From assembly GCA_943350875.1 (NCBI GenBank), contig CALRAL010000001.1:165017-229016 (forward strand): DNA of 64,000 bases, in the 5' to 3' direction. The stretch's first letter is position 1. The number at the start of each line of letters is the position of its first letter. This DNA is from Candidatus Nomurabacteria bacterium. GTDB taxonomy: Bacteria; Patescibacteriota; Minisyncoccia; Phycocordibacterales; UBA9973. This document shows positions 1-64,000 of this stretch, in pieces. The position numbers were made by a program, and so were the translations under genes. The notes below the pieces were generated by a model, which saw nothing but the letters and a program-made list of their open reading frames with translations, was not told the DNA's origin and did no database searches.

Positions 1-1
1 C

Positions 2-91
2 GCTCTCAAAGACGGCACAGTCAAATTCGGCTCAAAACGCAAAACTTCTTTCAACAGCAAAACTGTTGTCAAAAAAGTTGTGAATGTTATC
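2..91 (+). CDS. 3' end of an unidentified plus-strand CDS running into the window (reads ...DGTVKFGSKRKTSFNSKTVVKKVVNVI*)
   Basis: Open frame from window edge to TAG at 89-91; no recognisable motif. Confidence 0.15.
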
Positions 92-98
92 TAGGAAA

Positions 99-560
99 TT
101 ATTCCCCTTCTACGATGAGTTTGAATGAAGATTTTTTGTTGTTCACTTTGACGGGGATTTCAAATTCTCCTGTTTCTTTGATTGGTTTTTCGAGCATTAT
201 AAAAGCTTCATTTATATCTGCATGATTTTGCTCTTTCATGGCGCTCACTATGTCTCTCGCATGGATTGCAGAGAAAAGGTGTCCTATGTCATTAGTTTTG
301 CCTTTTATGGTGATGATTTTATCTTTCAATTCTTCCAAATTCTTCATTAACAAATCTTCTTGCACTTCCCTTTCAACCAATATTTCTTTCTTCCTTAATT
401 CTAATTCCGCTATGGCTTTTGGGGTGGCCATTACTGCCAATTTATTAGGCAAAAGGAAATTCATGGCGTATCCGTCATTTACATCTTTTATATCATGTCT
501 TTTACCCACCCTCGGCACATCTTTTAAAAAAATTACTTTCATGATTGATTTTATTTCCAA
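99..560 (-). CDS. rplI: 50S ribosomal protein L9
   Basis: N-term MKVIFLKDVPRVGKRHDIKDVNDGYAMNFLLPNKLA matches the L9 N-domain consensus; length 153 aa. Confidence 0.85.
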   Translation of the reverse strand: MEIKSIMKVIFLKDVPRVGKRHDIKDVNDGYAMNFLLPNKLAVMATPKAIAELELRKKEILVEREVQEDLLMKNLEELKDKIITIKGKTNDIGHLFSAIHARDIVSAMKEQNHADINEAFIMLEKPIKETGEFEIPVKVNNKKSSFKLIVEGE

Positions 561-1804
561 TTATTTAATAATTCTACTGCTTTATCCATTTGTGGATCCT
601 CGCCTGCATCGCTATGCGAAGCATTACGGGCAGGTTTTTTATTCTCTACTTTATAATCCGGAGTGAGCCCTTTTTCAGATATTGACGTGCCGTTTGGGGT
701 GAGCCACTTTGCCACAGTTATTTTCAATATAGTATCTGGTGTGACATCTACCACTTCTTGTACTGAACCTTTACCATAGCTCTGTGTTCCCACGAGTTTT
801 GCTTTTTTATGGTCTTGCATTGCTCCTGCCAATATTTCTGAAGCAGAAGCAGAGCCTCCATCTATGAGTATGGCAAATTTTAATTTATCTGTGAATACAT
901 CATAGCCTAGACTTCGGTGTATTTTAGGCTTGGCATTGGTCCCATAGTCTTCTGTCACGACTGTCTTACCACTCTGTAAAAACCAGCTCGCCATACTGAC
1001 TGCGGCATCTAAGTATCCTCCAGGATTACCTCTCAAATCAAGCAACAATTTATCTGTTTTTGCATCGGCGAATTCCTTGACTGCTTTTTGGAAAAGTCTC
1101 GCAGAGTCGGCAGAAAAGCTGTAAAGTCTTATTATAAAAATTCCATCTTTACGTAATTCAGTATCGAGTGTAGGTACATTGATAGTATCACGGACTATTT
1201 TTATTTCTCTCGGCTCTTTATCACCTTCACGATATATAGTAAGCGTGACAGCAGTGTCTTTATCGCCTCGTATTAGTTTTATAGCTTTTTCTATACTCAA
1301 GTCAGCTGTACTTGTTTTATCTATTTTTAGAATTTTGTCACCTGGTTTTACTCCGGCTTTGTACCCAGGAGTATCTTTAAGTGGGGCTATGACAGTCAGA
1401 ACCTTGTCTTTTATACCCACTTCTACCCCTATGCCTCCAAATGATCCAGCTATGTCATCTTCGAAGAGTTTAGCTTCGTCTGGACTGAAAAATACGCTAT
1501 AAGGGTCATTTAAAGAGCCTACAAGCCCTGAAATAGCCCCATATACCCGTTTCTGGTCATTTATCTTGTTTGCGTTCGGAGACTTCTCGTTGATGGTATT
1601 CCAGACTTTCCAAAATGGAGCAAAGTCAGCTTTTGTTGTGACAGCTGTTTCTTTATTTTGTACATCTGCTTTATTTATTTCTGGAATTGATTTACTGTGA
1701 AAACCAATATAAATACCTAAAATAAAAAAACCAGCAACGAGCAGGATGAAGCTTGCAGTGCGTTTTGTTTTTAAAAATTCAAGCATTTTCTGAAAAATTA
1801 TCAA
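551..1804 (-). CDS. ctpA: Carboxy-terminal processing (S41) peptidase with PDZ domain; C-terminus carries an in-frame palindromic repeat insertion (PARNASHSDAG)
   Basis: PDZ-like GVKPGDKILKID, S41 catalytic region LILDLRGNPGG and GSASASEILAGAMQD; N-terminal TM anchor. Confidence 0.8.
   Translation of the reverse strand: MIIFQKMLEFLKTKRTASFILLVAGFFILGIYIGFHSKSIPEINKADVQNKETAVTTKADFAPFWKVWNTINEKSPNANKINDQKRVYGAISGLVGSLNDPYSVFFSPDEAKLFEDDIAGSFGGIGVEVGIKDKVLTVIAPLKDTPGYKAGVKPGDKILKIDKTSTADLSIEKAIKLIRGDKDTAVTLTIYREGDKEPREIKIVRDTINVPTLDTELRKDGIFIIRLYSFSADSARLFQKAVKEFADAKTDKLLLDLRGNPGGYLDAAVSMASWFLQSGKTVVTEDYGTNAKPKIHRSLGYDVFTDKLKFAILIDGGSASASEILAGAMQDHKKAKLVGTQSYGKGSVQEVVDVTPDTILKITVAKWLTPNGTSISEKGLTPDYKVENKKPARNASHSDAGEDPQMDKAVELLNNWK
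598..634. repeat. Family-1 GC-rich imperfect palindrome CCyCGCCTGCATCGCTATGCGAAGCATTrCGGGCAGG, copy 1, inside the ctp 3' end
   Basis: Near-identical copies at 30187, 33085 and 33948; GC-rich island in AT-rich DNA. Confidence 0.75.
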
Positions 1805-1982
1805 ACTTTTTTTCTTCCATTTTTTCTACTTCCTTTACTTCTCTTCTTAATGTAAAACTAAAATAAATCAGAGCCAAACCTGTGACAGTAAAAAATATAT
1901 TCTTAACATTATAAGGAAAACCTAAATAAGGCAAAACTGCTACCCAAATACCAAGTATCAAAAGTCTTTTTATTCTTATCAT
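1779..1982 (-). CDS. Small hydrophobic membrane protein, unknown function
   Basis: 67-aa ORF with two predicted TM segments in the operon between PBP and ctp. Confidence 0.3.
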   Translation of the reverse strand: MIRIKRLLILGIWVAVLPYLGFPYNVKNIFFTVTGLALIYFSFTLRREVKEVEKMEEKKFDNFSENA

Positions 1983-2028
1983 ATCTTTATATTATATCTC
2001 AACAAAACTACAAAATGCAAATGTATTT

Positions 2029-3744
2029 TTATTTGAAATAATCTGCAGAATTTATAGACATCCAGTCGAGTAATTGGCGTAATATGAATGAGGCCCCGAC
2101 ACCGTTCGTAGAGGGGCCGGCTTCCATCATTACAGTAAATGCATATTTAGGATTCTCATATGGGAAGAATCCAATTACCCAAGAGTTCACTTTGTTTTTA
2201 GCCACGCCGAGCTGAGCTGTACCAGTCTTGGCGGCGACATGTGTATAAGGCACATTGAGAGTTATGGCTGTTCCATTGGTCACTGCGAGACGCATACCCT
2301 TTTGCACTACATTGAAATATTCTTTTTTAAAATCAAGAGCTAAAGTTTTATTTTCCTTTTCTATATCTTCTAAAATAAAATGTGGAGTTAAAAGTTCCCC
2401 TGAGTTTGCGATAGAGGCGACCGCTCGAGCCATTTCAATCGGTGTCACTTGGAAGCCGTACTGCCCGATAGCTGTGTGATACGTGTCTCCAATACGCCAG
2501 ACGCCATCTTTGAAGTTCTTCACTTTCCATTCTGGACTAGGGATGGTGCCACCTTTTTCATCTGGCATGTCTATGCCTGTTTTTTGTCCAATACCAAAAA
2601 GTGATGCATATTTCCCAATATTATTTATGCCCAATCCTTTTTGCCCTTCATATCCCCCTCCTATTTCATAAAAATAAACGTCTGAAGATACAGCTATGGC
2701 TTCCATTATATTGGTCCAACCATTGGCTCGCCAGTCTTTGAAAACAGTTTTTTGATCTGGGAAATATGGATTCGGTATGGAGATAGAACCTGTTGAAAGT
2801 ATTTTCTTATATGGATCGATCACGCCTTCGGTCAATGCTCCCAATGCAAAGAATGGTTTGACAATGGACCCTGGAGTATAAAGTCCAGAGAGAGTCCTAT
2901 CCATGAAAACTTTTCTTTTGTCTTTGAAATAATTTTTTATTATATCATTTTCCTTTCCTTCTGAAAGTATTCCAGAATCATATTCTGGATAGCTTACAGA
3001 TGCTATCATCTCGCCATTCCTCACATCCATTATAACTCCGGCTCCACCGTTGAAAGAATTACTTTTTGATAAATTTCTTATTAAGTTAAATAATTCTTGC
3101 TGTATTTTTGCATCAATAGTAGTCACTAGGTCAATGCCTCTCTTGGGTGCATTTACCACATTTTCTGAATAAATTTTACCCTTGGCATCTACTTCCACTA
3201 TTTTTAAACCTTTCTCACCTTTTATTTTATCATCATATTGTTTTTCTAAACCATCTTTACCTATAAATTCAGTTTGCCAATAATTACCTGTCTTATCTTG
3301 AGCAGGATAGCTCACATATCCTAAAACATGTGAGAATCCAGGGTTTTTATAAACTCTCAATGGGAAGCCTAAATTATCATTCTCTGTTTCCACATTTTCC
3401 ACTTTTTTGTTCCAAGCCAGTTCGACTTTGTTTCTATCATATATGATTCCTCTATCCGCAAAAATTATATTTTTCTCTAAAGTATTATTTTCGCTACGTT
3501 TCAAATACATCTCTCCTTTTTGCATTTGCAAATATTCTAGACGTATCATAAACATAACGATGACACATATAAAAAAAAATCCGATAGTTAAAACATTCTT
3601 CTTAGGGATAGACTTTTCTATTCGTCCTTCGAATTGTTGCAGGTCAAAGTTCTGTAAATTTTTTGAATCCAGAAATATCTCGTCTGGTTCTACAAAAAAG
3701 TTTGATTTACTGACTTTTCTATTCGTTAATATCTTTCTAATCAT
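2029..3744 (-). CDS. mrdA: Class B penicillin-binding protein (peptidoglycan D,D-transpeptidase), probably the elongation-type PBP2
   Basis: N-terminal TM; transpeptidase motifs SIVKP (SxxK), SSD (SxN-like) and KTGTAQ (KTG); a second class-B PBP sits in the dcw cluster, so this one is assigned as PBP2 by context. Confidence 0.7.
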   Translation of the reverse strand: MIRKILTNRKVSKSNFFVEPDEIFLDSKNLQNFDLQQFEGRIEKSIPKKNVLTIGFFFICVIVMFMIRLEYLQMQKGEMYLKRSENNTLEKNIIFADRGIIYDRNKVELAWNKKVENVETENDNLGFPLRVYKNPGFSHVLGYVSYPAQDKTGNYWQTEFIGKDGLEKQYDDKIKGEKGLKIVEVDAKGKIYSENVVNAPKRGIDLVTTIDAKIQQELFNLIRNLSKSNSFNGGAGVIMDVRNGEMIASVSYPEYDSGILSEGKENDIIKNYFKDKRKVFMDRTLSGLYTPGSIVKPFFALGALTEGVIDPYKKILSTGSISIPNPYFPDQKTVFKDWRANGWTNIMEAIAVSSDVYFYEIGGGYEGQKGLGINNIGKYASLFGIGQKTGIDMPDEKGGTIPSPEWKVKNFKDGVWRIGDTYHTAIGQYGFQVTPIEMARAVASIANSGELLTPHFILEDIEKENKTLALDFKKEYFNVVQKGMRLAVTNGTAITLNVPYTHVAAKTGTAQLGVAKNKVNSWVIGFFPYENPKYAFTVMMEAGPSTNGVGASFILRQLLDWMSINSADYFK

Positions 3745-3746
3745 TT

Positions 3747-4031
3747 CTATATTTTATGATAAAATTTTATTTTCTTTTTTAATATTTCTATGATGCAAAG
3801 TATTATGATTGAACCAATCAAAGATATAAAAACTATATTATAAAGTCTTGTTTCTCTAACCCCATACAACAAATCTGAAAGAAAAAATAATGCTATGGCT
3901 TCAAAGAAAAAAGAGAAATAAATCATTCCCAATGAGCCTAGAATGACAGAAAGCCAAAATGGCATGAAAAGTATGGATATAAGTAAGACAACAGAATATA
4001 TTATCCTATATATTAAAATATTTTTTTCCAT
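3747..4031 (-). CDS. Small polytopic membrane protein, unknown (possibly a reduced MreD-like protein, by position only)
   Basis: 94 aa, three hydrophobic segments, immediately upstream of PBP2. Confidence 0.3.
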   Translation of the reverse strand: MEKNILIYRIIYSVVLLISILFMPFWLSVILGSLGMIYFSFFFEAIALFFLSDLLYGVRETRLYNIVFISLIGSIIILCIIEILKKKIKFYHKI

Positions 4032-4828
4032 ATATATTTAATTAAGAAAAACAAAATTAGGATAGATATAATATAGAATACTATTTTGGTGTTTAAGATA
4101 AAAGAAAATACAGATAAGAAAAATAATTCTATGTATTTGAATGGCTTCAAAAGCGTGCTACTCTTGTCTGTATTATTATTTAGCACACTTTTATTTTCCC
4201 CTAGTTTTTTTATATCCCCTTTAATTACTTCTTTTTTGTTTTCTGTTTCTTTAGCTGTATTTATTCTAAAATTTTCTACTGCATTTACACTTTCGTTTAT
4301 AGGCTTTTTTACTTCATCTGGTATTTTTTCTTCTACAAATTTATTTACACTATTTATTGGAGAAGAAAGAGTATTTATTATATTGCCTATGTCCGCCTTA
4401 GGGATTATTTTTTTAGCTACTGTTGTTTTATTTTTATCTGTCTCATTTTCAGCTAGGTAAACTTCTTCATACTTACTGGTTCCTATTAAAAATTTTGCAT
4501 TTTCTATTTTACCAAATATTGTATGATCGCCAGCATTTACAGTCCAATCAATAGATATATCTTTGGTGCCCTTTGGAGATGCAGAGAAATCTTTCTTACC
4601 CAAGAGTATTGTATTGTCGAAAAAAAATACTGTACCAGAGAGCTCCCTAGCATCTGGATTAAATACTAAAGTGTAGATTTTTATTTTATCTCCTTCCTCA
4701 AATGGGTCTTTGGAGTACCAAATATTTGCAGGGATAAATCCAGCATTTGAATTAGCGCCGTATATCTTACTTACAGGTAACAAAGAAAATAATAAAAATA
4801 AAATTAGGCTGATTTTTTTAAGAGTCAT
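4013..4828 (-). CDS. Hypothetical exported/membrane-anchored protein (signal peptide, C-terminal TM)
   Basis: Start placed at internal Met MTLKKISLILFLLFSLLPVSKIYGA (signal peptide); the ORF-track N-extension overlaps the upstream gene. Confidence 0.4.
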   Translation of the reverse strand: MTLKKISLILFLLFSLLPVSKIYGANSNAGFIPANIWYSKDPFEEGDKIKIYTLVFNPDARELSGTVFFFDNTILLGKKDFSASPKGTKDISIDWTVNAGDHTIFGKIENAKFLIGTSKYEEVYLAENETDKNKTTVAKKIIPKADIGNIINTLSSPINSVNKFVEEKIPDEVKKPINESVNAVENFRINTAKETENKKEVIKGDIKKLGENKSVLNNNTDKSSTLLKPFKYIELFFLSVFSFILNTKIVFYIISILILFFLIKYIWKKIF

Positions 4829-4851
4829 AAGAAAATTATAGCATAAAAATA

Positions 4852-5451
4852 TTAAATATTTGCGATTTTCTTTTTTAGATATTTTGTTAGGAAATAGATA
4901 AAAGTGACAGGGATGCATATCCCTAAAATAGCGAAAGTTAATTTAAATTTATCAGATACAGAATAATATGCTTCCCCAAAGAAATATCCTATGGTCAGCA
5001 TTATAGAAATAAGGATTATTTCCCCTGCCCCGTTTAATAATATGTATTTTTTTAGAGATATCTTTGTAGCCCCTGCTGTCATTAATGTGGCTATGGATAT
5101 GCCGAGTCCGATAGTGATTTTAGAAAAAAATAGTATTCTCTCATGATATTTCTGAAATAGTTTTTTTGATCTCTCAAATATTTCTGGAGTAAAATTTAAA
5201 ATGTGCCCGTGCTTTTTAAGTATTGGTTCTGCAAAATAATATCCTATATGGTACCAAACGATATCTGCAAAAAGGTCCCCTAAGGCTAGGGCCACAAATG
5301 TCGGAATTAAATCAAGGAATTTGGTGTGAATCAAAAATCCGCAAGTGATCATTAACACTGGCCCCTCTATGACTGCACCGATAAAAATGGCTATATATTT
5401 GAAGCCATACAGAAGTGAAATTAAAGATTGTATAAATGGGGTGAAATACAT
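4852..5451 (-). CDS. DedA/TVP38 (SNARE-associated) family membrane protein
   Basis: N-terminal IAIFIGAVIEGPVLMI motif typical of DedA; polytopic. Confidence 0.55.
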   Translation of the reverse strand: MYFTPFIQSLISLLYGFKYIAIFIGAVIEGPVLMITCGFLIHTKFLDLIPTFVALALGDLFADIVWYHIGYYFAEPILKKHGHILNFTPEIFERSKKLFQKYHERILFFSKITIGLGISIATLMTAGATKISLKKYILLNGAGEIILISIMLTIGYFFGEAYYSVSDKFKLTFAILGICIPVTFIYFLTKYLKKKIANI

Positions 5452-5536
5452 TAAATTGGAGTTGCTTTGTTTACAGAGCAGCTCTTCCTTTTTTTATATC
5501 ATGACTGTAGACCCTGACGACCGAAGGGAGGAAGGG

Positions 5537-5607
5537 CTGGGATACATGGATTCGAACCACGATTAAAGGCTTCAAAGGCCTCTGTCCTACCATTAGACGA
5601 TATCCCA
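5537..5607 (-). tRNA. tRNA-Gln (anticodon TTG)
   Basis: Manual fold: acceptor TGGGATA/TATCCCA, D-arm GTCT..GGAC, anticodon stem GAGGC/GCCTT with loop CTTTGAA, T-arm CGTGG-TTCGAAT-CCATG. Confidence 0.75.
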
Positions 5608-5610
5608 ATA

Positions 5611-6651
5611 TCATTTATCTTGCCTCATTATTTCAATAAGCGCAAGTTCGAGCGGAAGTTCTGATACAAAGGCTTTATCTATATTCTGGTATGCTTCGAG
5701 GAGTGTGGATAAGGCAGTCGAGCGTAATTTGCCCTCTTTATCATTCTTTACTGTACTTTTTATAAACTCCAAATCTGTCTCAGAAAGATCGCTGCCCATC
5801 TCATCTATTAGCTTTGGCGCATAACGGATTATGATAGCCACCCTTAATTTTTGAATTATGAGTTTTAAATATAATTTCATATCCAGATTCTCACTCGATG
5901 CTTTTTGTACAGTCATTATTCCCTCTTCCAGATTTTTATTTACAATGGAAGAAATAAAATCATTTACTAAAATGCTTTTTGGCGCGCCAGTTATTTTTTC
6001 TACATCCTCTTTTTTAATTTTCTTAGTTTTCGAGAAATTTAAAACTTTTTGCAATATCCCCTCTGCATCTCTGAAAGATCCATCACCCAACAATGCTATC
6101 AATTCTGCAGATCCGGAATCAAGTTCAAAGCCCTCGCTTTTTGCAATCTCTGTCACGCAATTTTTAAGAATTACATCTGAAGGTTTGTTGAAATTAAAAA
6201 CTTGGCAACGAGAGATGATAGTTTCTGGGACTTTATGAAATTCCGTGGTAGCTAAAATAAATATAACGTGTTTTGGGGGCTCTTCTAATGTTTTAAGTAG
6301 CGCCCCCCAAGCGTCCTTGGAAAGCATATGAACCTCGTCTATAATGTATATTTTGTATTTTGAATCAAACGGGAGGACTCTAGTGCCATCCCTTAGGGTC
6401 CTAATGTCGTCAATTCCGCGATTTGAGGCTGCATCTATCTCATATAGGTCATTTACTGATACGCCTATTTCGTTTGCAAATATGCGCGCTACAGACGTTT
6501 TGCCAGTGCCTCTAGAGCCCACAAAAAGGTATGCATGCGAGACTTTGTTCATTTTTATAGAACTTTCTAATATCTTTACTATATGGTCTTGCCCTAGAAC
6601 CTCGCCAAAAGTTTTAGGTCTGTATTTCCTGTATAATGCCAAATCTTGCAT
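5611..6651 (-). CDS. dnaX: DNA polymerase III subunit gamma/tau (short form)
   Basis: YRKYRPKTFGEVLGQ, Walker A GSRGTGKTS, Walker B IYIIDEVHML, sensor ISRCQ. Confidence 0.8.
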   Translation of the reverse strand: MQDLALYRKYRPKTFGEVLGQDHIVKILESSIKMNKVSHAYLFVGSRGTGKTSVARIFANEIGVSVNDLYEIDAASNRGIDDIRTLRDGTRVLPFDSKYKIYIIDEVHMLSKDAWGALLKTLEEPPKHVIFILATTEFHKVPETIISRCQVFNFNKPSDVILKNCVTEIAKSEGFELDSGSAELIALLGDGSFRDAEGILQKVLNFSKTKKIKKEDVEKITGAPKSILVNDFISSIVNKNLEEGIMTVQKASSENLDMKLYLKLIIQKLRVAIIIRYAPKLIDEMGSDLSETDLEFIKSTVKNDKEGKLRSTALSTLLEAYQNIDKAFVSELPLELALIEIMRQDK

Positions 6652-6677
6652 AAGTGTATTCTACCTTATTTAGAGAA

Positions 6678-6756
6678 GAATTTCAAAAATTTTAAGAGTC
6701 GTGGGTCCCCTGTCCTTGTGTCCCCGAGGGCGAAGGCTCAGAAATTTTTGAAATTC
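6678..6756. repeat. Family-2 MITE-like element: 13-bp TIRs GAATTTCAAAAAT/ATTTTTGAAATTC around a GC-rich core GTGGGTCCCCTGTCCTTGTGTCCCCGAGGGCGAAGGCTC; intergenic dnaX/dus and overlapping the dus stop
   Basis: About 95% identical copy at 48858-48927; related copies at 41129, 60368, 6978 and 37727. Confidence 0.75.
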
Positions 6757-7865
6757 TTCAGCAATAAAAAATCATTAGTTATTTTTTCCACCTCGCTGGC
6801 ATTTTCGGCTCCCATAAGTTTTTCTCGTAATTCTTTTGCACCATCAAAACCATTCACATATGCTTTGTAATGTTTTTTCATTATGGCAAACTTTTTGTAT
6901 TTCCCTAACATTTCTTCAAAAAGTTTTGTGTGCTCTACCATGACTTTTAGTTTTTGTTTAATATTTTGTTCGCTTCGTTCTCTTAAATTTTCTGTCCCTG
7001 CGCCCTTCTCAGAGTACTGAGTGGGACCCTCGGGCGCAGAAAATTCAAGAGAACTTCGCTTACTAAATAGCCATGGATTCCCGAAAATAGCTCTGCCCAA
7101 CATCACCCCATCACAACCATATTCTTCACACTTCCTCCTAGCGTCGTCAGTGTCTACGACATCACCATTGCCGATGATAAGTGTATTTTTATTTATTTCA
7201 TTTCGCATTTCAACTATTCTTGGCATCAAGTCCCAATGCGCAGGAACTTTGGACATCTCTTTACGAGTTCGCAGGTGTACCGTTAGCACAGAAATATTTT
7301 CTTCTAATAAAGTTTTTATCCACTCAACATCCAACAAATGATTATTTTTGCCTGCCCGTCCGAGGACTTTAGGCGAAGGCGGGTTAAAACCAATACGAGT
7401 TTTGACAGAGATCGGTAGACTTGGTGCACCTTCTTTTGCGGCACGAATTATTTCTCTTGCAAGTTTTGGATTCTTTATACAAGCTGCTCCTGCACCTTGT
7501 TTCTCTATGGATTTATCCGGACAACCCATATTTATATCTATTCCATCAAAACCAAGTTCTGCACAAAGAGCTGAAGCCAGCTTTATATTTCCTGGTCTTG
7601 AACCAAATATTTGAGCCACTATCGGATGCTCATTTTCTCCATATTTTAGGTCAATTAAGAGCTTTTCACGTGCTTTTGGGTGTGCAAGGCCATCAGCTGA
7701 CACAAATTCTGTCCAAAATACATCTGGCTTACCATATTTTGCTATTATTTGCCTAAATGCACAATCTGTCACATCTGCCATTGGAGCAAGTACAAAAATA
7801 GGCCTGTTTAATTTTTGCCAAAAGTTTTGCATATTACTTGAATTTGTAATATACCTTATTTCCAA
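6738..7865 (-). CDS. dus: tRNA-dihydrouridine synthase
   Basis: FVLAPMADVTDCAFRQI, catalytic NMGCP and HLRTR motifs; an in-frame MITE-like insertion sits in the C-terminal extension. Confidence 0.85.
   Translation of the reverse strand: MEIRYITNSSNMQNFWQKLNRPIFVLAPMADVTDCAFRQIIAKYGKPDVFWTEFVSADGLAHPKAREKLLIDLKYGENEHPIVAQIFGSRPGNIKLASALCAELGFDGIDINMGCPDKSIEKQGAGAACIKNPKLAREIIRAAKEGAPSLPISVKTRIGFNPPSPKVLGRAGKNNHLLDVEWIKTLLEENISVLTVHLRTRKEMSKVPAHWDLMPRIVEMRNEINKNTLIIGNGDVVDTDDARRKCEEYGCDGVMLGRAIFGNPWLFSKRSSLEFSAPEGPTQYSEKGAGTENLRERSEQNIKQKLKVMVEHTKLFEEMLGKYKKFAIMKKHYKAYVNGFDGAKELREKLMGAENASEVEKITNDFLLLKNFKNF
6978..7053. repeat. Family-2 variant element (TIR GTTCTCTTAAATTTTCTG/CAGAAAATTCAAGAGAAC, core GGGTCCCACTCAGTACTCTG) inserted in-frame in dus (encodes ...EFSAPEGPTQYSEKGAG...)
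   Basis: Core matches the element at 37727-37810 (27/32 nt); 18-bp TIR with one mismatch. Confidence 0.6.
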
Positions 7866-8718
7866 ATCTTAGATCAATATATAAAAGAGAAGAATATTTT
7901 TTCACAAATTCTGCTTGCAAAGGTTCTGTAGACAATATAGTGTCCAAGTTCTCTATTATTTTTTCTGGAATGAAATCTTTTTTGATAATAATCTTTGGTG
8001 AGTCCGCCAAAGATACATTTGATGACAAGTATATATTTATGTCTCCATCATCTCTATATGAAAAAGCAGTCGTTTTTGCTTTTGTTTGTTTTAACAGTTC
8101 TATAAGAGAGGAAATATTTCCAAAATTTTCTTTACTAAAATTATACCCTATTGGATTTTCTAAATTTTCTAATATTCCCCCAAAGAACTTAAAATATACA
8201 TTACCTGAGAAATATGGTGCATTATCAAAGATATATCCATTTTCATCTACAAAATAGCACTTATCTTCTTTAGATTTATCACTGTTTTCATATAGTGTCA
8301 CATCATCTCCACACCAGACATATTTTTTCTCTCTTTCAGTGACATTTATTTCTAAAGTGTCTGTATTTTTTACACTTACAGAAATAGCTTTAAATATTTT
8401 AAATTTGTTTACTAACTCATTTTTGATTTTACTTTTAGGATATAAAACAAAATTTGTCTTAGGGAATAACCACAGATAGTCCCCCTCTATACTCTTTTGA
8501 ACTATTTCTTTTATTTTATCTGTTTCTGTTATTTTATTACCAGAGATTTGTATGTCTATAATATTTATCTTTTGCCACCTCGATAAGAATATGAGGCCAA
8601 CAAATATGATTAAAAAGCAAGAAAAATAAAATAGAATCTTATTTTTCAAAACCGAAATCTTCCTCTTTTTAAGTTTTTGAACTGGCGCAGAATTTAAAAC
8701 AACTTTTTTTTTTATCAT
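7834..8718 (-). CDS. ftsQ: Cell-division protein FtsQ/DivIB-like (TM plus POTRA-like region)
   Basis: Cytoplasmic K-rich N-term, single TM, then a POTRA-like pattern INIIDIQISGNKITETDKIKEIV...; low similarity. Confidence 0.4.
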   Translation of the reverse strand: MIKKKVVLNSAPVQKLKKRKISVLKNKILFYFSCFLIIFVGLIFLSRWQKINIIDIQISGNKITETDKIKEIVQKSIEGDYLWLFPKTNFVLYPKSKIKNELVNKFKIFKAISVSVKNTDTLEINVTEREKKYVWCGDDVTLYENSDKSKEDKCYFVDENGYIFDNAPYFSGNVYFKFFGGILENLENPIGYNFSKENFGNISSLIELLKQTKAKTTAFSYRDDGDINIYLSSNVSLADSPKIIIKKDFIPEKIIENLDTILSTEPLQAEFVKKYSSLLYIDLRFGNKVYYKFK

Positions 8719-8738
8719 TTAATATAAGAATTAAATAA

Positions 8739-10004
8739 CTAAGAAATAAATTCTTTACCACCCATATATTTTCTCAAAACTTCAGGGATTTTTATGGTGC
8801 CGTCTGCTTGCTGGAAGTTTTCAACCATGGAAACCAATATTCGCGGAGTAGGTATCGCAGTGCAATTTAATGAATGAGCATAATTCATTTTCCCAGTTTC
8901 ATCTTTATAGCGTATATTAAAACGTCTAGTTTGAAAATCATGAAAATAAGAAGCTGAAGATATTTCTCTATATTTATTCTCTTTTGGCACCCAGAGTTCA
9001 ATGTCATACTTTTTTACTTGACCCAAACCTAAATCTCCTCCGCAGTTTATTACTGTGTGATATGGAATTTCCAAGGACTCTATAAACTCTTCAGTATTCC
9101 TATTTATTTCCTCGTGCATTTTTACAGAAATTTCATGATTGGCTTCACATAATACAACTTGTTCCATTTTATAAAATTCGTGAACACGAATAAGACCTTT
9201 TGTATCTTTACCGTGACTTCCCGCTTCCCGCCTAAAACAAGGTGAGAATCCCAAGTATTTTAATGGGAATAATTTTTTATCAATAATTTCTCCAGAATAA
9301 AAACCCATTATTGGCACTTCGGATGTTCCAGCTAAATATTCTCCATCTTGAGTTTTGTATAAATCTTCTTCCCCTTGAGGTATAAATCCAGTTCCCAAAA
9401 AAGACTCTTTGCGGTCTATGATTGGTGGGATTATCGGTGTAAATCCTTTATCTGTAAAAAAATCCATAGCATAATTCCATATAGCAAAACAAAGTTTAAC
9501 ACTTTCACCAGTCAAGAAATAACCGCGAAAACCATGCACTTTTATTCCACGTTCAAAATCAACCATTTTGTGCGAGTTCATTATTTCAATATGATCTTTG
9601 GGTTCAAAATTGAATTTTGTTTTCTCACCCCATGTTTTTATTTCTACATTATCTCCATCATCTTTACCTTCTGGTACAGATATATCAGGTATATTTGGTA
9701 TTTGGAGCATCATCTTTTGCCATTCCTCTACAATAGTTTTCAATTTTTCTTCTTTTGCTTTTATCTCTTCTTTTACAGTGCGCATTTCTTCTATTAGTTG
9801 TATTTTGAGTGCAGGATCTTGATCTCGCACAATGTCATTTGAAACCTTGTTTACTTCACTACGAAGGTCTTCTACTTCCTTCAATATTTTCAAACGTTCA
9901 TCATCGAGTTTTATCAATTTTTCAATATCGACTTCCACATGCTTTTTTTTAGCACCTGCTTCTACTATTTCTTTATTTTCTTTTATAAACTTAATATCTA
10001 GCAT
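8739..10004 (-). CDS. serS: Seryl-tRNA synthetase
   Basis: N-terminal coiled coil, class II motif 2 GFSPCFRREAGSHGKDTKGLIRVHEF, motif 3 region. Confidence 0.9.
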   Translation of the reverse strand: MLDIKFIKENKEIVEAGAKKKHVEVDIEKLIKLDDERLKILKEVEDLRSEVNKVSNDIVRDQDPALKIQLIEEMRTVKEEIKAKEEKLKTIVEEWQKMMLQIPNIPDISVPEGKDDGDNVEIKTWGEKTKFNFEPKDHIEIMNSHKMVDFERGIKVHGFRGYFLTGESVKLCFAIWNYAMDFFTDKGFTPIIPPIIDRKESFLGTGFIPQGEEDLYKTQDGEYLAGTSEVPIMGFYSGEIIDKKLFPLKYLGFSPCFRREAGSHGKDTKGLIRVHEFYKMEQVVLCEANHEISVKMHEEINRNTEEFIESLEIPYHTVINCGGDLGLGQVKKYDIELWVPKENKYREISSASYFHDFQTRRFNIRYKDETGKMNYAHSLNCTAIPTPRILVSMVENFQQADGTIKIPEVLRKYMGGKEFIS

Positions 10005-10151
10005 AATGTTTCTATTATATATTATTATTGGTATAATGAAAAGACGGGAATTACTTCTAAAAACCGCATATAATTTTCTGCTGAAAATTTATTATGCTCG
10101 GCTCGTCAGCCTGCGCAATGCTTTTTATAAGTAATTCCCGTCTTTTCATTC

Positions 10152-11015
10152 ATGAAAATCTACAAACTACCTAAAAATAAATTCCCTAGTGCTTTAATGG
10201 AAATACCTCAGCCCCCAGAGACACTGTGGGCTATAGGAGAACTTCCAAGTGAGGAATTAGTACATTTATGTGTGGTAGGTTCTAGGAAATTCACTTCCTA
10301 CGGCAAAGAAGCATGCGAAAAGATAATTGCGGGGCTCAAAGGATATCCTATTGTAATAGTTTCTGGCTTTGCTATGGGTATAGACACTATTGCTCACAAA
10401 AAAGCAATGCAGATGGGACTCAAGACTCTTGTTTTTCCAGGTTCTGGACTTTCTGATGAAGCAATGTATCCAAAAACGAATGTCCGCCTTATGCGAGAAG
10501 TCATAGAGAGTGATGGATGTTTGCTTTCAGAATTTGAACCAGATTTTAAAGCAACACAATGGAGCTTCCCTATGAGAAATAGATTAATGGCTGGAATCTC
10601 AAAGGCAGTACTTGTGATAGAAGGAGAAGAAAGATCTGGCACACTCATCACTGCTCGTTTGACTACAGAATACAATAGAGATCTGCTAGTAGTACCCGGA
10701 TCTATATTTTCTCCAAATTCAAAAGGGACAAATAAATTATTAAAACAAGGAGCGACACCTGTAACCTGTGCGGAAGATGTTTTAGAAGCACTTGGATTTG
10801 TACAAAAGAAAGATGAAGAAAAACAAGCACAATTATTTTTGGATTTATCTCCTGAAGAAAAGAAGGTTATGGATATGCTTCGTGAACCAATGCCGAGAGA
10901 TGATTTAATCCGCTCTATGAAAATGAATATCTCAATATCTAATTCCCTCCTTTCCGCAATGGAAATACGAGGGCTCATAAAAGAAGAAATGGGTGAGATT
11001 AGGCTAAATAGTTGA
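10152..11015 (+). CDS. dprA: DNA-processing protein DprA (Smf)
   Basis: VVGSRKFTSYG...IVSGFAMGIDTIAHK Rossmann-fold core of DprA. Confidence 0.85.
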   Translation: MKIYKLPKNKFPSALMEIPQPPETLWAIGELPSEELVHLCVVGSRKFTSYGKEACEKIIAGLKGYPIVIVSGFAMGIDTIAHKKAMQMGLKTLVFPGSGLSDEAMYPKTNVRLMREVIESDGCLLSEFEPDFKATQWSFPMRNRLMAGISKAVLVIEGEERSGTLITARLTTEYNRDLLVVPGSIFSPNSKGTNKLLKQGATPVTCAEDVLEALGFVQKKDEEKQAQLFLDLSPEEKKVMDMLREPMPRDDLIRSMKMNISISNSLLSAMEIRGLIKEEMGEIRLNS

Positions 11016-11135
11016 TCTAATACCAAAAATCTATCCAAAAAGCCAGTTTTTATGCTTTAAAGTTATCCACCACAACATTTTGTTGCATAATATTTAGTGG
11101 TTATGGTATACTTGTTGCATAAGGCCTTCGGGCTC

Positions 11136-11170
11136 CGAGAAATCCCCACTTTTGTGGGGATTTCGATTTT
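11136..11170 (+). terminator. Intrinsic terminator after dprA
   Basis: 11-bp stem GAAATCCCCAC-TTTT-GTGGGGATTTC followed by ATTTTAT. Confidence 0.55.
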
Positions 11171-11198
11171 ATGTCTTGCATATTTTATTTATATACTA

Positions 11199-11274
11199 TA
11201 TAATGGAGATATTGAGAGGTTACCTCTCTTGCTCGAAAGAGCCCATAGCCCCGAAAGGGGCTATTATATTTTTG
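11199..11274 (+). ncRNA. Candidate small transcript: a -10 TATAAT box, then about 65 nt with hairpins GAGAGG-TTA-CCTCTC and ATAGCCCC-GAAA-GGGGCTAT ending in a T-run
   Basis: Promoter-like box at 11199-11204 and a GNRA-capped terminator hairpin at 11245-11264 followed by TTTTT; no family recognised. Confidence 0.25.
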
Positions 11275-11446
11275 GCTCAATTTTAAATAATTTATCAAAA
11301 ACTATTTTAATCTTTTTATATTCTTCTTCTTCATTCAAATCATGAAAATCTTTCATTCTTACATTATGTCATTTAATTCATAATTAACAAAGTTTTATAC
11401 AATAAAATTTGCTAAAAAAATATATTTCGTGTAATACTTGTTATTA

Positions 11447-13675
11447 ATGAAGCTTTTAATTGTTGAATCACCATCCAAAGCAAAGACTATCGAAAAATAT
11501 CTCGATGGCGCTTTTACTGTACGCGCATCTGTTGGGCATATTCGTGATTTACCAAAATCAAATAAAAAAGCAATAGATATAGAAGGTGGATTTATTCCTC
11601 ATTATGAAATTTCAAAAGGTAAAGAAAAAGTTGTAAATGAACTTCACGATTTGGCTAAAAAGGCTACAGAAGTGATGCTAGCCACTGACCCTGATCGTGA
11701 AGGTGAAGCTATAGCTTGGCATATTGAAGAATTGATAAAAAATATAAAAGCTCCTATCAAAAGAGTAGCATTTAATGAGATAACTAAAGAAGCAGTGGAA
11801 GAAGCCTTAAAGAATCCACGAGAAATAGATACAAATTTAAGAAAAGCTCAAGAGGCTAGGAGAGTGTTAGATAGATTAGTAGGATATGATTTATCTGGCC
11901 TTATTTGGAAAAAGGTTCGCTATGGACTCTCGGCTGGGCGAGTGCAATCCCCTGCTTTACGTATAATAATGGAACGTGAACGCGAAATTAGAGCTTTTAT
12001 TCCAGAAGCATATTGGGTATTAGAAGGACTTTTTGCCAGCCCTAGGCTGGTCAGCCTTGGGCTGAAAACAGAAGATACACAACTCAAATTAACATGCAAA
12101 GAAGAACCTCGTGACGAAAAAGTAGTTGAACACATATTAAGTGTCGGTAAATCTGGTAAATGGTATGTGAGTGATGTAAAAGAAAGTGAACAAAAGAGAT
12201 CTGCTCGTGCACCGTTTACTACTTCTACTCTTCAACAGACGGCATCATCACGACTTGGATTCTCACCTTCTCGTACAATGCAAGTCGCACAGAAGCTCTA
12301 CGAAGCTGGGCATATTACTTATATGCGTACAGATTCTACCAATATTTCACAAGTAGCGCAGGCACAAATACTTACTCTAGTAGAAAAGAAATATGGTAAA
12401 GAATATGCTGAAGCTCATATATATAAAACAAAAAGTAAAAATGCTCAAGAAGCTCATGAAGCTATCCGTCCTACACATATAGAAAATATGTCGAATGGTT
12501 TTAATGACGAACAAGAGAGACTTTATAAACTTATTTGGGAGCGTACTGTGTCTTCTCAAATGTCTGATGCAAGATTATTAAAAACAAAAGTTTCTGCAAA
12601 AATTGAAAATCATGATGAAATTCCAGAGTTCAATACCACTGGGTCAAGGGTATTATTTTTGGGTTGGCTCAAGGTAGATGCTGATGCAAGAGGTGAAGAT
12701 GTAGAGCTTCCAGAAGTTAAAAAAGGAGAGAAATTAAAATTGCTTGATTTAAATAGCATGGGCAAACAGACAGAACCACCAGGCAGGTATAGTGAAGCAG
12801 GACTAGTGAAAGAACTCGAAAGTAGAGGTATAGGTAGGCCTTCTACATATGCAGCAATAATGAAAACTCTAGAGGATCGTGAATACGTAAGAAAAGAAGG
12901 TAGAACTTTATTCCCTACTGATGTGGGTGAAGTTGTGTCTGATTTCTTGGAAAAGAATTTTGCTAATTATATTTCAGATACATTTACCGCGGAAATGGAG
13001 GATGAACTAGATGAGATAGCTGAAGGTAAACGTGAATATGGTAAAACTTTGAAAGATTTTTATGGACCATTCTTAAAAGATGTAAAGTCGAAAGATAAAT
13101 TAGAAAAAGCAACCAATCTAGGTGAAGCACCAGAGAATATAAAATGTCCAAAATGTGGAGGTAAGATGATTTTAAAACTTTCTCGCGCAGGTAAATTCTA
13201 TTCTTGTGTAAATTATCCAGATTGTACTGGTGCCTTGATGCTTGATGGTAAAGAAATGGAAGGTCCAAAAGAAACTGGGGAAATTTGTCCAGATTGCGGT
13301 GAAAAGAAAAGCAAATCTGGTGGTGGCAAGTTGGTAGTTCGTCAAGGACGATATGGTGCATTCATATCTTGTTCTCGTTATCCAAAATGTAAATTTATAA
13401 AAGAAGATGAAGAAGAAAAAAAGAAAAAGATGACAGGAGTTATTTGTCCAACTTGCAAAAAAGGAGATATCTCGGAGAGACGTGGAAGATTTGGAATATT
13501 TTATTCTTGTTCTAATTATCCAAATTGTAAGTTTGCCATAAAAGCAAAGCCGACAGGCAATGTTTGTGATAAATGTAGCTCTTTGATGATGGAAGGTACA
13601 AAAACCATACCAGAGAGATGTTCAAATAAATCTTGTCCAAACTACAATCCACATAAAATATCAAAAATGGTATAA
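11447..13675 (+). CDS. topA: DNA topoisomerase I with three C-terminal zinc-ribbon repeats
   Basis: Toprim N-term LIVESPSKAKTI, active-site region; C-term repeats CPKCGG...C, CPDCGE...C, CPTCKK...C; ATG start at 11447 (ORF-track TTG at 11438). Confidence 0.9.
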   Translation: MKLLIVESPSKAKTIEKYLDGAFTVRASVGHIRDLPKSNKKAIDIEGGFIPHYEISKGKEKVVNELHDLAKKATEVMLATDPDREGEAIAWHIEELIKNIKAPIKRVAFNEITKEAVEEALKNPREIDTNLRKAQEARRVLDRLVGYDLSGLIWKKVRYGLSAGRVQSPALRIIMEREREIRAFIPEAYWVLEGLFASPRLVSLGLKTEDTQLKLTCKEEPRDEKVVEHILSVGKSGKWYVSDVKESEQKRSARAPFTTSTLQQTASSRLGFSPSRTMQVAQKLYEAGHITYMRTDSTNISQVAQAQILTLVEKKYGKEYAEAHIYKTKSKNAQEAHEAIRPTHIENMSNGFNDEQERLYKLIWERTVSSQMSDARLLKTKVSAKIENHDEIPEFNTTGSRVLFLGWLKVDADARGEDVELPEVKKGEKLKLLDLNSMGKQTEPPGRYSEAGLVKELESRGIGRPSTYAAIMKTLEDREYVRKEGRTLFPTDVGEVVSDFLEKNFANYISDTFTAEMEDELDEIAEGKREYGKTLKDFYGPFLKDVKSKDKLEKATNLGEAPENIKCPKCGGKMILKLSRAGKFYSCVNYPDCTGALMLDGKEMEGPKETGEICPDCGEKKSKSGGGKLVVRQGRYGAFISCSRYPKCKFIKEDEEEKKKKMTGVICPTCKKGDISERRGRFGIFYSCSNYPNCKFAIKAKPTGNVCDKCSSLMMEGTKTIPERCSNKSCPNYNPHKISKMV
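12035..12064. repeat. Two adjacent GC-rich mini-palindromes AGCCCTAGGCT / AGCCTTGGGCT inserted in-frame in topA (ASPRLVSLGLK)
   Basis: Local GC spike in AT-rich coding sequence; a spurious antisense ORF is created. Confidence 0.45.
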
Positions 13676-13682
13676 TTTTTGT

Positions 13683-15152
13683 ATGTCAGATATAAAGAAA
13701 ATAGCTGATTTAATAAGTAAAGATATGAGTAAAAAAGATGTAGAGCTCATCACAAAGGCCTATGTTTTTGCAGAGAAAGCTCATACTGGTCAAAAGAGAA
13801 TGAATGGAGAGCCATATTTTTTTCATGTATTTGAAACAGCAAAGATTTTACACAAATTGGGAATGGATGCTAAGACCATCTCAGCTGGGCTGCTGCACGA
13901 TGTTTTAGAAGATACCCAAACAAAAGAAGAAGAAATTAAAAAAGAATTTGGAGATGATATTTTATTTTTAATAAATGGAGTCACTAAGCTTGGCAAATTA
14001 AAGTATCGCGGACACGAACGTCATGTGGAAAGTTTAAGAAAGTTTTTTGTCGCTATCTCAAATGATTTGAGAGTAGTTATAATAAAATTCGCTGACAGGT
14101 TGCATAATTTACGAACTTTAGAGTTTGTGCGTGAAGACAAAAGAAAAAGGATAGCTGTCGAGTCTGTTGAGATATATGCTTCTCTGGCAGATAGATTAGG
14201 GATGGGTAAATTAAAAGGTCAGATAGAAGATGCAGCTTTCCCATACGCTTATCCGAAAGAATATAAGGAGATAGAAGAAATATTAAAAGACAGAATGAGT
14301 TCTTACGAAAAAGATATAAAACAAGTCGGTGAAGAATTGGAAAAAGAATTAAAGAAAAATAAAATCAAATTTATTGAAATATCTTCTAGAATAAAACATA
14401 AATATAGTCTTTGGAAAAAATTGGTTGGTCGTGATATGGATATTAATAAAATATATGACATTGTTGCCTTGTGTGTGGTGGTTAAAAATGTTGAAGATTG
14501 TTATAGAGTTTTAGGTATTGTGCATTCTATTTGGAAACCTTTACCCGGTAGGATCAAGGATTATATAGCTTTTCCAAAACCAAATGGATATAGATCACTT
14601 CACACAACTATTTTAAATGGTTTGGGTGGAGTGGCAGAAATCCAAATAAGGACAGAAGAAATGCATGCAGAAGCTGCTTATGGAATAGCTGCTCATTTTG
14701 CTTATAAAGATTATGACAGTAAAAAGGCCAAAAATGACAAAGAGAAATTCAAATGGATAGAGGAATTGAAAGATTTGAAACATATTCCCAACGACCCTAA
14801 AATATTTTTAGAAAATTTAAAAATAGATTTCTTTAATGATCGTATTTTTATTTTTACTCCCGAAGGCGATGTAGTAGACTTACCAAAGGATTCTAGTCCG
14901 ATAGATTTTGCTTATTCCATACATTCTGACATTGGTGACCATACTTCTGGAGCCAAGATAAATAATAAAATGTCTCACATTTTTTCTAAACTTAAAAACG
15001 GAGATGTGGTAGAAATTATAAATAGACAAGATGCTCATCCATCTAGTAAATGGTTGGAATATACTAAAACAAGCGTAGCAAAAAAGCATATTAAAAATTA
15101 CTTAGAGAAAAATAGCTTGCTCGCCAAACTCAAGTCTTTTGGTCACTCTTAA
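13683..15152 (+). CDS. rel: Bifunctional (p)ppGpp synthetase/hydrolase Rel/SpoT homologue (HD + synthetase + TGS; no ACT domain)
   Basis: HD motif LLHDVLEDT, synthetase motifs DIVALCVVV and GYRSLHTTI, TGS region IFIFTPEGDVVDLPKDSSPIDFAYSIH. Confidence 0.8.
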   Translation: MSDIKKIADLISKDMSKKDVELITKAYVFAEKAHTGQKRMNGEPYFFHVFETAKILHKLGMDAKTISAGLLHDVLEDTQTKEEEIKKEFGDDILFLINGVTKLGKLKYRGHERHVESLRKFFVAISNDLRVVIIKFADRLHNLRTLEFVREDKRKRIAVESVEIYASLADRLGMGKLKGQIEDAAFPYAYPKEYKEIEEILKDRMSSYEKDIKQVGEELEKELKKNKIKFIEISSRIKHKYSLWKKLVGRDMDINKIYDIVALCVVVKNVEDCYRVLGIVHSIWKPLPGRIKDYIAFPKPNGYRSLHTTILNGLGGVAEIQIRTEEMHAEAAYGIAAHFAYKDYDSKKAKNDKEKFKWIEELKDLKHIPNDPKIFLENLKIDFFNDRIFIFTPEGDVVDLPKDSSPIDFAYSIHSDIGDHTSGAKINNKMSHIFSKLKNGDVVEIINRQDAHPSSKWLEYTKTSVAKKHIKNYLEKNSLLAKLKSFGHS

Positions 15153-15180
15153 TTCAGCTAGGCAAGGCCTAGCTGAAAGA

Positions 15181-16161
15181 TTAGATACTAAAACTTGAAA
15201 TATCATATAGATTATTTTCATCTTCATTCTTTTCTTCTTTTGTTCTGTCATCCATTTCTTCAGATGGAGGTGTTGCCTCTGAAGGGGGTAAACTAGCGAC
15301 ATAATGCTCTAGCATTTGTTCTGGTTTTTTATTGATTTCTGATCTACTAATCAAATCCAAAATCATCCTAAGATCTTCATTTGAAAAGAAATCTATCTTT
15401 ATTTGTCCACCTAATTCCTTTCTATCTATATGTACTCGGGTACCGAGTTTTTCTTGAAATTCTTCTTCTAATTCAACTATTTCTGGATCAGGCATAAATT
15501 CTTTTTTACGGACTCTGTCATAGGCTATTTTTCTTGCCAATCTTTCTGCCTCGCGAACTGAAATTTTTTTATAAACAATTTCTTTAAACAATACCATCTG
15601 TTCTTCAGAATGATCTACTAACATAAGAAGCGGTCTAGTGTGACCTTCGGATATCTTACCTTCGGAAAGAGCGTTCAATATCTCATCATTTAAAACCAAG
15701 ATACGCAAAGTATTAGACACAGATTCCCTACTTTTACCCATTTTCTTGGCTATTTCAGCATGAGTGAATTTGAATTCATTTGCCAAACGAAAGAATGCTC
15801 GCGCTTTATCTACCACATTTAAATCTTCTCTTTGTAAATTCTCAATAATAGCAAGCTCAAGTTTCATCATCGAAGTATCCCCTTCACGAATTATTGCTGG
15901 CACTTGGGATACTCCTGCGAGTACTGCTGCACGTAATCTACGCTCTCCCGCTATCAATTCATATTCTGTTAAAAGTCCACCGTCTTCTTTTACTATTTCA
16001 GTGCGAGAGACTGTGAGGGGTTGAAGGACGCCATACTGCTTTATAGAGTCTGCTAAGTCTTGTAAACGCGCAGGGTCAAAGTCCCGCCTTGGTTGGAAAG
16101 GGTTTGGTTTTATTTTGTCGGTATCTATCCAGAAAATTGAGTTGGAATACAAGTTCGACAT
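15181..16161 (-). CDS. parB: ParB/Spo0J-family partition protein (no adjacent parA) with acidic C-terminal tail
   Basis: LQPLTVSR, GERRLRAAVLAG, HTH region; C-term PPSEEMDDRTKEEKNEDENN. Confidence 0.7.
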   Translation of the reverse strand: MSNLYSNSIFWIDTDKIKPNPFQPRRDFDPARLQDLADSIKQYGVLQPLTVSRTEIVKEDGGLLTEYELIAGERRLRAAVLAGVSQVPAIIREGDTSMMKLELAIIENLQREDLNVVDKARAFFRLANEFKFTHAEIAKKMGKSRESVSNTLRILVLNDEILNALSEGKISEGHTRPLLMLVDHSEEQMVLFKEIVYKKISVREAERLARKIAYDRVRKKEFMPDPEIVELEEEFQEKLGTRVHIDRKELGGQIKIDFFSNEDLRMILDLISRSEINKKPEQMLEHYVASLPPSEATPPSEEMDDRTKEEKNEDENNLYDISSFSI

Positions 16162-16234
16162 GAGTTTATTCTAGCATATTCAAATTTTTTATCTAATTGA
16201 TTTAAAAGCTTTTTTTGTGTAAAATGTGTGAATT

Positions 16235-16318
16235 GCCGTGGTGGCGGAATTGGTAGACGCAATTGACTCAAAATCAATCGAGGGCAACCTCATGAGAGTT
16301 CGATTCTCTCCCGCGGCA
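16235..16318 (+). tRNA. tRNA-Leu (anticodon CAA)
   Basis: Acceptor GCCGTGG/CCGCGGC, anticodon arm ATTGA-CTCAAAA-TCAAT, long variable arm, T-loop GTTCGATTC. Confidence 0.85.
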
Positions 16319-16349
16319 CACAGGAGAGTTCGACCTGTCCCGCACCGAG
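16319..16349 (+). other. Degenerate duplicate of the tRNA-Leu 3' end (CAGGAGAGTTCGACCTGTCCCGCACC vs GAGAGTTCGATTCTCTCCCGCGGCACA)
   Basis: 10-nt identical GAGAGTTCGA and about 21/27 overall identity directly after the tRNA. Confidence 0.3.
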
Positions 16350-16386
16350 CTTTGCTCTGGTGCTGGAATTCTCTCTGGGTACATTT

Positions 16387-17724
16387 ATGAAAAAAATAAT
16401 AAAAAAATATAAATATTTGTCAGTTGATTTTGAAGTAATCGGTGGGAAAAAGCTTCATGGAACTATCAAAACAGGATTCTCAAAGAATGGCTCAGTGGGG
16501 CTTCTTTGTGCTTCCCTTTTAAACAAAGGTGTGACTACCTTAAAAGGTATTGCTCGTATTGAAGAGGTATATAGAGTGATAGAGATATTAGAAAGTATTG
16601 GTGTATCAGTAAAATGGATTGGGCAAAATGAAGTAAAAATAATTCCTCCAAAAAAGTTTGACTTAAAGAATATGAATGTAGAATCTGCTATCAAAACTCG
16701 TTCTATCATTATGTTGATCGGACCACTTATTCACTTACTTCCATCTTTTTCTATCCCTCACGCACAAGGTTGCAAGCTTGGTAAGCGTACTATCAGTGCT
16801 CACAAATATGCCTTTGAAGAAATAGGTGTACATGTAAAAGCTACAAATAATAGTTATGAAATAAGTTCTACTAAAATAAAACCAAGTGAAATAGTGATGT
16901 ATGAATCTGGAGACACTGCTTGTGAGAATATATTGATGGCAGTGGCAAAAATAGAAGGTAAAACAATTATAAAATGCGCTAGTGGCAACTATATGGTGCA
17001 AGAAATGTGTTTCTTTTTGCAAAAATTAGGAGTAAAAGTAGAAGGTATAAGTACAGGCACACTCACTATTTATGGAATAAAAGATATAAATAAAGAGGTA
17101 GAATATCACAATAGTGAAGATCCAATAGAATCTATGATGCTTATTTCTGCTACTATTGTCACAAATTCACAATTAATTATAGAAAGATGTTCAATTGATT
17201 TCTTGACTTTAGAATTATATAGATTAGAGAAAATGGGTCTGAAATATAAAATACTAAAAAAATATTTTTCAAACAATGAAAATACAAAATTAGTTGATAT
17301 TGAAATTTTTCCTAGTAAATTAAATGCACCGGAAGATAAAATCCATGCGAATCCATATCCTGGTATAAATATAGACAATTTGCCTTTCTTTGTTCCTATA
17401 GCTATTTCTGCTAAAGGTACGACTTTGATTCATGATTGGTTTTATGAAAATAGAGCAATTTACTTTACAGAATTAAATAGACTTGGAGCAGACGTAAAAC
17501 TTGCTGATCCACACCGCGCATACATCACAGGTGGCGCACAGCTTAAATCAGCTCAGGTCGTCTGCCCGCCAGCGCTTAGGCCTTCTATGGTTATACTTTT
17601 ATGTATGTTGGCATCAGAAGGTACTTCTATTTTAAGAAATGTATATATGATAAATCGAGGATATGAAGAAATAGCCGAAAGATTAAATTCTATTGGAGCA
17701 GAAATAAAAGTTATTCATGGATAG
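16387..17724 (+). CDS. murA: UDP-N-acetylglucosamine 1-carboxyvinyltransferase
   Basis: EPT fold, active-site loop HAQGCKLGKRTISAH (catalytic Cys); ATG at 16387 (ORF track begins at GTG 16360). Confidence 0.85.
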   Translation: MKKIIKKYKYLSVDFEVIGGKKLHGTIKTGFSKNGSVGLLCASLLNKGVTTLKGIARIEEVYRVIEILESIGVSVKWIGQNEVKIIPPKKFDLKNMNVESAIKTRSIIMLIGPLIHLLPSFSIPHAQGCKLGKRTISAHKYAFEEIGVHVKATNNSYEISSTKIKPSEIVMYESGDTACENILMAVAKIEGKTIIKCASGNYMVQEMCFFLQKLGVKVEGISTGTLTIYGIKDINKEVEYHNSEDPIESMMLISATIVTNSQLIIERCSIDFLTLELYRLEKMGLKYKILKKYFSNNENTKLVDIEIFPSKLNAPEDKIHANPYPGINIDNLPFFVPIAISAKGTTLIHDWFYENRAIYFTELNRLGADVKLADPHRAYITGGAQLKSAQVVCPPALRPSMVILLCMLASEGTSILRNVYMINRGYEEIAERLNSIGAEIKVIHG

Positions 17725-18625
17725 AAAAAAGCCAAAAGTTATAGTGATTCTAGGACAAACAGCGACGGGCAAAAGTGCTTTGGCAGTTAAATTGGCTAGA
17801 AAAATTGGGGGAGAGATAATTTCGGCTGATTCTAGGCAAGTTTACAAAGGACTTGATGTAGGTACTGGCAAAATTACCAAAAAAGAAATGAAGGGTATGT
17901 CACATCATCTATTAGATGTGGTAAGTCCAAAGAAGAAATTTACAGTTGCAGAATATAAAAAATTAGCGGAAGAAAAAATAAAGGAAATAATTGCTCGTGG
18001 AAATACTCCAATAATTTGTGGTGGCACAGGATTCTACATAGATGCAATAACTAAAGGAATAATTTTACCAGAAGTCCCGCCAAATAATAAATTGAGAAAA
18101 ATTTTAGAAAAACAGAGTACAGAAAAACTTTTCAAAATTTTACAGAAACTTGATAAAAATAGAGCAAAAAGTATAGATAAATTTAATAAAGTCCGTCTTG
18201 TTCGAGCTATAGAAATAGCTAAATATCTAGGTAAAGTGCCCAAAATTACACAGGCAACGCCTGTGTATAAATTTATAAAAATAGGATTATTTTTACCGAA
18301 AGATATTCTAAAAAAGAGAATGGAAAAGAGAGTGAAAGAAATGTTTAATAAAAAGAATCATGGAGGATTATTGAATGAAATTAAAAAGTTAAAGAAAGCC
18401 GGAATTTCAGATAAAAGATTAAAAGAATTAGGCTTTGAATATTACAATCCAACTTATGAAAGCGTAGTTTTAGAAACTTTAAAATATGTCAAGCGCCAGA
18501 TGACTTGGTTTAAACGGGACAAAGAAATTAAATGGTTCAATGCATCATCGGATCACTTCCCACTCTTTGTCACAGGATTTCTTGAACAATTTGCTAGACA
18601 TAGCATTGCGAAACCAAGAGGATAA
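17717..18625 (+). CDS. miaA: tRNA dimethylallyltransferase
   Basis: P-loop ILGQTATGKSALAVKLA and IISADSRQVYKGLDVGTGK. Confidence 0.85.
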   Translation: MDRKKPKVIVILGQTATGKSALAVKLARKIGGEIISADSRQVYKGLDVGTGKITKKEMKGMSHHLLDVVSPKKKFTVAEYKKLAEEKIKEIIARGNTPIICGGTGFYIDAITKGIILPEVPPNNKLRKILEKQSTEKLFKILQKLDKNRAKSIDKFNKVRLVRAIEIAKYLGKVPKITQATPVYKFIKIGLFLPKDILKKRMEKRVKEMFNKKNHGGLLNEIKKLKKAGISDKRLKELGFEYYNPTYESVVLETLKYVKRQMTWFKRDKEIKWFNASSDHFPLFVTGFLEQFARHSIAKPRG

Positions 18626-19267
18626 TAGCCTTGGCCAGCCGACTTGATGTGGACGTCTTGGGGACTGAAAGATTTTTAAATTTCTATCAACTTTCGTTCT
18701 CCCTATTTTTGAAAGTCTAGAAAACATATCAATATCTTCAGCCGCGGAAAGTTTTTCATTATAACCATTAAGTTTTTTAAAAATGTCTTTCTGTATTATT
18801 TGGAATTCTCCTGCTGATTGTCCAATATGGAAGAAATTATTAGAAATATAATAAATATAATTCATTATTCCACCAAAAAAGTTATCAGCGAATGTAGCTT
18901 CTTTTTTGTAATAGTAAATAAATGGCGCAAGAGCCACTAGATCTTTATCTTGTTCAAAATTCTTAACAGCTTTTATAAAAAAAGAATTTATTTCAGGAAT
19001 TATTATATCAGCATCTATAAATATTAAGTATTCACCTTGAGCTACATCTGCCCCCATATTTCTAGCTTGGCCTATAGTTTGCCTTACAGAATCAGTGTAT
19101 TCAACTATTTTAGCATTGTATTTTTTTGCTATTTCTACTGTTTTATCAGTACTTTTGCCGTCAGAAATAATGATTTCATTATCATGCAAAGTTAACCCTT
19201 TTAAACAAAGCAAAGTACGCTCCAGCGTTTTCTCTTCATTTAATGTTGGAATAATTATTGAAAGCAT
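18545..19267 (-). CDS. Family-2 glycosyltransferase
   Basis: LSIIIPTLNEEKTLERTL...ISDGKSTDKT, DxD-like FIDADI. Confidence 0.7.
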   Translation of the reverse strand: MLSIIIPTLNEEKTLERTLLCLKGLTLHDNEIIISDGKSTDKTVEIAKKYNAKIVEYTDSVRQTIGQARNMGADVAQGEYLIFIDADIIIPEINSFFIKAVKNFEQDKDLVALAPFIYYYKKEATFADNFFGGIMNYIYYISNNFFHIGQSAGEFQIIQKDIFKKLNGYNEKLSAAEDIDMFSRLSKIGRTKVDRNLKIFQSPRRPHQVGWPRLLSSWFRNAMSSKLFKKSCDKEWEVIR

Positions 19268-19269
19268 TT

Positions 19270-19343
19270 TGGCGGGCGATGAGGGAATCGGACCCCCGAC
19301 ATCGGTTTTGGAGACCGAAGTTATACCACTTAACTAATCGCCC
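19270..19343 (-). tRNA. tRNA-Trp (anticodon CCA), CCA end encoded
   Basis: Acceptor GGGCGAT/ATCGCCC, anticodon arm TCGGT-CTCCAAA-ACCGA, T-loop GGTCCGATTCC. Confidence 0.85.
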
Positions 19344-19347
19344 ATAT

Positions 19348-19369
19348 CTTCCGACCGAAGTCGGAAGAC
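19348..19369. repeat. Hairpin TCTTCCGAC-CGAA-GTCGGAAGA between rpmG and tRNA-Trp
   Basis: 9-bp stem with CGAA tetraloop; related TCCGAC-N4-GTCGGA palindrome at 23783. Confidence 0.4.
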
Positions 19370-19476
19370 ACGGAAATAAAAAACTATATAATTATTTATT
19401 TCCTTTAAAGAACAAGCAACAAAAAAATTCTTGTTGCTTGTAAATTATAACAAAGTAAAACAAAAACTAGAAGTTA

Positions 19477-19641
19477 TTAACCAACTATTTTAGCTTCTTT
19501 GTGTTTTGTTTTCTTTTTACAATGTTTGCAGTATTTATTTAGCTCAATTTTTTTCGTAATAAGTTTCTTGTTCTTTTTCGTATAATAATTGGCCTCTTTG
19601 CAGATACTACATTTAAGTCTAAAAAGTTTATCTTGTGACAT
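19477..19641 (-). CDS. rpmG: 50S ribosomal protein L33 (missed by the ORF track, under 60 aa)
   Basis: 54 aa MSQDKLFRLKCSICKEANYYTKKNKKLITKKIELNKYCKHCKKKTKHKEAKIVG with the L33 C4 zinc ribbon (CxxC...CxxC). Confidence 0.75.
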   Translation of the reverse strand: MSQDKLFRLKCSICKEANYYTKKNKKLITKKIELNKYCKHCKKKTKHKEAKIVG

Positions 19642-19677
19642 ATCTATATAATATCAGAAAAATAAGAATTTGCAACC

Positions 19678-20841
19678 TTATTTTACGATACGTTTTATGG
19701 TTGGATTTATACGATAATACCTTTTGATTATAGGGTTTATCCGAGTGACAATCTCATAATTAATAGTATCAGAGTCCTGAGCCATTATGTCTGCCTCCGC
19801 ATAATGTCCATGATTCCCTCCGATGATAGCTACTTCATCCCCGACTTTGGCGTTTACACTAGTTATATCCATCACTATCATATCCATAGATACTCGGCCT
19901 ATTAATTTCACTTTTTTACCATTTACATTAAAAACGCCTTTTCCAGAGAGAAGTCTAGGATACCCGTGCCAATAGCCTATGGGGATAATTGCGAGTTTTG
20001 AATCTCTTTTTAATTCTTCTGTCAGATCATAACCAATCCTTGTGCCTTTGGGTAAAGTTTTTATTTCCGTGATAATAGTTTTCCAAGAAAGCACTGGATA
20101 TAAACTATATTTTTTCTCCATGGCTATTTTTGTTTCCTTAGAAGACCAAAGTCCATACATACCAATGCCGACACGCACCATATCAAACTGAAATTCTGGA
20201 TAAAACATAGCAGCAGCAGATGCACAGATATGTTTTAATGGTTTGTAGCTAGCTTTTTTAAATTCTTTTTCCCATTGATTTAGTCTATTCACTTGTAGCT
20301 CTGTATATTTCCTGCCTTCTAATTCTTCTCCTAATGCTAAATGACTGTACAGTCCTTTCACTTCTATTTTTTTATTTTCCTTTAACAACGCCAAAACTTT
20401 TTTAATTTCATTCATCAAAAATCCTTGTCTGCCGAGCCCTGTGTCTGCTTTTATATGTATTTTAATTTTTTTATTAAATTTAGTTTTTACTAATGATCTC
20501 AGAGCATCCATATTTGAGATAGTTAGAGAAATATTTTTTTCGCTTGCCTCCTTGTAATATGCTGGAGAAACATAGCCAAAAACCATTATAGGTACTTTTA
20601 TACCTTCTTTTCTTAATTCTAATGCTTCTTCAAATGAATCAGTTCCCAAAAAACTGACTCCACATTTTACTACTTCTTTTGAAAACGGCACAAGTCCGTG
20701 TCCATAGGCATTTGATTTGACCACTGCCATCAAGATACAGTTTTTACCAATAACACTTTTGAAAGTCTCATAATTTTTTTTTATATTTTTACGATCAAGC
20801 TCTACCCAAGTTCGCAATTTTGTTTTTTCTGTTTGAGTCAT
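19678..20841 (-). CDS. alr: Alanine racemase
   Basis: PLP site AVVKSNAYGHG; C-terminal beta domain. Confidence 0.85.
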   Translation of the reverse strand: MTQTEKTKLRTWVELDRKNIKKNYETFKSVIGKNCILMAVVKSNAYGHGLVPFSKEVVKCGVSFLGTDSFEEALELRKEGIKVPIMVFGYVSPAYYKEASEKNISLTISNMDALRSLVKTKFNKKIKIHIKADTGLGRQGFLMNEIKKVLALLKENKKIEVKGLYSHLALGEELEGRKYTELQVNRLNQWEKEFKKASYKPLKHICASAAAMFYPEFQFDMVRVGIGMYGLWSSKETKIAMEKKYSLYPVLSWKTIITEIKTLPKGTRIGYDLTEELKRDSKLAIIPIGYWHGYPRLLSGKGVFNVNGKKVKLIGRVSMDMIVMDITSVNAKVGDEVAIIGGNHGHYAEADIMAQDSDTINYEIVTRINPIIKRYYRINPTIKRIVK

Positions 20842-20844
20842 TTT

Positions 20845-21813
20845 TTAATTTACACTAGTTTTTAATTTGTTTTCTCTTTCAGATCTCTCTATTGCAAGTT
20901 TGATTAATCTGTCCAAAAGTTTCGTGATTGGCACACCACTTGCTTCCCATAGTTTTGGATACATACTGATATTTGTAAAACCTGGAATTGTATTTATTTC
21001 ATTTACCAAAACTTTTCCATTTTTCTTAAGGAAGAAATCTACTCTACTCATACCTTCACAATTTAGAACTTTAAAGGTTTTAACAGCTAATTCTTGAATT
21101 ATTTTAGTTGTTTTTTTATCTATTTTTGCCGGTATTTCTGCTATGGATCCAGCATCTATATATTTTGCATTATAAGAATAAAACTCTTGATTGGCAATTA
21201 TTTCTCCAGGAATCGAAGCCATAGGGTTTTCATTACCCAAAACTGCACACTCTATCTCACGCCCATCGATGAATTCTTCAATAATTATTTTTGTATCATA
21301 TTGAAATGCTTCTTTGACAGCCTTTATAAACTCTTTTTCATTTTTTACCTTACTTATCCCAACAGATGAACCCATATTTGCTGGTTTTATAAAGAGTGAT
21401 AAACCCAACTCTTTTTTAACATTTGAAAAATTAATTTTATCTCCACTTCTTACCGTAATAAATTTACCAATGGGTATGTTTGAGTCTCTAAGAATTTTCT
21501 TAGTTATTTCCTTATCCATTCCCATGGCTGAGCCAAGTACACTTGGACCCACAAATGGTACACCCGCAAGCTTTAAAAGACCTTGCATGCTACCATCTTC
21601 ACCAAATGGTCCATGCATAATTGGAAAAACTATATCAAACTTTTTAATCTGTTCAAAATTGAATTTACCATCTTTATTTATCTTTATAGCAGTAACATTA
21701 TATTTATCTTTATCTAATGCATTGATGACATTTTTTGCAGACTGTAAAGATACTTCATGCTCTGCTGATTTACCCCCAAAAAGTACCCCTATTTTTAATC
21801 GTTTTTTTGCCAT
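20845..21813 (-). CDS. ddl: D-alanine--D-alanine ligase
   Basis: GVLFGGKSAEHEVSLQSA N-domain and ATP-grasp motifs; adjacent to alr. Confidence 0.85.
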   Translation of the reverse strand: MAKKRLKIGVLFGGKSAEHEVSLQSAKNVINALDKDKYNVTAIKINKDGKFNFEQIKKFDIVFPIMHGPFGEDGSMQGLLKLAGVPFVGPSVLGSAMGMDKEITKKILRDSNIPIGKFITVRSGDKINFSNVKKELGLSLFIKPANMGSSVGISKVKNEKEFIKAVKEAFQYDTKIIIEEFIDGREIECAVLGNENPMASIPGEIIANQEFYSYNAKYIDAGSIAEIPAKIDKKTTKIIQELAVKTFKVLNCEGMSRVDFFLKKNGKVLVNEINTIPGFTNISMYPKLWEASGVPITKLLDRLIKLAIERSERENKLKTSVN

Positions 21814-21833
21814 TTTTAGAGTATAGCACTTTT

Positions 21834-22973
21834 TTATAGTAATTTTACAACGTCGTGATATGTAACAAAAAGCATTAGGATTATGAGAACTGCAAAACCT
21901 GCCATGTTGGCAATATTAGTCACTTTTGGATTCATCTTTGAGCCTTTGATTTTCTCAATCAAGAGGAAGAGCAATCTACCTCCATCAAGCGCAGGAAAAG
22001 GCAAAAGGTTGATTATTGCTAGATTCACGGATATTAGGCCCGCAAAAGAAAGCAAATAATTAAAGCCAAATTTATAGGCATCACCCACTACTCCCACCAT
22101 CCCTACAGGCCCTGTGACAGAAGAAAAGCTACCTTTGCCCATTATTGCCCCTTTTATGAGCCCAAAAAGGCCTGAAACAGTGTCTTTGGTCACAGACCAA
22201 TCAAGTTTAAGCCCTTCCCAAAAAGCCATGTAAAACGGCAGTTTTTCAATACCAATCTGATCCATAGATATGCCTATCATTAGCTCACCAGATTCGCTAG
22301 ATTTAGGTTTGATGTTGACTATATTTATGGGTTCTGTTATTTTTCCACGAACATAACCTATTTCTAATCCCCCGCCTGCATCAGCTATGCCTGAAGCATT
22401 GTGGGCAGGATCTTTTTTTGAGTTTGTGGCAAAAGATTTAATAGTTTCTGGACTAATAAAAGTTGTAAATTGATTTCCGCTTTTTAAGGAAACAATCTTG
22501 TCACCAGTTTTGAGACCAGCTACATCTGCAGGAGATTTGGGTAATACAGACACCACTACAGTATGTACATCTTTTAATTCATAGCCATTGGCTTCTTCAC
22601 CGACAGATGTCGGAAGCCCAGACATAAAACTAAAAGAAAAAATAATCCAAGCAAGCAAGAAATTTGCAAATACTCCAGTAAAGAGAACTATTGCTTGCTT
22701 CCAAGCTGGTTTGTTTATAAAACTTCGACTTGCGTCTGGACCAGAAATGCTTTCTTCGTCTGGAGTCTCACCGAAAATCTTTACAAAACCACCAAAAGGT
22801 AAAAGATTGAAAGTATATTCTGTTTCTCCTTTCTTAATGCCGAAAAGTTTAGGGGGGAAGCCAAAGCCGAATTCATCTACTCTGATTCCAAACTTCTTCG
22901 CGCTAAAAAAATGCCCAAATTCATGGACCAACACTAGCACCAGAAGTATGATTATAAATATAATAATAGACAT
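21834..22973 (-). CDS. rseP: RIP (site-2) zinc metalloprotease RseP
   Basis: HEFGHF in TM1, PDZ domain, second zinc-site motif LLPFPALDGG. Confidence 0.8.
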   Translation of the reverse strand: MSIIIFIIILLVLVLVHEFGHFFSAKKFGIRVDEFGFGFPPKLFGIKKGETEYTFNLLPFGGFVKIFGETPDEESISGPDASRSFINKPAWKQAIVLFTGVFANFLLAWIIFSFSFMSGLPTSVGEEANGYELKDVHTVVVSVLPKSPADVAGLKTGDKIVSLKSGNQFTTFISPETIKSFATNSKKDPAHNASGIADAGGGLEIGYVRGKITEPINIVNIKPKSSESGELMIGISMDQIGIEKLPFYMAFWEGLKLDWSVTKDTVSGLFGLIKGAIMGKGSFSSVTGPVGMVGVVGDAYKFGFNYLLSFAGLISVNLAIINLLPFPALDGGRLLFLLIEKIKGSKMNPKVTNIANMAGFAVLIILMLFVTYHDVVKLL

Positions 22974-22976
22974 CTT

Positions 22977-23528
22977 TTAATTCATTACTTCTTTTTCTTT
23001 TTTCTCAAAAATACTTTCCAAGTTTTTATTTACTTCGTCGATTATTTTCTGTAAATCTTCTTTCGCTTTAAACTTTTCATCCTTTGTGATTTTACCTTCT
23101 TTTTCTAATTTCTGAACATCGTCCCAAATGCGTTCTCGTTCTCTACGGACAGTGATCCTTTGCTCTTCTAACTTCTCTTTTAAGACTTTTACGAGTTTTT
23201 GCCTCGTCTCTGTGGTGAGTTGAGGGAATATCACTCGAAGCCCTGATTCATCTGTAGCTAAAGATAAGCCTATATTTGAAGCTAAAATAGCTTTTTCAAT
23301 TACTTTCAATTGAGTCTTATCCCAAGGAGCAATACGCAAGGTCTTTGAGTCTTCGATGGAAATAGAGGCAACGTTCTTGATCGGCTGATAGGCACCATAT
23401 ATTTCTAAAGAGATATTGTCTAAAATCATCGGCGAAGCACGACCGACATTGAGCTGGTTGTATTCTTTACTCAAGAATTCTTCCACCTTTTTTATTTCTG
23501 TTTTAAAGTTTGAAAAGTTGTATTGCAT
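22977..23528 (-). CDS. frr: Ribosome recycling factor
   Basis: 183 aa with the characteristic RRF N-terminal region and C-terminal helical bundle. Confidence 0.85.
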   Translation of the reverse strand: MQYNFSNFKTEIKKVEEFLSKEYNQLNVGRASPMILDNISLEIYGAYQPIKNVASISIEDSKTLRIAPWDKTQLKVIEKAILASNIGLSLATDESGLRVIFPQLTTETRQKLVKVLKEKLEEQRITVRRERERIWDDVQKLEKEGKITKDEKFKAKEDLQKIIDEVNKNLESIFEKKEKEVMN

Positions 23529-23555
23529 ATTATGATTATACCAATAATTATAAAT

Positions 23556-24311
23556 TTATAAAATGGGGACAACTAAAGCCACTGATTCCATTAAGCTTTT
23601 TACTGAAGATCCTGGCTGACGCAAAAATTCTCTGATTTTGAAAAAATGTTTAAAATAAGTAATACCCATATGGAGGGTAGTCCTTGATATTTTATTGTGT
23701 AAAACGCATTCTAAACTGTTTAAAAAACTTATAGCTTTAGAACGAGAGGAATCTCTTTGGCTCTCTTTCCCGATCTCTATAAGGACTCCGACTTTGGTCG
23801 GAGCCTCTTCTTCAGCTAATAATTCTTTTATAAAATTAATTCTGTTCTGTAAAGACATCTTTATAAATTTTTCTGCCTCACCCTCCGCTAGGTCAGACCT
23901 AGCGGAAATAAAATGGAACCGAGATACAACAGTTTTCAAAAGTACATTTACATCAGGAATAATTATATAAAAAAGTGTATTTGGTACAGGGTCTTCAAAA
24001 AGTTTCAAAAGTGCTTGCTCTGCATCTAATGTAAAATTATTGGCACAAATTATAAATATCTTTTTATTTTCAGCCTCGCCCGTAAAGCTATGGCTTAGGG
24101 AAAATCCACTCTGATACGCCATGTCACGCACACTGAAAGCATCATCAATTTTAAAATTATCAATCACCAAATGACATACATCCGGATTATTTAAAACTTT
24201 TATTCCCAAACTTTCCACAAACTCAAAAATCTCAGGCACAACTTTCTCATGTTCGCCTTCTATTAGGTATGCGTGATGATTATTGTTATTTTCTAAATAT
24301 TCTTTTAACAT
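23556..24311 (-). CDS. holB: DNA polymerase III delta-prime-like clamp-loader subunit (no Walker A); carries in-frame palindromic insertions
   Basis: HAYLIEG..., PDVCHLVID, ...IFIICANNFTLDAEQALLKLFEDPVPNTLFYII...VVSRF aligns with HolB TLEEPP/SRC region. Confidence 0.5.
   Translation of the reverse strand: MLKEYLENNNNHHAYLIEGEHEKVVPEIFEFVESLGIKVLNNPDVCHLVIDNFKIDDAFSVRDMAYQSGFSLSHSFTGEAENKKIFIICANNFTLDAEQALLKLFEDPVPNTLFYIIIPDVNVLLKTVVSRFHFISARSDLAEGEAEKFIKMSLQNRINFIKELLAEEEAPTKVGVLIEIGKESQRDSSRSKAISFLNSLECVLHNKISRTTLHMGITYFKHFFKIREFLRQPGSSVKSLMESVALVVPIL
23783..23805. repeat. Palindrome GGACTCCGAC-TTTG-GTCGGAGCC inside the holB-like CDS
   Basis: In-frame (EEAPTKVGVL); related to the hairpin at 19348. 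Confidence 0.4.
23885..23905. repeat. REP-like palindrome CCGCTAGGTC-AGA-CCTAGCGG, a variant of the RAYT-flanking REP, inside the holB-like CDS
   Basis: Same stem as 61292, 62189, 62891 and 63503; in-frame (ISARSDLAEGE). Confidence 0.6.
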
Positions 24312-25324
24312 TATTTCTTACTTAGGATAGCCTTTTTATACACATCCAGGTGTTCTAGCGCGATACCTGTACCATTTACCACACAGAAAAGAGGGTCATC
24401 GGCTAAAATAGCCTTCACTCCAGTCTTCCTGTACACCAAATCAGTCAGATTGCGGAGCATGGATGAGCCACCGGTCATGATTATCCCATGATCCATGATA
24501 TCAGAAGAGAGCTCAGGTGGAGTTTCTTGCAACACGTCTTTTATTGCTTTCACCATCATTTTTAATTCACCATCTATCGCTTTTACGATTTCGTTTGTGG
24601 AGATCTGTGCTGAACGCGGAAGCCCTTGGATAAAATCTCGCCCTTTTATCGTTGCATGAAGCTCTTCTTCAAGCGGTACAGCTGCGCCTATTTTTATTTT
24701 CACTTCTTCAGCTGTTCTGTCACCTATTGCAAGGTTAAAAGTCTTTTTTATATAGTCTGCTATGGCTTGATCTATCTTGTTTCCAGCGCATTTTACAGAA
24801 GTAGAAGCCACTATTCCACCCAATGAAATAACCGCCACATCCGTCGTACCACCACCGATATCCACTATCATATGCCCTCTAGCCTCGTAAATCGGTACTC
24901 CAGCGCCTATCGCCGCTAAAATGGGCTCTTTGACCACATAGGCGTTTTTAGCCCCTGCGCGGATAGCTGCCTCTACCACAGCTCGGCGTTCTGTCGAAGT
25001 TATGCCTGCTGGCACTGAAACCATGACATCGGGCTTGAAAATGTTAAATTTGCCCATTGCTTTATTTATGAAATATCGGAGCATGGCTTCGGTCACCCTA
25101 TGGTCTGCGATGACGCCATCTTTCATTGGACAATATGTGATGATGGATTCTGGGGTTTTACCTATCATGTCTTTGGCCTCAAAGCCGATAGCCATTATTT
25201 TGTTATCTTGTTCGGATACAGCTACCACCGAAGGCTCATTTAAAATGATGCCTTTTCCTGGTAAAAAGACGAGAGTATTGGCTGTACCTAGATCTATGCC
25301 TAATTTCTTTGAAAAGATTCCCAT
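24311..25324 (-). CDS. mreB: Rod-shape-determining actin homologue MreB
   Basis: LGIDLGTANTLVF..., MIVDIGGGTTDVAVISLGGIV actin-fold motifs. Confidence 0.9.
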   Translation of the reverse strand: MGIFSKKLGIDLGTANTLVFLPGKGIILNEPSVVAVSEQDNKIMAIGFEAKDMIGKTPESIITYCPMKDGVIADHRVTEAMLRYFINKAMGKFNIFKPDVMVSVPAGITSTERRAVVEAAIRAGAKNAYVVKEPILAAIGAGVPIYEARGHMIVDIGGGTTDVAVISLGGIVASTSVKCAGNKIDQAIADYIKKTFNLAIGDRTAEEVKIKIGAAVPLEEELHATIKGRDFIQGLPRSAQISTNEIVKAIDGELKMMVKAIKDVLQETPPELSSDIMDHGIIMTGGSSMLRNLTDLVYRKTGVKAILADDPLFCVVNGTGIALEHLDVYKKAILSKK

Positions 25325-25486
25325 CCCGTACGAAATAGGAAATCGTTAGATTTCCGTACTTTATTTAAACTTTAATAATTTCGACTTCTCTCAATATAAT
25401 ATCTACCCGAAGAAACCTATTTTAACAGAAAGATTTCATACGGGACCCATGAGTCAAATATATCACATTTATGCTAAAATAAAAGC

Positions 25487-25822
25487 ATGGATTCAGAAGA
25501 AGAAAATGACAAAAAAAACCATATAAAAAACCCATTTCAGGGCTATTTAGAAAACTTAAAAAAACACAAAGAGGCAGTAAACCCGGTGCATGAGATAGTG
25601 AACTGTTATTATAAAATGAATGGTTGGGAAAAGATGCCAAAAACTTTTTACACTGGCCGATATGCTTACAACAAGCTCGCCTTTGAGGCAAAAAAACTTT
25701 ACGAAGCTTGTGACAAAGAATTAGACGACTGTATCTGGGCACTCGATAAGATGAAATATTTAGCACAAAAAGGAAACTTCGATTGGTCTATCATCACGTG
25801 TTTGAAACATGAGTTGAAATAA
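25487..25822 (+). CDS. Hypothetical protein (111 aa)
   Basis: Protein-like composition; downstream hairpin CTTGGAC-ACCC-GTCCAAG plus T-run at 25926-25954; the overlapping minus ORF looks spurious. Confidence 0.4.
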   Translation: MDSEEENDKKNHIKNPFQGYLENLKKHKEAVNPVHEIVNCYYKMNGWEKMPKTFYTGRYAYNKLAFEAKKLYEACDKELDDCIWALDKMKYLAQKGNFDWSIITCLKHELK

Positions 25823-26025
25823 AAAACCCATTTACGTTTTCACATAAAAGGGTCTATCAGATATTATTTCATTCAGCCAAAAATAAAAATGGCCAAAAGA
25901 ATTAATGCAAACACCAATGCTAATGCTTGGACACCCGTCCAAGATTTTTTATTTTCTGTACTCATATAAAGAGCTTTCTATTAAAAGTGAAACATACAAA
26001 TATCATAATACCATACTTAGTATTT

Positions 26026-26733
26026 TTACGCAACGATGACAGTGAACTCTCCTCGCACTTTGTCTTTATTTTTATCAAAGTATTCTAAAAGCTCTGCAGG
26101 TGAGCCGATTTTAAATTCTTCATAGATTTTAGTAAGTTCGCGAGCGATGCAGACTTTTTTATTGGGGCAAAATTTCTGCAAAGATTCTAAAGTTTTCAAA
26201 ATACGATGTGGAGATTCATAGAAAACCATTGTTCTCTTTGATTGCTCAATTTCTTTAAATAAAGTTTCTCTACCCTTTTTATGTGGCAAAAATCCAAGAA
26301 AAGTAAATTCATGAGTTGGGAGTCCTGAAGCAGAAAGCGCAGTGATGACTGCTGAAGCTCCAGGAATAGGGATAACTTGAATGTCAAAGACCGTCTTTGA
26401 CACAGGAGGTGTCAAGGACTGTCCTTGACATTCTTTTATCTGAGCCACCAGCATCGCTCCAGGATCAGAGATGCCTGGAGTGCCTGCATCTGAGACTAAA
26501 GCTAAATCTTTCCCTTTTTTTATTAATTCAAAAATTTTACCAGTTTTAGAAAGTTTGCTTTGAGCATGATAGCTCATAGTCGGTTTATTTATATTATATT
26601 TTTCTAAAATTTTTTTAGTCTCTCGAGTATCCTCGCATAATATCAAATCGACGTTCTTTAATGTCTCAATAGCTCGAAAACTAATGTCTCCCATATTTCC
26701 TATCGGCGTCGCCACTACGTAAAATTTGGACAT
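26026..26733 (-). CDS. rsmI: 16S rRNA (cytidine1402-2'-O)-methyltransferase RsmI
   Basis: FYVVATPIGNMGDISFRAIETLKNVDLILCEDTR tetrapyrrole-methylase-like N-term. Confidence 0.85.
   Translation of the reverse strand: MSKFYVVATPIGNMGDISFRAIETLKNVDLILCEDTRETKKILEKYNINKPTMSYHAQSKLSKTGKIFELIKKGKDLALVSDAGTPGISDPGAMLVAQIKECQGQSLTPPVSKTVFDIQVIPIPGASAVITALSASGLPTHEFTFLGFLPHKKGRETLFKEIEQSKRTMVFYESPHRILKTLESLQKFCPNKKVCIARELTKIYEEFKIGSPAELLEYFDKNKDKVRGEFTVIVA
26410..26430. repeat. Palindrome TGTCAAGGACTGTCCTTGACA inside rsmI (in-frame KECQGQSLT)
   Basis: Same CAAGGACWGTCCTTG core as 29226 and 29251. Confidence 0.55.
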
Positions 26734-26741
26734 AAAATAAA

Positions 26742-27209
26742 TTAACTATTACGAGCTTTTTTAAACGTATGCAAATGCGAAGAAATGCCTATGCCTATGG
26801 CTATGATGAGGATGTTTTTTATGATGTATTGTCCTTCGAGTGTAGGAGTTAAGAATCCTTGCCAAGTGACAGAGGTCAGTAAAAACAACGGCATAACAGT
26901 CGTTATTAAATGTATTACCAAAAGTAAAATCGCCAACCGTTCTAATTTTGGGATTATAAAAATAATACCAATAAGCATCTCAAAAATACCAAAGAAAATT
27001 ATAAAAGTATTAAAAGACACTCCTGGCAAAGTCCTCTCTAGAAGCGATGCTACGAGCGGGTTCGCCGGACTCATGGATAAAACTTTCAACAATCCAAACC
27101 AAAAATAAACTAAAAAAATAGCAAATCTAGAAAATGGTACAGCCCAATGTTTGGTATGGTCTATTATTTCTTCATCTATTTTTTCTATTTCGTTTTCTAT
27201 TTTATTCAT
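26742..27209 (-). CDS. Hypothetical polytopic membrane protein
   Basis: 155 aa with four hydrophobic helices. Confidence 0.4.
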   Translation of the reverse strand: MNKIENEIEKIDEEIIDHTKHWAVPFSRFAIFLVYFWFGLLKVLSMSPANPLVASLLERTLPGVSFNTFIIFFGIFEMLIGIIFIIPKLERLAILLLVIHLITTVMPLFLLTSVTWQGFLTPTLEGQYIIKNILIIAIGIGISSHLHTFKKARNS

Positions 27210-27214
27210 GATTT

Positions 27215-27661
27215 TTATTTCCTATATTTTTTTAATTTCCATTTATCTGCTACCTTGACTCTAGTCAGTGAGCGTTCGAGTTCTGTGGCAAAATGTTCAT
27301 AATCAACCACTTCTTTATTCTCTGCTTGTTTTCTTAATTCTTCTGCACGAGCTTTTGCTTTTTCAATACTTTCATCATTCATTTCAGACACATGTAGAGC
27401 GAAATCAGCCAAGATAGCGACATTTGTAACACCATCTTCGCCTTTTTTGACCTCTATAAAACCACCCACCACTGCCATAGGCACATATTCACCATTTACA
27501 AGTGACACGATGTCCCCAGAAGCAAGTTCTGCTATAAGTGGTATGTGATCAGGTAAAACTGTTATCTCACCTTGTTTTGTAGGCAAACTCACTTGATCTA
27601 CCATCTCATCAAGTAATAATTTTTCCGGTGTGACTATTTTAAGTTTTAGTTGTTTTGACAT
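27215..27661 (-). CDS. atpC: F1 ATP synthase subunit epsilon
   Basis: LKIVTPEKLLLDEMVDQVSLPTKQGEITVLPDHIPLIAELASGDI. Confidence 0.85.
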   Translation of the reverse strand: MSKQLKLKIVTPEKLLLDEMVDQVSLPTKQGEITVLPDHIPLIAELASGDIVSLVNGEYVPMAVVGGFIEVKKGEDGVTNVAILADFALHVSEMNDESIEKAKARAEELRKQAENKEVVDYEHFATELERSLTRVKVADKWKLKKYRK

Positions 27662-27836
27662 ATGTATTCACTTTGAGAGTTAAATAGTTCTTGAGAAAAG
27701 CCTTGCGCAGAAGTTTAGAAAATAAAAATGGTATTCCATTTATTATTTTCTTGAACGACGAGCAGTTCGCTGGCAAGCTTCGCCAGATAGATTGCTTTTT
27801 GAAAGAAGCTATTTAATTTTCAAAGACTATTTAATT

Positions 27837-29265
<1,429 letters not shown>

Positions 29266-29270
29266 TAAGC

Positions 29271-30170
29271 CTAGCTCATACTTGCCATGCCGGCACTTAT
29301 TTCTGATATTTCTCTGGTGATGCCTGACTGGCGAACTTTGTTAAATACTAATGTCAGATCATCTATCATCTCTGTACTTGCCTCACTTGCATTCTTCATC
29401 GCCATCATTCTGGCTGACTGTTCACTCGCATTTGATTCTAGCATCATCTGATATATCTGAGTTCTGACTATTTTCTCTGCAAGTGATTCTATTAAAACAT
29501 TCATATCCCCTTCAAATAAATATTCTACATCACCACCCCCAGCCCCCTCCTCCTCAAGGCGGGGATTAATTTCTTCAATTAATTCCTTTAAAGCATCTTT
29601 TGAAACAGGGATAACTTGGCGAATGTTCGGCTTTTGAGTCAGAGCAGAAACGAAATCAGTATAAGCCACTAATACTTTATCATAATTACCTAAATTATAT
29701 TCATCAGTTGAAAGTTTTGAAATCGGTATTATATCTCCGATAGAAATGTTATCTGGAATCTCATTAAAGCTTGCAATAACTTTTTTACCAATCCTTCGCA
29801 TTAAAATATCACCTTTTTTGCCGACAGTGATTACATCAATATTTGGATACACATTTTGTTTAAAAATTAAAAGTACCTTTTTTGCCACTTGAGCATTATA
29901 AGCTCCGCAAAGTCCACGATTGGAAGTGACGAAAATAAGTAAAACATTTTTTACTTCTCTCTCTATGAAAAGCGGACTGGTTATCTTCTCTGTATTCTTG
30001 GCAATTGAAGTCAAAATCTCCCAAGAATATTCCGCGTACAAACGCGAAGCCAACGTACTCGATACTGCGCGTTTCATCTTGCTTGCAGCCACGAGCTCCA
30101 TGGCCTTGGTTATCTTCTTCGTGCTCTTGATCGATTTGATTCTACTTTTTATCTCTTTTGAATTTAACAT
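29271..30170 (-). CDS. atpG: F1 ATP synthase subunit gamma
   Basis: N-term IKSRIKSIKSTKKITKAMELVAASKM, C-term helix. Confidence 0.85.
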   Translation of the reverse strand: MLNSKEIKSRIKSIKSTKKITKAMELVAASKMKRAVSSTLASRLYAEYSWEILTSIAKNTEKITSPLFIEREVKNVLLIFVTSNRGLCGAYNAQVAKKVLLIFKQNVYPNIDVITVGKKGDILMRRIGKKVIASFNEIPDNISIGDIIPISKLSTDEYNLGNYDKVLVAYTDFVSALTQKPNIRQVIPVSKDALKELIEEINPRLEEEGAGGGDVEYLFEGDMNVLIESLAEKIVRTQIYQMMLESNASEQSARMMAMKNASEASTEMIDDLTLVFNKVRQSGITREISEISAGMASMS

Positions 30171-30186
30171 ACATTTTTCTCTTTAT

Positions 30187-30224
30187 TCCCCGCCTGCAAC
30201 GCTATGCGTAGCATTGCGGGCAGG
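30187..30224. repeat. Family-1 palindrome copy 2 (intergenic atpA/atpG)
   Basis: CCCCGCCTGCAACGCTATGCGTAGCATTGCGGGCAGG. Confidence 0.75.
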
Positions 30225-30262
30225 TTCTTTTAATTTCTTTCGTTGATGCCATAAATAATTTT

Positions 30263-31765
30263 CTATTTCAAAAAGTTAGCTTTAAACTCAATTACTGCTT
30301 TTTTGAAGGATTCTTCGCTTTTTTCGCTATACATGCCTTTTTCTTTAATTTCAGCAAAAAAGTCTTTTGCATTATTTTGAGTATATTCTATAAGGTCTGT
30401 TTCGAAGGCTTTAATCCTATCTAAGGGTATTTCATCCATCAAACCCTTGGTGAGGGCGTACAGTACGGCTACCTGATGTTCTACTATCATAGGGGCATAT
30501 TGTGGCTGTTTTAGGACTTCCACGGCTCTTTTACCCCTTTCTAGCTGTCTTTTAGTTGATTCATCAAGGTCAGAACCAAATTGCGAGAACGCTTCAAGCT
30601 CACGGAATTGAGCCAAATCAAGCTTTAAGGTGCCAGCCACCTTTTTCATCGCCTTTATCTGAGCCATTCCTCCAACCCGAGACACAGAAAGACCGATATT
30701 TACAGCAGGACGAATACCTTTATAGAACAAATCTGTCTCCAGGAAAATCTGCCCATCGGTGATAGAGATGACGTTTGTGGGAATGTATGCAGACACATCG
30801 CCAGCCTGAGTTTCAATTATTGGCAGTGCAGTGATAGATCCTCCGCCATATTGTTTATTCCTTCGGCATGCGCGTTCGAGCAAACGTGAATGCAAATAAA
30901 AAACATCTCCCGGATATGCTTCACGACCTGGTGGACGACGCAAGAGAAGTGATATTTCACGATATGCCACAGCATGTTTGGAAAGATCATCATAAATGAT
31001 GAGCACATCTTTACCTTGATCCATAAAATATTCAGCGATAGAAACTCCAGTATAAGGTGCAATATATGAAAGAGCTGCAGACTCGGAAGCAGAAGCATTT
31101 ACAATAACTGTGTATTTCATCGCGCCACCTTCTTCGAGGCGGACTTGAAGTTTGCGAAGTTTAGAATCTTTTTGGCCAATTGAAACATACACACAGATCA
31201 TGTTTTGACCTTTCTGGTTTAGAATTGTATCTATAGCGATAGCTGTCTTACCTGTCTGTCTGTCTCCAATGATGAGCTCACGCTGACCACGACCGATAGG
31301 GATAGTCGCATCGATAACCTTGATACCTGTTGATACTGGTTGGTCCACACCCTGGCGTGTTATGACTCCGGGAGCCACTTTTTCTACAGGATATGTCTTT
31401 TCAGCTTTTATCACACCTTTGCCATCAACTGGCATACCCAAAGCATTCACCACACGTCCCATAATACTGTCTGAAACAGGAACTTCGAGGATTTTCCCCG
31501 TAGCTTTTACCTCATCACCTTCTCTGATACCAGAAGTATCACCGAAAATAATCGCACCGATGGTGTCTTCTTCAAGGTTTAGCACTACGCCGACTTCACC
31601 ATTTGGAAAAGTCACCATTTCAGAAGATTTTACATCCGCCAGTCCAGAAATCTTTGCAATACCATCAAAAACTTCTATCACATGACCTATTTTTTCTGCT
31701 TTGAGGGAGCTTGAGAAGCGATCTATCTCCTTTTTTAAATTGTCTACTATGTAATTACTGTTCAT
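30263..31765 (-). CDS. atpA: F1 ATP synthase subunit alpha
   Basis: Walker [10 protein letters not shown]; full alpha/beta fold. Confidence 0.95.
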
Positions 31766-32172
31766 ATTTCTCTTGTTAAATGTTCTTGTAATTTTTTAAT
31801 TTTATAACTGACAGTATTGTCTATTTTCTCATCACCCACTTCTATTTTTACTCCGCCAAACAATTCTTTGTTCAAAACTTCTTCTAAGATTACTTCTTTT
31901 GCTTTATAATGTTCTCCTAAAATCTTTTTTAAATCTTTTTTTGCTTCTTCTTTCAAAACTCTCGAACTTGATACCTTTGCCACCACTCTACCCTCATCTT
32001 TATTCATTATTTTAGCCAAACTTTTCAATATTTCTTTTGATTTTGGAAGTAATCTTTTTCTATATAAAAACTTGGTGACATTTTTAAATAAAGAATGCAG
32101 CTCGGACTCATTCTTATCTTTAGAAAGGAAATAAATTGCGCGAGCTATGTCATTGTTTGAAACTTTGGCCAT
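31762..32172 (-). CDS. atpH: ATP synthase subunit delta (short, 136 aa)
   Basis: Assigned by position between atpF and atpA and weak OSCP-like helical pattern. Confidence 0.55.
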
Positions 32173-32175
32173 ATA

Positions 32176-32667
32176 TTATAAATTACTCAATTCTTTTATC
32201 GTTTTTTCATCAAAAGAAGCATCTAGCTTTTTATCTATTAATTTTTCTGTCACTTTCATCACCAATGACACTATCTCATTCTTTGCATCTGCAACCATTT
32301 TTGTCTTTTCAGCTTCAAGAGTCTTTTTACCATCACTTATCATAATGGCTACATCAGACTTTGCTTTCTCTAACATCTCATCTTTTTTTATTTCGGCTTC
32401 TTTTATAGTGTTATTAAATAATATTTGCGCTTCAGTTTTAGCTTTGACTAACACTTTCTCATACTCGATATTTGTTTTTTCTAAAATTTGAGCATTTTCT
32501 TCAGCATCATCTACCCCTTTTGCTATCTTTTCTCCACGTTCTTTCATTAACTTGCTAAGTGGCTTGAGCGCATAAATATAAAGCATGGTAAATACAATAC
32601 TAAAGTTCAAAACTTGAGCGATAATAATTTTCCAATCTATGTGAAATGTTGAAACAATTGAATCCAT
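32176..32667 (-). CDS. atpF: Fo ATP synthase subunit b
   Basis: N-terminal TM then a long charged coiled coil; position. Confidence 0.7.
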   Translation of the reverse strand: MDSIVSTFHIDWKIIIAQVLNFSIVFTMLYIYALKPLSKLMKERGEKIAKGVDDAEENAQILEKTNIEYEKVLVKAKTEAQILFNNTIKEAEIKKDEMLEKAKSDVAIMISDGKKTLEAEKTKMVADAKNEIVSLVMKVTEKLIDKKLDASFDEKTIKELSNL

Positions 32668-32763
32668 AATTTAAATAAAAAAATAATTTTAAAACCACGC
32701 ATAGCGCGCAGTATTGAAAATTAAAAATCTAATAAATTAGACCTTTAATTTTCGAACTGCAAA

Positions 32764-32979
<216 letters not shown>

Positions 32980-33043
32980 TTATTTTAATTTTTTAATAAT
33001 AAACAACTGCCAGAACGACTAATCGGGCAATTTGATAATAAAT

Positions 33044-33931
33044 TTATACCACTCCCTGTGTTAATTTTTGGTGTTCGTGACTCTCCCCGCCTGCATCGTT
33101 ATGCGAAGCATTGCGGGCAGGCTCGTGATCGTGATCACTTGATGAAATCGTAAAGTAAACCACGAGCAGCATAGAGAATATCAAAGCTTGAATAAATCCA
33201 ACCAATATCTCAAGAAACAAGAACGGGATAGGCACAACATAAGCCACAAGCGCTGATATTGAGACCAAAAGCACTTCCCCAGCAAAAATGTTTCCAAAAA
33301 GACGGAAAGAAAGCGATGCTATTTTTGCCACTTCTCCAGCTATTTCTATCAAACCAACAAAGAACGTAATAGGAGCTACGATTATAACTGTTGGCTCCTT
33401 TTTTATCTTGGTAAAGATACTACCAAGCACACTCAGATTAACATATTTATTAAAAGTTTTCCATATACCTACGGATACTACACCAAACAAATTCGCACCG
33501 ATAACAGCTGACACTGCCAGAGCTAAAGTCGTGTTCACATCTGCCGTCCCTCCACGCAAAAACGGGATGAAGGATTTTATTCCTTCGTGGTTTTCAATGA
33601 GTCCAAAGCCTCCAAGTGGTATAAGTCCAAGCCAATTATTTACTAAAATAAAAAAGAAAACAGAGATAGCCATGGGGAAAATCCTGATAGAAAGAGCTCT
33701 ATCATTCGTTACTTGATCACACATAGATAAAGCTCCTTCTGCAAAAACCTCAAAAACGTTCTGAATTCCCTTTGGAATTTCTTTTAATTTACGACGGAGA
33801 AAAATTGAAATGATAACGATAACTGCCACAGCTACCCAGCTTGTTATAAGAGCATTGGTGATATGAAAACTACCAAAATCAGTTATTTTTTCTGCGAATA
33901 TTGTTGTTTCGTGTAATATTTTTTCTTTCAT
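33044..33931 (-). CDS. atpB: Fo ATP synthase subunit a; C-terminus carries an in-frame Family-1 insertion (PARNASHNDAGG)
   Basis: Conserved Arg helix SFRLFGNIFAGEVLL. Confidence 0.85.
   Translation of the reverse strand: MKEKILHETTIFAEKITDFGSFHITNALITSWVAVAVIVIISIFLRRKLKEIPKGIQNVFEVFAEGALSMCDQVTNDRALSIRIFPMAISVFFFILVNNWLGLIPLGGFGLIENHEGIKSFIPFLRGGTADVNTTLALAVSAVIGANLFGVVSVGIWKTFNKYVNLSVLGSIFTKIKKEPTVIIVAPITFFVGLIEIAGEVAKIASLSFRLFGNIFAGEVLLVSISALVAYVVPIPFLFLEILVGFIQALIFSMLLVVYFTISSSDHDHEPARNASHNDAGGESHEHQKLTQGVV
33085..33121. repeat. Family-1 palindrome copy 3 (inside the atpB 3' end)
   Basis: CCCCGCCTGCATCGTTATGCGAAGCATTGCGGGCAGG. Confidence 0.75.
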
Positions 33932-34221
33932 AAATTCTTATTTTTTTCCCCGCCTGCATCGCTATGCGAAGCATTGCGGGCAGGTATCGAATCTTGTCTC
34001 TCTAATTTTATTTTATATTTTTTTACAGTTTTGACAATACCATAAGCTGAAAGTAAAAAAGATAAAATTATTAGTATAAAAAATATCCAAGGCTTGGTAT
34101 TGTATTTATTATCTAAATATTTTCCAATAATCAAAGCCAAAATTACGGGCACAATAATCCATGTGGATATGTCGCTAAATATTTGAACTCCTGTTTTCCA
34201 CCATATATCATTTTTACCCAT
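33928..34221 (-). CDS. Small two-TM protein at the head of the atp operon (AtpZ/AtpI-like), C-terminus extended by a Family-1 insertion
   Basis: Start trimmed to MGKNDIWW because the ORF-track N-extension overlaps a tRNA; two hydrophobic helices; position. Confidence 0.4.
   Translation of the reverse strand: MGKNDIWWKTGVQIFSDISTWIIVPVILALIIGKYLDNKYNTKPWIFFILIILSFLLSAYGIVKTVKKYKIKLERQDSIPARNASHSDAGGEKNKNL
33948..33984. repeat. Family-1 palindrome copy 4 (3' end of the atpZ-like gene, at the atpB start)
   Basis: CCCCGCCTGCATCGCTATGCGAAGCATTGCGGGCAGG. Confidence 0.75.
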
Positions 34222-34223
34222 AG

Positions 34224-34297
34224 TGAGTGTGGATGGAATCGGACCATCGACCTCTGTCTTATCAGGACAGCGTTCTACCACTGAACTACACACTCAT
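34224..34297 (-). tRNA. tRNA-Ile (anticodon GAT)
   Basis: Acceptor GAGTGTG/CACACTC, D-arm GTTC-AGTGGTA-GAAC, anticodon arm CTGTC-CTGATAA-GACAG, T-arm GATGG-TCCGATT-CCATC. Confidence 0.8.
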
Positions 34298-34384
34298 ATC
34301 TAAAAAATATAACAAAAATAAGGAGTTTAGGCAAATTTTAAGTAAAAAAATATAAAAAGAAAGTTTGCTGTTTTATAAACAAAC

Positions 34385-34410
34385 AAAAAGCGCCCTTTTG
34401 AGCGCTTTTT
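34385..34410. terminator. Bidirectional intrinsic terminator AAAAAGCGC-CCTTTT-GAGCGCTTTTT
   Basis: GC stem flanked by A-run and T-run; downstream of the RRM gene. Confidence 0.6.
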
Positions 34411-34430
34411 GTTTTAAGAAATTACTAGAG

Positions 34431-34772
34431 TTAGTATTCTCGGCGACCACCACGAGAGCCACCGCCGTAACCACCATTCCCTCCACCGTATCCGCCAGAG
34501 CCACCAGTTCTTGGTGGACGAGCTTCCATAGGACGAGCTTCATTCACTGTGAGTTTTCGTCCTTCGAATTCTTGTTCATTGAACATTGAGATAGCAGCTT
34601 GTGCTTCCTCGTTGGTTGACATTTCAACGAAACCGAAACCCTTTGAACGACCGGACATTTTGTCCATAATAATCACAGCTGATGTAACATTTCCAGCTTG
34701 TGCGAAAAGCTCTTTAAGAGCATCTTCTTGAACACTGTAAGGGAGTCCCCCTACATATAGCTTTGTAGCCAT
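34431..34772 (-). CDS. RRM-type RNA-binding protein with Gly-rich tail
   Basis: RNP2 LYVGGL and RNP1 KGFGFVEM; C-term GGSGGYGGGNGGYGGGSRGG. Confidence 0.8.
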   Translation of the reverse strand: MATKLYVGGLPYSVQEDALKELFAQAGNVTSAVIIMDKMSGRSKGFGFVEMSTNEEAQAAISMFNEQEFEGRKLTVNEARPMEARPPRTGGSGGYGGGNGGYGGGSRGGRREY

Positions 34773-34939
34773 ATTATATACTTCTCCTATTTTTTAAAAA
34801 AATTAGGCAAAAACTATTTTATAATGCCTAATCTATCGATAGATCAAGCGTAGATACTCTTAACGCCCGCTTCACAAGGAAACACAAAAGCTATACGAGA
34901 AACTACTGTATATAGTATAACACATCCTAAATAAAAAGG

Positions 34940-36694
34940 CTATTCCAAGAATCCGCCAGTTTGATGATTCCAGAGGTCTGCATAGAAACCGCCTTTTTCG
35001 AGCAATGTTTTATGATTCCCTTCTTCCACAATTTTGCCATTATCAAGCACTATGATCCTATCCATCTTTTGGATTGTAGAGAGTCTATGCGCAATGACTA
35101 TTGTAGTCTTACCTTTCATAAGTTCATTGAACGCTTCTTGAATATATGATTCACTTATACTATCGAGCGAACTTGTCGCCTCATCTAGAAGTAATATCGG
35201 TGCAGATTTAAGCATTGCGCGAGCTATAGCTACACGTTGGCGTTCTCCACCGGAGAGTTTGATTCCCCTTTCCCCAACCAGAGTTTCGTAACCTTTTTCA
35301 AATTTTGAGATAAATTCATGAGCATGAGCTTTTTTAGACGCATCAATTATTTCTTCATCTCTCGCATCTGACTTGGAATAGCCGATATTTTCAGAAAGAC
35401 TTCTATGGAATAATATCGAGTCTTGTGGCACATAAGATATCTTTGACCTTAGATCATCTTGAGTTATTTTAGAAATATCCTGCCCATCGATAGTGATGAC
35501 TCCCGCTTTCAAGTCTGCAAAACGAAGCAATATCTTTGTGATAGTCGATTTACCAGAGCCAGAATGCCCCACCAAACCTATTTTTTCTCCTGCTTTTATT
35601 TTCAAATTAAAATCGTCAAATACATGTGCCCCACCAATATATGTAAAAGAAACATTTTCAAAACTTATTTCTCCATTTTTAATTCTCAAAGCTTCCGGAT
35701 TCACCGGATCCAAAATATCCGGCACTTGGTCAAAGATGTCAGTCATTTCTTTCGAATTTGATATTTCTTTCATAAGTCTTGCTATAGCTTTACCTAAATC
35801 CCAAATACGACTGAAAATACTAAGCATATATGCTTGAACAAGAACCAAGGTACCAGTAGAAACTTCATCTTTTAGCCAAAGATAAATCATTGTATATAAA
35901 ACAATTATCTGAAGAGTAGCCATTAAATAACCCTGGATTACTTGTCTTTTATTATTAAAAAACCAAGCTTGAGTTCTTTTCTCGTATTCATTTTGAGTTA
36001 CTTTTTTAAATAAATTGAATTCAGAAAATGATGCAGAAAATATTTTTAAATTCAAAACATTAGTGATAGTATCTGCAAAAGCACCTGTAGTCTTTGAATC
36101 GGCTTCTGCTTCTTCTAAATCATATCTAATTTTAGTTTTTATAGAAAAAGTAGTAAAAGTAATATATAAAATAACCCAAATTAAAAATATAAAACCAATT
36201 AAAGGAATTGTGTAAAACAAAACAAAAAACACTCCTGAAAGTTCAATGAAAATAAACCAGAAATTAAATGCCAAAACATCAACAATCCTTTCGAAAGAAG
36301 CTGAAAATCTTTTTGCTTTTGCTACTAAACTGCCAGAAAAGTTATTGGAGAAAAAAGTATAAGAATGTTTTAATAAAAAACTAAAAGTATTATTATGAAT
36401 TTCTCTCATGGAATTTGATTCAAAATTCATTAAAGCTTTATCTGCAATTCTAAAAAATGTCTGATAAGCAAAAATAATTATTCCAGCTTTCAAGACAAGA
36501 TTTACTAAAGCTTTAGCTACAGTTGATTTTTCTGGCGAATTAGAAATTAAATCTACAATTTTTTTTAAAATAATTGGATTTATTACAGACGCTAAAATAA
36601 TAGCTCCTGCATAAAAAATAAGACATAAATAAAAAGCTAATTTATATTTTTTAGCTGATAACCAATAATATTTAAAAACAGTTTTGAATTTCAT
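34940..36694 (-). CDS. ABC transporter, fused permease/ATPase (MsbA-like exporter)
   Basis: Six TM, Walker A GHSGSGKST, signature LSGGERQRVAIARA, Walker B ILLLDEATS. Confidence 0.8.
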   Translation of the reverse strand: MKFKTVFKYYWLSAKKYKLAFYLCLIFYAGAIILASVINPIILKKIVDLISNSPEKSTVAKALVNLVLKAGIIIFAYQTFFRIADKALMNFESNSMREIHNNTFSFLLKHSYTFFSNNFSGSLVAKAKRFSASFERIVDVLAFNFWFIFIELSGVFFVLFYTIPLIGFIFLIWVILYITFTTFSIKTKIRYDLEEAEADSKTTGAFADTITNVLNLKIFSASFSEFNLFKKVTQNEYEKRTQAWFFNNKRQVIQGYLMATLQIIVLYTMIYLWLKDEVSTGTLVLVQAYMLSIFSRIWDLGKAIARLMKEISNSKEMTDIFDQVPDILDPVNPEALRIKNGEISFENVSFTYIGGAHVFDDFNLKIKAGEKIGLVGHSGSGKSTITKILLRFADLKAGVITIDGQDISKITQDDLRSKISYVPQDSILFHRSLSENIGYSKSDARDEEIIDASKKAHAHEFISKFEKGYETLVGERGIKLSGGERQRVAIARAMLKSAPILLLDEATSSLDSISESYIQEAFNELMKGKTTIVIAHRLSTIQKMDRIIVLDNGKIVEEGNHKTLLEKGGFYADLWNHQTGGFLE

Positions 36695-36734
36695 AGAATT
36701 TTATTCTTGAATATCAAGGACTACCCTCCATATT

Positions 36735-37706
36735 TTACTCTTCGTCTTCACTACCTGTCTCGCCAGACTCAAGTGAAGATATTATTTCACTCATATCGCC
36801 TTCCATTATCTTTGGCAGATTATGCCAAGATTTCTTTATACGGTGATCAGTGATACGATCTTGCGGAAAATTATAAGTACGAATTTTCTCTGACCTATCA
36901 CCTGAACCTATCTGGTCTTTGCGGGTACCTGCATATTTCTTTGCTTCTTCCTCTTCTTTTAACGCTTGGATTTTAGCGGTCAAAATAGTCATCGCTTTTT
37001 CACGGTTTGCGAGCTGACTGCGTTCGTTTGTAGACCTCACATCGAGCCCTGTCGGCTTGTGGATAAGGCGTACAGCAGTTTCCACTTTGTTCACATTTTG
37101 CCCGCCTTTACCACCGGAGCGTGAATATTCCATTTCCAAATCTGCAGGATTTATCACAAAGGAAACTTTCTTCTTAATTGGAAGCACTGCCACAGATGCA
37201 GTAGAAGTATGCACCCTGCCATTCTTTTCAGTTGCAGGAATTCTCTGTACTCGATGAACCCCAGTCTCATAACGCATTTTCTTGTACACATCTTTACCTT
37301 TTATTTCAAAACTCGCTTCTTTAAAACCGTTCAGGTCACTTTTTGATTCATAATTTACTTTCCAGTCCCATCGCTGCGTTTCAGCAAATTTCTCATACAT
37401 ATGTGCAAGTTCCCAGGCAAAAAGTGAAGCCTCGTCACCTCCAGCTCCAGCTCGCACTTCAAGCACTATTTCATTTGGAAATTCCTCCTCTTCTTTATCC
37501 TTGTCTAAAATCTCTTGAATATTCTTTTCTGTATTCTCCCTCTGTTCTTCTATATTCTTTAATTCACCCTCAACCATTTCATGTAAAGTTCCATCATTTT
37601 TTAGTATTTCACACACTTCTTTTTCCTCACGATCTAATCGCTCTAAAATATCTGCTAGATAACTAGTCTTGTGATTCTTCTTAAGTTCTTCTAAATCAAA
37701 TGACAT
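36735..37706 (-). CDS. prfA: Peptide chain release factor 1
   Basis: GGQ motif [18 protein letters not shown] and RF1 tripeptide PAT; acidic C-terminal extension. Confidence 0.85.
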
Positions 37707-37726
37707 AAAATTATCAAAAAAATAAA

Positions 37727-37810
37727 AAGCCTCCTAAAATTTTTCGCTCCTGAAGGGTCCCAACCAGTACTCTGGGAAGGGCGTAGGGACGGAAAATTTC
37801 AGGAGGCTTT
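37727..37810. repeat. Family-2 variant element with 18-bp TIRs AAAGCCTCCTAAAATTTT/AAAATTTCAGGAGGCTTT around core GGGTCCCAACCAGTACTCTGGGAAGGGCG; also acts as a terminator-like hairpin between rpmE and prfA
   Basis: Core matches the in-dus element at 6978. Confidence 0.65.
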
Positions 37811-37815
37811 GTTTT

Positions 37816-38034
37816 TTACTTCTTAACTTTTGCAGAGGCAGCTCGGCGCTTATTGAAACGATCAACACGTCCAGCTGTATCCATTATCTTTTCATTGCCA
37901 GTATAAAAAGGATGACATTGACTACAGATTTCTATTTTAACTTCAGGCATAGTAGAACCCACTTCAAAAGTAGCTCCACAAGCACAGGTAGCCTTTGTTT
38001 TTAAATCATATTTTGGATGGATATCTTTTTTCAT
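37816..38034 (-). CDS. rpmE: 50S ribosomal protein L31
   Basis: MKKDIHPKY...CxC...C..CHPFYTG. Confidence 0.85.
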
Positions 38035-38057
38035 ATTTTTTATATGTTATCACAATT

Positions 38058-39401
38058 TTAACTCGAAAGCAAATCTATATTATCCTGTATGCTTTTTGCT
38101 TTTTTCATTACATTATCACCATAGAAAGCATTAGCTTTCTTTTTCCAATTAGCACCAGCATAATATTTAAGGGCAGCCGTTCGTTCAGCCGTATAACCCC
38201 CATTATTAGCGCCTAATTCTTCTAGGTATATAGAAGTAGCAAAAAATGCATCCCTCGGCTCCCAAGGGTTCGGCATCCCACCGATAACCAAAGCACTGGC
38301 TATTTTATCCGCATAAAGTTCCCAAGTTGAAGGAATAAATTGCGAAGGACCCATCGCTCCACCCCAGCCCCCATGCCAAGGACAAGAAAGTGGTACAGAA
38401 TACGGATTAAGCCCTAAGGCCGAAGTTATTCGTTGAAACGGCGCTATATCCCTATCTGGTTTCATTATATATTTCCAACTTTTCTCTGTTCCATCACCCA
38501 AGCGATTACAGGTCCCAACATTTTCTCCTAAATTTGTCTCTTGAGTTAGAATTGCAAGCACAAATGCTGAACGGACACCTGTTTTAGCTTCTGCTTCTTT
38601 AGCATATTGGAGAGCAGTACCGAAAGGAATAGCTTTTGTATCTCGAAGGGCAAATAGCGCAGCGCGTATTTTATCTGCTCTGGCTTTTTTCTCAGCCACC
38701 AGTTTTTGATAAGAATCTTCTTTTTGTTTACTGACAGCGAGTAAAAGTTTCTTTTCAGCTTCAGTTTGAGCAACTTTTTTCTGAGTATTTTCTAATTCTA
38801 CTTTTGCATCCGTCTCAGCATTTTGTTTTATTTCTAAATCTTTTTTCTCCGCTTCTGTTTGAGTTTTTATTCCCATTATTCTATCTACGGATATCTTCAC
38901 TGCTTGTTTTATGGAAGCATATGATTCTAAATCACTATAAAAAGCTTGCAAGCTATCATCAGAAAAAATAAAGTAAACAAAATCTTTATTATCAAAATCA
39001 TTTGTATTGCGAAGGAGTTGAGCGATAGATTCATATTGTTTATCTATCCTATCTGACAGAGTATCTATCTTCAAAACTTTTTCTTTAATAGAAAGTTTTA
39101 ACTGAGCAATAACTAAAGTGCGGGCCTTTACTTTAGCTTTAAGGGCATTAATCTGGCTAGTCAAATAATTCACATCGCCTTTTAATGTTCCAGTTTGTTT
39201 ATTTTGTTCTTTTAGTTGAGCTTCTAGATTCGCTTGTTCTTGCAAAAGCTGATTTAGTTCATTCTGGCAATAATCTTTATCTGATTGTGGAGAAGCAATA
39301 TTAAGATTTAAACAATCAAATACCGCATGTGCATTTTGCGTTTTTGTAAGAAAAAATAATAAAAATACAACAAAAAAAGTAATGGCATTCTTTTTTACCA
39401 T
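38058..39401 (-). CDS. Secreted coiled-coil protein with C-terminal lytic-transglycosylase-like domain
   Basis: Signal peptide, about 250-aa coiled coil, then AILTQETNLG (catalytic-Glu-like) and aromatic-rich C-term; family-level call only. Confidence 0.4.
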   Translation of the reverse strand: MVKKNAITFFVVFLLFFLTKTQNAHAVFDCLNLNIASPQSDKDYCQNELNQLLQEQANLEAQLKEQNKQTGTLKGDVNYLTSQINALKAKVKARTLVIAQLKLSIKEKVLKIDTLSDRIDKQYESIAQLLRNTNDFDNKDFVYFIFSDDSLQAFYSDLESYASIKQAVKISVDRIMGIKTQTEAEKKDLEIKQNAETDAKVELENTQKKVAQTEAEKKLLLAVSKQKEDSYQKLVAEKKARADKIRAALFALRDTKAIPFGTALQYAKEAEAKTGVRSAFVLAILTQETNLGENVGTCNRLGDGTEKSWKYIMKPDRDIAPFQRITSALGLNPYSVPLSCPWHGGWGGAMGPSQFIPSTWELYADKIASALVIGGMPNPWEPRDAFFATSIYLEELGANNGGYTAERTAALKYYAGANWKKKANAFYGDNVMKKAKSIQDNIDLLSS

Positions 39402-39434
39402 AATTTTATTATAACATATTTGAGGTTTAAAAAA

Positions 39435-40121
39435 TTAATTTTCTTTTTTATTTTCAATTATAGATGTAGACACTGATCCTTCTTCTCCTGCTTCGCCGGC
39501 AGGCAGGTCTTTCTTGCCTTTCTTCTCTACTTCAATAGCAGATAGATCAACAGGAGCTACTACTTCTTCTTTTTCTTCAACTTGTTCAGCAATAGAAGCT
39601 ACAACATCGTTGGCATGAGTAATAACTGTAACTCCAGTAGGGATTCTAATATCTGAAACCAATATTTGACTTTGCAATGTTTCAAGAGTGGAGATATCAG
39701 CAACCAAATTCTGCGGCAAATCTTTAGGCAAAGCTTCAATTTCAACTTCATACATAACTTTAACTAATGTACCCAAACCACTCTTTACCGCACCTGAAAT
39801 ACCAGTGAATTCTAGAGGGACTTTAACCTTCAATTTTTTATTCATATCAATAGCAAGGAAATCCACATGTATTGGTTCACTCGTCACTGGATCAGTCTGA
39901 ACTTCATGAATAATAGCATCTATAATACCATCTAGAGTGGTGATTTTAAGAGCAGAAGACTCTCCAGCTTTGTGCCAAACTTTCTTGAATTCAACATTAG
40001 ATACAGAAATAGGAGTGTTTTTCTGACCTGCTCCGTAAAAAACAGCAGGTATTTCGCCTGTTTTTCTTAATGTATCCAATTTTATTTTAGGATCTCGATT
40101 TTTCGCCTTAATTCCAAACAT
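39435..40121 (-). CDS. rplY: 50S ribosomal protein L25 / general stress protein Ctc
   Basis: KLDTLRKTGEIPAVFYGAGQKNTPISV beta-barrel N-domain plus acidic C-term. Confidence 0.8.
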   Translation of the reverse strand: MFGIKAKNRDPKIKLDTLRKTGEIPAVFYGAGQKNTPISVSNVEFKKVWHKAGESSALKITTLDGIIDAIIHEVQTDPVTSEPIHVDFLAIDMNKKLKVKVPLEFTGISGAVKSGLGTLVKVMYEVEIEALPKDLPQNLVADISTLETLQSQILVSDIRIPTGVTVITHANDVVASIAEQVEEKEEVVAPVDLSAIEVEKKGKKDLPAGEAGEEGSVSTSIIENKKEN

Positions 40122-40156
40122 AAAAATATTATATAGGAAAATTAAAAAAATGCAAA

Positions 40157-42037
40157 TTATCCCTTGTTATTTAAGTGAGGATATTCCGCGGTTAGGTTGT
40201 TAACTATGTATTCTTTCGTACCAGCTTGGGAATCCGAGAGAGCTATCTTTTTACCAGGGTTAAAAATATTTTGCGGGTCGAAAATATTTTTAACCTGTTT
40301 GAACAAATCGCAAATGGATTTACCATACATTTTTTCTAAGTAAGGTGTACGGATCAGGCCGTCATTGTGTTCTGCTGTTATTGAACCGCCGAGCCGTATG
40401 ACCAAGTCATACACTTTTTCTGACACGTTCATAATTTCATCTTCTAATTCGACATCTTTTGGATCAAGCAATGTATAAATATGCATATTACCATCACCAG
40501 CATGTCCGCCTACAGCAAAAGTCATTTTCTTCTTATACTCTCCGAGTATTTTATAAAGTGCTGGAAAAAATTCTGGTAACTTTTCCGGACGTACTATTAC
40601 ATCATCTATAAATGGTTCAGACTTTGATTTTTTTAGGTGATAGCGAATAAGATTGAAAGCTTCATGCCGAATAGTCCAGTATTTTTTCATTTCAAAATCA
40701 TTTTTTGCCAAGTGTAAACCAATTTTTTTTACATTGCTTAATTCTCTTAATGCATCTTCTGCGCTTTCATTAGCTTCTGCTTCAGTATCCCCAGTAAATT
40801 CAACTAACAGAATCAACTTAGGAAAACCATACCGTAACGTCATTATAGCTTCCGGTCCAAAACTAAAAATGAGTTTGAAGAAATTTTTTAAACCTAAAAG
40901 GTTAGCAAAACTCACTATGTATTTTAATACGAGCAAAAAAGTCTTGTCATCGTAAGATTCGAGTGTTTGAGGATTATATTTTAAAATCTTATTCACCAAG
41001 TCAGGAACTATTGTCATATCTCTTAAAAAAACTACCACTAATTTTGTGTATGGTTTTGGTTTCACTAGACGAAAAGTAATTTCTGTGGCTATACCTAAAG
41101 TCCCTTGCGAACCTACTAGCAACTTATTGAGATCAAAATTCAAAGAATTTGAGGAGCCGTGGGTCCCCTGTCCTGTGTCTCCGAGGGCGAAGGCGGGCAA
41201 ATTCTTTGAATTTTGATCGATGACATTCCAAATGTAATAGCCAGCAGAATTCTTGTGAACTTTTGGTTTTGCATTTTTTATCTTTGTTTCATTATTTTTT
41301 ATTAATTCGTAAATGTTTTTATAAATATTTCCTTCAAAATCATTCTGCGCTATTTTCTGTTTTAATTCTCCTTCATTTAATGGTTTTACCATATATTCAT
41401 TCCCATCTTCAAAAACAACTCTGGTTTCCATTATATAATCCTCAGTTTTTCCATATTTCAAAGTCCTTTCACCAGCAGAATTGTTACCAAACATTCCACC
41501 CATAGCATTCAGGCTCTTTGAGGCAGTATAACAAGGTAAAATTAAACCTTTTTCTAAAGTTATTTTTTCAAAATCCCTATAAAACATCCCCGGTTGGACG
41601 GTAATGGAATTTATTCCCCTCTTGAGGGGTGGCTCAGTAATCTGAGACGGGGTGGAAAATGTGTCCACCTCCCCCTGCGGGTACTCCTCAAGAGGAGAAT
41701 TTAAATTCTTTACAGGAAAACTGATTAGCTTATTCATATACCTCGTAAAATCTAAAATTATAGATTCACCTATAGACCCACCAGACATATCCGTCCCTGC
41801 ACAACGAGCAGTGATTGAGAGGTTAGAATACAAACCCCCTGAATCCCCCTTGTCAGGGGGACTATTTTTTTTCTCATTTACCCATTTTACAAGATTTTTC
41901 ACATCTTCAGAATCTTTTGGAAAAGCAACCACTTTAGGCCGTATCTCAAAAATACTGGCATCGTGAGAATACTTTGTCAGTGTTTCCTCACTATCCTCCA
42001 CATCCCCTTTGAAAAATTTTTGTATTTCTGATTTCAT
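40157..42037 (-). CDS. FAD-linked oxidase/dehydrogenase (GlcD/D-lactate dehydrogenase-like) carrying several GC-rich insertions
   Basis: PCMH-type FAD-binding region ...ARCAGTDMSGGSIG...; C-terminal FAD-oxidase domain; in-frame MITE at 41129-41218. Confidence 0.6.
   Translation of the reverse strand: MKSEIQKFFKGDVEDSEETLTKYSHDASIFEIRPKVVAFPKDSEDVKNLVKWVNEKKNSPPDKGDSGGLYSNLSITARCAGTDMSGGSIGESIILDFTRYMNKLISFPVKNLNSPLEEYPQGEVDTFSTPSQITEPPLKRGINSITVQPGMFYRDFEKITLEKGLILPCYTASKSLNAMGGMFGNNSAGERTLKYGKTEDYIMETRVVFEDGNEYMVKPLNEGELKQKIAQNDFEGNIYKNIYELIKNNETKIKNAKPKVHKNSAGYYIWNVIDQNSKNLPAFALGDTGQGTHGSSNSLNFDLNKLLVGSQGTLGIATEITFRLVKPKPYTKLVVVFLRDMTIVPDLVNKILKYNPQTLESYDDKTFLLVLKYIVSFANLLGLKNFFKLIFSFGPEAIMTLRYGFPKLILLVEFTGDTEAEANESAEDALRELSNVKKIGLHLAKNDFEMKKYWTIRHEAFNLIRYHLKKSKSEPFIDDVIVRPEKLPEFFPALYKILGEYKKKMTFAVGGHAGDGNMHIYTLLDPKDVELEDEIMNVSEKVYDLVIRLGGSITAEHNDGLIRTPYLEKMYGKSICDLFKQVKNIFDPQNIFNPGKKIALSDSQAGTKEYIVNNLTAEYPHLNNKG
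41129..41218. repeat. Family-2 MITE with perfect 21-bp TIRs GATCAAAATTCAAAGAATTTG/CAAATTCTTTGAATTTTGATC inserted in-frame in the FAD-oxidase gene (LPAFALGDTGQGTHGS)
   Basis: Core GTGGGTCCCCTGTCCTGTGTCTCCGAGGGCGAAGGC matches 6678 and 48858. Confidence 0.7.
41615..41700. repeat. Cluster of GC-rich hairpins (CCCCTCTTGAGGGG, CTCCTCAAGAGGAG, ...) inside the FAD-oxidase CDS
   Basis: Seen directly; a second one, CCCCCTGA..TCAGGGGG, lies at 41835-41863. Confidence 0.4.
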
Positions 42038-42528
42038 GTTATATAATCTGGAACAATTCCCATTTTTATGTATTTATTTTGTAAATCTTTTTCAAGAGTA
42101 ATAAATTTTTTAATAATTTTTCTACAATTAATAGACCCACAATTACATTTCATTGTCCATTCGTCATCATCTGCCATGATTGTAGAATAATCTATTAAAA
42201 TTTCATGACCTTTAGAAATATCATCGATTGCTAATATATAAAGACCGTTGTTGCTTTTACAATATGCATTTGGATTACATGAATGATTTATAAAATCCCC
42301 TAATCCTTCTGGACTCAAATAGGTTGTTTTGCTAAATCTACAAGTATTAGCTTTTGAATGTTCATTAAGTGTAGTTTCTTCTTCGAGACTTATAATTTTC
42401 CCTTTCATTTTTAAAATGATTTCATTGGCTTTAAAATCTTTTTCAGTAAAAACACCATTACCATTTTTGGTTTCTTTTACAACCAAATAAGTCGGATTTT
42501 CATAATTCTGTAAGTTTTTCCCCTCCAT
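42034..42528 (-). CDS. SET-domain protein (putative protein-lysine methyltransferase) with post-SET Cys cluster
   Basis: Hallmark NHSCNPN, ELLIDY-like EILIDYS and post-SET CNCGSINCRK. Confidence 0.7.
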   Translation of the reverse strand: MEGKNLQNYENPTYLVVKETKNGNGVFTEKDFKANEIILKMKGKIISLEEETTLNEHSKANTCRFSKTTYLSPEGLGDFINHSCNPNAYCKSNNGLYILAIDDISKGHEILIDYSTIMADDDEWTMKCNCGSINCRKIIKKFITLEKDLQNKYIKMGIVPDYIT

Positions 42529-42535
42529 ATATTTT

Positions 42536-43402
42536 TTATTTCAAATTATTAAAAAGTTTTAATCGATCGAGAACTACTTTTTCTACTGCATCTACTGCTG
42601 GCTGTAATATCTTGTATGGCACCACTTCCTCTGGATGTTGTCTCAAAGATTCTTTCAAGGCCAAATCATAAGCTAGACGAATTTCAGTATTTATATGAAT
42701 AATTGAAATCCCAGCTTTTATGGCATTGGTAAAATCCACATCACGAAGCCCAGAACCACCATGTAGCACTAGTGGCACATTTGCAGAATTCCTGATTTCT
42801 GCCACAAGCACCTCATCTATATGTGGCTTACCACTTTTAATAAGCCCATGAATAGACCCCACAGACGGAGCAAGCATGTCTATACCCGTCATCTCCACAA
42901 ATTTCTTCGCGTCTTCTGGTTTTGTTTTTATCCCTGCGCCTTCTGGGATAGTTTCTTTTATATTTGATCCGGAACCAATATACCCAAGCTCTGCCTCCAC
43001 TAATATATCCTTGCCAGTATTTTTCATCACTTCATGCGCATAATCCACGCATTGTTTTGTTATTTTTACATTTTCTTCAAGACTTAATTTTGCAAGGTCA
43101 ATAATCACCGCATCAAAACCAGCATCAATAGCACCTTTTACACTTTCAAAACTATAATGATGATCAGCATTTAAAAAAATCGGATAATTCTCCTTTTCTC
43201 TTATTTCACGAATCATTCCTACAGCTTCATTTTTACCTACAAATTCTTCTTCACCTTCAGATAGGCCAATAATGACAGGCACATTCAGGCTCTTCGCTGC
43301 CTTATAAATACCATGGAATCCTTCTAAATTAGAAATATTAAAATGCCCAATCGCTACCCCTTTCTCTTCTGCTTCTTTTACATATTCTCGTAATGTTTTC
43401 AT
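42536..43402 (-). CDS. fba: Class II fructose-bisphosphate aldolase
   Basis: GVAIGHFNISNLE...; Zn-binding His residues; LHGGSG motif. Confidence 0.85.
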   Translation of the reverse strand: MKTLREYVKEAEEKGVAIGHFNISNLEGFHGIYKAAKSLNVPVIIGLSEGEEEFVGKNEAVGMIREIREKENYPIFLNADHHYSFESVKGAIDAGFDAVIIDLAKLSLEENVKITKQCVDYAHEVMKNTGKDILVEAELGYIGSGSNIKETIPEGAGIKTKPEDAKKFVEMTGIDMLAPSVGSIHGLIKSGKPHIDEVLVAEIRNSANVPLVLHGGSGLRDVDFTNAIKAGISIIHINTEIRLAYDLALKESLRQHPEEVVPYKILQPAVDAVEKVVLDRLKLFNNLK

Positions 43403-43406
43403 CTAA

Positions 43407-44945
43407 CTATTTTAACATATCAATCAAGATTTGTTTTGTCACAGCAGGGTTGGCAGAGCCTTTAGTCTCTTTCATGATTTGCCCCACCAGAGACATGAGA
43501 GCATTCTCTTTCCCTCCTTTGTAATCTGAAACAACCTTTTGATTTGCATCAATTATTTTCTTTGTAATTTCTTTTAATGAATTCTCATCATTTTTTTGTA
43601 ATAAATCTTTCTCTGTTGCTATTTTTTCTGGACTTTCATCTTTGACAACAATCATACCTAAAATATCCTTTGCTCCACGAGAAGAAATTTTATTTTCAGC
43701 AAACATATTTACTAATTCAGCAAAATTCTCTGCACTTGGAACCTCACTAGCCTTTGGCACCCTCTCCTTATCAAGGAGAGGGTTGGGGTGAGGTGTATTC
43801 TTAAGTATTCCTATGAGGTCAGAAGTTATAAAATTTGAAGCTACCCGAATGCTCTCCAAGGACTTACCTTTTCCCGCTTCGCTCCTCAAGGAAAGACCTT
43901 TGAGAGCGTTTACCACTTCTTCAAACCAAGCGCTGAGTACTGGATCATTGATGTATACTTCAATATCTTCATCTTTGATTCCAAAATCATTCTTATATCG
44001 TGCGCGTTTTGCATCTGGAAGCTCTGATAATTCTTTCTTCATCTTTTCTAATGGGAATGCTTCGTGGAGTTTCATTTTTGGAAGATCTGGATCAGGGAAA
44101 TACCTATAATCCGCGCTCCCTTCCTTTTTACGCTGAGAGAATGTTTTCTGTTTACTCTCATCCCATCCTCGCGTCTCTTGCACTATTTCATCTGCTTTCC
44201 CTTTTTCATAAAGTTCTGTCATCCTCTCTACTTCAAATAAAATAGCTTTCTCTACCGAACGGAAAGAATTTAAATTCTTCACTTCCACTTTTGTGCCGAG
44301 TTTACTTTTGTCTGGTGAGATTGAAATATTTGCTTCCACACGCATCTCACCTTTTTCCATATTTGCTTCTGACACACCTAAATACCACAAAACCAATTGG
44401 AATTCCTTGGCAAACTTTGAAGCACTTTTTGCAGTCGTCTCAGCATCATCAAATGTGTGAGGCTCCGTGACAAGCTCCATCAAAGGCACTCCTGCACGAT
44501 TAAAATCAATAAGAGAAAAATCACCTCGATCATGTTTGTTGTTTGCAGTATCTTCCTCTAAATGTACCCGAGTGATGTTAAAGCCCGCTAGATGCCCACC
44601 TGAAACTATCGGATATTTGTATTGAGAAATCTGATACCCTTTTGGAATATCTGGGTAAAAATAATTCTTGCGGTCAAATTCAGAAAAGTCTGCAATCTTG
44701 CCATTTATAGCGAGGCCTACTTTTATCACATTTTCAATTGCCTTTTTATTCGCCACAGGCAAAGCCCCCGGATGCGCCATGCACACCGGACAGATTAAAG
44801 TATTAGGGGCAATTTCAGGGTCGCCTGCCCCGTTGGAAGCTGAAAGCTTTCCTGCGGGGTTCTTGCAAGCACAAAACATCTTGGTGTTTGTCTTCAGCTC
44901 TGCATGCACCTCAAGCCCAATTGTCGGGTAATATCTATTCTGCAT
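43407..44945 (-). CDS. gatB: Asp/Glu-tRNA amidotransferase subunit B
   Basis: YYPTIGLEVHAELKTNTKMFC N-term, C-terminal YqeY-like domain; contains a GC-rich palindrome at 43762-43780. Confidence 0.9.
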   Translation of the reverse strand: MQNRYYPTIGLEVHAELKTNTKMFCACKNPAGKLSASNGAGDPEIAPNTLICPVCMAHPGALPVANKKAIENVIKVGLAINGKIADFSEFDRKNYFYPDIPKGYQISQYKYPIVSGGHLAGFNITRVHLEEDTANNKHDRGDFSLIDFNRAGVPLMELVTEPHTFDDAETTAKSASKFAKEFQLVLWYLGVSEANMEKGEMRVEANISISPDKSKLGTKVEVKNLNSFRSVEKAILFEVERMTELYEKGKADEIVQETRGWDESKQKTFSQRKKEGSADYRYFPDPDLPKMKLHEAFPLEKMKKELSELPDAKRARYKNDFGIKDEDIEVYINDPVLSAWFEEVVNALKGLSLRSEAGKGKSLESIRVASNFITSDLIGILKNTPHPNPLLDKERVPKASEVPSAENFAELVNMFAENKISSRGAKDILGMIVVKDESPEKIATEKDLLQKNDENSLKEITKKIIDANQKVVSDYKGGKENALMSLVGQIMKETKGSANPAVTKQILIDMLK

Positions 44946-45229
44946 AAAGTTTTTTAATTATAACACAAAAAAATAACCCGACCAACAAAAATGTGGTCGG
45001 GAGATATATTTATTAAAACTACACAAAAAGTTCACTGATCAAGCTAAACTTGTTAGTTGTATCAGATATTTTTGCTTCTTCTAACTTTAAGTAGACCAAG
45101 ACGTCTTATCGCGATAGACTGGCACGCTTGTTGCTTATCGACTACAATATTTACTTTTCACATACGCTACTCAATGAATATAGTTAGACATAATCTCACA
45201 AGAACATATCTAACTAAATATTACATCTT

Positions 45230-45469
45230 TCAGCTAAAAAAGCAAAGATCAGTTTCTTCTTTGCCAAAACATAATTCAAAATCTCTCATAATACCATGTA
45301 ATGTTCCTTTCTTAAGTGAATCATGTAAAGGAATAGTCACATGATATGAAGAATCATTTTTATCTAAAGTTAATCGAACATGACTTCCAAGAGTACGTTT
45401 TACTTTAAACCCATGAATTTCAAAAAGTTTTACAACTTCCTTTCCAGAAAATTGTTTTAATTTAGGCAT
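45230..45469 (-). CDS. hicA: HicA-family toxin (mRNA interferase)
   Basis: MPKLKQFSGKEVVKLFEIHGFKVKRTLGSHVRL...TIPLHDSLKKGTLHGIMRDF matches the HicA dsRBD consensus including the catalytic His. Confidence 0.7.
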   Translation of the reverse strand: MPKLKQFSGKEVVKLFEIHGFKVKRTLGSHVRLTLDKNDSSYHVTIPLHDSLKKGTLHGIMRDFELCFGKEETDLCFFS

Positions 45470-45472
45470 AAT

Positions 45473-45691
45473 TTACGCCATGGATGGCAAAGCAAAATTA
45501 ACCATCACTGGTACTGGATGTTTTTTTATTTCTTCTTCTCCAAAATGGCACTCCACAGCTTCATTTATGTTATGAACAGTTTCATCTAAAGTATTTCCTT
45601 CGGTATGTATAGAATATCCAACAGCAGTAGCAATATATCCACCTTCTTCGGCTACTTGTATAATAAATTGTAAAATATTTGGCATTTCCAT
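45473..45691 (-). CDS. hicB: HicB-family antitoxin (UPF0150-type)
   Basis: 72 aa; ...YIATAVGYSIHTEGNTLDETVHNINEAVECHF resembles the HicB RNase-H-like fold; 3-nt gap to hicA. Confidence 0.55.
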   Translation of the reverse strand: MEMPNILQFIIQVAEEGGYIATAVGYSIHTEGNTLDETVHNINEAVECHFGEEEIKKHPVPVMVNFALPSMA

Positions 45692-45726
45692 ATTTCAAAT
45701 ATAGCACAAATAGCAAAATAAAGCTA

Positions 45727-46788
45727 TCAAGTCTTCTTTAAAATTTTCATCAGTTTATCTTTAAAATCTTTTACAGATTTATCGTCAAACAAAGACAAGA
45801 TAAAAACATTCTTGCTTATTTTTTTGAACTTTTCTTTCTCTCTTTTAATTATTTTCTCATCTACTTCATCAGATTTTGTCAGAATTATTATTTCTTCTTT
45901 CTCAGATAATCCTTCATCTTCTAATTCAAATTTCTTATCATACTTTTCCAATTCTTTACGTATTTCTTTATATGCCTTTACCATCCCGTTCGAACTAACA
46001 GACTTCTTCGAAGTCTTACTTCGAACGGGACTAGTCCCATCAGATTTTACATTATTCAAGTTTTCAAAGGATACTAAGTGCGCCAACATATTTGTACGTT
46101 TTATATGTCGTAAGAATTTTACTCCGAGACCTTTGCCCTCACTGGCACCTTCTATGAGCCCTGGAATATCAGCAATAGTGTACCCGTAAAAATCCCCCAG
46201 GTTAGGGTCTAAGGTCGTAAAAGCATAATCTCCCACTTTGGCCTCTGCGTTCGTCAGAGCGTTCAGTAGCGATGATTTACCGACATTGGGTAGCCCTATA
46301 AGCCCCAGATCCGCGAAAAGCTCCAGTTCTATGGTGAAATTGCTATGTTCACCTTCTTGACCTAGATTGCGCTCTTTTGGAGTCGTATTTGTAGAACTTT
46401 TAAAATGTTCATTGCCATACCCACCATATCCACCTTTCAAGAGCTGTACTTCCTCACCTTCTTTCAATAACGACCATTTCTCACTTGTGACTATATTTGT
46501 AATAAGTGAACCAATAGGAAGTTCTAAAAAGAAATCATCACCATTTTTACCGTGTAAGCTTTTATTACTACCATCTTCCCCACGACCTGCAGAGAAATTT
46601 TTCTTGGCTTTGTATTTTGAAAGGATATGTATGTCACGCACAGCTCGGATGTAGAAATTCCCTCCTCGGCCTCCATCACCGCCCGATGGCCCGCCTTTTG
46701 GTATGAATTTCTCCTGCCTCCAACGCACTACGCCGTCTCCACCACGCCCTGCCTCTGCGTATATCTTTAATTCATCTATGAATGCCAT
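45727..46788 (-). CDS. obgE: GTPase Obg
   Basis: Gly-rich Obg fold GRGGDGVVRWRQEKFIPKGGPSGGDGGRGG, G1 GLPNVGKSSLL, G3 DIPGLIEGA. Confidence 0.9.
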   Translation of the reverse strand: MAFIDELKIYAEAGRGGDGVVRWRQEKFIPKGGPSGGDGGRGGNFYIRAVRDIHILSKYKAKKNFSAGRGEDGSNKSLHGKNGDDFFLELPIGSLITNIVTSEKWSLLKEGEEVQLLKGGYGGYGNEHFKSSTNTTPKERNLGQEGEHSNFTIELELFADLGLIGLPNVGKSSLLNALTNAEAKVGDYAFTTLDPNLGDFYGYTIADIPGLIEGASEGKGLGVKFLRHIKRTNMLAHLVSFENLNNVKSDGTSPVRSKTSKKSVSSNGMVKAYKEIRKELEKYDKKFELEDEGLSEKEEIIILTKSDEVDEKIIKREKEKFKKISKNVFILSLFDDKSVKDFKDKLMKILKKT

Positions 46789-46836
46789 GTAAATTCATAA
46801 TAGCATAAATTCAGAAAAAAATTTAAAACTAGGTTT

Positions 46837-47772
46837 TTAAGGGGTTTTGAGGGAGAAATTTAAGGCTAGTTCTGCTAATTTAATAGCCCCTTCTTTAGTT
46901 TTCACTGTGATTAAAAAACCAGCGCGGTGAGAAAATAGAGCATCAAAAACACCCGTAATTTTTGCTAAATTAATATCAGAATTCAAAAACCCACGCCAAG
47001 CTTCTGGAAATAGTTTTCTACTTTCTATTGTGTCGAAACTCTTTTTGATAGCTTCTACTTTAAAATGATCATTATCTCGTCCTGGATAAATGACATAAAT
47101 AGGTTCTGGAAAAGTAGAGAGAGTATTTTGATATAAATATCTGGGAAAATTATTTTCTAAAGTTATGATTTCTTTATTCACCGATTTATTGTAAGCTTCT
47201 ATAATTATTTTTCTTCCTAAAACATCTGCTTTGGCTACTGTTATCTCTCGTTTTAAAATCCTCACTGCATTGTTCACTTCGTTCTTAAATATCTTATTTG
47301 TATTTGATTCATCCTCTTGCCAAGTGGGTGAAAATATCAAAAATGGTTGATCTCCATAATAAGGTAGAACTCCGTTGTATTTTGGGATAGCTATATCCAT
47401 CCCATTATCTACTGCATCTATTGGAATAGCTATTTTTGAGTCTATTATATTCCAAACGGCTATGTCATCATCACATAATTTCATCCCAAAATGTTTCCAA
47501 ACTAGACCAAAAGAGGCATATTCAATATCATTTTCACGTTTGCCAGCACCACCTTTTTGATGATGATCAAATCTGTTTGTATTCTCGTTATAAATGCCAC
47601 CTACATCAAAAACATAATCTCCATCTTTTATTATATCTATATCTCGAGTGCGGATAATTTCAAATTCTTGTCCTTCTTTTTCCAACACCATACAGAGTGT
47701 AGCACAAGCAAAAATGTCATCTGCATGAAATGATCCGTCATGTGTTACTAATTTTTTCTTATTCGTCTCCAT
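46837..47772 (-). CDS. MYG1/UPF0160-family metal-dependent hydrolase
   Basis: THDGSFHADDIFACATL N-terminal motif. Confidence 0.7.
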   Translation of the reverse strand: METNKKKLVTHDGSFHADDIFACATLCMVLEKEGQEFEIIRTRDIDIIKDGDYVFDVGGIYNENTNRFDHHQKGGAGKRENDIEYASFGLVWKHFGMKLCDDDIAVWNIIDSKIAIPIDAVDNGMDIAIPKYNGVLPYYGDQPFLIFSPTWQEDESNTNKIFKNEVNNAVRILKREITVAKADVLGRKIIIEAYNKSVNKEIITLENNFPRYLYQNTLSTFPEPIYVIYPGRDNDHFKVEAIKKSFDTIESRKLFPEAWRGFLNSDINLAKITGVFDALFSHRAGFLITVKTKEGAIKLAELALNFSLKTP

Positions 47773-48388
47773 TATTTTTTGTATGATTTATATTATTTTT
47801 GAAATATTCAAAGAATCTATAAATTATAGCCATTAATTTATCAAACAGAAGAAAGATAATGACAAAAAGCAAGATAACCAATGAGAATCTACTTATCTCA
47901 CGACTGATGTGGATGGCAGTATAGCTAAAGAAATATCCGAGCGACAAAAGTAGTGGTGCCCAGATAAGAGTAGACAAAAATTCCGCTTTTAAATAAGTTT
48001 TAATGTCTATTTTTTTAAAACCAGAAAAAATAACTACAATATAGTTTACCCCCATAATAAATTTTGAAAAGAAAATAGACCAGAAAGGCCTTTCTTTAAA
48101 TCTGGGCATAAAGTAAAACAAACGTTTTTCAATATAAATAAAAAATTTATTGTTAGTATATTTTTGACCCAAGAAACACCCTAAATAATATCCACCTAAA
48201 GTCTTTGCTAATCCACCACCTAAAATAAATAGAAGTGAAAGCCAAAAATCAAGTGCTCCTAAATGTGCCAAAACCCCTGTCGAGATGACGACTACTTCCC
48301 CCTCAAAAATAAGACCCAAAAAAATCACCATATATGCTAATACTTGATGATTCTCTACTAAACGAGTGAGGATGTTTATCGTATGCAT
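47759..48388 (-). CDS. DedA-like membrane protein (second copy)
   Basis: GLIFEGEVVVISTGVLAHLG pattern; polytopic. Confidence 0.45.
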   Translation of the reverse strand: MHTINILTRLVENHQVLAYMVIFLGLIFEGEVVVISTGVLAHLGALDFWLSLLFILGGGLAKTLGGYYLGCFLGQKYTNNKFFIYIEKRLFYFMPRFKERPFWSIFFSKFIMGVNYIVVIFSGFKKIDIKTYLKAEFLSTLIWAPLLLSLGYFFSYTAIHISREISRFSLVILLFVIIFLLFDKLMAIIYRFFEYFKNNINHTKNNGDE

Positions 48389-48393
48389 ATATT

Positions 48394-48843
48394 CTAGAAA
48401 AGTGTATCAACTATTTCTTTTACAAGAGTTCCATCGGCCTTGCCTTTTAGATCTTTCATCACGGACGACATCAGCATTCCCTTTTTAGAAATATCATTTA
48501 CACCCAATTCATTTTTCTTATTTTTAATTATATTTTCAACTTCACTCCTACCCATCATTTTTGGTAGATAGGTCTCTAATATTGCAAGTTCGGCTTCTTC
48601 TTCTTTTACCAGGTCTTGCCTGTTACCTTTTTTGAACTGCTCTATAGAGTCCTTCCTTTGTTTAGCAAGACGAGTTATCACAGTTATAGCTTCTTCATCT
48701 GTAAGCATCTCATTTGGCTTTCTATTTTTAGCCACCAACTCATTCGTAAAACCGGCCACCATAGCTCGCACAGCTCTGAGCTTTACCTCGTCACGCGCCA
48801 TCATGGCTTCTTTAACACTATTTTTTATTTGTTCATGTAGCAT
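48394..48843 (-). CDS. GatB/YqeY-domain protein
   Basis: 149 aa, ...EEAITVITRLAKQRKDSIEQFKKGNRQDLVKEEEAELAILETYLP. Confidence 0.75.
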   Translation of the reverse strand: MLHEQIKNSVKEAMMARDEVKLRAVRAMVAGFTNELVAKNRKPNEMLTDEEAITVITRLAKQRKDSIEQFKKGNRQDLVKEEEAELAILETYLPKMMGRSEVENIIKNKKNELGVNDISKKGMLMSSVMKDLKGKADGTLVKEIVDTLF

Positions 48844-48857
48844 AAGTACGTTTAAAG

Positions 48858-48927
48858 AATAAAAATTTTAAGAGTCGTGGGTCCCCTGTCCTTATGTCCC
48901 CGAGGGTGAAGGCTCAGAAATTTTTGA
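48858..48927. repeat. Family-2 MITE-like element, near-identical to 6678-6756 (intergenic)
   Basis: AAAATTTTAAGAGTCGTGGGTCCCCTGTCCTTATGTCCCCGAGGGTGAAGGCTCAGAAATTTTTGA. Confidence 0.75.
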
Positions 48928-48971
48928 TTTTTTATAAGTACATTATATCAAAAGTATGTTAAAATAGCCAA

Positions 48972-49706
48972 ATGAGCAAAATAATATTTTTTGACACGGA
49001 AACAACAGGAAATACCGAGAAAGATTTCTTGGTACAAATAGCATATAAAAATGGCAATGAGAATTTCGTAGAATTATACAAACCACCGATCAAAATCCCT
49101 CCTGAAGCTTCTGCTGTACACCATATATCAAACAAAATGGTAGAAAATAAAATGCTATTTAGTGAAAGTAAAGATTCTAAAAAAATAAAAGTACTTTTTG
49201 AAAACCCTGAAAGTGTGTTGGTAGCTCACAACACTCCCTTTGACCTGATGATTATCAAAAAAGAAGGTATCAACCCTGCCAGATTTATCTGCACGCTCCG
49301 CCTTACTCGATATTTAGATAAAGAAGGAAAAATCGAAAAGTATAATATGCAGTATTTGCGTTATCTATGGGAGATAGAGATAGAAGCCACTGCGCACGAT
49401 GCCCTGGGAGATGTTTTGGTGTTAGAAAAGATATTTGAGAAATTAAAAAAAGATTTAATGAAAAGTGAGAATTTAGATGAGGACAAAGCAATAGAAAAAA
49501 TGATAGAAATATCTTCCCACCCTTCATTATTCAAGAAAATAAATTTCGGAAAATACGCAGGGCAAGAAGTAGCCTCTGTAGTACAAAATGATCCGAAGTA
49601 TCTAGAATGGCTTCTCGGAGAGAAACTCAAAAGCGATCAGATAGACGAAGACTGGATTTATACGTTAAAATATTATTTAACCCCTAATAATAAATTAAAT
49701 TTTTAA
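48972..49706 (+). CDS. DEDD-family 3'-5' exonuclease (DnaQ/epsilon-like)
   Basis: Exo I IIFFDTETTG, Exo II VAHNTPFDL, Exo III HDALGD. Confidence 0.7.
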   Translation: MSKIIFFDTETTGNTEKDFLVQIAYKNGNENFVELYKPPIKIPPEASAVHHISNKMVENKMLFSESKDSKKIKVLFENPESVLVAHNTPFDLMIIKKEGINPARFICTLRLTRYLDKEGKIEKYNMQYLRYLWEIEIEATAHDALGDVLVLEKIFEKLKKDLMKSENLDEDKAIEKMIEISSHPSLFKKINFGKYAGQEVASVVQNDPKYLEWLLGEKLKSDQIDEDWIYTLKYYLTPNNKLNF

Positions 49707-49707
49707 T

Positions 49708-50769
49708 ATGGAAAACATTGGATTCATAATAGTCGTGGTTTTAATAGGAGTAATTGCTTATCTTTTATTTGGTAAAAAAAAGAGTGACCCGTCTGTCAAC
49801 GAGGCAAGAGAAAATAATGTAGGTTTACAACTTATACTACAGCAATTAAACGAACTTTCTAGAACTGTTGATAATAAAATCGGTGAATCCCAAAAACAAG
49901 TAAATGAGAGTCTGCGCTACCATTCCACGGAATCAAATAAAATAATCCGTGAGATTACCGAGGAGCTTGTGCGGGTGTCTGAAGGCCAGAAGCAAGTCGT
50001 GGGCTTTGCGGACCAGCTCCAAGATTTGCAAAATATTTTGAAAAATCCAAAACAGCGTGGAATCCTCGGTGAATATTTTTTGGAGACAGTTCTGAAGAAC
50101 GTCTTGCCCGATGGGAGCTATCAGATGCAATACGAATTCCCTGACAAAACTATTGTGGATGCTGTGGTATTTGTAAAAGATAAAATAATCCCGATAGACT
50201 CCAAATTCTCCCTTGAAAACTATAACAAAATGGTAGAAGAAAATAATCCTGCTGAAAGAAAGAGACTGGAAACTATTTTTATAAATGACCTTAAAAATAG
50301 GATTACCGAAACTGCTAAATATGTGAAGCCTAACGAGGGCACTACGGACTTTGCCTTTATGTTCATCCCTCATGAAGCTATATATTATGATTTACTTGTA
50401 AATAAAATCGGCGGACTGAAAGATGAAGAGAATGAGAACCTCATTCAAAGAGCAGCAGGAAAATACAAAGTCATCATCACCTCGCCTACTTCATTTTTGG
50501 CATATTTACAAACTGTGCTCCAAGGATTGAAAGCCCTCAAAATAGAAGAATCAGCTAAAGAGATAATAAAGAGAGTGGGAGAATTAGGAAAACATTTGAA
50601 ATCCTACGATGAATACCATGGCAAACTCGGGAATGCACTTTCGACTGCATTTAATCATTATAATTTCTCTAGTAAAGAATTAAAAAAAATAGATAAAGAT
50701 ATCCTGCGCATTTCCGGCGTCTCGCCCGAGATTTTGGCTCTGTCTATAGATAAACCAAACGAAGAGTAA
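49708..50769 (+). CDS. rmuC: DNA recombination protein RmuC
   Basis: N-terminal TM, coiled coil, GEYFLETVL and DFAFMFIPHEAIY motifs of the RmuC family. Confidence 0.8.
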   Translation: MENIGFIIVVVLIGVIAYLLFGKKKSDPSVNEARENNVGLQLILQQLNELSRTVDNKIGESQKQVNESLRYHSTESNKIIREITEELVRVSEGQKQVVGFADQLQDLQNILKNPKQRGILGEYFLETVLKNVLPDGSYQMQYEFPDKTIVDAVVFVKDKIIPIDSKFSLENYNKMVEENNPAERKRLETIFINDLKNRITETAKYVKPNEGTTDFAFMFIPHEAIYYDLLVNKIGGLKDEENENLIQRAAGKYKVIITSPTSFLAYLQTVLQGLKALKIEESAKEIIKRVGELGKHLKSYDEYHGKLGNALSTAFNHYNFSSKELKKIDKDILRISGVSPEILALSIDKPNEE

Positions 50770-50770
50770 T

Positions 50771-50793
50771 CTGCAGAAGCCTTGCTTCTGCAG
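50771..50793 (+). terminator. Terminator hairpin CTGCAGAAGC-CTTG-CTTCTGCAG after rmuC
   Basis: 10-bp perfect stem; weak T-run. Confidence 0.45.
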
Positions 50794-50797
50794 ATAG

Positions 50798-50826
50798 TTG
50801 ACATTTTTGTGGTTTGGGTATATAAT
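50798..50826 (+). promoter_or_regulatory. Perfect sigma70-consensus promoter TTGACA-17 nt-TATAAT
   Basis: TTGACA 50798-50803, exact 17-nt spacer, TATAAT 50821-50826; about 60 nt upstream of ORF 50888. Confidence 0.6.
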
Positions 50827-50887
50827 GTAAGTAAATTAATTCATCTTGCTCTTTGCAAGAATTTCAAAAAAATAAATTTATTTTCAT

Positions 50888-51205
50888 ATGGAAAGAGAAA
50901 TTAATGTGACGATTGGAAAAACGTTACAAAAATTCAAACTTCTTGTTCTTTTTGATGAAAAACTCGAAGAGTGTTTTAAAAAAAAGAACATTAAAATTTC
51001 CCAAGATTCTACTTTTGGGAAAGCCTTACGAGGAAAAGTAGTCGGGGACATAGGGTCTTATGTCATCCGAAATGAAAACTTAGTGCAATTCCATGTAAGA
51101 GGAGTTGTAGAAACAAACAACAAAAATTCCAATTCAAAAACCATTGGGATTGGAAATTGTTTAGTGCAACACTCTTCAGTAGAAAGAGGCAGTTGGGATA
51201 ATTAA
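50888..51205 (+). CDS. Hypothetical protein (105 aa) driven by the consensus promoter
   Basis: Clean ORF between a consensus promoter and a terminator hairpin (TAGCGCAT...ATGCGCTA plus T-run at 51216-51250). Confidence 0.5.
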   Translation: MEREINVTIGKTLQKFKLLVLFDEKLEECFKKKNIKISQDSTFGKALRGKVVGDIGSYVIRNENLVQFHVRGVVETNNKNSNSKTIGIGNCLVQHSSVERGSWDN

Positions 51206-51283
51206 AAAGATTTTAGCGCATTTCTCAGGGGAGATGCGCTAATTTTTTTATTTTTTTCTTCAAAAATGCTATATTTTGTATAT

Positions 51284-51355
51284 GGCTCTATCGTCTAACG
51301 GTCAGGACACATCCTTCTCAAGGATGGAATCAGAGTTCGATTCTCTGTAGAGTCA
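51284..51355 (+). tRNA. tRNA-Glu (anticodon CTC)
   Basis: Acceptor GGCTCTA/TAGAGTC, anticodon arm CATCC-TTCTCAA-GGATG, T-arm CAGAG-TTCGATT-CTCTG. Confidence 0.8.
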
Positions 51356-51473
51356 CAAAAAAGAGAAAACCCTTATTTATAAGGCTTATTCGCTAAAAGC
51401 TTGCATTTTTTATATGGATATGGTATACTATACTATATACAGAGTTTTTCGTAAATAACAATATGTATCACAA

Positions 51474-51653
51474 ATGAAAGGAATTGATATGAATACTATC
51501 AATCCACCAGTGGTCACTGGATTAAAACCGACCAAAAAAGAGAAAGTGATAGGAATACTTTCTATCATTGGTATAATATTGATGTTTATCCTTTTATTTT
51601 GGAAAGCATCAATAGAAAATGTGCCAAACAGTACATGGCCATTCTCACATTAA
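51474..51653 (+). CDS. Small single-TM protein (59 aa)
   Basis: MKGIDMNTINPPVVTGLKPTKKEKVIGILSIIGIILMFILLFWKAS...; followed by a GC hairpin plus T-run. Confidence 0.3.
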   Translation: MKGIDMNTINPPVVTGLKPTKKEKVIGILSIIGIILMFILLFWKASIENVPNSTWPFSH

Positions 51654-51694
51654 AATTACGCCCGACTGTTAACCACACAGAAGGGCGTATTTTT

Positions 51695-53623
51695 TTATTT
51701 TTTTAAACCCCTCGTCAAAGCTTTTAGAATAATGTCAAGCTTCATTGTAGCCACGCCTACGACTGTATCTGCTCCGCCGTAATATATATAAACTAAATCA
51801 TTCTGCACTACCATCCCGCACGGGAAAACTACATTGTTCACAATTCCTACTTTTTCATATTGTTCTTTTGGCTCAAATATCGCATCAGTAGAACGAGCGA
51901 GGACTATCGCTGGATCTTTCAGATCAAGTAAAACTACCCCCACCCGATAAGTGTTATGACTCTTTGAAACTCCATGATAAATAAGAAGCCAGCCGTATTT
52001 TGTTTTTATAGGAGGAGCAGAAATACCGACTTTTGCACTATCCCACGTATTTGTCCTAGCGCCTATTATTCTGATACACCTCTTCACTGTTTCCTTTTTG
52101 AAATCAAGAGATTTAAAATAATCTGCGCAAATCTGATCCCCTACCCGATGCAAAATACAGTACTGTCCTTTTATTTTCTCTGGAAAAATACAAGTATCTT
52201 TGTCATCAAACCCAGCCGGAGTGATGAGAATAGGCTTCTCCCATTTCCAATTTTTATCCAAAAAATTTTTTTCTTTGACAGAGGTAATGGCAACTCTAGG
52301 AGGACCAATGCCATCAAAAGCGGTATAACACATGTAGATAGTGTTCCCTATCTTGGTCAAACGCGGATCTTCACAACCAGAACTTCCCCCCACTACTTTC
52401 TTTGATTCAAAATCCTCTCTCGGACTATAAATCGGTATAGAAAGTCTTTCTAAAATATTCACTCCATCTTTGGTCGAAGCATAACCAATAGATGAAGTAT
52501 TGTCTTCCGAAAGCGCCCTGTATAAAATGTGTATTGTATTTCTGATACGAAGCGCGCTTGGATTAAAAGCTGCTTTTGCTTCAAAAGAATTATTTTTATT
52601 AGGCAAAATTATAGGATTCTTTGGTGAACGTTTAAAATGCCAATCTGCACTTTTGTCTTTATGAATAGTTGATATTAAATCAGTCAGATTCACATAAGCC
52701 ATACACCCAGTTGTATCAGAAGCGCCATAATAAATATGAAGTGTATCCTTTTTAAGGATTGCTCCCGAAGGAAAAACAATATTTGGTACATAGCCTGAAA
52801 GCTCATACGGCTCGCTCGGCACTAATAAAGGCCCATAAGTGCGACCGATTATCTTGAATGGATTATTTGGATCTAGAAGTATCGCTTCAATTCCAAAAAT
52901 CTTGTCTAAATTGCTTCCAGGAAAATAATTCTGGATATGAGAATAAATGAGTAGCCAACCGTATTTTGTTTTTATCGGTGTAGCGCCAACTTCAATATGA
53001 TCATATTGATTCCTTTTTAAATCAATAATATGTTTATCTAATTCTTTATACCATTTATCCCAAAACTTTTGATCCCATAATTCTTCTATCTTATCCACTT
53101 GGGCTATGGCTATTTTGGCTGGAGGCATATCTGTATTTACAGCTAGTATGACCGTGATCTTGCCATCTACCCGTTGTGGAAAAAGAGTCATCGCTTTAGC
53201 ATTAAATGGAGTCACTAAATACTTTTCTTTCACCTTTTTTAAATCTTTTGAAATTGCCAAACCGACTTTTATACCACTTGCTTCAAATGGATACTTCGAA
53301 AGCGCTGTGTAAAAAACATAATAATGTCCTTCAAAATAAGTGACCCGAGGATCTTCACAACCATATTTATCCCATTCCTCTGTGGGAGTGATAAAAGGCA
53401 TTCGATCTTCGAAATGAATTCCATCTTTGCTTTTCCCTATGCCTATTACTGAGATATTTTTCTCTTGCTCCATTTCATCTCTGGCAGAAATAGCGCGATA
53501 AAATCCGAAAAAAGTGGCACCTTTCTTTATCACACTCATATTAAAAGTGGCAAATGCTTCCCAGTAATGGTTCCTATCTGGGACAAGTATTGGATTGTGC
53601 TCTGATCTTTTTACTACAAACAT
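51695..53623 (-). CDS. Tandem double-domain GH130-family glycoside phosphorylase/glycosidase
   Basis: Two repeats of the GH130 pattern (NPIL.P, WE..A.FNPS, ...YRA.., SKDG..F, GCEDPR, YY.G.AD). Confidence 0.6.
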   Translation of the reverse strand: MFVVKRSEHNPILVPDRNHYWEAFATFNMSVIKKGATFFGFYRAISARDEMEQEKNISVIGIGKSKDGIHFEDRMPFITPTEEWDKYGCEDPRVTYFEGHYYVFYTALSKYPFEASGIKVGLAISKDLKKVKEKYLVTPFNAKAMTLFPQRVDGKITVILAVNTDMPPAKIAIAQVDKIEELWDQKFWDKWYKELDKHIIDLKRNQYDHIEVGATPIKTKYGWLLIYSHIQNYFPGSNLDKIFGIEAILLDPNNPFKIIGRTYGPLLVPSEPYELSGYVPNIVFPSGAILKKDTLHIYYGASDTTGCMAYVNLTDLISTIHKDKSADWHFKRSPKNPIILPNKNNSFEAKAAFNPSALRIRNTIHILYRALSEDNTSSIGYASTKDGVNILERLSIPIYSPREDFESKKVVGGSSGCEDPRLTKIGNTIYMCYTAFDGIGPPRVAITSVKEKNFLDKNWKWEKPILITPAGFDDKDTCIFPEKIKGQYCILHRVGDQICADYFKSLDFKKETVKRCIRIIGARTNTWDSAKVGISAPPIKTKYGWLLIYHGVSKSHNTYRVGVVLLDLKDPAIVLARSTDAIFEPKEQYEKVGIVNNVVFPCGMVVQNDLVYIYYGGADTVVGVATMKLDIILKALTRGLKK

Positions 53624-53627
53624 AAAA

Positions 53628-54782
53628 TTAAACTCCTACCACAGATTTTTTAGAAAGCACTGCGTTGCCTTTTGTTTTTAATTTATGAATAAAATCTTCT
53701 AAGTCTGCAGCAGCGACAGCGATATGTTTATCTCCTCCTCCATAATAAAGGAACAAGGTTTCATCCCCGTCTTGCATCGAGGTAGGTTTTATTACTGCTC
53801 CGCTCACATACACTATCCCTGGTTTCCAATCGTTCTCATACCATTCATCTGGTTCTAAAACCGGATGGATTGCTCGATAGAGGACTTTTGTAGGATCTTT
53901 TAAATCCAGTAAAAGAGCTCCGACTTTATATCGATTCGGATCATCTTTGTCCATCGCATGATAGAAAAGTAGCCAGCCGTCTTTGATCTTTATGGGAGGA
54001 GCGGCAGCACTACGAGTGCGATTGTGCCAAGCAACTATGTGGTCAGGTAAAGTATGTGGATCGGGTGCATCTGCTTGTGTAGGAGCTTCTGACATATCAA
54101 GCTTATTCATAAAGGCAATATGCACCCTAGATGCATCCCCTTTGTCTAGATTATGAAAAACAGCAAATTTACCGTTTATTTTTTCTGGAAACAAAACCCA
54201 ATTCTTCTGTCTGTCTCCTGGACGAGAAAGATAAGTAAATTTACTCCAATCCCATATATTATTCTTTATATTTTCTGCTTTAATAGAAGTGACAGCGACT
54301 CGCATAGAATTCCAACCATTAAACATATTAAATGTCATATACGCATGATCATCTATTTTCACTACTCTCGGATCTTCACATCCACCCCATCCACCTCCTG
54401 AAGCATAAAGACTGGTGTTATAGACTAAACGAGCTGGAGAAGTATAAGAGTAATGCTTAGTCGCCTCCCACCTTTCTTCCGCAGAATAAACCGGGAATGG
54501 TGATCTATCGTGGAAATGTACACCGTCTTTACTTGAAATATGTCCTACCCGTGACACTCCATCATTCCCCAAGGCTCGATAAAAAAGGTGCACCCGTCCA
54601 TCATAAAATAAAGCTCCGGGATTAAAAACAGCTTGATTCTCCCAAGATGAACTTTGAAGTGGTTCTATTATTGGATTCTCTTTAGACTTTTTAACCAAAG
54701 ATGAAACTTTCTTCTTTACTGTTCTTTTTTTAAGAACTTTCTTTTTTATTATTTTTTTCTTTTTAAGCGCGGCCATATTCAT
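53628..54782 (-). CDS. GH130-family glycoside phosphorylase/glycosidase with Lys-rich N-terminal tail
   Basis: NPIIEP...WENQAVFNPGALFYDGRVHLFYRALG...SKDGVHFHDR...GGCEDPRV; N-term MNMAALKKKKIIKKKVLKKRTVKKKV. Confidence 0.6.
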   Translation of the reverse strand: MNMAALKKKKIIKKKVLKKRTVKKKVSSLVKKSKENPIIEPLQSSSWENQAVFNPGALFYDGRVHLFYRALGNDGVSRVGHISSKDGVHFHDRSPFPVYSAEERWEATKHYSYTSPARLVYNTSLYASGGGWGGCEDPRVVKIDDHAYMTFNMFNGWNSMRVAVTSIKAENIKNNIWDWSKFTYLSRPGDRQKNWVLFPEKINGKFAVFHNLDKGDASRVHIAFMNKLDMSEAPTQADAPDPHTLPDHIVAWHNRTRSAAAPPIKIKDGWLLFYHAMDKDDPNRYKVGALLLDLKDPTKVLYRAIHPVLEPDEWYENDWKPGIVYVSGAVIKPTSMQDGDETLFLYYGGGDKHIAVAAADLEDFIHKLKTKGNAVLSKKSVVGV

Positions 54783-55104
54783 CTTTTATCCTAATAATAT
54801 CGTTCTCGTCAAAATCCCCTTCTGCTATCTCTAGTACTTGCACAGTATCATTTTTAGCTCCTAATCTATGTGGTTCTAATTTATTTATGAAAAACTCATC
54901 CCCGGGAGACGCATCTATAGTTTTATCTCCAATAGTCACCAACGGATGCCCAGAAAGCACTCGCCAGAATTCTGTACGATTATTGTGATATTGCAAGCTG
55001 AGCGAACTATTTGGATTCACCGTAATTATTTTGACAGTGGATATCTCATTGTGAGTAAATTGCTCAAATTCTCCCCATGGCTTTTTCACGGTAAGTATTT
55101 TCAT
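54763..55104 (-). CDS. Cupin-2 protein (type-II mannose-6-phosphate isomerase-like barrel)
   Basis: ...LSLQYHNNRTEFWRVLSGHPLVTIGDKTI..GDEFFINKLEPHRL cupin motifs. Confidence 0.55.
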   Translation of the reverse strand: MKILTVKKPWGEFEQFTHNEISTVKIITVNPNSSLSLQYHNNRTEFWRVLSGHPLVTIGDKTIDASPGDEFFINKLEPHRLGAKNDTVQVLEIAEGDFDENDIIRIKDEYGRA

Positions 55105-55169
55105 ATTATTTAAAATAAATAATACCCTCCTAATTATATAACTAAACTATTTCTAAGCCAATACATAAA

Positions 55170-55925
55170 TTACTTAAAAGATAATATCTTCTGCATCAAC
55201 ATATCAGCCGGTAGATATTTACCTAAAAGTGGCACGTAAAACTTGCCATTTACCCTATCTTTATCAGCTGATATAGGTATTCCAGCCTCCCCTAAAAGCT
55301 CAAGATCATTGTAATTATCCCCAATAGCCATGACATTTTCTTTCTTTAATTTAAATATCTTCATCGCGCATTTTAACCCAAAAGCTTTAGTTTGATTCCT
55401 CTTTATCCCTATATCGTACGCTTCACCATTCCAAACAGTATAAAGTCTGTCCTCTTTTTTTACTAAATTCTCTATCTCTTGCACCATCTTTTTGCAATGG
55501 ATAGTGATGATGAATTCTTTTGGTTCAAAACCTTTCACATCTTTATTTTTTGCTGTCACCTTTTTCAACTTTGGAAAAATATCTTGCATATATTCAAAAC
55601 TATTTATATGCTGATATATCTTGCCTTTGTACCAAGTCGCACTGCCGTTCTCATATGTCAAACTAACAAAAGGCAATATCTCACGAAACATCTCTTGCAA
55701 CATATAGAGCCCTCGCCCAGAACTTATATTCACCAGAAAACCTTTTTTATTTAATTCTTCGATTTGTCTTATTTGCTTTTCATTTATTACTTTTGTCTCT
55801 AAAGTCGTCGTATTGCCTACTTGTTTTATTTTTGTCCCTCTCGGCACTAGCACTCCATCCACATCAAAAACAATCATTTTGATTTTATTTATATCGCTCG
55901 GCAACATTTCATTTAATAGTTTCAT
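55170..55925 (-). CDS. HAD-IIB (Cof-type) sugar-phosphate phosphatase
   Basis: Motif I MIVFDVDGVLV, motif IV GDNYNDLELL. Confidence 0.7.
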   Translation of the reverse strand: MKLLNEMLPSDINKIKMIVFDVDGVLVPRGTKIKQVGNTTTLETKVINEKQIRQIEELNKKGFLVNISSGRGLYMLQEMFREILPFVSLTYENGSATWYKGKIYQHINSFEYMQDIFPKLKKVTAKNKDVKGFEPKEFIITIHCKKMVQEIENLVKKEDRLYTVWNGEAYDIGIKRNQTKAFGLKCAMKIFKLKKENVMAIGDNYNDLELLGEAGIPISADKDRVNGKFYVPLLGKYLPADMLMQKILSFK

Positions 55926-56006
55926 CTTTCTATTATACCACTTATTTCTTTTTATTCCTTATAAAAAAAATCATAATTACCTTTGGAGTAATTATGATTT
56001 TTCATT

Positions 56007-56038
56007 TTTTATCATTAATAATTAATTATTAATGATAA
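56007..56038. repeat. Perfect 32-nt AT palindrome TTTATCATTAATAATTAATTATTAATGATAAA
   Basis: Exact reverse-complement symmetry; between the HAD gene start and murF. Confidence 0.5.
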
Positions 56039-56208
56039 AACAAACAAAACTATGCCTACGTAGATTGGAATCCAAGCAATTGCCGGAATTTTATCTTCGT
56101 AGACTATTTTTATAGTATTCATATAAAATACGATTTAATTTTAAAAAATCCCTTGTACTTATAAAAACAAAAAACAAGGCTTACTTCATTTTTAATATAA
56201 CACAATTT

Positions 56209-57564
56209 CTATTCTTTCACAATCCATTCAAGTTCTTGCCTGACGAGGAGATTTTTCTTATTTGCTTGATCTTGTAAGATAGCTTCTACTGCCCGTTCCA
56301 TTCGCATACCTTGCGAACCTTTAATGAGGACTATATCGTTTGTATTTACGAAAGTTTTCAAAAATTCTCCAGCTTCACGTGAATCTGAAAACTCAAATAT
56401 TTTTTGATTATCCATATTTGCTTCAATAGCACCATCTTTTATAGATTTAGCCCTTTGACCCACAACTATTAAAACATTTGCGTTTTCTTTAGCAATTTTC
56501 CCGACATTTTCATGCGCTTCTTTTGTATGTTTGCCTAATTCAAGCATATCACCTAAAACTGTAATTTTCCTGCCCGCCTGCGCTGGCAGGCCATTTTGTT
56601 TTATTCCCCCCAAAGTTTTTAAAGCTGACTCTGACGCAAAAGGGGAAGAATTGTAAGTATCATCTATAATAAGTGAATTATTTATCCCTTTTAACAACCG
56701 CATACGCCCCGCTGGGACATCATAATTCTTGAGTGCATTTATTGCTTCAAGCATATTCCACTTTAAACCAAAGGACAATGCTAAAGAGGCAAGAGAAGCA
56801 TAAATATGATTCCTGCCAAAAACTCCTTCGATAACCACAGGCAAACTACTCCCTCCCGCATCGATCCTGAATGTCACTCCTTTTGGTTCACCTGCCTGCC
56901 CTGCATGCGCAGGCATAGCAGGCAGACCCTTGTCATCATAAAATATTGCATCACCACTAGCTAAAATATCAGAATCTGAATTAAAACCGTAAGTAATGAC
57001 TATATTCTTGGTTTTATTTTTCATATCAGAAACTGCTTCATCATCATTATTTAAAATTAAAATTCCATCTTTTTTGAGAGTTTTAATCAAACTGGCTTTC
57101 TCATCTATCAAATGTTTTCGTGAATTAAAAAATTCTATATGCGCTGGAGTTTCCCCTATGGCTGTGATTATCACTGCATCAGTTTTAAGCCATGAAGCAG
57201 TTTTCTTCATATCACCAGGCTTACCTATCCCTACTTCCAAGACCAACCAATTTGGATATTTGTGTGACCATATCAAGAGCCATATACCTCGCCCTATATT
57301 TTGAAGCCAAGATAATGGGTTGTTCCAACCATTTGAAACACCTAAAATAGTAAGTGGTAAACCTATTTCACTATTAAAACTCTTCTCACTTTTCCTAACA
57401 TAGGCAAATTTTGACAAGACGGCATACACAGCATCTTTGGTAGAAGTCTTGCCTACAGATCCAGTAATAGCGATAACTTTTGGTTTATATTTCAATAATA
57501 CGAACTTGGATAAAATACGTAAAATATAAACTATAGCTTTTTTAAAAAATGATTTCATATTCAA
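56209..57564 (-). CDS. murF: UDP-MurNAc-tripeptide--D-Ala-D-Ala ligase
   Basis: Mur ligase P-loop AITGSVGKTSTKD; dcw-cluster position; two in-frame GC palindromes (GLPAQAGRK and GLPAMPAHAGQAGEPKG). Confidence 0.8.
   Translation of the reverse strand: MNMKSFFKKAIVYILRILSKFVLLKYKPKVIAITGSVGKTSTKDAVYAVLSKFAYVRKSEKSFNSEIGLPLTILGVSNGWNNPLSWLQNIGRGIWLLIWSHKYPNWLVLEVGIGKPGDMKKTASWLKTDAVIITAIGETPAHIEFFNSRKHLIDEKASLIKTLKKDGILILNNDDEAVSDMKNKTKNIVITYGFNSDSDILASGDAIFYDDKGLPAMPAHAGQAGEPKGVTFRIDAGGSSLPVVIEGVFGRNHIYASLASLALSFGLKWNMLEAINALKNYDVPAGRMRLLKGINNSLIIDDTYNSSPFASESALKTLGGIKQNGLPAQAGRKITVLGDMLELGKHTKEAHENVGKIAKENANVLIVVGQRAKSIKDGAIEANMDNQKIFEFSDSREAGEFLKTFVNTNDIVLIKGSQGMRMERAVEAILQDQANKKNLLVRQELEWIVKE
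56569..56590. repeat. GC-rich palindrome CCTGCCCGCCTGCGCTGGCAGG inside murF
   Basis: Seen directly; a second one at 56891-56928 (CCTGCCTGCCCTGCATGCGCAGGCATAGCAGGCAGACC). Confidence 0.5.
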
Positions 57565-59279
57565 CGGTCTGGTGGAATCTCGTAATAATTAATCAAGAAT
57601 TTAGTAATATCTAAAAATGGATCCGCCCAAGTCTGTGATGCATAAGGCACGCCTTTTGGATTCACAGCGTAAAGAAAAATGATAAATTTCGGATCATACG
57701 CAGGAAAATATCCAAAGAAAGAATGTGTATGCCTATCTTCATAATATCCCCCATCTTTTGGATTCGCAACTTGTGCCGTACCTGTTTTTACTGCCACACT
57801 GTAATGATCGAATTTAGCCAGTCCACCTTTGAGTGATTTATCCATCACCGTCACCAACATATTTGTAATCTCTTCTGATGTAGCAGGTGTTATCTTGGTA
57901 GGGATAATTGGGTAATTTATTTCTTTTTTTATACCATCATCATATTTGATTGATTTTACAAGATGTGGAGTGACTAAATTCCCACCATTTGAAAGTGAAG
58001 CTAAAGCGCGAATCATCTCGACTGGAGTAAGAGCTATACCTTGTCCAAAAGAAGCGTTAGCATATTCTATCTCGCGAGGACTGTTCAAGTTGGAAACTAA
58101 ACCACTCGTTTCGTTTGGCAGGTCAATTTCTGTTTTGTTCTTTATACCATAACCGAGTAAATAATCCCGTAATTTTTCCTTGCCCAAATATTGCTCTACA
58201 AACACCATCCCAGTATTTAAAGATTGATTCAAAACTTCTTGCATACTTGTGTTTGGACCTCTCCCTTTTTTGTCGAAATTAAATATCTCATGTTTTTCAA
58301 TAATAACAGAACCTTTGTCGTCATAAGTAGTCTGTGGGGTCAGTACTTTAGCATCGAGAGCAGCAGCCATCACGAGAGGCTTCACCACCGAGCCAAATTC
58401 CAAAACATTCTCCACTAATGGATTAGAAAAAGTGGAAGTTTTTTCTTTTGAAAAATCATTCAGGTTAAAATCAGGTTTTACTCCGAGCGCATATATAGAC
58501 CCGTCTTTAGGATTCATTATTATCCCACCGACAGAATCCACATTGTATTTATCTTTCACTTCATTTATTTTCTTTTCCAAAAAGCTCTGCATTTGCGGTT
58601 CGACAGTTGTCACTAAATTGCCCCCTTCTTCCTCGCCGTTAAATAATGTTTTACTTATATCAGAAAAAACTTCCGCAAAGAAATTCACATATACGCTACT
58701 CTTGTCCCGTGTTAAGTCCTTCTCATATTGTCTTTCTAACCCATATCGTCCAGCTAGCACGTCACCATTGTACCCGACAAAACCGATAGCGTGCGAAGCC
58801 AGATTCCCGCCTGGATAAAAACGCCATTTTTCTTTTGAAATAGACACTCCAGAGATTTTTAAGATAGAGATAGCATCGGCTTCTTCTTTGGTTAATCTAT
58901 CAGCAACTTCTTCGTAAGGATCTGCTGTTTTTTCTGCTTTGGCAATAAATTTATCATGGTCTAAGGGCAATATACTAGAGAGTTTTGTATAAACATCTTC
59001 TTTGTCTATTATTTTGCTTGGATTAATAGCGAGTTTAAAACCCGTGGCTTGAAGCGCAGAAGATACCAATCCACCATCTTTTTTTTGAAAGAAAATACTT
59101 CCCCGCTCAAAGATATCGGACGAGGAAGATACATATTGATGGTCAGCTTTTTCTAAATATGAATTATTGTTTATAATTTGCAGAGAAAAAAGTTTTCCCG
59201 CAAACACAAAAGCTATTATTAAAATAAAAAGAAATAAAACTTTGGTTCGAAAAACAAAACTATATTTCATTTTTAGCAA
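57561..59279 (-). CDS. ftsI: Division-specific class B PBP (FtsI/PBP3-like transpeptidase)
   Basis: SVVKP (SxxK), SxN-like, KTGTAQ; located ftsL-ftsI-murF. Confidence 0.8.
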   Translation of the reverse strand: MLKMKYSFVFRTKVLFLFILIIAFVFAGKLFSLQIINNNSYLEKADHQYVSSSSDIFERGSIFFQKKDGGLVSSALQATGFKLAINPSKIIDKEDVYTKLSSILPLDHDKFIAKAEKTADPYEEVADRLTKEEADAISILKISGVSISKEKWRFYPGGNLASHAIGFVGYNGDVLAGRYGLERQYEKDLTRDKSSVYVNFFAEVFSDISKTLFNGEEEGGNLVTTVEPQMQSFLEKKINEVKDKYNVDSVGGIIMNPKDGSIYALGVKPDFNLNDFSKEKTSTFSNPLVENVLEFGSVVKPLVMAAALDAKVLTPQTTYDDKGSVIIEKHEIFNFDKKGRGPNTSMQEVLNQSLNTGMVFVEQYLGKEKLRDYLLGYGIKNKTEIDLPNETSGLVSNLNSPREIEYANASFGQGIALTPVEMIRALASLSNGGNLVTPHLVKSIKYDDGIKKEINYPIIPTKITPATSEEITNMLVTVMDKSLKGGLAKFDHYSVAVKTGTAQVANPKDGGYYEDRHTHSFFGYFPAYDPKFIIFLYAVNPKGVPYASQTWADPFLDITKFLINYYEIPPDR

Positions 59280-59640
59280 TTTTTATATTACCAAAAGGAT
59301 CATTCCCCATTTTGAGGCCAACAGACTTTTTTGTAGCAAATGTCGTCTTTATCTCTTTAAAACCAAGTGCATATGAAGTAGGAAGATCTACCTTACTAGA
59401 TAATGACAAATAATTGAGCTCTAAATCCCCGACTTCGTTTGAAAGAGCTCTGGCTTGTGTCTCAAAAGTCCTTCTTTCTACTATGTTAAAGACCATATTT
59501 GCAAGGATGACTACATATACAAGACCCAAAACACCCATAGATAGAAGCATAAAACGAAACATCTTCTCCCTGAGATGAGTATCATTCATCACATCTATAT
59601 TCCCAGCATAATTCTTTATTTTTAAACTTATTTGTTTCAT
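59260..59640 (-). CDS. ftsL: FtsL-like small bitopic division protein
   Basis: 126 aa, single TM (FMLLSMGVLGLVYVVILANMVF) then a coiled coil; position between rsmH and ftsI. Confidence 0.45.
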   Translation of the reverse strand: MKQISLKIKNYAGNIDVMNDTHLREKMFRFMLLSMGVLGLVYVVILANMVFNIVERRTFETQARALSNEVGDLELNYLSLSSKVDLPTSYALGFKEIKTTFATKKSVGLKMGNDPFGNIKIAKNEI

Positions 59641-59738
59641 TTTTTTTATTATTTTTTATATTTTTTATATTTTTTATATTTTTTATATTTTTTATATTTT
59701 TTATATTTTTTATATTTTTTATATTTTTTATATTTTTT
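59641..59738. repeat. Tandem array of about 10 copies of the 9-mer TTTTTTATA between rsmH and ftsL
   Basis: Direct reading: ttttttata repeated head-to-tail from about 59652 to 59732 with degenerate flanking copies. Confidence 0.85.
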
Positions 59739-60654
59739 CCAAAACTCTTAATTTTGCACTTCGAGATCTTGGATTTTCTTTTATTTCTTTTTCGCTTGCT
59801 GTGATTATTCTTTTATTAATTAATTTTGCTTTGCCTTCTTTTTCTTTATTTTTATAAAATTTCTTTACTATCCTATCTTCTAAACTATGAAATGAAATAA
59901 CTGACATCCTGCCCCCACTTTTTAAAATTTCAAATCCACCTTTTAAACCTTCTTCCAATACTCTCAATTCATCATTTACTGCTATGCGTATCGCTTGGAA
60001 AGTCCTCGTCGCAAAGTGTAGTCTGCCTCTCCTGTACACTGCTGGGACCGAATCACTGATAATTTTTACTAAATCAAATGTAGTCTTTATCTCTGTCTTT
60101 GATCTAGCCTCCACTATCCCCTTTGCTATCCTTCTAGCAAACTTTTCCTCTCCATAGCCGTAAATGATATCTGCTAAGCTTTCTTCGCTCCAACTGTTTA
60201 CTACGTCATATGCTGTCACTTCATCTGAAAGCGGATTTTCTTTCTCTGAATCTTTACCTGAATTTTGCATTTGCATGAGCAATGGCTCATCTTTCATGAA
60301 AGAAAATCCGCGCCCAGAATTCTCTAATTGATCACTACTCAAACCTAAATCGAAAATGATTCCACTTATGTCTCCGAGGGCGAAGGCGCCGAAATCTTTT
60401 AAATTTTTCAGGTGCCTAAAGTTGATATTAATAAAAGTGATATTACAATCAAGACCTTTAAATTTACTTTTCGCTTTCTCAAATGCGCTAGCATCTTGAT
60501 CAATGGCAATTATCTTTACTTTTGGAAATCTTTTACAAATCTCCAAACTGTGCCCTCCTCCACCAAATGTGGCATCCACTACCACACTGTTTGATTTCAA
60601 GTTCAACCCCTCTATTGTTTCATTTAAAAGAACTGTCTTGTGAATACTTTCCAT
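59728..60654 (-). CDS. rsmH: 16S rRNA (cytosine1402-N4)-methyltransferase RsmH/MraW (carries a partial Family-2 element in-frame)
   Basis: SAM site VVDATFGGGGHS; dcw position after mraZ. Confidence 0.85.
   Translation of the reverse strand: MESIHKTVLLNETIEGLNLKSNSVVVDATFGGGGHSLEICKRFPKVKIIAIDQDASAFEKAKSKFKGLDCNITFININFRHLKNLKDFGAFALGDISGIIFDLGLSSDQLENSGRGFSFMKDEPLLMQMQNSGKDSEKENPLSDEVTAYDVVNSWSEESLADIIYGYGEEKFARRIAKGIVEARSKTEIKTTFDLVKIISDSVPAVYRRGRLHFATRTFQAIRIAVNDELRVLEEGLKGGFEILKSGGRMSVISFHSLEDRIVKKFYKNKEKEGKAKLINKRIITASEKEIKENPRSRSAKLRVLEKI
60368..60412. repeat. Half-copy of the Family-2 element (TGTCTCCGAGGGCGAAGGCGCCGAAATCTTTTAAATTTTTCAGG) inside rsmH (FGAFALGDISG)
   Basis: Matches the 3' half of 6678 and 41129. 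Confidence 0.55.
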
Positions 60655-60712
60655 AATCTTAAAAAAAATCTTCTCCTCCCTTTAAGCTTAAAAAAATTCG
60701 TACCCTAGAAAA

Positions 60713-61165
60713 CTACATTTTTAAATTTTTCTCGTTACTGAGTTTTTCTGCCAACTCATCCGCTTGCTTCTCTACTGTGTCCTTGTAAACCGACCATGTC
60801 TTGTCATTCCATATTTCTACTCTGTCCTCCACCCCCACTATCGCCACTTTCTCTCCTAGCTTTATCCTCTCCTTCAGAAAATCTGGAATCAGAATCCTCC
60901 CGATAGAATCCACCTCCACTTCTGCCGCTCGTCCAAACATAAATCTGTTAAAACTTCTCTTATCGGCTTTTAAAAATGAAAGATCTGAATCTGTATCGGA
61001 AAGTCTTTTGGAAACTTTCACCCATTCTTTCGCAGTAAAGATAAATAAACATTGATCGAGCCCCGGTGTGATGATTATTTTCTTGCCCATTTCCTTACGG
61101 AATTTGAATGGCAAAGAAATCCTATTCTTATCATCTATTGTGTGTATGTATTCGCCGATCAACAT
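60713..61165 (-). CDS. mraZ: Transcriptional regulator MraZ
   Basis: MLIGEYIHTIDDKNRISLPFKFRK...; duplicated MraZ fold; first gene of the dcw cluster. Confidence 0.85.
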   Translation of the reverse strand: MLIGEYIHTIDDKNRISLPFKFRKEMGKKIIITPGLDQCLFIFTAKEWVKVSKRLSDTDSDLSFLKADKRSFNRFMFGRAAEVEVDSIGRILIPDFLKERIKLGEKVAIVGVEDRVEIWNDKTWSVYKDTVEKQADELAEKLSNEKNLKM

Positions 61166-61263
61166 AAATTTTCTTTATTTCCAAATTTCCCACTTCTTCC
61201 CACCTGATATACATTATAAACCACATAAGAAAATACCACCAAGCCCTAACTGTGGATAACTAA

Positions 61264-61287
61264 AAAGCCCCCATTTAAGGGCTTTTT
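61264..61287. terminator. Bidirectional terminator hairpin AAAGCCC-CCATTTAA-GGGCTTT
   Basis: GC stem with A/T runs on both sides. Confidence 0.5.
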
Positions 61288-61291
61288 AGTT

Positions 61292-61312
61292 CCGCTAGGT
61301 CTTTCCTAGCGG
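61292..61312. repeat. REP CCGCTAGGTCTTTCCTAGCGG
   Basis: Perfect 8-bp stem palindrome; identical copies at 62189 and 63503, inverted copy at 62891. Confidence 0.8.
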
Positions 61313-61474
61313 AAAATATAATTTTTATTTAACTTTTTACTCTGGCAAAGCTGGAGGAACTAATCCTTGATCATCCCCATTCTTTGCTGAGTTTCCTTTT
61401 TGTATTAAGAAGTAACCTACAATTAACAAAGTGACTACTATAACGATATAAATAATTTTTTTCATAAAAATAAA

Positions 61475-62122
61475 TTAATTAAATACTGGTAATGGTGGTG
61501 GTAATGATCCTCCTTTTTCTCCAAACTTACATTCTTTTTCTACATTGATTGCAAATCCAAGACCAATTTGTTTTAGACCTTTGACTGATTCAAAAGTATA
61601 TCCTTTTAAATTAACCCATCTCTCACTGCCTTCTGAATTATATGCAAAAGCTTTTTTTACAATACAATCACCAGTCACATCATCAAAATTCTTGCCAACC
61701 ATTTCTGGAGTGATAAATTTTAAATTCCAACCTGCAAAAAGACGATGTGTTTGCCCGTAATCAACTTTAAATGTTATATCCTGTTCGGATGGATAATAAT
61801 ACCAATAAGTACCTACTATGCGTCCTTCGGTTTTATCTATATCAATCCCTCTGTCTTTAAAATCTTTTTGAATTTGTGACTTTTCTGTCTCAGTAGGACG
61901 TGGTTTTATAGGAAAATATCTATTTAAAATTGGAAGATACGCAAAAACAGAAGTAGCAGGAGGCATTAAAGTAGTGTTAAAATCACTACCTTCACCCAAA
62001 AGATACCAACCTTTAAAAACATGGATAGTCTGACTATATGCAGGTCTATCTGCAAAAACTTTAGAACCAAACATTATTGTTAAAATAAACACAATTAAAC
62101 AAATTGCTATTTTTTTGTTCAT
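61475..62122 (-). CDS. Hypothetical secreted protein (215 aa)
   Basis: Signal peptide MNKKIAICLIVFILTIMFGSKVFA; a 42-aa signal-peptide ORF lies downstream at about 61340-61468. Confidence 0.5.
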   Translation of the reverse strand: MNKKIAICLIVFILTIMFGSKVFADRPAYSQTIHVFKGWYLLGEGSDFNTTLMPPATSVFAYLPILNRYFPIKPRPTETEKSQIQKDFKDRGIDIDKTEGRIVGTYWYYYPSEQDITFKVDYGQTHRLFAGWNLKFITPEMVGKNFDDVTGDCIVKKAFAYNSEGSERWVNLKGYTFESVKGLKQIGLGFAINVEKECKFGEKGGSLPPPLPVFN

Positions 62123-62128
62123 ACGGTA

Positions 62129-62158
62129 ATGCTACCCCCCCCCAACAGGTTTTGTCAA
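62129..62158 (-). promoter_or_regulatory. Putative promoter TTGACA - 18-nt spacer containing G9 (C9 on the + strand, 62135-62143) - TAGCAT, immediately upstream of the secreted-protein gene
   Basis: Read on the minus strand: TTGACAaaacctgttgggggggggTAGCATtaccgtATG. Confidence 0.4.
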
Positions 62159-62188
62159 AAAATAATGTTAATAACAATTTCCACTATT

Positions 62189-62210
62189 CCCGCTAGGTCT
62201 TTCCTAGCGG
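62189..62210. repeat. REP CCCGCTAGGTCTTTCCTAGCGG, immediately 3' of the RAYT gene
   Basis: Identical to 61292 and 63503. Confidence 0.8.
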
Positions 62211-62214
62211 AGAA

Positions 62215-62871
62215 CTAGCGGAGGAAATTAATCCACTCTAAAATTTCCTTTTGGAAAGTTTTTTTAGCAGGAAAATAATCAGGAAATGGTTTTAGATCCA
62301 GGATATTTTTCTCTTTACGTTCTACTCTTAAATAATCCAAATAACTTGAATATTGATATTCTTCTAAAAATTTTAAAACCCTAGATTTATTCTGTATCCC
62401 CATTTCTTTCCATTTTGGCTCAACTAATTTTACAGGATTTAAATGTATATAAGAAAAAAGATATTTGAGATATCGATCTGTATCAATATGTTCAGCTTTA
62501 AATTTACCTTCAAATAAACTACCTGAACGTTTATATTTTTTATTAAAATACATTACATATGCAGTAACTAATTTTTGCATAAATTTACTAATATTCCCCT
62601 CATCAGTATCTGTAATTAAAATATGAAAATGATTTGGCATTAAACAATATGCCCCAATGTTGACAATTTGATCACCACGAGAAGACTCAAATAAACTTTG
62701 ATTTTTATTTAAATTATCTATTTTAAAATCTCTAGAAGAATTACAGGCAAAAAGTAACCCTATAAACCTACCATAATCAGATTTATCTTTAAAAATGAGT
62801 TGTTTGCTATTACCGCGATTATATATGTGATAATACTCACCTTTTACAAAATTAACTTTCCTTAAGGACAT
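62215..62871 (-). CDS. rayT: REP-associated tyrosine transposase (RAYT; IS200/IS605-like Y1 HUH transposase)
   Basis: HUH motif YCLMPNHFHILI and catalytic Tyr motif YIHLNPVK; aligns with E. coli RAYT (VVLPEHMHCIW ... YIYINPVKHG); flanked by REPs. Confidence 0.8.
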   Translation of the reverse strand: MSLRKVNFVKGEYYHIYNRGNSKQLIFKDKSDYGRFIGLLFACNSSRDFKIDNLNKNQSLFESSRGDQIVNIGAYCLMPNHFHILITDTDEGNISKFMQKLVTAYVMYFNKKYKRSGSLFEGKFKAEHIDTDRYLKYLFSYIHLNPVKLVEPKWKEMGIQNKSRVLKFLEEYQYSSYLDYLRVERKEKNILDLKPFPDYFPAKKTFQKEILEWINFLR

Positions 62872-62890
62872 AATTTTAATTATATCACCT

Positions 62891-62911
62891 CCGCTAGGAA
62901 AGACCTAGCGG
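62891..62911. repeat. REP (inverted copy) CCGCTAGGAAAGACCTAGCGG, immediately 5' of the RAYT gene
   Basis: Reverse-complement loop (AAAGA vs TCTTT) relative to the other copies. Confidence 0.8.
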
Positions 62912-62996
62912 TAGAAATACCACCAAGCCCTAGCTGTGGATAACTTTGCTCGGTTAATTACTATGGTTTTAAATAAGATTTTGGTATATTTACACT

Positions 62997-63476
62997 ATGC
63001 CTAGCGAGAGAATAGACACATCAAAAATGGGATTAGCTTCTGACCCTTTGGCTCAAATTAAAAATTGGGAATTAATGGCTAACGATATAGAAAAGTATCA
63101 AAAGATGAAGGAACTGATTATCGAATCTTTTAAATCGATCCTTGATTTGATGCCGCCTCAAGTCAAGATTACTGTCCAAGACAAAATCAACAACTTGAAT
63201 AATACAGATGCCATTTATGAGTATGAAGAATTAATAGGTTTTATTAAATTAGCAAAAATCCACTCTGAAAGTCTACTAAGTAGTCTAGATGATAAAGATA
63301 TACCTGACTATGCTGCCCCTTATAAAGCCGTAAGTTACTTAAATACAGTAATTAGTTTAACTATAGAAAATGACTCAGAAAATAACCTTAATCAAATGGG
63401 TGTTGCCTTTGTTGGGCGATTACATGCTTCAAGAGATCAAATAGAGAAGATCGATTGGGCTGAAGGTTGGAAATAA
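62997..63476 (+). CDS. Hypothetical protein (159 aa) bracketed by REPs
   Basis: Clean ORF; no recognisable motif. Confidence 0.4.
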   Translation: MPSERIDTSKMGLASDPLAQIKNWELMANDIEKYQKMKELIIESFKSILDLMPPQVKITVQDKINNLNNTDAIYEYEELIGFIKLAKIHSESLLSSLDDKDIPDYAAPYKAVSYLNTVISLTIENDSENNLNQMGVAFVGRLHASRDQIEKIDWAEGWK

Positions 63477-63502
63477 GTTTTATTTAGAAGATAAAATCTG
63501 TA

Positions 63503-63523
63503 CCGCTAGGTCTTTCCTAGCGG
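63503..63523. repeat. REP CCGCTAGGTCTTTCCTAGCGG overlapping the lysS stop codon
   Basis: Identical to 61292. Confidence 0.8.
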
Positions 63524-64000
63524 AGGGGTTTCATCGTAGGAAAAAAGACGACTTCTTTAATGTTTTGAGTATCAGTGAGAAACATCACGAGGCGGTCGAT
63601 GCCGATACCGACACCTCCCGCAGGAGGCATACCGTATTCCATAGCTTCGATGAAGTCTTCATCTTTACATTGAGCATCTGCTTCCCCTGCTTTCTTATTT
63701 TTCTCTTGTTCTTCAAATCGAGCATTCTGATCGATAGGGTCATTCAACTCTGAAAAGGCTTTCACGAGTTCTATTCCTCCGATGACGAGCTGAAATGCTT
63801 CCACGAATTTAGGATTATTTTTATTCTTCTTTGCCAGTGGCAAATACTCTCTAGGATAATCAATAATGAATGTTGGATTTACTAATTTCGGACGGCACAT
63901 TTTTTTATAAATTCCATCTAAGAGTTTCGCAATAGAGTCCCCTTTGCTTACTACAACTCCGCATTTCTCTGCTTCTTTTTCTAAATCTTTTATATCTATG
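63517..64000 (-). CDS. lysS: Lysyl-tRNA synthetase, C-terminal part (gene continues beyond the window)
   Basis: Class II motif 3 GMPPAGGVGIGIDRLVMFLT and ELVKAFSELNDPIDQ..RF. Confidence 0.8.
   Translation of the reverse strand, partial: IDIKDLEKEAEKCGVVVSKGDSIAKLLDGIYKKMCRPKLVNPTFIIDYPREYLPLAKKNKNNPKFVEAFQLVIGGIELVKAFSELNDPIDQNARFEEQEKNKKAGEADAQCKDEDFIEAMEYGMPPAGGVGIGIDRLVMFLTDTQNIKEVVFFPTMKPLR

Follow-up and report, generated by a model that had tools for sequence, protein, structure and literature searches.

The locus analyzed here, a gene for an HUH tyrosine endonuclease set between two copies of a short palindrome, raises the question whether a REP/RAYT system exists in the Patescibacteria and how closely it follows the systems already described. 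To our knowledge, RAYTs and REPs have been studied almost only in Proteobacteria. The locus lies in a stretch of 64 kb (64,000 nt, hereafter the window) which an earlier note had read as carrying a domesticated RAYT with its cognate palindromes, in the canonical arrangement by which such genes mobilise REP sequences. Our analysis supports this interpretation overall: the genome, Patescibacteria and Paceibacteria/Nomurabacteria-like, very probably encodes a REPtron-like unit, in which a RAYT-class gene is placed between cognate 21-nt GC-rich hairpins. The features of the unit and the related hairpin copies are collected in Table 1.

Table 1 Features of the RAYT-like unit and hairpin copies related to it (coordinates of the window)
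Feature	Coordinates	Strand	Remarks
RAYT-class Y1 HUH tyrosine endonuclease gene	62215..62871	minus	218 aa; HUH H81-F82-H83, catalytic Tyr Y141 in YIHLNP, S175-S176 motif
Downstream REP-like hairpin CCGCTAGGTCTTTCCTAGCGG	62190..62210	plus	4 nt past the stop codon; inverted relative to the upstream copy by its loop (TCTTT)
Upstream REP-like hairpin CCGCTAGGAAAGACCTAGCGG; on the sense strand of the gene CCGCTAGG-TCTTT-CCTAGCGG	62891..62911	minus	19 nt from the ATG; loop AAAGA
Half-REP CCTCCGCTAG (minus strand), tandem partial copy of one hairpin arm	62215..62224	minus	Source of the 3′ end of the RAYT gene: two codons for Leu-Arg, then the stop TAG
Extended -10 promoter-like element TGATATAAT	62879..62887	minus	7 nt before the ATG; read directly from the sequence
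Solo REP copy, 10-bp stem 61290-61314	61292..61312	plus	Between the end of the orf42/orf215 operon and the mraZ upstream region; only copy with a T-rich tail
Solo REP copy	63503..63523	plus	In the gap between the convergent genes orf159 and lysS, overlapping the 3′ end of lysS (last codons and TAG stop)
REP copy within a gene; coding-strand loop TCTGA (TCAGA forward)	23885..23905	minus	Read in frame by holB (23556-24311, minus), giving SARSDLAE in the linker that follows the AAA+ domain
Variant hairpin CAGCTAGG-CAAGG-CCTAGCTG, 11-bp stem 15153-15177	15155..15175	minus	Between convergent relA/spoT-like and parB genes; two mismatches

Both motifs singled out in the earlier note, LMPNHFHILI with the HUH residues and YIHLNPVK with the catalytic tyrosine, are indeed encoded by the open reading frame. 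Its product scores 37.3 bits against the Pfam profile Y1_Tnp, above the gathering cut-off of 23. All 25 aligned homologues match the profile too, and across them H81, H83, Y141, N145 and P146 are invariant. The arrangement Y---NP is the signature of class 2/TnpA-REP (PMC6006769, Table 1), and the protein carries it as YIHLNP together with PNHFH. On the NCBIfam equivalog NF047646 (REP_Tyr_transpos) it obtains 45.8 bits with a cut-off of 80, covering positions 38-133 of 146, whereas E. coli RayT obtains 179 bits. Alignment with E. coli RayT by hhalign brought the HUH and Tyr motifs together with an E value of 0.0028. A PDB sequence search with the protein gave no match, and one with the family profile reached no better than E 0.36, to ISDra2 TnpA; the relationship to solved structures was taken from the fold, which agrees with that of the solved RAYT also in those parts that lie outside the IS200 core. 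It is the single Y1 gene of RAYT type found by tblastn within the window, and the only copy in 74 kb when a further 10 kb are added. More than 7,900 database proteins match the RAYT-like clade, the best 120 of them all being at least 62% identical, and the best match in a scan of GTDB genomes was 65% identical. The ORF is an intact and strongly conserved RAYT-class gene, single-copy within the window.

The inverted palindromes bracket the gene as the earlier note had described, and to the recurrences listed there (two identical to the flanking 21-mer, at 61292 and 63503, and a loop variant at 23885) the two-mismatch variant at 15155 has been added. The latter shares the top CTAGG with the other copies and differs in its foot, resembling the REP of a related RAYT (L010, GAGCTAGG). 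These six matches, five perfect and one variant, compare with 0.00 expected from 100 dinucleotide-preserving shuffles, and as ssDNA each copy folds with -9.6 to -11.8 kcal/mol (z -3.9 to -6.9). Four of the five to six copies in 64 kb lie no more than 2.3 kb from the RAYT gene, and the further 10 kb beyond the window contained no hairpin copy. In sequence, the hairpin is unrelated to the window's other miniature repeat families, and no Rfam family covers the hairpins. In many homologues the stop codon of the RAYT gene lies inside the downstream hairpin. Each arm contains CTAG, so that whichever strand is read, two of the three frames meet a TAG stop; a copy therefore either terminates a gene or can be tolerated only in the single frame left open, which encodes A-R-x-x-L-A.

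Positions of this kind could also be taken to mean that the hairpins serve the host in regulation, as bidirectional terminators, mRNA stabilisers or translation stops, and evolve by ordinary selection, with the gene merely among them. The copies at 63503, 15155 and 61292 lie between convergent genes or at gene ends, about 20% of the copies in metagenome DNA have extra complementary flanks, often an A-tract/T-tract pair, and REPs in general are found mostly downstream of ORFs (Di Nocera et al., PMC3733652). The hairpin at 61290-61314 fits the terminator pattern, but the other five of the six window copies have no T tail, and intrinsic terminators were therefore rejected. In addition, 44 of 165 hairpin copies, about a quarter, are placed in frame within long ORFs, and the 21 nt stay identical from copy to copy and from genome to genome, at protein identities of 48-82%, which is unexpected for independent terminators.

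The association between gene and hairpin, moreover, is general across the Patescibacteria homologues. Perfect GC-rich hairpins on both sides were found at 18 of 46 homologous loci and at 1 of 433 control ORFs, and the same stem recurred on both sides of 14 of the 46 genes and again of 1 of the 433 controls; next to the RAYT-like family hairpins on both sides are enriched about 200-fold. The identity of the hairpin arms increases with that of the protein (Spearman rho 0.54 for protein-ascertained loci and 0.73 for all loci), and none of 2000 permutations in a Mantel test of arm against protein identity reached the observed value. With this enrichment and co-variation also speaking against it, the explanation by host regulatory elements is extremely improbable. 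The view of the locus as a RAYT-type Y1 HUH gene with its own inverted palindromes is borne out by family, fold, flanks, conservation in homologues and hairpin-protein co-variation.

The likeness to the best known systems is nevertheless partial. The E. coli REPtron (RayT/YafM/TnpA-REP, structure 4ER8) likewise consists of a single Y1 HUH gene with short inverted GC-rich palindromes flanking it and present elsewhere, and the Y---NP tyrosine motif is common to both proteins. Their sequence identity, however, is about 13%, and the window protein has an extra C-terminal region of about 70 residues (150-218) that is conserved in its clade. E. coli REPs have a 5′ GT[AG]G guide tetranucleotide and long, bulged stems, both absent from the window hairpins, and are present in hundreds per genome as against a few per 64 kb here. 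The conserved 5′ tetranucleotide that the earlier note had suggested looking for failed to appear: in 141 oriented copies the flanking bases (C/T-T on one side, A-G/A on the other) pair with each other, so that they merely extend the stem and the hairpins are not canonical GT[AG]G REPs. As an E. coli-type REPtron the unit is therefore not canonical, given the missing GT[AG]G, the NCBIfam score below the cut-off, a motif signature that fits subclass 2.1 and the low copy number. The REPIN-RAYT systems of Pseudomonas (Bertels and Rainey; groups 2 and 3) have in common with the present unit a single-copy gene, flanking repeats, a repeat family of its own for each paralogue, co-evolution of gene and repeat, and apparently, in part, vertical inheritance; Pseudomonas REPINs are inverted doublets, whereas the hairpins here are mostly singlets. 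REPs have been described as species-specific (PMC6006769), whereas the hairpin core found here is shared letter for letter by genomes with only 50-80% identity in their housekeeping proteins.

The slot between lysS and mraZ holds a RAYT in L087-89, L115, L126, L058 and L059, with a RAYT divergence similar to that of the neighbours. In L087 (RAYT 71% identical, neighbours 48-82%) the identical 21-mer is found at three orthologous places, while the remaining intergenic DNA is unalignable with that of the window except for the mraZ operator region; the copy at 63503 is orthologous to the lysS-end copy in L087-L089. At similar neighbour divergence, the RAYT in the same slot of L058 is 48% identical and has a different hairpin (GCGGAAGT..). 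The closest homologues (P0002, P0007 and P0019, 77-80% identical) occur in different gene contexts. Where a second RAYT copy is present (L051, L057, L067 and L090), it is a divergent paralogue and its hairpins differ; within-locus paralogues are 40-54% identical to the query, each with other hairpins, and none is near-identical. In the genome represented by L214/L012 the holB copy CCGCTAGG is unlike the RAYT-flanking hairpins GCGTTAGG on the same contig. Among 33 related units the flanking hairpins are inverted in 19, direct, as in IS200, in 11 and otherwise arranged in 3. Domestication is thereby shown only in part: it is suggested by the shared slot and the neighbour-like divergence in some relatives, and it is at odds with the other contexts of the closest homologues and with the 11 direct units.

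The same observations bear on the idea of an autonomous IS200-like insertion sequence, in which hairpin, gene and hairpin would move together and the hairpins would be the left and right subterminal ends for the encoded TnpA. IS200/IS605 elements (IS608, ISDra2) and the tnpB-only elements of IS1341 type likewise have hairpins whose distance from the gene ends is short and fixed, and in the homologous units one hairpin precedes the ATG by about 19-25 nt and the other is located at the stop codon or overlaps it. The unrelated contexts of the closest homologues and the 11 units with same-polarity hairpins would fit such an element too, and in related metagenome DNA a tnpB element ends on the right in the same hairpin, which forms the last stem before the guide. 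We regard it as unlikely all the same. The tyrosine motif of IS200/IS605 enzymes, which form TnpA subclass 1.1, is Y---Q, their HUH motif DH[VI]H and their core about 150 aa long, in contrast to Y---NP (YIHLNP), NHFH and 218 aa here; their left and right subterminal hairpins are on the same strand and their copies multiple and near-identical, whereas the window unit is inverted, single-copy and without tnpB. Inverted hairpins are unusable as left and right ends by a strand-specific Y1 enzyme. One gene copy in 74 kb, paralogues that are divergent and differ in their hairpins, a lysS-mraZ slot filled in relatives by RAYTs as divergent as their neighbours, and a majority of hairpin copies situated away from any such gene also argue against it.

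Judged by its motifs only, the protein resembles TnpAY1 subclass 2.1/TIRYT (Quentin et al. 2018; Di Nocera et al. 2013) rather than the subclass of E. coli. The shared elements are NH[YF]H, F[QE], Y[IV]HLNP and, following the catalytic helix, the SS motif, represented here by NHFH, LFEGKF, YIHLNP and Y-S-S (175-176), all invariant in the homologues, and the length is near the median of 238 aa of the subclass. No REPs have been reported for subclass 2.1, which is characterized by a C-terminal HTH (Bac_DnaA_C, HTH_23 or HTH_28) and GGGGWSAS terminal inverted repeats (PMC6006769). Here, by contrast, clear hairpin repeats (CCGCTAGG) flank the gene, the GGGGWSAS consensus is absent, and a Pfam search of 25 members at E up to 5 gave none of the three C-terminal HTH domains.

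The identity of this signature with the tabulated one might indicate that the enzyme is no REP disseminator but a Y1 protein of TIRYT/subclass 2.1 type with another role, either acting in trans on tnpB-omegaRNA elements with the same hairpin end or repairing and homogenising hairpins, the REPs being by-products or relics. The hairpin followed by TAGTTCAC is the exact right boundary of the tnpB element, with nine different right flanks, and perfect hairpins have been kept at old intragenic sites, one of them with a compensatory change. The probability of this alternative is very low, as the HTH and inverted repeats of the subclass are missing, a search of the window and of all the approximately 90 RAYT loci found no tnpB, and the arrangement of hairpins around the gene is that of a REPtron.

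In metagenome DNA 97 of 120 stretches with the hairpin contain no RAYT homologue, and at least 25 different gene families harbour copies, the in-frame ones encoding S-A-R-Q-D-L-A-E. Many of these solo copies occupy orthologous intragenic sites (holB, rsmI, a ligase and others), which marks them as old inherited copies and not as products of recent movement. An empty site in holB as proof of insertion was considered and rejected: no shorter, REP-free homologue was found among the holB sequences searched, and those without the hairpin are equally long and carry decayed versions (PAKSDLTE, RTKTDLEK), so that the holB copy is old as well. The same loop of orthologous proteins hosts different hairpin families in different lineages. 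Rickettsia palindromic elements are reportedly a precedent, described by Ogata and co-workers in 2000. Like these elements and intragenic REPs (Di Nocera 2013, PMC3733652), the hairpins are short palindromes in frame in coding genes, often of replication or repair (here holB and a DNA ligase), and the copy at 23885 is such a repeat in a tolerant loop of a conserved protein. The present element differs from those of Rickettsia in being far shorter (21-27 nt, 7-9 residues), in having a linked Y1 gene, and in the replacement of one hairpin family by another in the same loop, lineage by lineage.

The polarity of the upstream hairpin is as in the window in 22 of 24 related units of CTAGG/TTAGG type, and TATAAT at the same distance from the ATG is found again in homologous units. 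The promoter-like element in the window was not listed by promoter prediction, which demands a -35 hexamer. The upstream hairpin, fixed in polarity, is followed by the TGnTATAAT box, and the RAYT gene therefore probably has its own promoter, giving a leaderless or near-leaderless mRNA insulated by the hairpins.

A replication origin or DnaA site at the hairpins was also considered, and rejected because the GC skew shows no switch near 61-63 kb and DnaA boxes are not clearly enriched (28 in the window, 19.9±3.9 expected). A perfect DnaA box TTATCCACA does occur in a 31-nt repeat beside the hairpins; the repeat derives by duplication from the conserved region upstream of mraZ and is single-copy in L087, L115 and L126. 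Near the hairpins 8 boxes are present where 1.5 are expected, an excess that is partly non-independent.

The mechanism may be pictured after those of E. coli TnpA(REP) and IS608 TnpA: the enzyme would bind the hairpin in single-stranded DNA, for example in the lagging-strand template, and its tyrosine would cut next to or within the hairpin to form a 5′-phosphotyrosine link. Duplications of 13-15 nt of an arm suggest that the cut may fall in the TCTTT loop. Rejoining of the ends would then allow hairpin copies to be copied, moved or maintained, while the gene itself stays put. Cleavage and joining of ssDNA at the hairpin by the 218-aa enzyme would be the basis of the mobilisation of REP/BIME sequences that the earlier note had read from the arrangement.

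A further reading, which we put forward tentatively and hold to be rather doubtful, is that in Paceibacteria the RAYT-like enzyme has long been partnered with one hairpin core (…CTAGG-loop-CCTAG…) in a relation that goes beyond the spread of a selfish repeat. The enzyme would then be a shared, trans-acting Y1 nuclease/ligase, overwriting the hairpins in their slots or making them uniform, and also serving tnpB elements. This reading is suggested by letter-perfect hairpins at orthologous places, including essential genes such as holB, in genomes with proteins 50-80% identical, by the different hairpin families in the same protein loops, and by the hairpin at the end of the tnpB-omegaRNA element. 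If true, it would link REPtrons with IS200/IS605-TnpB biology.

The unit is genuinely related to the known REP/RAYT systems, though of an unusual kind. It belongs to a very large, strongly conserved RAYT-like clade in the ultra-small, gene-dense genomes of Patescibacteria, its hairpins have no canonical guide tetranucleotide, and it extends REPtrons to a motif class thought to be REP-less. The hairpins remain identical across deep divergence, supply stop codons to genes and lie in frame within essential genes; they are also a source of annotation artefacts in CPR genomes, in the form of S-A-R-Q-D-L-A-E inserts and altered C-termini. A hairpin of 21 nt and an enzyme of 218 aa make a compact substrate for biochemical tests.

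The minus-strand ORF in the lysS-mraZ slot, for which the earlier note had described HUH and tyrosine motifs, does contain both LMPNHFHILI and YIHLNPVK. Pfam Y1_Tnp recognizes its product at 37.3 bits (cut-off 23), and hhalign aligns the HUH and Tyr motifs with those of E. coli RayT (E 0.0028). The profile check proposed in that note thus came out in part: the Y1_Tnp cut-off is exceeded, whereas the NCBIfam RAYT equivalog model, to which E. coli RayT scores 179 bits, gives the window protein 45.8 bits, under its cut-off of 80. A sequence search of PDB returned nothing informative. The family is very large (E ≤ 0.001 for 7,983 of the 8,000 candidates scored), the best 120 of the scored homologues all being at least 62% identical to the window protein; their sources are named Patescibacteria, Paceibacterota or Nomurabacteria, and one bears the IMG label 'REP element-mobilizing transposase RayT'. 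Residues H81, H83, Y141, N145, P146, S175 and S176 are invariant in the aligned homologues, with conservation spanning the entire length, residues 150-218 included. The protein is a RAYT family member in its fold, with intact catalytic residues. Its motif set NHFH / F-E / YIHLNP / SS is that tabulated by Quentin et al. for TnpAY1 subclass 2.1 (Bertels group 1), in which it may be placed by motif only; the C-terminal HTH typical of this subclass was not detected in the protein or in the homologues checked.

Features of the window discussed in the text
Feature	Position (nt)	Strand	Remarks
RAYT ORF	62215-62871	-	218 aa
Downstream hairpin CCGCTAGGTCTTTCCTAGCGG	62190-62210		4 bases past RAYT stop codon
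Tandem half-copy of hairpin arm	62215-62224		supplies final RAYT codons
TATAAT-type box TGATATAAT	62887-62879	-	6 nt after upstream hairpin, 7 nt before RAYT ATG
Upstream hairpin CCGCTAGGAAAGACCTAGCGG	62891-62911		19 bases separate it from RAYT ATG
Further identical 21-mer copies	61292; 63503		lysS terminates within the copy at 63503
Loop variant of 21-mer	23885		in frame inside holB (23556-24311; Pfam DNA_pol3_delta2)
Two-mismatch variant of 21-mer	15155
Hairpin TGTCAAGGACAGTCCTTGACA	26410-26430		in rsmI-like gene 26029-26736 (-), coding CQGQSLT
Hairpin TCCCCCTTGTCAGGGGGA	41844-41861		in FAD-oxidase gene 40181-42037 (-)
orf215	61475-62122	-	no Pfam or NCBIfam match
orf159	62997-63476	+	no Pfam or NCBIfam match
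31-nt direct repeat	61231-61261; 62915-62945		one mismatch; perfect DnaA box inside
GTGG boxes (GTGGT..GTGGT..GTGGGAAGAAGTGGG)	61180-61250	-	repeated upstream of mraZ
CCCCGCCTGCATCGCTATGCGAAGCATTGCGGGCAGG family, about 44 nt	592-635; 30182-30225; 33079-33122; 33942-33985
Third family, 47-67 nt	6685-6761; 41142-41218; 48861-48937; 60365-60411
Tandem array, 9-nt unit	59607-59738		TTTTTTATA-like, about 12 copies; 3′ end of rsmH

The bracketing of the gene by a 21-nt palindrome in inverted orientation was confirmed, as were the two further copies and the holB variant; dinucleotide shuffles contain 0.00 matches. Between the two flanking copies the stem is unchanged and the loop inverted. Folded as ssDNA every window copy forms a stable hairpin (-9.6 to -11.8 kcal/mol; z-scores between -3.9 and -6.9). 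Hairpins that are perfect, GC-rich and 7 bp or longer number 16 in the window versus 1.65 in shuffles. Of the six window copies, a single one resembles an intrinsic terminator, and an Rfam search with the hairpins found no matching family. The check for a conserved tetranucleotide 5′ of the hairpin, proposed in the earlier note, was negative: when 141 copies were oriented by their loop, the tetranucleotide GT[AG]G was absent beside them and the flanks (C/T-T...A-G/A) merely pair to prolong the stem, so these hairpins are not canonical REPs. Complementary flanks adding at least 6 pairs beyond the core occur in 16/141 copies (1.1 expected), at metagenome loci L092, L101, L145, L162, L182, L184, L191, L208 and others; their sequences vary between copies, and many are A-tract/T-tract, resembling bidirectional terminators.

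The association of gene and hairpin was examined in 80 loci from species-representative genomes, additional ones for close homologues, and 120 hairpin-carrying metagenome stretches. Among 46 homologues with complete flanks and 433 control ORFs, a perfect GC-rich hairpin lies within 70 nt upstream in 27 versus 15, on both sides in 18 versus 1, and with the same stem on both sides in 14 versus 1. The stems vary by genome, usually with AGG just before the loop (CCGCTAGG, TTGCTAGG, GCGTTAGG, TCCCTAGG, TTCCAAGG, TGTCAAGG and others), and arm identity climbs with protein identity (Spearman rho 0.54 for protein-ascertained loci only, a value reached in 0 of 2000 Mantel permutations), from a mean of 0.27 below 40% protein identity to 0.91 above 70%. 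Shared ancestry contributes to this co-variation, but such a contribution is just what would be predicted if gene and repeat are inherited together. In the relatives L087-L089 a 71%-identical RAYT gene occupies the same GreA-LysRS-[gene]-MraZ-RsmH slot among neighbours 48-82% identical. The identical 21-mer stands there at three orthologous sites, namely the end of lysS and either side of the RAYT gene, the putative mraZ operator region being all that otherwise aligns with the window. At L058 the neighbours are equally similar, the RAYT is 48% identical and a different hairpin, GCGGAAGTCCGACTTCCGC, is present in at least five copies. The REPtron-like arrangement is therefore general in the family, the hairpin co-varying with the protein and being conserved with it, and the REP-RAYT-REP interpretation of the earlier note is supported overall.

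The upstream hairpin keeps one polarity: of 24 CTAGG/TTAGG-type units, 22 show its T-rich loop on the sense strand. In relatives it is followed by some 12 nt, then TATAAT and a further 7 nt up to the ATG, and in the window by 6 nt, TGATATAAT and 7 nt; this suggests that the RAYT gene may have its own promoter and a leaderless transcript. The downstream hairpin lies at or over the stop codon, and in many homologues its arm supplies the final codons TTC/CTC CGC TAG. CTAG is present in both arms, which puts TAG stops into two of the three frames of either strand. Flanking hairpins of related units are inverted in 19, direct in 11 and otherwise arranged in 3, which shows that the family spans IS200-like and REPtron-like arrangements. 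Beside full hairpins, 13-15 nt of one arm are duplicated in tandem in the window and in L113, L144, L149, L176, L185, L195 and L197; these duplications frequently terminate inside the loop, coding copies yield peptides such as SARSDLAETDLAE, and either slippage or cleavage within the loop may have produced them. The L058 RAYT gene, about 9 residues longer in alignment, contains a copy of that genome's hairpin GCGGAAGTCCGACTTCCGC (10276-10294), recalling the REP insertions reported within tnpA-REP genes of subclass 2.4.

Away from the gene, 97 of the 120 metagenome stretches hold no RAYT homologue, a soft figure because the stretches are short. In-frame copies inside long ORFs account for 44/165, in at least 25 gene families including holB and TP_methylase/rsmI-like genes (DNA ligase-, Mur ligase- and RNase H-like hosts were judged on local sequence only). 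They encode S-A-R-Q-D-L-A-E, mostly in the Q-D-giving orientation and not the S-C one. Intragenic REPs, frequently in replication/repair genes, have already been described (PMC3733652). Motif-less holB homologues, searched for a shorter 'empty' site, are not shorter and have decayed versions instead (PAKSDLTE, RTKTDLEK). At the DNA level this site is a perfect hairpin in L214, a variant with a compensatory pair change and one G·T pair in L213, and a decayed copy with the loop retained in L215. The equal-length homologues and these variants indicate that the holB copy is old, and either conserved or repeatedly restored. On the L214 contig a RAYT gene (L012) lies 15 kb off, flanked by GCGTTAGG and not by CCGCTAGG. 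The protein loops with TGTCAAGGACAGTCCTTGACA and TCCCCCTTGTCAGGGGGA, both perfect hairpins of other sequence, have in relatives (L132, L137, L205; L106, L156) the CCGCTAGG hairpin coding SARQDLAE; the TGTCAAGGACAGTCCTTGACA stem is that of REPs flanking other RAYT subfamilies (L036, L047).

Further repeats were noted. The CCCCGCCTGCATCGCTATGCGAAGCATTGCGGGCAGG family has no sequence relationship to the RAYT hairpin; three of its four copies sit in frame within long ORFs, where they encode P-A-R-N-A-S-H-S-D-A-G-G-E. Of the third family, two copies lie in frame inside genes, and their hosts include rsmH (with the peptide FGAFALGDIS) and the FAD-oxidase gene (PAFALGDTGQGTHGS). In metagenome stretches the same hairpin as that of the window RAYT (CCGCTAGGTCTTGCCTAGCGG), together with TAGTTCAC, marks the exact right-hand end of a tnpB element (L091 2069-3305 and 4172-4325; also L116, L151, L155, L164, L169, L171, L188), whose product matches Pfam OrfB_IS605 (108.9 bits) and Cas12f1-like TNB (90.7 bits). 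A conserved non-coding stretch of ~230 nt, presumably an omega-RNA, precedes the hairpin; the right flank differs in each of nine copies, and neither an adjacent tnpA nor a matching left-end hairpin was seen.

In the syntenic L087 other small ORFs stand in place of orf215 and orf159, hence the DNA directly around the unit varies. The 31-nt repeat brackets the REP-orf42-orf215-REP-RAYT-REP block. In relatives this element is single-copy, in the conserved mraZ upstream region, so the second copy, beside the upstream hairpin, is a lineage-specific duplication. Conservation with L087 and L126 is 83-88% in the GTGG boxes, which we take to be a candidate MraZ operator, and does not extend to the adjoining intergenic DNA.

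Within the searchable literature library, no paper turned up that connects REP/RAYT with Patescibacteria, or RAYT with TnpB. By analogy with E. coli TnpA-REP and the biochemistry of IS608 (background in PMC6006769), the enzyme would bind the hairpin when the DNA is single-stranded, cut and rejoin DNA by means of its tyrosine, and thereby spread or maintain hairpin copies. Evidence on inheritance points both ways: a RAYT gene in the lysS-mraZ slot is common to L087-89, L115, L126, L058 and L059, the three closest homologues whose contigs are long (77-80% identical) have unrelated surface-protein genes around them, and several loci hold two divergent RAYT paralogues with a separate hairpin for each. 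The pattern is consistent with genes of low copy number, inherited for the most part together with their repeats and occasionally relocated or replaced.
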